This document shows, one piece after another, positions 1 through 29,100 of a stretch of DNA of 29,100 nt. The stretch lies in assembly GCA_041668145.1 (NCBI GenBank), contig JBAYDQ010000001.1, positions 1-29,100 of the forward strand, written 5' to 3'. Source of the stretch: Bacilli bacterium (GTDB lineage: Bacteria > Bacillota_I > Bacilli_A > RFN20 > CAG-826). A program made the position numbers and the translations under genes. The notes under the pieces were generated by a model, which worked only from the letters and a program-made list of their open reading frames with translations, was not told the origin of the DNA and did no database searches. Positions within the stretch are counted from its first letter, which is position 1. Each line of letters opens with the position of its first letter.

Positions 1-1562
1 CCACTACGACCTCTCAACTGATTGTCAATACGTCGGGCTTCATGTCGTTCTGTTCCAAACACACATAATCCACCAAGAGCTCTCACTTCGTCGTTAATCT
101 TAATATCAGTTCCACGACCAGCCATGTTTGTGGCTAAAGTAATGTGACCTTTTTCACCTGAATGGGCAATAATTTCAGCTTCACGAGCATTGTTTTTAGC
201 ATTTAACATTTCATGTTCTAATCCAGCAGCAGTTAATAAAGCAGAAATTTCTTCCGAAGATTCAACTGAGACAGTGCCAATAAGAATTGGCTGACCTTTT
301 TCGTGTCTTTCCTTAATTTCCTTGACTAAAGCGACAAGCTTAGGAGCTTTGTGAGCGTACACATAATCAAGAGCATCAACACGCACAATAGGCTTGTTGG
401 TAGGAATACATATGACACGCATATTATAAATTTTTTGGAATTCTTCTTCTTCAGTCTTAGCGGTACCAGTCATACCAGACATTTTCTTAAATAGGCGAAA
501 GAAGTTCTGATAGGTGATTGTTGCCATCGTGACGGTTTCTTGTTTAATAGTAACGTTTTCTTTGGCTTGAACCGCTTGATGCAGACCATCAGACCACTCA
601 CGACCGGGAAGCACACGACCAGTAAATTGATCAATAATTTGGACTTGTCCTTCGACATCAACAAGATAGTCGACATCACGATCCATAATATAATTAGCTT
701 TTAAAGCATTGTGAATTCGATGAACTAAATCAGCAAATTCAGGATTGTATAAATTCTTAATGCCGAACATTTTTTCAGCTTTGGCATTTCCATCATCAGT
801 TAAATTGACAGTTTTTTCTTTAACATCAATAACAAAATCTTTTTCTTTTTTTAAAGCTTTGCAGAAACGATCTGCTACAGTGTATTGTGAAGCGGAGGTT
901 TTAGCACCGCCAGAAATAATTAACGGTGTTCTCGATTCATCGATGAGAATAGAATCGGCTTCATCAACGATACAATAATTAAGTCCACGTAAAACGCGGT
1001 GTTCCATATCGACCGCCATGTTATCCCTTAGATAATCAAATCCAAGTTCGGCATTGGTTGTATAAGTGATGTCGCAAAGATAAGCTTCTCGCTTTTCTTC
1101 AGTTGTTTTGCTTCTTAAGTTAACACCAACAGTCAAACCAAGAAAGCGATAAATTTGTCCCATCCAGTCCGCATCACGTTGTGATAAGTATTCGTTAACG
1201 GTAACAACTTCCGCGCCCTTACCAGCAAGAGCGTTTAAATAGATAGCCATCGTTGCAGTCAAAGTTTTACCTTCACCAGTTTTCATTTCTGCGACATCGC
1301 CAGCGTGAAGGACGAGCGCGCCAATAATTTGAACCTTATAGGGGAACTCACCAAGAGTTCTTTTAGCAGCTTCTCGCGCAACAGCGAAAGCTTCAATTTT
1401 TATATCATCAAGAGTTTTGCCATGAGCAAGCAAATCTTTAAAATATGGAGTTTTTGCTCTCAATTCTTCATCAGATAAAGAAGCCATTTCCTTTTCTAAA
1501 GCAAGAACTTTTGTGGCCTCTCTTTCATATTGATTCAACATTCGTCTATCGAAAAATCCCAT
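1..1562 (-). CDS. secA: Preprotein translocase ATPase SecA (5' part; runs off the left edge, missing from the ORF track)
   Basis: Manual translation from ATG at 1562: [38 protein letters not shown]...[14 protein letters not shown]...[16 protein letters not shown]...[11 protein letters not shown]...[21 protein letters not shown]...[19 protein letters not shown]-like GGTGA upstream. Confidence 0.98.
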
Positions 1563-1631
1563 AATTACTTCACCAACACAATTAGAATGTGCCTTTCTAA
1601 TATCATAAATGTTCTTAACATTTGCCTACAT

Positions 1632-1660
1632 ATCTTATCATTCGAGAGTTGATTAGTCTA
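1632..1660 (-). promoter_or_regulatory. Candidate sigma-A promoter of secA
   Basis: Minus strand TAGACT (1660-1655), 17 nt, TAAGAT (1637-1632), with TGn just before the -10. Confidence 0.5.
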
Positions 1661-1695
1661 ACACTATTTCATAGTTTAGGTTGAATTGCCACTAG

Positions 1696-2361
1696 TTAAT
1701 CCAAGAATGTTTTGCTCATTACCAGAACCTCAATTTTCTTCGGATTCAATTCTTTTACAAGTTTAATGATTGCCTTAACCGTGGAACCAGTGGTAAAAAC
1801 ATCATCAACAATTAAAATTTTTTTACCATACAATTTGTCATTTGATTTTAATTTAAAATAAAGACTAATATCTTTTCTTTGTTCTTTATTATGATCCGCT
1901 TGTTTGAAGGGAGCAATTTTTTCAACAATTGATAAAAATGGCAGATGTAATGGCCGAAAAATTTCTTCGACATGTTTGAATTCTCTTTTAATATCATCGT
2001 CGTGAAAAGATGGTGCAGGTACAAGATAAAAATCATGGTACTTATAATGCAGTTCTTTCGCAAATCGCTCTATAAAAATAGTGGCAAGCTCGATATCATA
2101 GCAAGCTTTTAGCTGATAGAGAAACGTCTTAATATCATCATCATATTTATATATTGATAAACAAGGGATTTGATTGATACTAAATTTGTAAAAAAGGGGT
2201 ACTAATCTATTTTGGCAAACTGAACATATGGAACATGATTTATGAAAAAAACCATATATATTCCAATTATGTATCGGTTTTAAACAGATTTTGCAAATTC
2301 TTATTGGCGGTTTGAATATCTCTAATAGATTGATGAATATCTTTTGTTTCCTCGCTTGCAA
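1696..2361 (-). CDS. comFC: ComF family protein (Cys-rich N-terminus plus phosphoribosyltransferase-like domain)
   Basis: CKIC...CSVC N-terminus, PRT motif ILIVDDVFTTGST, directly downstream of comFA. The start is TTG with GGGAG about 11 nt upstream; it overlaps comFA by 95 nt, so the start is somewhat uncertain. Confidence 0.9.
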   Translation of the reverse strand: MQARKQKIFINLLEIFKPPIRICKICLKPIHNWNIYGFFHKSCSICSVCQNRLVPLFYKFSINQIPCLSIYKYDDDIKTFLYQLKACYDIELATIFIERFAKELHYKYHDFYLVPAPSFHDDDIKREFKHVEEIFRPLHLPFLSIVEKIAPFKQADHNKEQRKDISLYFKLKSNDKLYGKKILIVDDVFTTGSTVKAIIKLVKELNPKKIEVLVMSKTFLD

Positions 2362-3439
2362 GATAAATCACTCTCCCTTCTGGCGCTTCTTTTTTGCGTC
2401 CTACTCTTCCAGATATTTGCACTAGGGAATACGATGAATAAATTGGATGATCGGCGAAAAAAATAATGACTTGCAAATTAATTACAGTCACACCTCTTTC
2501 CAAGATTGCTGTCGTGACTAAAAAATGATACTTTTTATTTCGGAAATCATCAATTATTTGAGAGCGACTCTTGCTTTTTGAATGAACATAATTACCATTA
2601 GGGCAAAAAAGTTTTATTTGATTATACAATTCCTCACATATTTGAATTGTGGGGGCGAATATAAACACTTGTTTCTTTTCTTTTGCAAACTGTTTAATTA
2701 ACCTAATACAATAAAATAATAATAACATTTTCGGCTTGATAATTAATTCAGGAATAGGGAGAGGATAACGATGAAAACGCGAATAAAGTTCAATGATTTT
2801 CCCACCACTTTTATTAAAATCATTTAGCATTTGTTTTGATGGTGTTGCCGACATCATAATGTAATTCCCTTTTATCGATTTTTTGAAAAAAGAATTTAAA
2901 ACATCGTTATCAACAAAAGGGAAAGCATCAACTTCATCAAGAATAAGCAAATCGAAAAAATGATCAAAGCGAAAAAGTTGATGTGTTGTGCAACAAATCA
3001 AATCGCCATTGAGTTTAGTTGCATGCCCACCGCAAATTAACGCAACATCAAGAGTCTTAAAAATATTTTTAAAACGCCCGTATAGTTCGATGATGACATC
3101 GCGACGCGGAACTGCAAAGCCAACTTTTAATCCATGAGCAATTGCGTACGCGATGACTCGTAAAACAATTTCTGTCTTGCCAGATCCACACACAGCATGG
3201 ACTAAAGAGTTTTGATGATGCAAAAAATTTCTTAATAATGCATCTGACAGTTCGATTTGATCATTAGAGAGCTCGTAGTTGAGATGATAATAGACATCAA
3301 CTGGCTTATTTTCTATGTTAGAAACCTTTTGACCACGAAATAATAAACAGCACCGACAGTATGGCTTGCCATTTCTTATTCCAAATAATTGTGGATCCCG
3401 ATTTCCACAGATAGGACAAACAAATAAAAAAGCGCTCAT
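2267..3439 (-). CDS. comFA: ComFA-like SF2 helicase/ATPase with an N-terminal Cys4 motif
   Basis: CPICGN...YCRCC; Walker A AVCGSGKT; DEVD; SAT; LERGVT; QISGRVGR; paired with comFC. Confidence 0.92.
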   Translation of the reverse strand: MSAFLFVCPICGNRDPQLFGIRNGKPYCRCCLLFRGQKVSNIENKPVDVYYHLNYELSNDQIELSDALLRNFLHHQNSLVHAVCGSGKTEIVLRVIAYAIAHGLKVGFAVPRRDVIIELYGRFKNIFKTLDVALICGGHATKLNGDLICCTTHQLFRFDHFFDLLILDEVDAFPFVDNDVLNSFFKKSIKGNYIMMSATPSKQMLNDFNKSGGKIIELYSRFHRYPLPIPELIIKPKMLLLFYCIRLIKQFAKEKKQVFIFAPTIQICEELYNQIKLFCPNGNYVHSKSKSRSQIIDDFRNKKYHFLVTTAILERGVTVINLQVIIFFADHPIYSSYSLVQISGRVGRKKEAPEGRVIYLASEETKDIHQSIRDIQTANKNLQNLFKTDT

Positions 3440-3456
3440 ATTTATTAAAGAGCGCT
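3425..3456 (-). terminator. Terminator-like hairpin after rpiB, overlapping the comFA start
   Basis: Minus strand AGCGCTC, 12-nt loop, GAGCGCT, then TTTTTATTTG; lies 21 nt past the rpiB stop. Confidence 0.5.
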
Positions 3457-3477
3457 CATTGTTGTTTTTTTTCTTAT

Positions 3478-3918
3478 TTATTCTTCAAAGTTTTTAATCA
3501 TGTCGACGCGGATAGCGTGTCTTCCACCTTCAAATGGTGTTGATAAAAAGATATCAATTCTTCTTAATACATCTGACAAATCCATAAATTTTTGTCCAAA
3601 AGCAATCATATTGCAATCGTTATGTTGACGCATCAATTTAGTCACATCATCGTTATAACCAATGCCACAACGAATACCTTTTACTTTATTAGCGGCAATT
3701 GAAATGCCTTCTCCAGATGTGCAAACAATAACACCATAATCGCATTGTCCTAAAGCTACCAAATTAGCGGCAGCAAAACCAAAGACGGGATAATTGCATG
3801 AATCGTGTGAGTTTGTTCCAACATCAAAAACTTCATACCCCTTAGATTTTAAATATTTAGCAATCTCATTTTTATAATCAAGACCACCGTGATCAGAGCC
3901 AACAGCAATTTTAAGCAT
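3478..3918 (-). CDS. rpiB: Ribose-5-phosphate isomerase B (RpiB/LacA/LacB family)
   Basis: IAVGSDHGG, CTSGEGISIAANKVKGIRC, RQHNDCN, FEGGRH. Confidence 0.95.
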   Translation of the reverse strand: MLKIAVGSDHGGLDYKNEIAKYLKSKGYEVFDVGTNSHDSCNYPVFGFAAANLVALGQCDYGVIVCTSGEGISIAANKVKGIRCGIGYNDDVTKLMRQHNDCNMIAFGQKFMDLSDVLRRIDIFLSTPFEGGRHAIRVDMIKNFEE

Positions 3919-4762
3919 AATTTTTATCTCCTTTTTTTATTATATAAAGAAAACGCGTCTTGTTGTGCATATCTTTTGAAAACTTAATAATTACATCACA
4001 TAGATATTTATCAATTAACCTTGTGAGTTTTTCTTCCATATCTTCACCAATTTCAAAGATCATCATTCCTTGCGGACTTAATATCTTATCGCAGTTTTTA
4101 AAAATTTTCTCATAAAAAAATGTATCTGGATAAGCTAGTAAGGCAAGGTGAGGTTCATATTTCCAAACTTGTTCGTCAATTTCTTCTTTTCTTTCAATAT
4201 AAGGAGGATTGCAAACAATGACATCAATCTTGATATTTTTTTTAATGAGAGGTTCCAACATATCGCCTTGTAAAAAAGAAATTTGATTTAACCGATCATT
4301 TCTTTTTGCAACTGCCAAGCATTCTTTATCAATGTCAGTTCCATAGATATCAGCGTGCGGAAAGTATTTCTTTAAAGTAATAGCAATACATCCTGATCCA
4401 GTACAAATATCGGCGATAGAAATAATTGATTTATCGAATGCTTTTTCAATAAGCGCTTTAGTATTTATGACTAATTCTTCTGTCTCCTGACGAGGAATTA
4501 AAACATGAGGATTAACTTCAAAATAACAATCGATAAAATTGCAATAACCCAAGACATATTGAAATGGCTCACCATGACAAACCCGCTCAATGTTTTCGAG
4601 TAATTTATTGTAATCTAGGCACTGAAAATCAAATGATTTGTACAAAGTAACATCATCATTAAATTTATTCACATCGCATAGTAAACTCTTAATAACGAAT
4701 CTAGTGAGGTATTTATTTCCAGATTTTAATAAATTAAAATATATTTCACGATTTGTGGGCAT
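3911..4762 (-). CDS. prmC: Release factor glutamine methyltransferase
   Basis: GEPFQYVLG, VLIPRQETEEL, DICTGSGCIA, NPPY; follows prfA. Confidence 0.96.
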   Translation of the reverse strand: MPTNREIYFNLLKSGNKYLTRFVIKSLLCDVNKFNDDVTLYKSFDFQCLDYNKLLENIERVCHGEPFQYVLGYCNFIDCYFEVNPHVLIPRQETEELVINTKALIEKAFDKSIISIADICTGSGCIAITLKKYFPHADIYGTDIDKECLAVAKRNDRLNQISFLQGDMLEPLIKKNIKIDVIVCNPPYIERKEEIDEQVWKYEPHLALLAYPDTFFYEKIFKNCDKILSPQGMMIFEIGEDMEEKLTRLIDKYLCDVIIKFSKDMHNKTRFLYIIKKGDKNYA

Positions 4763-4763
4763 G

Positions 4764-5837
4764 TTATTCGCCTGCTAATTTGCTTGATTGGTCAAAGTGA
4801 ATAAGGGCATCGATGATCTCATCAAGGTCACCCTCCATCACGCGATCTAATTTTTGAATAGTAAAACCAATTCGATGATCGGTAACGCGATTTTGAGGAT
4901 AATTATATGTTCTAATTTTTTCTGATCGCTCACCAGTTCCAACTTTCAGTTTTCGCTCACTGCCAATTTTCTCTTGTTGTTCAGCAAGGGCAGCCATATA
5001 CATTTTTGTTCTTAGCATTTGCATAGCAATTTCACGATTTTGAATCTGTGATTTCTCCGTTTGACACGCGACAACTATTCCAGTAGGAATGTGTGTAATG
5101 CGAACTGCAGACTCTGTTTTGTTAACATTTTGTCCACCCGCTCCTTGGCTATGATAGGTATCAACTTGTAAATCATTAGGATTAATTTGCACATCGATTT
5201 CTTCAGCTTCTGGCATGACCAAAACAGTTGCGGTTGAAGTATGAATTCTTCCACCAGCTTCTGTCTTAGGAACTCTTTGAACGCGATGCGCTCCACTTTC
5301 AAATTTTAATTTCGAATAGACATTGTCTCCGCTGATTTTGAAAGATACTTGAGCAAAACCACCAGCTTCAGATGGATTTTCATCGAGCATTTTAATTTTC
5401 CATCCTTGCGTTTCAGCATAGCGTGTATACATACGGAAAAGGTCTCCGGCAAAAATATTCGCTTCATCTCCACCGACAGCGCCACGTATTTCAACGATGA
5501 TATTTTTGTCATCATTAGGATCTTTAGGAAGTAAAAGTTCTCGCAGTTTTTCTTCGATAATAACCTGTTCAGATTCAAGGCGTTTTATCTCTTCTTTTCC
5601 CATTTCAGAGATATCGATATCATTATCATGGCTCATTTCATGAGCGCCAATTAAATCTTCTTCATTTTTCTTAAATTTTTGAAAGCATTCCACTTGTTCA
5701 TCCAGAGAAGCTCTTTCTTTAGAAATAAGCCGAAAATGAGCGATATCATTTATGATGTTTTCACTCATGAGTTCTTCGTCAATTTCTTTCAATCGTTTTT
5801 CAGCAATTTCTAAACGCTGATACATGCTTTTTTCCAT
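4764..5837 (-). CDS. prfA: Peptide chain release factor 1
   Basis: GAGGQNVNKTESAVR (GGQ), RF1-type PxT tripeptide (RVPKTE), KIRTYNYPQNRVTDHRI. Confidence 0.99.
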   Translation of the reverse strand: MEKSMYQRLEIAEKRLKEIDEELMSENIINDIAHFRLISKERASLDEQVECFQKFKKNEEDLIGAHEMSHDNDIDISEMGKEEIKRLESEQVIIEEKLRELLLPKDPNDDKNIIVEIRGAVGGDEANIFAGDLFRMYTRYAETQGWKIKMLDENPSEAGGFAQVSFKISGDNVYSKLKFESGAHRVQRVPKTEAGGRIHTSTATVLVMPEAEEIDVQINPNDLQVDTYHSQGAGGQNVNKTESAVRITHIPTGIVVACQTEKSQIQNREIAMQMLRTKMYMAALAEQQEKIGSERKLKVGTGERSEKIRTYNYPQNRVTDHRIGFTIQKLDRVMEGDLDEIIDALIHFDQSSKLAGE

Positions 5838-5862
5838 AAAAACCTCTCTTTAGGCGATATGT

Positions 5863-5873
5863 ATTTTACCATA
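5863..5873 (-). promoter_or_regulatory. Candidate extended -10 promoter of prfA
   Basis: Minus strand TATG-G-TAAAAT (TRTGn plus -10), about 25 nt upstream of the ATG; SD AGAGG lies between. Confidence 0.55.
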
Positions 5874-5950
5874 GGAGGGCCTAAAGAAAAAGGTTCAATT
5901 ACTTTTATTTAATATGAATATTAAGGCTTTTATGTAAGCGCGCATTTGTG

Positions 5951-5956
5951 TATAAT
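5951..5956 (+). promoter_or_regulatory. Candidate -10 box of the dnaX operon
   Basis: Perfect TATAAT 18 nt before the ATG, with GGTGA between; only a weak -35 (TTTTAT). Confidence 0.5.
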
Positions 5957-5974
5957 CTTAAATGGTGAACAAAT

Positions 5975-7684
5975 ATGGCTTACAAGGCACTTTATCGAAA
6001 ATATCGCCCCTTAACCTTTGACGAAGTTGCTGGGCAACAACATATCGTCAAAACAATTAAAAATGCTTTAGCAACGGGTAAAATTGCTCATGCTTATCTT
6101 TTTGCTGGACCGCGTGGAACGGGAAAGACTACGATGGCAAAACTTCTCGCTAAAGCTTTAAACTGCGACGAGGGAATTGGTCATCAATGCAATGATTGCA
6201 AAAACTGCATTGCCATCAATGAAGGAACTCATCCTGATGTTCTTGAAATTGACGCCGCCAGCAATAACGGAGTTGATGAGATTAGAGATTTAATTGACAA
6301 AGTCAAATACAGCACTATTCTCGGTCGATATAAAGTTTATATTATCGATGAAGTTCATATGATGACCGCTGGCGCTTTCAATGCCCTATTGAAAACACTT
6401 GAAGAACCACCAGAGCATGTCATCTTTATATTAGCCACCACGGAACCGCATAAAATTTTGCCAACCATTCTTTCTCGCTGTCAAAGATATGATTTTTCGA
6501 AAGTTAGCGATGATGATATCAATAATCGAATTAAAGATATTTTGGAACAAGAAGAAATTGCATATAACGAAAAAGCCGTCAAATTGATTGTCTCATTAGC
6601 CGATGGCGGAATGCGCGATGCGTTGTCAATCTTAGATCAAGTTTTAGCGTATTCTGGTAACCGCTTAAATGAGGATGATGTTCTTGATATTTTCGCTCTT
6701 GAATCAACACAAGAAAAAATCGAACTGCTAACTTCTATCGCTCAAAATGATATTACTGACGTTCTAGATCGATTAAAGGAATATGTCGCTCGCGGAACAG
6801 ATATTAAACGCTTAACTGATGACTTGCTTCTAATTTTGAAAGATCTCTTAATTTTTGAAACCACTAATCGATTTGATTATTTAGAAATTCTAAAAAAAGA
6901 GGAAGTCCAAATTCTTTCTCATCAATTTAATCAAAGACAAACAATGGAAATGATTGAAATCTTGATGAACACTCTTAAAGATTATAAAAATGTCACTTCC
7001 ATCGTTCCCTTATTTGAGGTTATGCTTCTAAAATTAGCTAGTCTAAAATTTGAAAAAAAGGAAAATGTCTCAGTTACTGTCAAAGAAGATATGGTACCTA
7101 AAAATAGTGAAACAAACGCTGAAAATACTGCAAAAAGCCAATTTAATGACAATAAAGCTAAAAGTAATGCACCTCAACAAATGTCAATTCTTTCCGAAGA
7201 TGAGCCACAAATTGATGAACCACAAAAGCCTATTGTTTTTGATAAGGGAGTGTTGCTATTAGAAAATACAAAAGTAGAAGATAAATTTTTTGTTAATGAT
7301 GATTTAATGATTAAAATCATGGTTACCAGCAAAAAAGATATTAAGAATGATTTAATTAAAAATTGGAAAAATATCAATCGGCTAACCACTCATCCATCTC
7401 TTGGCAAAGTTGCTATGTTACTCGTTGATGGTCATCCGCTGGTCGCTGGAAACAAAGTTCTCATTGTTGAATATCCACTCGATAAGGCTGTCACAAAAGT
7501 TAATACTCAAGAAAATCAGCAAGAAATTCAAGATGTTATTTCTAATATTTTTGGGCGAAAAATGTTTGTTTATGCCGTCTCAAGAAAAGATTCGATTAGA
7601 TTGCAAAAGATGTATATGGATATGATTCAAGTTAACAAATTACCAAAAATTAACGAATCAACTTTAAAGTTTATAGGAGAATAG
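5975..7684 (+). CDS. dnaX: DNA polymerase III subunit tau/gamma
   Basis: ALYRKYRPLTF, GPRGTGKTT, Cys4 cluster, IIDEVHM, ILSRCQRYDF, DGGMRDALS. Confidence 0.99.
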   Translation: MAYKALYRKYRPLTFDEVAGQQHIVKTIKNALATGKIAHAYLFAGPRGTGKTTMAKLLAKALNCDEGIGHQCNDCKNCIAINEGTHPDVLEIDAASNNGVDEIRDLIDKVKYSTILGRYKVYIIDEVHMMTAGAFNALLKTLEEPPEHVIFILATTEPHKILPTILSRCQRYDFSKVSDDDINNRIKDILEQEEIAYNEKAVKLIVSLADGGMRDALSILDQVLAYSGNRLNEDDVLDIFALESTQEKIELLTSIAQNDITDVLDRLKEYVARGTDIKRLTDDLLLILKDLLIFETTNRFDYLEILKKEEVQILSHQFNQRQTMEMIEILMNTLKDYKNVTSIVPLFEVMLLKLASLKFEKKENVSVTVKEDMVPKNSETNAENTAKSQFNDNKAKSNAPQQMSILSEDEPQIDEPQKPIVFDKGVLLLENTKVEDKFFVNDDLMIKIMVTSKKDIKNDLIKNWKNINRLTTHPSLGKVAMLLVDGHPLVAGNKVLIVEYPLDKAVTKVNTQENQQEIQDVISNIFGRKMFVYAVSRKDSIRLQKMYMDMIQVNKLPKINESTLKFIGE

Positions 7685-7690
7685 ATATTT

Positions 7691-7993
7691 ATGAATATGC
7701 AACAAATGATGATGCAAGCTCAAAAGATGCAACGAGATTTGAACAAAGCGATGGGCGAATTAGAGCAAAAAGAATTCACTCTTACAAAAGGTGGCGCGGT
7801 TACAGTGACTATGCTTGGTTCTCATGAGATGAAGTCAATTTCAATTGATGAAAGTGCTTTAGATCCAGAGAATAAAGAAATGATTGAAGATCTAGTCGTG
7901 TTAACAATTAATGAAATTATGGGCATGATTGAAAAAGAACGTGGTGATATCAATGAGCGCATCACTGGTCGCCGTAATGGATTAGGAATGTAA
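7691..7993 (+). CDS. ybaB: YbaB/EbfC family nucleoid-associated protein
   Basis: MNMQQMMMQAQKMQ start, GGAVTVTM, EMIEDLV; dnaX-ybaB-recR order. Confidence 0.93.
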   Translation: MNMQQMMMQAQKMQRDLNKAMGELEQKEFTLTKGGAVTVTMLGSHEMKSISIDESALDPENKEMIEDLVVLTINEIMGMIEKERGDINERITGRRNGLGM

Positions 7994-8589
7994 TGGAAAA
8001 ATTAAAAGCTCTCGAAAGACTAGAAGAATCATTATCTAAACTCCCTAGCGTTGGCAAGAAGTCAGCCGAGAGAATGGCTTTTGCTATGCTTGACATGGAT
8101 GAAGATGATTTAAATGAGTTTTCCGAAGCGATAAAAGAATTGAAATCATCCATCCATATTTGCCCAGTTTGTGGAAATTTAACTGAGGAAACAATTTGTG
8201 ATATATGCCGCGATGAAACGAGAGATAAAACTTCATTAATGGTCGTTTCTTCGCCAAAGGATCTATTAGCCTTCGAAAAAGCTGAAAGTTTTCATGGTCT
8301 TTATCATGTTCTAGGCGGAACTATCTCCGTTTCAAGAGGTAAAGGAATTGAAGATTTGAATATTCCTCAATTAGTAAAAAGAATTCAAGAAGGAATTATC
8401 AAGGAAGTTATCATTGCGACAAATCCAACTGTCGATGGTGAAACAACGGCCTTATATCTTGCTAAAATAATTGAACCAATGGGTATTAATGTTACTCGGT
8501 TAGCCTATGGCTTACCAATGGGTGGCAATCTTGATTACGCCGATTCATTGACTTTATCAAAAGCCTTTGAAGGGCGCCGAAAAATTTAG
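7993..8589 (+). CDS. recR: Recombination mediator RecR
   Basis: LPSVGKKSAERMA, CPVC...CDIC, ATNPTVDGETTA, TRLAYGLPMGGNLDYAD. Confidence 0.99.
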   Translation: MEKLKALERLEESLSKLPSVGKKSAERMAFAMLDMDEDDLNEFSEAIKELKSSIHICPVCGNLTEETICDICRDETRDKTSLMVVSSPKDLLAFEKAESFHGLYHVLGGTISVSRGKGIEDLNIPQLVKRIQEGIIKEVIIATNPTVDGETTALYLAKIIEPMGINVTRLAYGLPMGGNLDYADSLTLSKAFEGRRKI

Positions 8590-8602
8590 GAAGGACTTTA
8601 CT

Positions 8603-9223
8603 ATGTTTATCACACTTGAAGGACCGGAAGGATCAGGAAAGACCACCGCCGTTGAAACAGCGGTAAAAAGATTACAAGATATGGGGTATCAAATTGTTCG
8701 CACACGCGAGCCAGGTGGCACCCCTATCAGCGAACAAATCAGAAACGTCATTCTCGATAAGGCTAATACCGCGATGGATAGCAAAACTGAGGCTCTTTTA
8801 TATGCTGCCAGTCGAAGACAACATCTTGTCGAAAAAGTTTGGCCGGCGTTAAAAGAAGGCAAAATTGTTATTTGCGATCGTTATCTTGATTCTTCATTAG
8901 CCTATCAAGGTGGGGCGAGAAATTTGGGAATTGACGAAGTTTTAAATATCAATTTATTTGCCACAGAAAATACTTGGCCCGATTTAACCCTTTTATTTGA
9001 TATTGACCCAAATATTGGATTAGCGCGTATTAACAGTAATGACAAACGTGAAATCAATCGTTTAGACCTCGAAAAAATAGAGTTCCATGATAAGGTGCGA
9101 TCCACTTTTCTTGAACTAGCAAAACGTTATCCTAATCGTTATGTCATTATTGATGCGAGCAAGTCCAAAGAAGAAGTGGCTAAAGCGACATTGGACGCTA
9201 TTTTATCGAGATTATGCAAATAG
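8603..9223 (+). CDS. tmk: Thymidylate kinase
   Basis: MFITLEGPEGSGKTT, TREPGG, ICDRYLDSSLAYQG. Start moved to ATG 8603 (SD AGGAAGGA) from the track's 8567. Confidence 0.97.
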   Translation: MFITLEGPEGSGKTTAVETAVKRLQDMGYQIVRTREPGGTPISEQIRNVILDKANTAMDSKTEALLYAASRRQHLVEKVWPALKEGKIVICDRYLDSSLAYQGGARNLGIDEVLNINLFATENTWPDLTLLFDIDPNIGLARINSNDKREINRLDLEKIEFHDKVRSTFLELAKRYPNRYVIIDASKSKEEVAKATLDAILSRLCK

Positions 9224-10206
9224 AGGAATATTTAAAAAGATATCAACCTATCATTTATCAGACTTTTGTTAATTCTTTACAAAGTCAGCATCTTTCTCAT
9301 GCTTATCTTATTGCCGGCCAACCCGGAACTCCTTTATTTGAAACAGCAAAATATTTAGCGAAATCAATTATCTGTGATAATCCTTCTCCATTAGCGTGCA
9401 ATAATTGTATTTCTTGTCTAAGAGTGGATGATGACAATTATCCTGATTTTATCGTTTATGATGGTTCAAGCCATACCATTAAAAAAGAAGAGATTGAGGC
9501 AATCGAAACCCAATTTGATAAAACAGCTTTTGAAAGCAAAGGAATCATGATTTATATTTTGCATCTCGTCGAGAATATGACTCCTGTTGCGGTTAATTCT
9601 ATTCTTAAATTTCTCGAAGAACCGGGAAATAAAATATATGCCTTTTTAACGACAAATAATGAAAGCAATGTTTTGCCCACCATCACTTCACGTTGTCAAA
9701 TTATGCATTTGAAATTAATTGATCGAAGACAGGTGATTGAAGAGGCGATAACTAAGGGTGTGTCAAATGAAGATGCTGAATTATTGTCATACTTTTATAA
9801 CGATGCTGATTTTATTATTGATGCTTTGAAAAATAAAGAAGTCGAAGAAGCATTTGAAGAGGCAAAAAATGGTTTTACGCAACTTATTAATGCTTTAGGA
9901 AGTAAAAATAGTAGTGAAGCCATCTATACTTGTGAAACAAATATTACCCCGATTATCAAAACAAAAGAGTCAGCGAGGTTTTTTCTTGATATACTAATAC
10001 AAGCTTTTGAAGATTTGGTTAATATTAAGCATGGAAAAAATCCAATTCTTAAAAGCTATAGTAATAAATTGACTATTCTTGCTAAGAATTTACCCAATAT
10101 AGAGAATAGTTTATTAGAAATATTAAGATGTCGGAATCTTATTAATACCAATGTCAACATTCCTCTTCTACTTGATCATTTAATGTTAGACATTATAAAG
10201 GAGTAA
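9214..10206 (+). CDS. holB: DNA polymerase III delta-prime subunit
   Basis: LSHAYLI, degenerate Walker A GQPGT, Cys4 cluster, NSILKFLEEP, LPTITSRCQ; tmk-holB order. Confidence 0.92.
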   Translation: MQIEEYLKRYQPIIYQTFVNSLQSQHLSHAYLIAGQPGTPLFETAKYLAKSIICDNPSPLACNNCISCLRVDDDNYPDFIVYDGSSHTIKKEEIEAIETQFDKTAFESKGIMIYILHLVENMTPVAVNSILKFLEEPGNKIYAFLTTNNESNVLPTITSRCQIMHLKLIDRRQVIEEAITKGVSNEDAELLSYFYNDADFIIDALKNKEVEEAFEEAKNGFTQLINALGSKNSSEAIYTCETNITPIIKTKESARFFLDILIQAFEDLVNIKHGKNPILKSYSNKLTILAKNLPNIENSLLEILRCRNLINTNVNIPLLLDHLMLDIIKE

Positions 10207-10209
10207 AAC

Positions 10210-11091
10210 ATGTACCAAAATAATCAAACCTCAGAACAAATAGATAATTCTATCTATGATCATTATGTCGGAATTAAATTTATTTCCGCACCACGCATTT
10301 ATTTTTTCGGAATCGAAAATCTTCCTTTAAATATTGATGATAAAGTTGTCGTTGAAACAATTAAAGGGCTTGAATTAGGCACTGTCGCCATCGAACCAAT
10401 TGATATTTCCAAGTATCAATCTAATATCGGATTAAAACCAGTGATAAGGGTGGCAACTGATGTCGATGTCCGCTTATATGAAAACAATCAGAAAGATGCG
10501 GCTCACGCTTTAGAAATTTGCCGAGGTGAAGCAGAAAAACTTCATCTTCCAATGAACTTGATTTCTTGTGAATTTACTTTAGATAAATCTAAAGTCTTGT
10601 TTTCTTATTTAGCTGATGAACGTGTCGACTTTAGAGAGTTACTCAAAACATTAGCTTCTCGACTTCATACTCGTATTGAATTAAGACAGATCGGCTCGCG
10701 TGACAAGGCTAAAATGATTGGTGGCATTGGCGTGTGTGGTCTTCCTTTATGTTGCGCCACTTTCTTGAATGAATTCGATGGAATATCCATTAGCCGAGCA
10801 AAAAATCAAATGCTCTCCATTAATATCCCTAAATTAAGCGGACACTGTGGAAAATTACTTTGCTGTCTTAAATACGAAGATGATGCCTATACCGAAGCTA
10901 AAAAATTATATCCTGAACTTGGCAGCAAGCTTTTTATTGATAAAGTGGAATACACAGTCACAAACATTAATGTTATTTCTCAAGTGGTCAAAATCGAAAA
11001 TTCTGAAGATGTGAAATTCATTCCCTTTGAAGATTTAAAAAAGCAAGCTTACTTCATTAAGAAGAGACCATCATCGAATGAAAAGAAATAA
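10210..11091 (+). CDS. ricT: RicT/YaaT (PSP1-domain) Fe-S protein
   Basis: RVDFRELLK, RIELRQIGSRD, GGIGVCGLPLCC, AKNQMLSINIPKLSGHCGKLLCCLKYE; follows holB. Confidence 0.93.
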   Translation: MYQNNQTSEQIDNSIYDHYVGIKFISAPRIYFFGIENLPLNIDDKVVVETIKGLELGTVAIEPIDISKYQSNIGLKPVIRVATDVDVRLYENNQKDAAHALEICRGEAEKLHLPMNLISCEFTLDKSKVLFSYLADERVDFRELLKTLASRLHTRIELRQIGSRDKAKMIGGIGVCGLPLCCATFLNEFDGISISRAKNQMLSINIPKLSGHCGKLLCCLKYEDDAYTEAKKLYPELGSKLFIDKVEYTVTNINVISQVVKIENSEDVKFIPFEDLKKQAYFIKKRPSSNEKK

Positions 11092-11935
11092 AAATTTTGA
11101 TAATAACGGATTTGTCTTGTATTTGGTCGCTACTCCTATCGGCAATCTTTCTGAGATGTCTAAAAGAGCAATCAATACATTGAATGATGTTGACTTAATT
11201 GCTGCAGAGGACACGAGAAATACTCATTCGCTATTAGAGAAATTTGGAATTAAAAAAGAACTATTTTCTCTTCGAGAACATAATGAATCGCAAGCTTCAG
11301 AGCATCTCATTTCATTGATAAAAGAAGGCAAAAAAGTTGCTTATGTTTCTGATGCTGGGTATCCCGGAATCAGCGATCCAGGACAAATACTAGTTAAGAA
11401 AGCTTTAGAGAGTGAAATTAAAGTCTCCACCATCAGTGGCAGTTCAGCCTTTTTAAATGCTTTAGTGGCTTCTGGTTTACCAGCAGATCATTTTTATTTT
11501 TATGGCTTTTTATCTCCAAAGGAAAAAGAAGCACAGAAAGAATTAGAAGATATTAAAAATCGCTCTGAAACCACTATTCTCTATGAAAGTCCACATCGAA
11601 TTTTTAAAACTCTATCGCTATTAAGGGAAGTTTTAAATAATAGAGAGCTTGTTCTCGCTAGAGAATTAACCAAACTTAACGAAGAATATATTTACGGAAC
11701 GGCAGAAGAAATTCTTGCTCTTGAAGGTGAAGGATTAAAGGGAGAGATGGTTATTATCATTTCTGGATGTGTAGAGAAACCTGTGGTGGAAGACAACAAA
11801 ATTATAGATAGAGTAGGTTATCTTATTAAAAAGGGTTTATCAAATAAAAACGCTATTGAAATAACTAGCGAAGAAATGAATATTAATAAAAATTATATAT
11901 ATAAGCTTGTAAACAAAGCAGATTTTTCTAAATAA
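11078..11935 (+). CDS. rsmI: 16S rRNA C1402 2'-O-methyltransferase
   Basis: LYLVATPIGNL, AAEDTR, VSDAGYPGISDPG, YESPHR, ARELTKLNEE. Confidence 0.97.
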   Translation: MKRNKNFDNNGFVLYLVATPIGNLSEMSKRAINTLNDVDLIAAEDTRNTHSLLEKFGIKKELFSLREHNESQASEHLISLIKEGKKVAYVSDAGYPGISDPGQILVKKALESEIKVSTISGSSAFLNALVASGLPADHFYFYGFLSPKEKEAQKELEDIKNRSETTILYESPHRIFKTLSLLREVLNNRELVLARELTKLNEEYIYGTAEEILALEGEGLKGEMVIIISGCVEKPVVEDNKIIDRVGYLIKKGLSNKNAIEITSEEMNINKNYIYKLVNKADFSK

Positions 11936-12092
11936 TTGTTTTTTTAATTCACTTAATTTTTTTCATAGAATATATTTTCAAAACTATTATTACAAAAAAA
12001 GTTTTTTATTATTACAAAAATAATAGGTTATATTAATCTATGAATATGCTTTTAAATTCATTATTTAATAATGATATTTATTTTGTTTTATC

Positions 12093-12121
12093 TTGCAAAC
12101 GCAGCTTGCTTTTTCTATTAT
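12093..12121 (+). promoter_or_regulatory. Candidate sigma-A promoter of typA
   Basis: TTGCAA (12093-12098), 17 nt, TATTAT (12116-12121); SD AGGAGG at 12141-12146. Confidence 0.7.
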
Positions 12122-12154
12122 AGAAAACGCGTCAATTTCAAGGAGGGTTATGTT

Positions 12155-13987
12155 ATGAATATTCGAAACATTGCAATTATCGCTCATGTTGATCATGGCA
12201 AGACCACTCTTGTTGATCAATTATTAAGAACCGCGGGGGCTTTTCGTTCAAATGAAGATGTCGAAAATCGTGTCATGGACAGCAATGACATCGAAAGAGA
12301 AAGAGGCATCACCATTTTGGCGAAAACAACCTCGATTACTTACGACAATACTTTAATTAACATCTTAGATACTCCTGGGCACGCTGATTTTGGTGGCGAG
12401 GTCGAGAGAATTATGAACATGGTTGATGGGTGTCTGCTTTTAGTTGATGCTTTTGAAGGCACCATGCCTCAAACAAGATTTGTTCTTAAAAAAGCTTTAG
12501 AAGCTCACATTAAACCAATTGTTGTCATTAACAAAATCGACCGTCCTAATTGCAGTATTAAAAATACTGTTGATCAAGTTTTAAATTTGTTTATTGAATT
12601 AGGAGCTCCCGATGAATTTTTAGATTTTCCTATTGTCTATACATCAGCCTTAAAAGGGACCAGTTCTCTTTCATCTGATCCTGCGAAACAAGTTCCTGGC
12701 ATGGACGCCGTTTTAGAAACAATTATTAAAAACATTCCCGCTCCACAAGCCGATGTCAACGCTCCATTTCAAATGCAAATAGCGTTGCTTGACTATAACG
12801 ACTTTGTGGGAAGAATTGGCATTGGTACAATTAAAAAAGGTTCAGTTCATGTTGATGATGTAGTTGCTGTTTCGCGTTTAAATGGCAGTGTAAAACAATT
12901 TCGTGTCATGAAATTGTTTGGTTATGAAGCTACTCACCGATTAGAAATTGAAAAAGCCTCAGCGGGCGAGATTGTCGCGATTGCTGGTTTAACCGATATT
13001 AATGTGGGAGAAACTATATGCGCAACTGATTGCGTTGAACCATTGCCCTTAATCAAACTTGATGAGCCCACTTTGCAAATGACTTTTGGAACTAATTCCT
13101 CTCCTTTCGCTGGAAAAGAAGGAACACAATTAACTGCTCGCAAAATTGATGAGAGATTATTCCGTGAAATGCAAAAAGATGTGGCGTTAAAAGTAAGCCG
13201 TGTTTCAAAAAGTGAATCTTGGATTGTTTCTGGCCGAGGCGAACTTCATCTTTCAATTTTAATTGAAAATATGCGTCGAGAATCCTTTGAACTCGAGGTT
13301 TCAAAACCACGAGTTATCATTCGAGAAATTGATGGAGTTAAATGCGAACCATATGAGGATCTCACTATTGATGTTCCTAATGAATATGTCGGTGATGTTA
13401 TGACAAGCATCGGCAGTCGCGGAGGCGAATTGATTAGCATGGATGCGCGCGAAACAATTACGATTCTGGAATTTATTATTGCTTCTCGAGGATTAATCGG
13501 GTATTCAACAATTTTTATGTCATTAACAAAAGGTTATGGCATTATGTCACATACCTACCGTGAATATCGTCCTATGGTTACTGAAGAGTTAGGCCAACGT
13601 CCAATTGGCGTTCTCGTCGCTACCGAAACAGGACAAGCCACTCCTTATGCCATCCAACATATTGAAGAACGAGGAACAATGTTTATTGATCCTGGAACAC
13701 TGGTTTATGAAGGCATGATTATCGGCGAGAATCGTTACCCTATTGATTTGGCTGTTAATGTCACAACTAAAAAAGCTTTAACTAATATGCGTAGTTCCAA
13801 TAAAGACAATACCGTCGTTTTAAAAACGCCAAGAAAAATGTCTCTTGAGAGCTGCCTTGATTATATCAATGCTGATGAACTTGTGGAAATTACTCCTTCA
13901 ACATACCGCATGAGAAAAAAGATTTTAAAAACTGTCGAAAGAAAGAAATATGACTCAAAAACACGAAATGGAGAAGAAATGAAATAG
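12155..13987 (+). CDS. typA: Translational GTPase TypA/BipA
   Basis: [54 protein letters not shown]. Start moved to ATG 12155 (SD AGGAGG). Confidence 0.99.
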
Positions 13988-14006
13988 CTGCGGTGCAGCT
14001 ATTTTT
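13982..14006. terminator. Bidirectional intrinsic terminator between the convergent typA and rluA-family genes
   Basis: AAATAGCTGC-GGT-GCAGCTATTT followed by more T; the typA TAG is inside the stem. Confidence 0.8.
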
Positions 14007-14949
14007 ATTTAATATTTTTATCTCGCGGAAAGAGAATAGAAAACTCTTTCGGGATTGGGGCATTAAATTTCATTATTTTACCATTGACTGGGTGTTTAAA
14101 TTCTAAACAATATGCGTGGAGACCTAAACGTTTAATTGGATTGGAAGGCTCACCATATTTATCGTCCCCAATCACATAATGACCAAGATCGCCCATGTGG
14201 ACACGAATTTGATTTTTCCGTCCTGTATCAATGTTGATATCAAGGAGAGAATAGTTATCCTTTTCCCTAATAACTTTGTAATGAGTAATAGATAGTTGTC
14301 CATCTCCAGCCTTTTTTGAAGAATACATTAAACTTTGAGCATTCTTTTTGAGATATGATCTAACTGTTCCACTTGGCTCTTCCATCTTGCCTTCAACAAT
14401 GGCAAAATAACCACGTTTAATCACCAATTCATTCCAATGATCTTGCATTTGTTTTTGAATGGTGGGATTCTTTGCCATAATCAAAACTCCAGAAGTGTCC
14501 TCATCAATTCGATGCACTACAAAGATACGATTGTGTTTGTCTTTTTGTTGGACATAATCTGACAACATGCGATAGGCAGTTGAACCTTTTTCTTTATCAG
14601 AAGCAATTGACAATAATCCACTGGGCTTATTGATAACAATAAATTCTGAATCTTCATAAAGAATTGGCAAGTTACTACGCGTTTTTTTTCGAATAGGAGT
14701 CGAGGTGACAATCACTTCGTCATCGGGATATAGTTTGAAATCGAATTGAGAGATAGGCGCTCCATTAACACTAATACGGTGAGAAGAGAGAAGCGACTTC
14801 ACTGAATTACGAGATTGACTAGCGAATGTTTCAAGCAGAAATGGCAAAAGCTCAATTCGTTTTTTGACACTGAATTGCTTTATATTTCGATAGTCTTTAA
14901 TTCTTTGTTTAGCTTGATGCGGCGAAACAGTTTTAGCGTTTTTGTTCAT
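14005..14949 (-). CDS. RluA-family pseudouridine synthase with an S4-like N-terminal domain
   Basis: VINKPSGLL, catalytic VHRIDEDTSG, TGRKNQIRVH, IGDDKYG, LGLHAY. Confidence 0.93.
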   Translation of the reverse strand: MNKNAKTVSPHQAKQRIKDYRNIKQFSVKKRIELLPFLLETFASQSRNSVKSLLSSHRISVNGAPISQFDFKLYPDDEVIVTSTPIRKKTRSNLPILYEDSEFIVINKPSGLLSIASDKEKGSTAYRMLSDYVQQKDKHNRIFVVHRIDEDTSGVLIMAKNPTIQKQMQDHWNELVIKRGYFAIVEGKMEEPSGTVRSYLKKNAQSLMYSSKKAGDGQLSITHYKVIREKDNYSLLDINIDTGRKNQIRVHMGDLGHYVIGDDKYGEPSNPIKRLGLHAYCLEFKHPVNGKIMKFNAPIPKEFSILFPRDKNIK

Positions 14950-15817
14950 CGTTAACCTTTCTAATAATCATGGAGGCAATGGCTTGGGCAACATTCTGTC
15001 CAGTAACGAGCTCAAATTCTTCAAAAAATGCATTGGAATTAATTTCACAAAGCATAATCTCTCCATTATTTTCTAATAAATCTAAACCAGCATACTCAAT
15101 ATGCAGCAAATCAGAAACTTTTTGCGCAAAAGTGGCATATTTTTCAATATTTCCGATTTTTTCCCCTCCCGCTGTCGCTCCATAATTACTTCGGAAATCT
15201 TGTGTATTTTTCCTTATGAAGGCGCCAAAAACTTTACCATCAATAATTAAAACACGTATCGTTTTTCCGATTGAAGAAGAGATATATTCTTGAAAGATAA
15301 TTGGATTACGATAAATCTCTGAATAGAGTTTTACTAGTTCTTCGTGATTGTTGATTCGATAAACACCTTCGCCGAGCGAGCCATAAACTTTCTTCACAAT
15401 TAATGGGAAACCAAGTTTATTTTCAACATCTCTAAGAAAAGTAATATGTCGATCTTGGAGTTCGTAATAAACAAGAGGAGCGGAGATAGTTATTGGCATT
15501 CTGATACCATGATTGGAACAAGCGATAAATGTCAGCATTTTATCATCGCAAAGTTTGATAAAATCGGCGTGATTAAATAATCGATAATTCGCTTTTTCTA
15601 ATAGTCTTGCTAAATAGATATCTTTATCCATATAGATGACGAAATCAGCCTGAGGGAGATGAATATTAATGTTATCATTTTCAATAGACGCTAAGGTGCC
15701 ATCATTAACGAAAACATCAACTTGAATTGAAGTTTTAGCAAATTCTTCTTTTAGCCGATCAACTTTATAGGCATTATGACCAATTTCTTGATTAACAATA
15801 ATAATTCCGTTCATCAT
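14933..15817 (-). CDS. RimK-family ATP-grasp ligase
   Basis: LCDDKMLT, GFPLIVKKVYGSLGEGV, IFQEYI, FRSNYGATAGG, YAGLDLL, CEINSN. Start is GTG 15820, ATG 15817 or ATG 15814. Confidence 0.88.
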   Translation of the reverse strand: MMNGIIIVNQEIGHNAYKVDRLKEEFAKTSIQVDVFVNDGTLASIENDNINIHLPQADFVIYMDKDIYLARLLEKANYRLFNHADFIKLCDDKMLTFIACSNHGIRMPITISAPLVYYELQDRHITFLRDVENKLGFPLIVKKVYGSLGEGVYRINNHEELVKLYSEIYRNPIIFQEYISSSIGKTIRVLIIDGKVFGAFIRKNTQDFRSNYGATAGGEKIGNIEKYATFAQKVSDLLHIEYAGLDLLENNGEIMLCEINSNAFFEEFELVTGQNVAQAIASMIIRKVNDEQKR

Positions 15818-15852
15818 CACTAATCATATTATTTATTCAAAAGTATAACCAC

Positions 15853-15875
15853 AAAAAAAGCGATTATTAATCGCT
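15853..15875 (-). terminator. Intrinsic terminator after degV
   Basis: Minus strand AGCGATT-AAT-AATCGCT followed by T6, 6 nt past the degV stop. Confidence 0.7.
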
Positions 15876-15881
15876 CTTTAA

Positions 15882-16793
15882 TTAAAAATCAAGACTAGGG
15901 CCTACTTCATCGCCATCGTAACGAGTGACTTCTTTGCCATAGCAGAAAGTTGCTAAAACACCCGGTCCGCAAGTTGTTCCGATAATTGGTCCAACCCACC
16001 ATATCTCAGTTTTAACATTGAGTTCTTTTTCAAATTTCTTTTTTAGACGCAAAGCGCGATCCATCGCCATACCTTGAGAAACAACCACGGTTTGACATTT
16101 CGTCTTATCAATTGTTTTAGCGACGCCATCAAAAAGAATTTTATCGGCGTTCTTTGTTCCCGTCACAGTTCCCAATGTATAGTTATCTCCGTGAGCATCT
16201 GATATAAAAATTGGCTTTTTGTGGAATAAATTACCCATAAAAGCTTTTGAGCCTTTGATACGACCGGCGTTTTTAATATAATTAAGATCCTCGACGGTGG
16301 CAAATTGGTTATATTTCAGTTTGTTTTCTTGCACCCAAGAAATCAACTCATCAAGATTTAAACCCTTCTCGCGTTGAATAGCGGCATCGATAACGAGCAT
16401 TCCTAAGCAACCGGAAGCCGTCAAAGAATCAATTGATTCAATTCGTCGGGAAGAATATTTGCGAAGCAGTTCTTCTTTTGCCAATTTAAAAACATTTAAT
16501 GATCCTGTTAATTTACTGGAACATCCAATATACAAAATATCTAATTCCTTTTCCAAAAATGGGGAAAAACAGTCGATAAACTCGCCTAAAGAAACTTGCG
16601 TTGTTTTAATTGTTTTGCCTTCAATCATCCAACCATAGAATTCTTCTGGTTTATATTCAATCCAATCTAGATCTGCGTGCTTCTCTTCTCCATCTACAAC
16701 TAAGCCCATCCGAACATACTCAATCTTGTTTTTTTGGCGCAGCTCCGTAGAAAGATCACTACAAGAATCTGTAAAAATTATGTATCTATTCAT
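15882..16793 (-). CDS. DegV family fatty-acid-binding protein (FakB-like)
   Basis: IFTDSCSDL, KTTQVS, SSKLTGS, IDSLTASG, VEDLNYIKNAGRI, GPIIGTTCGPG. Start moved to ATG 16793 (SD GGAGG). Confidence 0.92.
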   Translation of the reverse strand: MNRYIIFTDSCSDLSTELRQKNKIEYVRMGLVVDGEEKHADLDWIEYKPEEFYGWMIEGKTIKTTQVSLGEFIDCFSPFLEKELDILYIGCSSKLTGSLNVFKLAKEELLRKYSSRRIESIDSLTASGCLGMLVIDAAIQREKGLNLDELISWVQENKLKYNQFATVEDLNYIKNAGRIKGSKAFMGNLFHKKPIFISDAHGDNYTLGTVTGTKNADKILFDGVAKTIDKTKCQTVVVSQGMAMDRALRLKKKFEKELNVKTEIWWVGPIIGTTCGPGVLATFCYGKEVTRYDGDEVGPSLDF

Positions 16794-16876
16794 ATTAGCG
16801 TCCTCCAATACTATGATGCGTGAAGTAAAAGATAAAATCTAGCCAAAATAATTAAATGAATGTTACAAATGTAATT

Positions 16877-17386
16877 TTAACTATATTTTGTGAAATGTAC
16901 TTTCTCAAAATATCTTTTCTGATGAGAATATTCTTTTAAACTGGCTTTTTCATTATGCAAACGAATTTTCAAGTCATTATATTCTTTTATAAGTGAGTAA
17001 TTATTTTTAAGTTTTTTAACAAAATTAGCCATTTGACGATAAACTATTCCATTGTATTTAACAATATGAATAATAAATTTAATGATTCCATCCACTCTCT
17101 TGCCCATGACAAAATGGTTGATAGATGAACCCTTAGAAGAAAAGAGATATCCATTGGCGCTTAAAGAGTCGCGAACGGTAATCAAATCAAGAGGATTCAT
17201 GACACCAATTGCAATATCAATAATTGGTCTTGAAACGGCTCCTTCAACAGCGGTTGAACCAATATGAACAATATGAACATCAATTATCTTTGGCAAAAAA
17301 GAAAGAATAATTTTTCTTTCTTGTCTAAAATCAGTTGGCCATGAAGGATTATAGTTTGAGAGTGAGAACGACTTTTTAACTTCCAT
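16877..17386 (-). CDS. GrpB/UPF0157 family protein (nucleotidyltransferase-like fold), divergent
   Basis: YNPSWP..F..E, HIGSTAV, RPIIDI, EYNDLK. Confidence 0.85.
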   Translation of the reverse strand: MEVKKSFSLSNYNPSWPTDFRQERKIILSFLPKIIDVHIVHIGSTAVEGAVSRPIIDIAIGVMNPLDLITVRDSLSANGYLFSSKGSSINHFVMGKRVDGIIKFIIHIVKYNGIVYRQMANFVKKLKNNYSLIKEYNDLKIRLHNEKASLKEYSHQKRYFEKVHFTKYS

Positions 17387-17392
17387 ATCCTC

Positions 17393-17421
17393 ATTCTACA
17401 CTCAACGAGAACAATGCTAAA
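17393..17421 (-). promoter_or_regulatory. Candidate promoter of the grpB-like gene (leaderless geometry)
   Basis: Minus strand TTTAGC, 17 nt, TAGAAT, then 6 nt to the ATG. Confidence 0.4.
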
Positions 17422-17423
17422 TG

Positions 17424-18275
17424 TTATTTACTGTTTTCCATTGAGAAACGCCCGTGGCTTTTATCGTTTTTATCGATTATTATTTCAGGAATTTGATCAA
17501 TCATCAATTTTCCCGATAATGGATTTTTAATTGAAATCAGCGTCCCTTTTATGATTCCATTAACTTCGGAATATTCAAAAGCGAGATCAGCTTTTTCAAA
17601 GGTACAATTAACAAACTTGATATTTTTGGCATAACATAAAGGTTGAGTTCCGACAATACGACAATTGTTAAATGTAATATTCTGAGAATGCCAACCTAAG
17701 TATTCTCCAATAATTGTCGAGTTTCTAATAACAGCGTTTTTGGTATGCCAAAAAGCATCTTTGGTATTCAGCACACAATTATCAATTTTTAAACCATCGA
17801 TATATTGAAATGAATATTTCCCATCTAATACTACATTTTTCAAAATCACATTTTTTGAGCGAAAGAAAGCATAAAATCCTACGACATGGCTATCTTCAAT
17901 TTTTAAATCATGGCATTGCCAACCAAATTCATCAGAAATAAAAGTGCTGTGGAGAATTTCTACGTGTTTGTCCTCACGCACCGCCTTCACTCCTTGTGAA
18001 TGAACATTATCGATAAAGAGGTGTTGATCATACCAAAATGGAGCGCGAGCTGTTTTCGAAATTTTAGTATTTAACACTCTCGTATTTTGATTATTCCAAC
18101 AGAGATAACGCAACGCCAATTTACTTTTTACAATTTCGATATTTTGACATTCCTTAAAAGCGCTCTCGCCATCTAACTCTCCAGCGATGGTAATGTTTTT
18201 AAAACGACAATTCTTCGAGGCAAAATATGCTCTTTCTTCGTCATGTTTTTCGTTTTTGATTAATTTAATTTTCAT
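17424..18275 (-). CDS. DUF3737 family protein (probable beta-helix)
   Basis: ERAYF, GESAFKE, RAPFWY, KYSFQY, TKDAFW, GEYLGWHS, GTQPLCY, DLAFEYS, SIKNP. Confidence 0.88.
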   Translation of the reverse strand: MKIKLIKNEKHDEERAYFASKNCRFKNITIAGELDGESAFKECQNIEIVKSKLALRYLCWNNQNTRVLNTKISKTARAPFWYDQHLFIDNVHSQGVKAVREDKHVEILHSTFISDEFGWQCHDLKIEDSHVVGFYAFFRSKNVILKNVVLDGKYSFQYIDGLKIDNCVLNTKDAFWHTKNAVIRNSTIIGEYLGWHSQNITFNNCRIVGTQPLCYAKNIKFVNCTFEKADLAFEYSEVNGIIKGTLISIKNPLSGKLMIDQIPEIIIDKNDKSHGRFSMENSK

Positions 18276-18282
18276 AGTAAAG

Positions 18283-18293
18283 ACTCTACCATA
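18283..18293 (-). promoter_or_regulatory. Candidate extended -10 of the DUF3737 gene (leaderless geometry)
   Basis: Minus strand TATG-G-TAGAGT, then 7 nt to the ATG; no SD. Confidence 0.45.
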
Positions 18294-18326
18294 TTAGTTG
18301 ATTAATATATATTAATATGCTCGATT

Positions 18327-18470
18327 TTAAGCGCCGTCAATGTCGGTATCACAAATAGGCGGTTTTTTATCATTGCGGTATTGATTTTCACGTTCATGAA
18401 ACATATCAATATCTTCACCGCTTAAATAACGATGTTTTCTTTTTTTGCTTTTATTTGTCTTAATATCCAT
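18327..18470 (-). CDS. Unlisted 47-aa ORF, possibly a small protein or a truncated remnant
   Basis: MDIKTNKSKKRKHRYLSGEDIDMFHERENQYRNDKKPPICDTDIDGA; its ATG directly follows the kinase TAA (TAAATG) and it fills most of an otherwise empty 195-bp gap. Confidence 0.5.
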   Translation of the reverse strand: MDIKTNKSKKRKHRYLSGEDIDMFHERENQYRNDKKPPICDTDIDGA

Positions 18471-20027
18471 TTAACGGTATTTTTTCCCAAAATGATAAAG
18501 GTCTTTATAGACATTTTTAAGTTGAGGATACATCTTCAAATATACTTTTTTATAGAGATATTCATATTGTTGATGAGCGACGGGGTTTGGCTCAAAAGTT
18601 CTTGATTTATGCGACATATTCTCAATTGCTTCTTCAACGGAAGAAAATTCACCTAAAGCTGTGAAAGCACAGATAGCCGCTCCTAAAGAAGTGGTTTCAT
18701 ATGTTTGAACGCGAGAAACAGGAAGGCCAAAAATGTCCGCAGTGATTTGGCAAATAGCTGAACTTTGAGATCCACCACCCGATATCATTAAATTTTTAAT
18801 GTGGTGCTTTTGCGATCTCTCAATACTGTCGAGACCTTCTCGCAAAGCATAGGCGATGCCTTCAATAATAGCGCGGTATAGATGTTCGCGAGTATGGACT
18901 TCAGAAAAACCAACAATTGAACCTTTAGAAAGTGGACGAGATAAACTCGGACCCCAATAGGGCTGCAAAACCAATCCATCGGAACCCGGAGCGATATCAG
19001 ATAGTTTTGAATTCAATAATTCTTCGACGGCTAAACTTTGTATCTTTGCTTCATCAACTAACTCAGAAGCAAATTCTTTGCTGAACCAAGTCAACATCCA
19101 ATAGCCACGATAGACCTGAACTTCCATATTGTAATAACCAGGAGTAGCGGCTGGATAAGCTGGCAAAAATTTCTCAGGTTCATAATAGTGTTTATTCGAA
19201 ACTTCTATCGAACAAGCCGTGCCATAAGAAACGGCGCCCGTATCACGAGAGAGAGCTCCTAAGCCAATCGTCTCACAAGCTTTGTCAGAACCGCTAGCAA
19301 TAACTTTAATACCATGTGGTAATCCACATTGATCAGCGAGAGCATTAGTGATAATTCCTAGCACTTCCCCTGGCTGTTTTAATTCGCATAACATGCGCTG
19401 AGGAATACCAAAAATACGCGATTTAAGCACTCCTTCTTTATACCATTTTCGCTTTGGAAAATTTATTGGATAATGCCCAGCCACACTGGCGGCGGAATCA
19501 CATAAATTTCCTGTCAATTTATAGGTTAAATATGAAGATATATTTACATATTTGCAAGTCTTTGACCAATTCTCTGGTTCATTTTCCTTAAGCCAATGAG
19601 CGATTGTTCTTTTTCGATTTAAATCAATCGTGTTTTTCATTCCGACAATCCAGAAAGCAAGTTTATGAGTAAATGGAATTTTTTCACTAGCTTTTGCCAT
19701 TCTTTGATCGAGCCAAAGTATACATTTTCTAACTGGTTTATATTCACTATCAAGTTGGACAGATGAATCGCGGAACGCCGTGATAGTTGATCCAATAATT
19801 GCCTCTAATTCATCATGATATTTAGAGGTTAATTCTTTCAAACAAGAAACAACATTTTCAAAATAAAAATCAGGGTCTTGCTCGGCATAGCCTTTTTCCG
19901 TAGAAATATACACTGGTTGATAAGGCTTTTTAACAATCGCAACAGTGTTTCCCTTTTTATCAATTAATGATGTGCGAACTGATTGAGTTCCAAAATCAAT
20001 ACTTAAGACAAGTGGTTCTTTTTTCAT
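18471..20027 (-). CDS. FGGY-family carbohydrate kinase, YgcE-like
   Basis: SIDFGTQSVR, ILWLDQR, GSDKACETIGLG, VSYGT, GSDGLVLQPYW, YRAIIEGIA, ISGGGSQS, QITADIFG, TTSLGAA. The SDK..E..G.G..S.GT pattern recalls E. coli YgcE. Confidence 0.9.
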   Translation of the reverse strand: MKKEPLVLSIDFGTQSVRTSLIDKKGNTVAIVKKPYQPVYISTEKGYAEQDPDFYFENVVSCLKELTSKYHDELEAIIGSTITAFRDSSVQLDSEYKPVRKCILWLDQRMAKASEKIPFTHKLAFWIVGMKNTIDLNRKRTIAHWLKENEPENWSKTCKYVNISSYLTYKLTGNLCDSAASVAGHYPINFPKRKWYKEGVLKSRIFGIPQRMLCELKQPGEVLGIITNALADQCGLPHGIKVIASGSDKACETIGLGALSRDTGAVSYGTACSIEVSNKHYYEPEKFLPAYPAATPGYYNMEVQVYRGYWMLTWFSKEFASELVDEAKIQSLAVEELLNSKLSDIAPGSDGLVLQPYWGPSLSRPLSKGSIVGFSEVHTREHLYRAIIEGIAYALREGLDSIERSQKHHIKNLMISGGGSQSSAICQITADIFGLPVSRVQTYETTSLGAAICAFTALGEFSSVEEAIENMSHKSRTFEPNPVAHQQYEYLYKKVYLKMYPQLKNVYKDLYHFGKKYR

Positions 20028-20071
20028 GATATTTTTACCTCACTAGATAATTTATCACTTGCATAGAGAAT

Positions 20072-20100
20072 ATTCTAATAAAAACATATTTTGATGTCCA
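20072..20100 (-). promoter_or_regulatory. Candidate sigma-A promoter of the FGGY kinase
   Basis: Minus strand TGGACA (20100-20095), 17 nt, TAGAAT (20077-20072); SD GAGGT downstream. Confidence 0.65.
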
Positions 20101-20143
20101 AAAGATTAAATTTATGTAAATTTATGGCGTTTTTACTTACCTA

Positions 20144-20154
20144 TGTGCTAGTAT
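20144..20154 (+). promoter_or_regulatory. Candidate extended -10 of ppdK
   Basis: TGTG-C-TAGTAT; the predicted start near 20161 coincides with the base of a leader hairpin; no good -35. Confidence 0.45.
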
Positions 20155-20210
20155 TGTATCGCTGGTGTGGTGCTATGCACTACACGTTCAGACCTATGAG
20201 GAGGAAAATT

Positions 20211-22850
20211 ATGGCTGAAAAGAAATATGTTTACGCCTTCGAAGATGCCCACGGATTGGGAAGAGAACTTCTTGGAGGCAAAGGCGCCGGCCTTGCTGAA
20301 ATGACACACATTGGTGTTCGCATTCCTGAAGGTTTTACTATCACTACTGAAGTTTGCGCTTTGTTCTATGAAAGTGGCAAAAAACTTCCAGAGTATATCG
20401 TCGAACAAATTTTCGAAGCAGTAAAAGTTATCGAAAAGAAAACCGGAAAAGTTTTTGGTGGATCACACAATCCCCTACTTGTTTCCGTACGTTCTGGCGC
20501 TCGCGCTAGTATGCCTGGTATGATGGACACCATCTTAAACCTTGGTTTAAATGATGAAACTGTCGCCGCTTTAGCAAAAGAGACTGGCAATGAAAGATTC
20601 GCAATGGACTCTTTCCGCCGTTTCATCTTGATGTTCACCAACATCGCTAAAGGACATTCACGTGAAGAAATGGACAAAATGCTAGCTGATCTTAAAGAAA
20701 AGAATGGTTACAAATTGGACACTGAAGTCACCACTGAACAATTAAAAGACTTAGTTACCCGTTATAAGGCTTATTACAAAAAAACATTTGGAGAAGATTT
20801 CCCATCTGATCCAAAAGAGCAATTATTAGTCGCCGTTTCCGCGGTATTTAAGAGCTGGGACAACCCACGTGCGAACGTTTATCGTATGATGAACAACATT
20901 CCCTATTCTTGGGGTACTGCTGTTAACGTTCAATCGATGGCTTTTGGTAATAAAGGCGAAACTTCTGGTACAGGCGTTGCGTTCTCACGTGATCCTGCCA
21001 CAGGCGAAAATAAAATTTCCGCTGAATATTTACCAAACGCTCAAGGCGAAGATGTCGTCGCTGGTATTCGCACTCCACTTCATATTGATGAATTAAAAGC
21101 GAGAATGCCAAAAGTCTACGATGAATTTGTTAAAACAATTAAAATCATGGAAAATCATTACCGTGATATGCAAGATATGGAATTCACTGTCGAAGATGGT
21201 GTCCTCTATTTCTTACAAACTCGTAACGGTAAGAGAACTCCAGCCGCTGCTTTAAAAATCGCTTGTGATTTAGTCGACGAAGGACTAATCAATGAAAAAG
21301 AGGCTGTTTGCCGAATCGATGCAATGTCTTTTGACAAGCTCTTGCTTCCTGGATTTGATAAGCAAGTTTTAAAAGAAACTACTCCTATCGCTAAAGGTTT
21401 AGCCGCTGGCCCAGGAGCGGGTACAGGCGCTATCGCCTTTACCGCTGAAGAAGCTGAGGCCAGAAAGAAAGCTGGCGAAAAAGTTATTTTAGTCCGTGCC
21501 GAGACTTCTCCTGAAGATATCGTTGGCATGGTCGCCGCTCAAGGCATTCTCACCATGCGTGGCGGTATGACATCACACGCTGCTGTCGTGGCTCGTGGTA
21601 TGGGCAAGTGCTGTGTGTGTGGATGTTCAGCCGCAATTGTTGATGAGCACGCTCGCACCGTCACTATCGGCGACAAGGTCTACACTGATAAAGATGTGAT
21701 TTCCGTTGATGGAAATACTGGAAATGTCTATTTCGGATCCATTAAAACCGTTGAACCAGATTTAACTGCTGGTTATTTCGGAAGATTAATGAGTTGGGTT
21801 GATGAATATCGTGATTTAAAGGTTCGTACAAACGCCGATACTCCACTAGATGCCAAACAAGCCAAAATTTTTGGCGCTCAAGGTATTGGTCTCTGCCGTA
21901 CTGAACATATGTTCTTCGCCAAAGACAGAATCTTCTCAATGCGAAAAATGATTCTTGCTGATACTGTTGAAGAGCGCGAAGCGGCTTTAGCCGAAATCGA
22001 ACCAATGCAACAAAGCGATTTTGAATCTCTTTACGAAGTTATGGGCGATTTCAATGTTAACGTCCGTCTCTTAGATCCACCACTCCATGAATTCTTACCA
22101 CAAGAAGAAGGTTTAATTGAAGAACTTGCTCTTGCAACCAAGAAAACTGTTCAACAAGTTAAGGATCGTATCGCTGAACTCCACGAAGCTAACCCAATGA
22201 TGGGTCATCGTGGTTGCCGTTTAGCGGTTACCTATCCTGAAATTTGTAGAATGCAAACTTCCGCCATTATTAAGGCCGCCATTAATGTCAGCAAAAAGAC
22301 TGGCAAATTAGTAGAGCCAGAAATCATGGTCCCGCTCATTCTTGAAGAAAAAGAACTCAAATTTGTTAAGAACATTATTTGCCAAGTCGCGGATGAATTA
22401 ATTGCTACTTCGGGATTAAATATGAAATACCACGTTGGTACAATGATTGAAATTCCACGAGCGGCCTTATTATCCGATGAAATTGCTAAAGAAGCTGAAT
22501 TCTTCTCCTTTGGTACTAATGACTTAACTCAAATGACATTCGGTTTCTCTCGTGATGATGCTGGTAAATTCTTACCTGCTTATTACGAAAATAAAATTCT
22601 CGAAGAAGATCCATTTAAAACTCTCGATCAAAATGGTGTCGGTAAATTAATTACTCTTTCTGTTAAACTCGGAAGAGCGACGAGACCAAATCTCCATATT
22701 GGTGTCTGTGGTGAAACTGGTGGAGATCCAAAATCCATCGAATTCTATCACAAAGTTGGCTTGGATTATGTCTCCTGTTCACCATTCCGTGTTCCAGTGG
22801 CAAGATTAGCAGCTGCTCAAGCGGCTATTCTCTTCCCAAGAAAAAAATAA
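20211..22850 (+). CDS. ppdK: Pyruvate, phosphate dikinase
   Basis: LLGGKGAGLAEM, VSVRSGARASMPGMMDT, phospho-His motif GGMTSHAAVVARG, GIGLCRTEHMF, SFGTNDLTQ, VCGETGG. Start moved to ATG 20211 (SD GAGGAGG). Confidence 0.99.
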   Translation: MAEKKYVYAFEDAHGLGRELLGGKGAGLAEMTHIGVRIPEGFTITTEVCALFYESGKKLPEYIVEQIFEAVKVIEKKTGKVFGGSHNPLLVSVRSGARASMPGMMDTILNLGLNDETVAALAKETGNERFAMDSFRRFILMFTNIAKGHSREEMDKMLADLKEKNGYKLDTEVTTEQLKDLVTRYKAYYKKTFGEDFPSDPKEQLLVAVSAVFKSWDNPRANVYRMMNNIPYSWGTAVNVQSMAFGNKGETSGTGVAFSRDPATGENKISAEYLPNAQGEDVVAGIRTPLHIDELKARMPKVYDEFVKTIKIMENHYRDMQDMEFTVEDGVLYFLQTRNGKRTPAAALKIACDLVDEGLINEKEAVCRIDAMSFDKLLLPGFDKQVLKETTPIAKGLAAGPGAGTGAIAFTAEEAEARKKAGEKVILVRAETSPEDIVGMVAAQGILTMRGGMTSHAAVVARGMGKCCVCGCSAAIVDEHARTVTIGDKVYTDKDVISVDGNTGNVYFGSIKTVEPDLTAGYFGRLMSWVDEYRDLKVRTNADTPLDAKQAKIFGAQGIGLCRTEHMFFAKDRIFSMRKMILADTVEEREAALAEIEPMQQSDFESLYEVMGDFNVNVRLLDPPLHEFLPQEEGLIEELALATKKTVQQVKDRIAELHEANPMMGHRGCRLAVTYPEICRMQTSAIIKAAINVSKKTGKLVEPEIMVPLILEEKELKFVKNIICQVADELIATSGLNMKYHVGTMIEIPRAALLSDEIAKEAEFFSFGTNDLTQMTFGFSRDDAGKFLPAYYENKILEEDPFKTLDQNGVGKLITLSVKLGRATRPNLHIGVCGETGGDPKSIEFYHKVGLDYVSCSPFRVPVARLAAAQAAILFPRKK

Positions 22851-22870
22851 TCTTTGCAATTATTTAAAAC

Positions 22871-22898
22871 AAAAAGCTCAATCCGTTGAGCTTTTTTT
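22871..22898. terminator. Bidirectional intrinsic terminator between ppdK and the ROK kinase
   Basis: AAAAAGCTCAA-TCCG-TTGAGCTTTTTTT. Confidence 0.9.
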
Positions 22899-22924
22899 AT
22901 TACATAAAATTAATAATAAATTAC

Positions 22925-23857
22925 CTATTGTTTAAAGAATAATGAAGCAGCGCCAATAACGCCAGCGTTGTAACCCAATTTCCCGACCAATATTTGAACT
23001 TCGGGAGAACGAGGAAAACCATAAGATCTTTCCGCACAATAATTTTTAAGACGTGAAGTAAGATAACCACCTTCTTTGGAAATTCCTCCACAGAGGATAA
23101 CCGCATCAGGACGGAAAATATTACATAAATTAAGAATGCCTTCTCCTAAATAATGGACATAATTTCTCACTACTTCTTGAGCGAAACGATCGCCGATTTT
23201 AGCCGCTGAAAACGCCACTCTTCCATCAACTTCTTCAAGAGAGGAAGCAAATTTCCACATTAACGAATCTTCATGTTCTTTCATCATCGCTTTTGTATCA
23301 GCGATTAACGCCGTCGCTGAAGCATATGTCTCAAGACAACCATGGCGTCCGCATCCGCAAGGCCGACCATCCATTTGAATAATCATATGACCAATTTCGG
23401 CACCCTTACCCTCATTGCCTTCAAATAATTTGCCATTAAGAACTAAGCCTCCGCCGACACCTGTCCCTAAAGTAAGGACTACCATATTCTGAAATTGCTT
23501 TCCAACTCCAAAAGTTGCTTCACCTGAGGCGGCAGCGTTAGCATCGTTAGTCACATGAACAGGAAGAGGAATCTCTTTTTCAATTAACTCTTTGATTTTA
23601 ATATTTGTCCATCCGATATTTGGCGCAAATTCGACAACACCCGTTTCAGAATCAACCGTTCCGGGGCAACCGATGCCAATACCAAGGACGCTTGGATAAT
23701 TTATCTTTTTAATTTCCGTGACAAGTTTGGCAATTGTAACTTCTGGTTCCTCGCCTTTTTCTACTGTCATCGTAAAAAAATCAAGCAAATCGCCTTTTGG
23801 GGTAACAACCGCCCCTTTAATATAGGTACCACCAATATCAATTCCAATTGCATTCAT
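22925..23857 (-). CDS. ROK-family sugar kinase (glucokinase-like, no HTH domain)
   Basis: IGIDIGGT, GIGCPG, NDANAAA, TLGTGVGGG, GAEIGH, Zn motif CGCGRHGCLETYAS. Confidence 0.93.
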   Translation of the reverse strand: MNAIGIDIGGTYIKGAVVTPKGDLLDFFTMTVEKGEEPEVTIAKLVTEIKKINYPSVLGIGIGCPGTVDSETGVVEFAPNIGWTNIKIKELIEKEIPLPVHVTNDANAAASGEATFGVGKQFQNMVVLTLGTGVGGGLVLNGKLFEGNEGKGAEIGHMIIQMDGRPCGCGRHGCLETYASATALIADTKAMMKEHEDSLMWKFASSLEEVDGRVAFSAAKIGDRFAQEVVRNYVHYLGEGILNLCNIFRPDAVILCGGISKEGGYLTSRLKNYCAERSYGFPRSPEVQILVGKLGYNAGVIGAASLFFKQ

Positions 23858-23889
23858 TTTAAAATCCTCATAAATCTCAATTATTTTAT

Positions 23890-24147
23890 TTATTTTCTCG
23901 CTGAAATAATTGACTTATTGAAAACAAAATTATTGTCTCCGTCGATATATCCCACTTCTTTTCCGTTGATAATGATTGAACTATCATCATCGATAAAACC
24001 TATTTCTTTGTCACCGAATGAAATAACTCCATCATCAGTAATAGAGGCAAATTTATTGCCGTTGATAAATAATTCATTTCGGCCAATATAGCCAACGAGC
24101 TCTTGATCAATGTAGATATTTCTGCCAAAGCATTCAATAATAAGCAT
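23890..24147 (-). CDS. 85-aa acidic, Gly-rich protein with four ~16-aa beta-hairpin repeats (beta-flower-like)
   Basis: Repeats GRNIYIDQELVGYIG / RNELFINGNKFASITD / DGVISFGDKEIGFIDD / DSSIIINGKEVGYIDG; the start overlaps the glmU stop (TAATG). The ORF looks real; the fold call is inference. Confidence 0.75.
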   Translation of the reverse strand: MLIIECFGRNIYIDQELVGYIGRNELFINGNKFASITDDGVISFGDKEIGFIDDDSSIIINGKEVGYIDGDNNFVFNKSIISARK

Positions 24148-25556
24148 TATTTTTTCGATGCTTCCTTTTTGGCTTTTGCTTTATTCATAAAAGTTGTGTA
24201 ACCATGTTCAATTTCAACTTGGCGCGCTCTTGCAATAACCAGTGAGTCAGTTTTTACATCCTTTGTAATTGTTGATCCTGCCGCTGTAAAAGAAGCATCC
24301 TCAACTTTTATGGGAGCCACAAGAATAGTTCCGCTCCCAAGAAAAACGTTTTTCCCAATATCACAACGAGTTTTGTTGTATCCATCATAATTGGCAGTGA
24401 TTGTTCCACAGCCAATATTGGTTTTTTCTCCAACTTCTGAATCGCCAATATAAGTCAGGTGAGCAGATTTAACTCCATCCTTAAAAATGGCGTTTTTCAA
24501 TTCGACAAAATTTCCCACTCGGCAATAATTGCCGATAATGGTTCCAGCACGCATTTTTGTGAAAGGACCAATTTCATTGAAATTTCCAATCTCGGTATCA
24601 GAAATCCAAGATGATTGAATGAGATTATCGTCTCCGACTGTCACATGATTTAAATATGTATTAGGACCAATTGTGTTGGCTTCGCCAATTCGACATTTAC
24701 CAAAAATAGTCGTGTTAGGCATAATAATAGTATCGCGGCCAATTTGCACATCGGGAGAAATATAAGTTGAATCAGGATCTTCCATCGAAACTCCGGAAAG
24801 CATAAGTTTGTGATTGATTCTTTTGCGGATGACTTTTCCGGCATATGACAATTGAATTCGATCATTAATACCAAAAACTTCAACAGCATCTTCCACAACA
24901 TAAGCCCCAACTTTTTTGCCATTACGAATAAAAATTTCGACTAAATCCGTTAAATAATACTCTTTTTGAGCATTATTAGTTGTGAGTTGATCGATATATT
25001 CAAAAAGAGATTTATTGTCAAAAACATAAAGACCGGCATTTACTTCACGAATATCTTTTTCATATTCATTACAATCTTTCTCTTCTTTAATAGCTAAGAC
25101 ATGGTTGCTTTTTTCTTCTCGAATAATACGTCCATATCCTTTAGGGTTTTCTAAAACAGCAGTAACAATAGTTAATTTATTATTAATTTTCTCATGGACT
25201 TTAAAAATATTTTCAATAGATTCGGTCGTCACAAGAGGAGTGTCACCACATATAACCAGCGTTGAACCTTCTTTATCGCGTAATAAGTTTTTAGCTTGAA
25301 GAACGGCGTTTCCCGTTCCGCTTAAATCTTTTTGCCACACGACAGCAGCGCGATCCTCGACGAGAGATTTTGTTACATCTCCGCCAAAGCCCACGACAAC
25401 AACAATATTCTTCATTTCAAGAGGAATAATGGCGTCAAGAACATAGTTGACCAAAGCTTTTCCTAAAATGGGATAAGAAACTTTGGAATGTTGAGGATCA
25501 CGAGATTTCATTCTCGTTCCTTTCCCCGCGGCTAATACGACAGCATATTTATCCAT
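24147..25556 (-). CDS. glmU: Bifunctional UDP-GlcNAc pyrophosphorylase / glucosamine-1-P acetyltransferase
   Basis: LAAGKGTRMKS, ICGDTPL, GYGRIIR, EYYLTD, hexapeptide repeats, GNFVELK, AHLTYIGD, NIGCGTITANYDG; SD GGAGGA. Confidence 0.98.
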   Translation of the reverse strand: MDKYAVVLAAGKGTRMKSRDPQHSKVSYPILGKALVNYVLDAIIPLEMKNIVVVVGFGGDVTKSLVEDRAAVVWQKDLSGTGNAVLQAKNLLRDKEGSTLVICGDTPLVTTESIENIFKVHEKINNKLTIVTAVLENPKGYGRIIREEKSNHVLAIKEEKDCNEYEKDIREVNAGLYVFDNKSLFEYIDQLTTNNAQKEYYLTDLVEIFIRNGKKVGAYVVEDAVEVFGINDRIQLSYAGKVIRKRINHKLMLSGVSMEDPDSTYISPDVQIGRDTIIMPNTTIFGKCRIGEANTIGPNTYLNHVTVGDDNLIQSSWISDTEIGNFNEIGPFTKMRAGTIIGNYCRVGNFVELKNAIFKDGVKSAHLTYIGDSEVGEKTNIGCGTITANYDGYNKTRCDIGKNVFLGSGTILVAPIKVEDASFTAAGSTITKDVKTDSLVIARARQVEIEHGYTTFMNKAKAKKEASKK

Positions 25557-25565
25557 AAAATCCTC

Positions 25566-26420
25566 CTATTTAATAATACTAGTAACTTCAACAAGATACC
25601 TATCTTCTAATTTTCTTGCTGTTGATTTGATGAGAGCTAAATTAGTGCTAAGAGCAAAAACGGCACTCCCTGATCCAGTCATTGAAACAATAGAAAATCC
25701 TGCTTTAATTAATGTTTCTTTGATAATTTTAATTTCCGGAACCAGTTTTATAGCAGGCTCTTCTAAAGAATTGACGATTGATTGAGCAAGGAGTTGATCA
25801 TCGCCTTCTGCCAATGCTTTAACAACATCATCAACATTCCCAGTCGATAAAGTCATTGTATCAGATAATTCAAAAACATCCTTCGTTGAACATCCTTCGT
25901 TTGGCTTAACAATTAAAACCGAATAATTATTTTTAATAATAATATTTTCAAAATCGTCACCAGTTCCGTGACAACGAGCTGGTTTACAAGAAATAAAAAA
26001 TGGAACATCCGAGCCTAATTGTTTGGCAATTTCAATTAATTCATTTTCTTTTGCGTTTAATCTCAAAATTTTATTGACACCTTTTAAGACAAAAGCGGCA
26101 TTAGAAGAACCACCTCCCAATCCAGCTTGCATAGGAATTGACTTATGAATCGAGACACGAAATCTGTTTTTAAGATGATATTTTTGCTCAATTAGAGTTA
26201 ATGCTGAAGAAGCAAGATTGTAATGGACATTACCATTAGAAAAATCATCAATTGTCACAAAATTATTAGTAGCATTTTTTAATTCACTTATTAATAAAGA
26301 ATCGTGAAGTTCAATTGGAACCATGATCATATCAAGATTGTGAAAACCATCTCCACGTCTCTCGTTAACATTCAGACATATATTAATTTTGGCATAACTG
26401 CGTACAACTAAATCTTTCAT
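25566..26420 (-). CDS. ispE: 4-diphosphocytidyl-2-C-methyl-D-erythritol kinase
   Basis: YAKINICL, KSIPMQAGLGGGSSNAA, LGSDVPFF, MTGSGS. Confidence 0.96.
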   Translation of the reverse strand: MKDLVVRSYAKINICLNVNERRGDGFHNLDMIMVPIELHDSLLISELKNATNNFVTIDDFSNGNVHYNLASSALTLIEQKYHLKNRFRVSIHKSIPMQAGLGGGSSNAAFVLKGVNKILRLNAKENELIEIAKQLGSDVPFFISCKPARCHGTGDDFENIIIKNNYSVLIVKPNEGCSTKDVFELSDTMTLSTGNVDDVVKALAEGDDQLLAQSIVNSLEEPAIKLVPEIKIIKETLIKAGFSIVSMTGSGSAVFALSTNLALIKSTARKLEDRYLVEVTSIIK

Positions 26421-26430
26421 AAACTTAATA

Positions 26431-26459
26431 ATTATAATTATTGGTCCTTAAATCAGCAA
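26431..26459 (-). promoter_or_regulatory. Candidate sigma-A promoter of ispE-glmU-repeat protein-ROK
   Basis: Minus strand TTGCTG (26459-26454), 17 nt, TATAAT (26436-26431); only 10 nt to the ispE ATG. Confidence 0.65.
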
Positions 26460-26496
26460 CATATTTTCATGAATTCAAAATAAGTACAAATTGCTC

Positions 26497-27321
26497 TTAT
26501 TTCATATTACCATTTGCTAAGAGAACTTGATACAAATCAAAATATTCTTGTGGGCTTATTTGTTCTGGTCGCCTATCGGGTTCAATATGAGTATCAAAGC
26601 AAATTTTTTGAGCTAAATTTCGATCTTTTAAATATGCAGTCAAATTATTGAGAATAGTTTTTCTTCTATTCAAAAATAATTGCTTACAAAGCAAATACGT
26701 CGAGAGGCAGTCGTTTCGTTGCGTGACGCTATTAATCGTAATTTTGAAAACGAATGAATTGCATTTTGGAGATGGATAAAATGATCCTGGCTTGACGGTA
26801 AATATTTTCTTTGAATCACCTAAGAGATGAATTAAAACCGAAATCGGTCCATAATTTTTCCCAGTCATATCAGAAAAACGAGAAAAAGCCTCAGCTTGGC
26901 ACATCAAAATATATTGATGGCAATTAACGGCGTTTATAATGAGATAAGTAACTAATTCAGTTGTAATATTGTAGGGTAGATTTCCAATTATTTTTGAATA
27001 GTGGCTAACATCAATGTTTCGGATGTCGTCATTAATTATTTTTAAATGTGGATAATCAGAATACGCACGTTTTAGAAAAAGCGTCATCCGTGAATCAATA
27101 TCAACAACATCGATTTTCGTTTCTGATAATAGGAGAAAATGAGTTAAAGATCCTAATCCAGGACCAATCTCTAAAATTGTATCATTTTCATCAATTTCTA
27201 ATTCGTTAACAATACGATTAGCAAGTAGAGAATCAATCAAAAAATTTTGCCCATAGTCCTTATCGGGAAATAAGTTTAATTTTTGAATTATATCATTGAT
27301 ATTTGAACGGTTAATTTCCAT
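26497..27321 (-). CDS. rsmA: 16S rRNA m6,2A1518/1519 dimethyltransferase (KsgA)
   Basis: YGQNFLID, LEIGPGLGSLT, GNLPYNIT, FYPSPK, RRKTILNNL. Confidence 0.97.
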   Translation of the reverse strand: MEINRSNINDIIQKLNLFPDKDYGQNFLIDSLLANRIVNELEIDENDTILEIGPGLGSLTHFLLLSETKIDVVDIDSRMTLFLKRAYSDYPHLKIINDDIRNIDVSHYSKIIGNLPYNITTELVTYLIINAVNCHQYILMCQAEAFSRFSDMTGKNYGPISVLIHLLGDSKKIFTVKPGSFYPSPKCNSFVFKITINSVTQRNDCLSTYLLCKQLFLNRRKTILNNLTAYLKDRNLAQKICFDTHIEPDRRPEQISPQEYFDLYQVLLANGNMK

Positions 27322-27843
27322 CTATATCTCCTTCATTATTGATGCGATTTTTTCTTTTGTATAATCTAGAGAATTTAATCTCTTTACTAACTGTTTTACA
27401 TTGACCAATCCTACTGGCACTTTTTTTGCAAAAATAGTTCGCATATCCTTTTTGTTAAGACCTAATGAAGATAAAAATGATGCATCAATATCCGAAACTT
27501 TTGCCGCTTTTTTTGAGCAAAAAGGCTTTAAAATTCGAATTATTTCTTCCTTCTGACATTCAGCCACACCATGTTTATGCTTTCTATTGCATTTATCAAG
27601 AGGAACACGAATATCAATTGAACCCGGAATTTTAATGCGTGATCTAATAGTTTCCCCGGCTGAGTCAGAATCAGTTAAAATCAGAATCGTTTTTCTATCA
27701 GTAACAGCGTTTAAATAAGCTATTTCAGTAGATGGTATTTCGTATCCATTGGTCATGACAATTTCTGCATCGACAAAAGATGATAAATAAGAAGCATCTT
27801 CTTTACCTTCAACAACAATAATGCCATCAAAATTCATTTTCAT
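27322..27843 (-). CDS. rnmV: Ribonuclease M5 (TOPRIM domain)
   Basis: IIVVEGKEDA, ILTDSDSAGETIR; tatD-rnmV-rsmA order. Start is ATG 27843 or 27837 rather than the track's 27891. Confidence 0.88.
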   Translation of the reverse strand: MKMNFDGIIVVEGKEDASYLSSFVDAEIVMTNGYEIPSTEIAYLNAVTDRKTILILTDSDSAGETIRSRIKIPGSIDIRVPLDKCNRKHKHGVAECQKEEIIRILKPFCSKKAAKVSDIDASFLSSLGLNKKDMRTIFAKKVPVGLVNVKQLVKRLNSLDYTKEKIASIMKEI

Positions 27844-27847
27844 TATT

Positions 27848-28615
27848 TTACACGTGAAACATTTGACAAGAGGTTTCATAAACAACATCAATGATATGTT
27901 TTTTGGATATTTTTTTGATGTTTGTTATTTCATCAATAACTAAAGCAATGTTCTTTGGTTCATTAATTGTTCCTCGCAATGGATGAGGAGAAAGATAGGG
28001 TGAATCAGTTTCAACAACCATTTTATCAAGAGGCGTATTTTCACATACTTCTTTTGGTCTTTTTGCATTAGTGAAGGTTAATGTCCCTCCAAATCCTATC
28101 AACAGACCTAAATCAATAACAGTTTGAATAGATTCAACACTACCAGAATAGCAGTGCATCACACCACCAAACATTGGTTTGTGTTGCTTTAATATCTGCA
28201 TGCAATCCTCAAAAGAGTCGCGATTATGGATCGTAATTGGCTTCTTATTTTGATTGGCGATTTCAATTTGTTTGATAAAAAATTCTTTTTGTATTTCTCT
28301 TTCACTAATTTCTTTATTCCAATGATAATCAAGGCCTATTTCTCCGACCGCCACAACTTTTGGGTCATTGATGTGCGACATAAGCTCATTAAATTCTTGA
28401 TTTGTAACATTAAAAACATTACAAGGATGGTATCCAATAGCGGCGTATATTTGTGGATATTTTTCTGCCAATTTGATAGCCAGTAAGGAACTATTATAAT
28501 CCCAACCGACAACTAAAAATTTATCAACACCAACTTTTTCAGCTTCGGCAATGATTTCATCAATTCGCGGATATAATTGTTCGTCGTTTAAATGACAATG
28601 GGTATCAAATATCAT
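27848..28615 (-). CDS. tatD: TatD family nuclease
   Basis: FDTHCH, VGEIGLDY, IHNRDS, MHCYSG, VETDSPYLSP. Confidence 0.96.
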   Translation of the reverse strand: MIFDTHCHLNDEQLYPRIDEIIAEAEKVGVDKFLVVGWDYNSSLLAIKLAEKYPQIYAAIGYHPCNVFNVTNQEFNELMSHINDPKVVAVGEIGLDYHWNKEISEREIQKEFFIKQIEIANQNKKPITIHNRDSFEDCMQILKQHKPMFGGVMHCYSGSVESIQTVIDLGLLIGFGGTLTFTNAKRPKEVCENTPLDKMVVETDSPYLSPHPLRGTINEPKNIALVIDEITNIKKISKKHIIDVVYETSCQMFHV

Positions 28616-28616
28616 T

Positions 28617-29100
28617 TTATTTACCTACACAAAAACGAGCAAAAATCTCTTTTGATATATCAATTTGATTTGCTTCGCCTAAAATTTCTAAAATAGCTTC
28701 ATAGGCATCTTTAAGAGATATGGAAACTAAATCAATGGGTAAATCGAATATCGCGTCTTGCTTGGCTTTTAAAAGCGATTCCTTGGTTCTTTCTAACAAG
28801 CCTAATTGACGAGCGTTGTTAAGAGCTGGTTGCATAAAAGATTGTTCATCCAAACCTAGCGAATGATAAATTTCATCAACTAAAGGCGTAATATCTTTCT
28901 TTAAGGCTGAGATTAATAGACCATGGCTTTCTTTGTTGATTTTTTTATCGCTTTTATTATAAACAATAATACGATTAGTGTTTTCGGTTATCTTTAATAT
29001 TTCCTGATCTTCAGAACTTAATTCTTCACTGGCGTCAAGAACCACGATAATTAATTCAGCTTGGGTAATTGTTTTTCTAGCTTTTTCAACGCCAATTGAC
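28617..29100 (-). CDS. mnmE: tRNA modification GTPase MnmE (3' part; runs off the right edge)
   Basis: The frame stays open to the window edge: SIGVEKARKTITQAELIIVVLDAS; G4 NKSD; ISALK; C-terminal IFARFCVGK. Confidence 0.96.
   Translation of the reverse strand, partial: SIGVEKARKTITQAELIIVVLDASEELSSEDQEILKITENTNRIIVYNKSDKKINKESHGLLISALKKDITPLVDEIYHSLGLDEQSFMQPALNNARQLGLLERTKESLLKAKQDAIFDLPIDLVSISLKDAYEAILEILGEANQIDISKEIFARFCVGK

Follow-up and report, generated by a model that had tools for sequence, protein, structure and literature searches.

An unannotated, lineage-restricted hairpin-repeat protein, predicted to form a mini-barrel, in the ispE-glmU operon of small-genome Bacilli

The stretch of Bacilli DNA analysed here (29,100 nt in full, hereafter the window) was found to carry, immediately after glmU, a gene for a small acidic protein, X, which is an unannotated, lineage-restricted variant of the hairpin-repeat kind, predicted to form a mini-barrel and encoded in a housekeeping operon. 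The reading that we favour, tentatively, is that X is a lineage-specific soluble binding or adaptor mini-barrel with a facultative link to GlmU. The features on which the following account is built were located as follows:

22871-22896, minus strand: terminator-like hairpin between the convergent ROK and PPDK genes (11-bp stem plus T tail)
22925-23857, minus strand: gene for a ROK-family glucokinase (Pfam ROK, 5e-73; NCBIfam ROK_glcA_fam, 258 bits at a cut-off of 260)
23890-24147, minus strand: X (P0001), an 85-aa acidic four-hairpin repeat protein (ORF, translation, homologs, selection and AlphaFold model)
23932-24123, minus strand: four tandem 16-residue hairpin units of X, residues 9-72 (unit listing, conserved columns and DSSP strands)
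24145-24149, minus strand: TAATG junction, in which base 24147 belongs to both the TAA stop of glmU and the ATG start of X
24147-25556, minus strand: full-length bifunctional glmU, 469 aa (Pfam NTP_transferase and Hexapep; alignment of GlmU forms)
25566-26420, minus strand: ispE, a GHMP kinase gene (Pfam; synteny in 42 loci and in distant homologs)
26431-26459, minus strand: weak candidate promoter between ksgA and ispE, TTGCTG-17-TATAAT, read by eye

The four units of X span residues 9-24, 25-40, 41-56 and 57-72, after which come NFVF and a short tail. The protein (9.5 kDa, pI 4.34) contains 14 acidic and 8 basic residues, and neither a long hydrophobic stretch nor a signal-peptide-like segment was found at its N-terminus. 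A lipobox is unlikely, since Cys6 is replaced by Ser in many homologs. An earlier, sequence-only reading of this DNA had described an acidic protein of four units plus a closing strand, with no signal peptide, whose start overlaps the glmU stop and whose end lies 32 nt from the ROK gene. All of this agrees with the present results, the units being 16 aa long, the overlap amounting to one shared base and the ROK gene starting at 23857. The terminator that had been placed after ROK corresponds to the terminator-like hairpin at 22896-22871. The single promoter proposed before ispE was recovered in part: TTGCTG-17-TATAAT can be read by eye, with a -35 box matching at 3/6 positions and an end 10 nt before the ispE ATG, but a consensus promoter scan of the ksgA-ispE gap reported nothing.

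Two further observations were made elsewhere in the window. Directly at the stop of an FGGY kinase gene lies a small ORF of about 46-47 aa (window 18327-18470, and 11661-11801 of locus L001); gene calls in related contigs include it as well, and it may encode a conserved coupled micro-protein. For the PPDK gene (20091-22850), the longest ORF begins at a TTG that lies about 35 codons before the point where the homolog alignment starts (about residue 25-38), and the true start is probably an internal ATG near MAEKKYVY.

A word-indexed search for homologs of X returned 131 proteins of 81-97 aa with 64-94% identity. In an alignment of 34 sequences, 17 columns were shown to be invariant and a further 23 near-invariant. 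The best-conserved part was the nearly invariant, Asp/Asn-rich region of residues 52-76 (units 3-4 and the tail), and Asp/Asn-rich inter-hairpin loops were found around units 3-4 (D38, D53-D55, D69, N72 and N73). Pairwise comparison of X with 40 species-level loci gave pN values of 0.13-0.25 at saturated synonymous sites (pS 0.67-0.95; median pN/pS 0.21), which shows that X is under purifying selection. In the listed loci its conservation equalled or exceeded that of the enzymes encoded next to it; at locus L020, X showed 74% identity compared to 57% for GlmU, 60% for IspE and 58% for KsgA. X is thus a real, constrained gene, more than a chance ORF.

X was found in only one family of Bacilli, whose members have small genomes and apparently no cell wall. 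Within this family it was present in single copy in 174 of 400 genomes, and in 110 of the 243 high-quality ones. The carriers are uncultured Bacilli, known as MAGs of 0.8-1.8 Mb from rumen, gut, digesters and landfill, and DNA of the X locus was also contained in sequencing runs from landfill, bioreactor and groundwater metagenomes, no RNA run being among those listed. In an order-level sample, no match came from the seven other families save a weak one inside a long unrelated open frame, and an exhaustive HMMER pass over 1.8 billion representatives gave only 46 matches to X, of which the long ones were not relatives. Giant proteins (1,600-3,300 aa) with repeated matches to X, which carry Ig, cadherin, RCC1 and Calx-beta domains, were rejected as periodic or compositional similarities. 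X was cleanly absent or lost many times within the family; in X-less genomes ispE-glmU is followed by PPDK 59-109 nt later. The gene may have arisen within this family of small-genome, apparently peptidoglycan-less Bacilli and been inherited vertically.

An AlphaFold2 model of X, built on the 34-sequence alignment, reached a pLDDT of 82.8 and contained eight strands in four hairpins (DSSP strands 10-13/16-21, 25-28/31-36, 41-44/47-52 and 57-60/63-68), as well as a ninth, short strand and a C-terminal helix of low confidence. ESM Atlas models from three clusters of X-family members superposed on this model at TM 0.86-0.90, and thus two independent predictors agree on the fold. The prediction for X is a shallow barrel of eight strands, beta-flower-like in class, the hairpins being modelled and the closure of the barrel inferred. 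Outside the family, the nearest shapes in the ESM Atlas were the PF21785 beta-flower, DUF3659 and bactofilin-labelled clusters (TM 0.50-0.57), and an AFDB entry named "4-fold beta flower" gave TM 0.52. The language-model neighbours of X were Bflower clusters (at 0.85), which we take as a lead only. Among solved structures, a Foldseek search of the model against PDB gave no match at E<=0.001, the best VIA wide match was the RimM PRC barrel with a Z of only 5.0, and eight-stranded barrels were matched over some 70 residues at Z 3-3.6. When PDB sequences were searched with a profile, none fell below E 0.047; NCBIfam gave no match for X or for two distant homologs, and across Pfam, NCBIfam and PDB no family was found to claim X.

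X was shown to occupy a fixed position on the chromosome. The gene order rnmV-ksgA-ispE-glmU-X was established from 42 species-level loci, the slot being the same in all 42 as well as in distant homologs, and even homologs of only 29-46% identity keep the place after ispE-(glmU). In the 42 loci, the upstream stop and the X start are -14 to +12 nt apart. X directly follows glmU in 40 of these loci. It directly follows ispE at L035 and L043, and again at L067; ispE is the only upstream neighbour shared by all X loci examined for which the upstream flank was recovered. The adjacency of glmU and X, whose conservation the sequence-only reading had proposed to check, was therefore confirmed, with stop and start coupled, but the linkage of X to ROK was not: ROK lies downstream in only about 13 of the 42 loci, and the gene after X varies, including NUDIX plus a second nucleotidyltransferase, a convergent PPDK, Glf, a deaminase, a phosphatase and others. 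At L035, X is followed by a gene for a UDP-galactopyranose mutase (Glf; 5418-6512) in a genome in which no glmU was found, so that a sugar-nucleotide gene still adjoins X there. X may be regarded as the last cistron of a ...rnmV-ksgA-ispE-(glmU) block, and would be made by translational coupling to the upstream gene, whichever this is. A fixed slot within one vertically related clade cannot alone separate functional linkage from inherited synteny.

GlmU itself was found in several forms in this clade: full-length (about 465 aa, the form seen in the window), cut after about residue 335, reduced to the C-terminal half, or absent. Most X-bearing species contain the short form (about 29 of 42 loci, among them L004, at 4512-5522, L010, L020, L024 and L039), which ends at about residue 335, does not contain the acetyltransferase core including the AHL(S/T)Y(L/I)GD region, and matches the GlmU equivalog models over positions 1-325 only, below their cut-offs. 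The opposite form, consisting of the C-terminal beta-helix/acetyltransferase half (about 260-295 aa), was detected at L052 (4127-5014) and in genome G159 (C21, 35010-35687), with X still downstream of it. GlmU has thus been dismantled in several ways in an apparently peptidoglycan-less clade, while X was kept.

A search for PF00953 (MraY/WecA/TagO) gave no match in ten genomes (G003, G018, G076, G048, G071, G163, G275, G030, G097 and G000), which include two near-complete genomes of the window's genus; control genomes did match. Five of the ten were also searched for Mur_ligase_M, with a single match (about 410-420 aa) in four and none in one. IspF and IspH were present in 5/5 genomes, the MEP pathway being otherwise there. 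The clade apparently contains no peptidoglycan, though full-length glmU and the MEP pathway persist in many of its members. Since no MraY-family gene and at most one Mur-ligase-type gene were found in the genomes sampled, a role of X in wall-precursor synthesis is unlikely, which weakens the earlier proposal that X belongs to an envelope-precursor unit.

Given this setting, X might be an accessory or regulatory subunit dedicated to GlmU, or to the sugar-nucleotide branch, that docks on the enzyme's C-terminal tail or on its left-handed beta-helix stalk and stabilises or tunes it, truncated forms included; we consider this somewhat unlikely. In its favour, the X start overlaps the glmU stop in most loci, and some operons continue with ROK, NUDIX and a second nucleotidyltransferase, a theme of sugar activation. 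Furthermore, a whole-genome search revealed in-frame GlmU-X fusions in two species of one genus (G018, 548 aa; G259, 550 aa), with differing junction sequences; a search for longer X homologs gave no further fusions. Such fusions are Rosetta-stone-type evidence that both proteins can function together. The presence of X and the form of GlmU were cross-tabulated by hand for 131 mostly high-quality genomes, with a GlmU match cut-off of E<=1e-10. The 64 X-bearing genomes contained a long GlmU in 29 cases, a short one in 22, the C-terminal half only in 1 and none detected in 12, compared to 42 long, 10 short, 0 C-terminal only and at least 11 with none detected among X-less genomes. The short form was thereby about twice as frequent with X (22/64) as without (10/63), but this excess is clustered by genus and, the cases not being independent, is not readable statistically. 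About a fifth of X-bearing genomes were without a GlmU match, approximately the same share as in X-less genomes; the genomes of L035 and L043 likewise gave no GlmU, and in some loci of such genomes X stands directly behind ispE. Conversely, the 42 X-less genomes with a full-length glmU keep it in the same slot. Retention of X without glmU and of full-length glmU without X means that the co-occurrence expected of obligate partners fails. A complex prediction with three GlmU beta-helix domains (residues 228-469) and one X gave a score of 0.01, which is no evidence either way. The coupling of X to GlmU that had been read from the window thus stands as regards the stop/start overlap and the fusions, but not as a dependence on GlmU, and the tie between the two is real but facultative. 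The fusions and the near-universal overlap could equally reflect a closer dependence on GlmU than we allow here.

A role beside IspE in the isoprenoid branch, for instance as a barrel with a hydrophobic channel that would bind an isoprenoid or lipid intermediate, appears very unlikely to us. The idea is drawn by analogy with the Tubby-like and scramblase relatives of the beta-flowers, which have been likened to lipid-binding Tubby-like domains (PMC10584680). It agrees with the presence of ispE in every X locus with an upstream flank, with the direct coupling of X to ispE when glmU is absent, and with the otherwise present MEP pathway. However, ispE is also kept in X-less genomes, the eight strands of only 4-6 residues leave little room for a lipid, and X, an acidic and soluble protein, carries no motif for membrane association. 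It is highly improbable that X is a tolerated repeat-expansion ORF at the operon end with no specific function: its occurrence in only about 45% of the family's genomes, with many absences or losses, would fit such an ORF, but this reading is disfavoured because of the selection data, with saturated synonymous sites and strong purifying selection, and X also has residues invariant across 34 sequences and was kept where its neighbours were truncated, lost or replaced. X might also be the first beta-flower-like protein with a definable role, namely a cation- or protein-binding mini-barrel that modulates enzymes of sugar-nucleotide (GlmU) or isoprenoid precursor synthesis in wall-less Bacilli. 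We regard this as decidedly unlikely; if true, the retention of X while GlmU loses either of its catalytic halves would mark a rewired UDP-sugar pathway.

On the favoured reading of X as a soluble binding or adaptor mini-barrel, the protein would act as a small binding or adaptor module and not as an enzyme. It would be expressed with GlmU and could work tethered to the GlmU C-terminal tail, in a role that would not require GlmU. Its Asp/Asn-rich loops may form an acidic face that binds a positively charged partner, which could be a divalent metal or a basic patch on a protein; the near-invariance of the Asp/Asn-rich residues 52-76 is what suggests such a face. By eye, the segment D53-x-D55-G-S57-x-x-I60-x-x-K-E64 resembles a loop of the EF-hand or DxDxDG type (pattern: Asp/Asn/Ser at positions 1, 3 and 5, a hydrophobic residue at 8 and Glu at 12), except that position 6 is Ile and not Gly. 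D53, D55 and E64 do not vary within the core clade.

X was compared with several known systems. Mycobacterial GlmU carries a C-terminal extension, and in the two species with fusions X literally is such an extension. It differs from these tails in being a separate polypeptide elsewhere, and in persisting without GlmU, and it is not known to be related to them in sequence. Veg and SpoVG are small proteins of the ksgA-ispE-glmU neighbourhood in Firmicutes (Bacillus), and are thus similar to X in size and chromosomal neighbourhood, but X had no Pfam match to VEG or SpoVG. A search of five genomes from the clade gave no VEG in either X-bearing or X-less ones, and X as a positional analogue of Veg was rejected, as X gave no VEG match.

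A closer likeness was found in P0162, an unannotated protein with a sub-threshold bactofilin match, which has the same 16-aa period and a hairpin consensus (DGDIYIxGRKVGEIEE) as in X, and which aligned with X by hhalign at a probability of 99% over 73 columns. However, P0162 is a protein of 208 aa with near-identical repeats, a hydrophobic leader and a Pro/Thr-rich tail, is probably exported, and is unrelated to the ispE-glmU slot occupied by X. A true 4-fold beta-flower was also detected in the bacterial family of the X carriers, in genome G127 (L064, 1459-1857). This protein of 132 aa with a Gly/Pro-rich tail (PF21784, 80.5 bits) was the sole PF21784 match among the 400 Bacillota genomes sampled, and is encoded after a UDP-GlcNAc 2-epimerase-like gene in a locus unrelated to the X slot.

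To our knowledge, beta-flower-type hairpin barrels have been described solely from predicted structures, and we know of no function for them. The beta-flower families PF21784, PF21785 and PF21786 belong to Pfam clan CL0395 (Durairaj et al., 2023; PMC10584680), and their fold is defined by 8, 10 or 12 strands in hairpin petals, a [DNEQ]xxG tip motif and often an enclosed helix (PMC10584680). The earlier reading had called X beta-flower-like and proposed structure prediction with Foldseek and Pfam searches, which yielded the eight-strand hairpin model and Pfam matches below threshold. X scored 14.7 bits against PF21785 (Bflower_2; gathering threshold 38) and 14.5 bits against PF21784 (Bflower; gathering threshold 25), and 8 of 23 diverse X-family members matched PF21785 weakly (best E-value 1.5e-4). 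An hhalign comparison of the X alignment with the PF21784 protein of G127, the only true member compared, gave a probability of 0.2%, and a profile search with a diverse alignment had among its listed matches core-family members alone, none of them Pfam-labelled, and so gave no bridge to the beta-flower families.

Like the beta-flowers, X is a small, all-beta protein of tandem hairpin petals, and the short antiparallel strands of its model pair as such petals. An aromatic residue follows the conserved Gly in every unit, and the acidic/Gly loop (DDDG in the unit 3 consensus) resembles the [DNEQ]xxG motif in part. The tip motifs in the family consensus are TDDG in unit 2, DDDG in unit 3 and DGDN in unit 4, the window copy reading DDDS in unit 3. 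The beta-flower families were moreover closest to X in predicted shape and in language-model features, and gave its top weak HMM matches. On the other hand, the repeat of X is 16 aa compared to roughly 19-29 aa in beta-flowers, X has no lipoprotein or secretion signal and no confident enclosed C-terminal helix, and its near-invariant hydrophobic N-terminus, MLII(D/E)(C/S)FG, sets it apart. X scores below the Pfam gathering thresholds and has no profile similarity to the true PF21784 protein compared; it is therefore beta-flower-like but forms a separate, unannotated family and is not a member. Of the original description, the four hairpins and the nearest relatives hold, and membership of the beta-flower families does not. 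The housekeeping context, which had been called rare for this fold, was supported: X is encoded in a cytoplasmic housekeeping operon, which is unusual for the fold class. This gives a beta-flower-related family an unusually clean genetic setting, in which X is single-copy, cytoplasmic, constrained, operon-coupled and fused to GlmU once, and thereby a concrete experimental starting point, whether X binds GlmU, a metal or something else.
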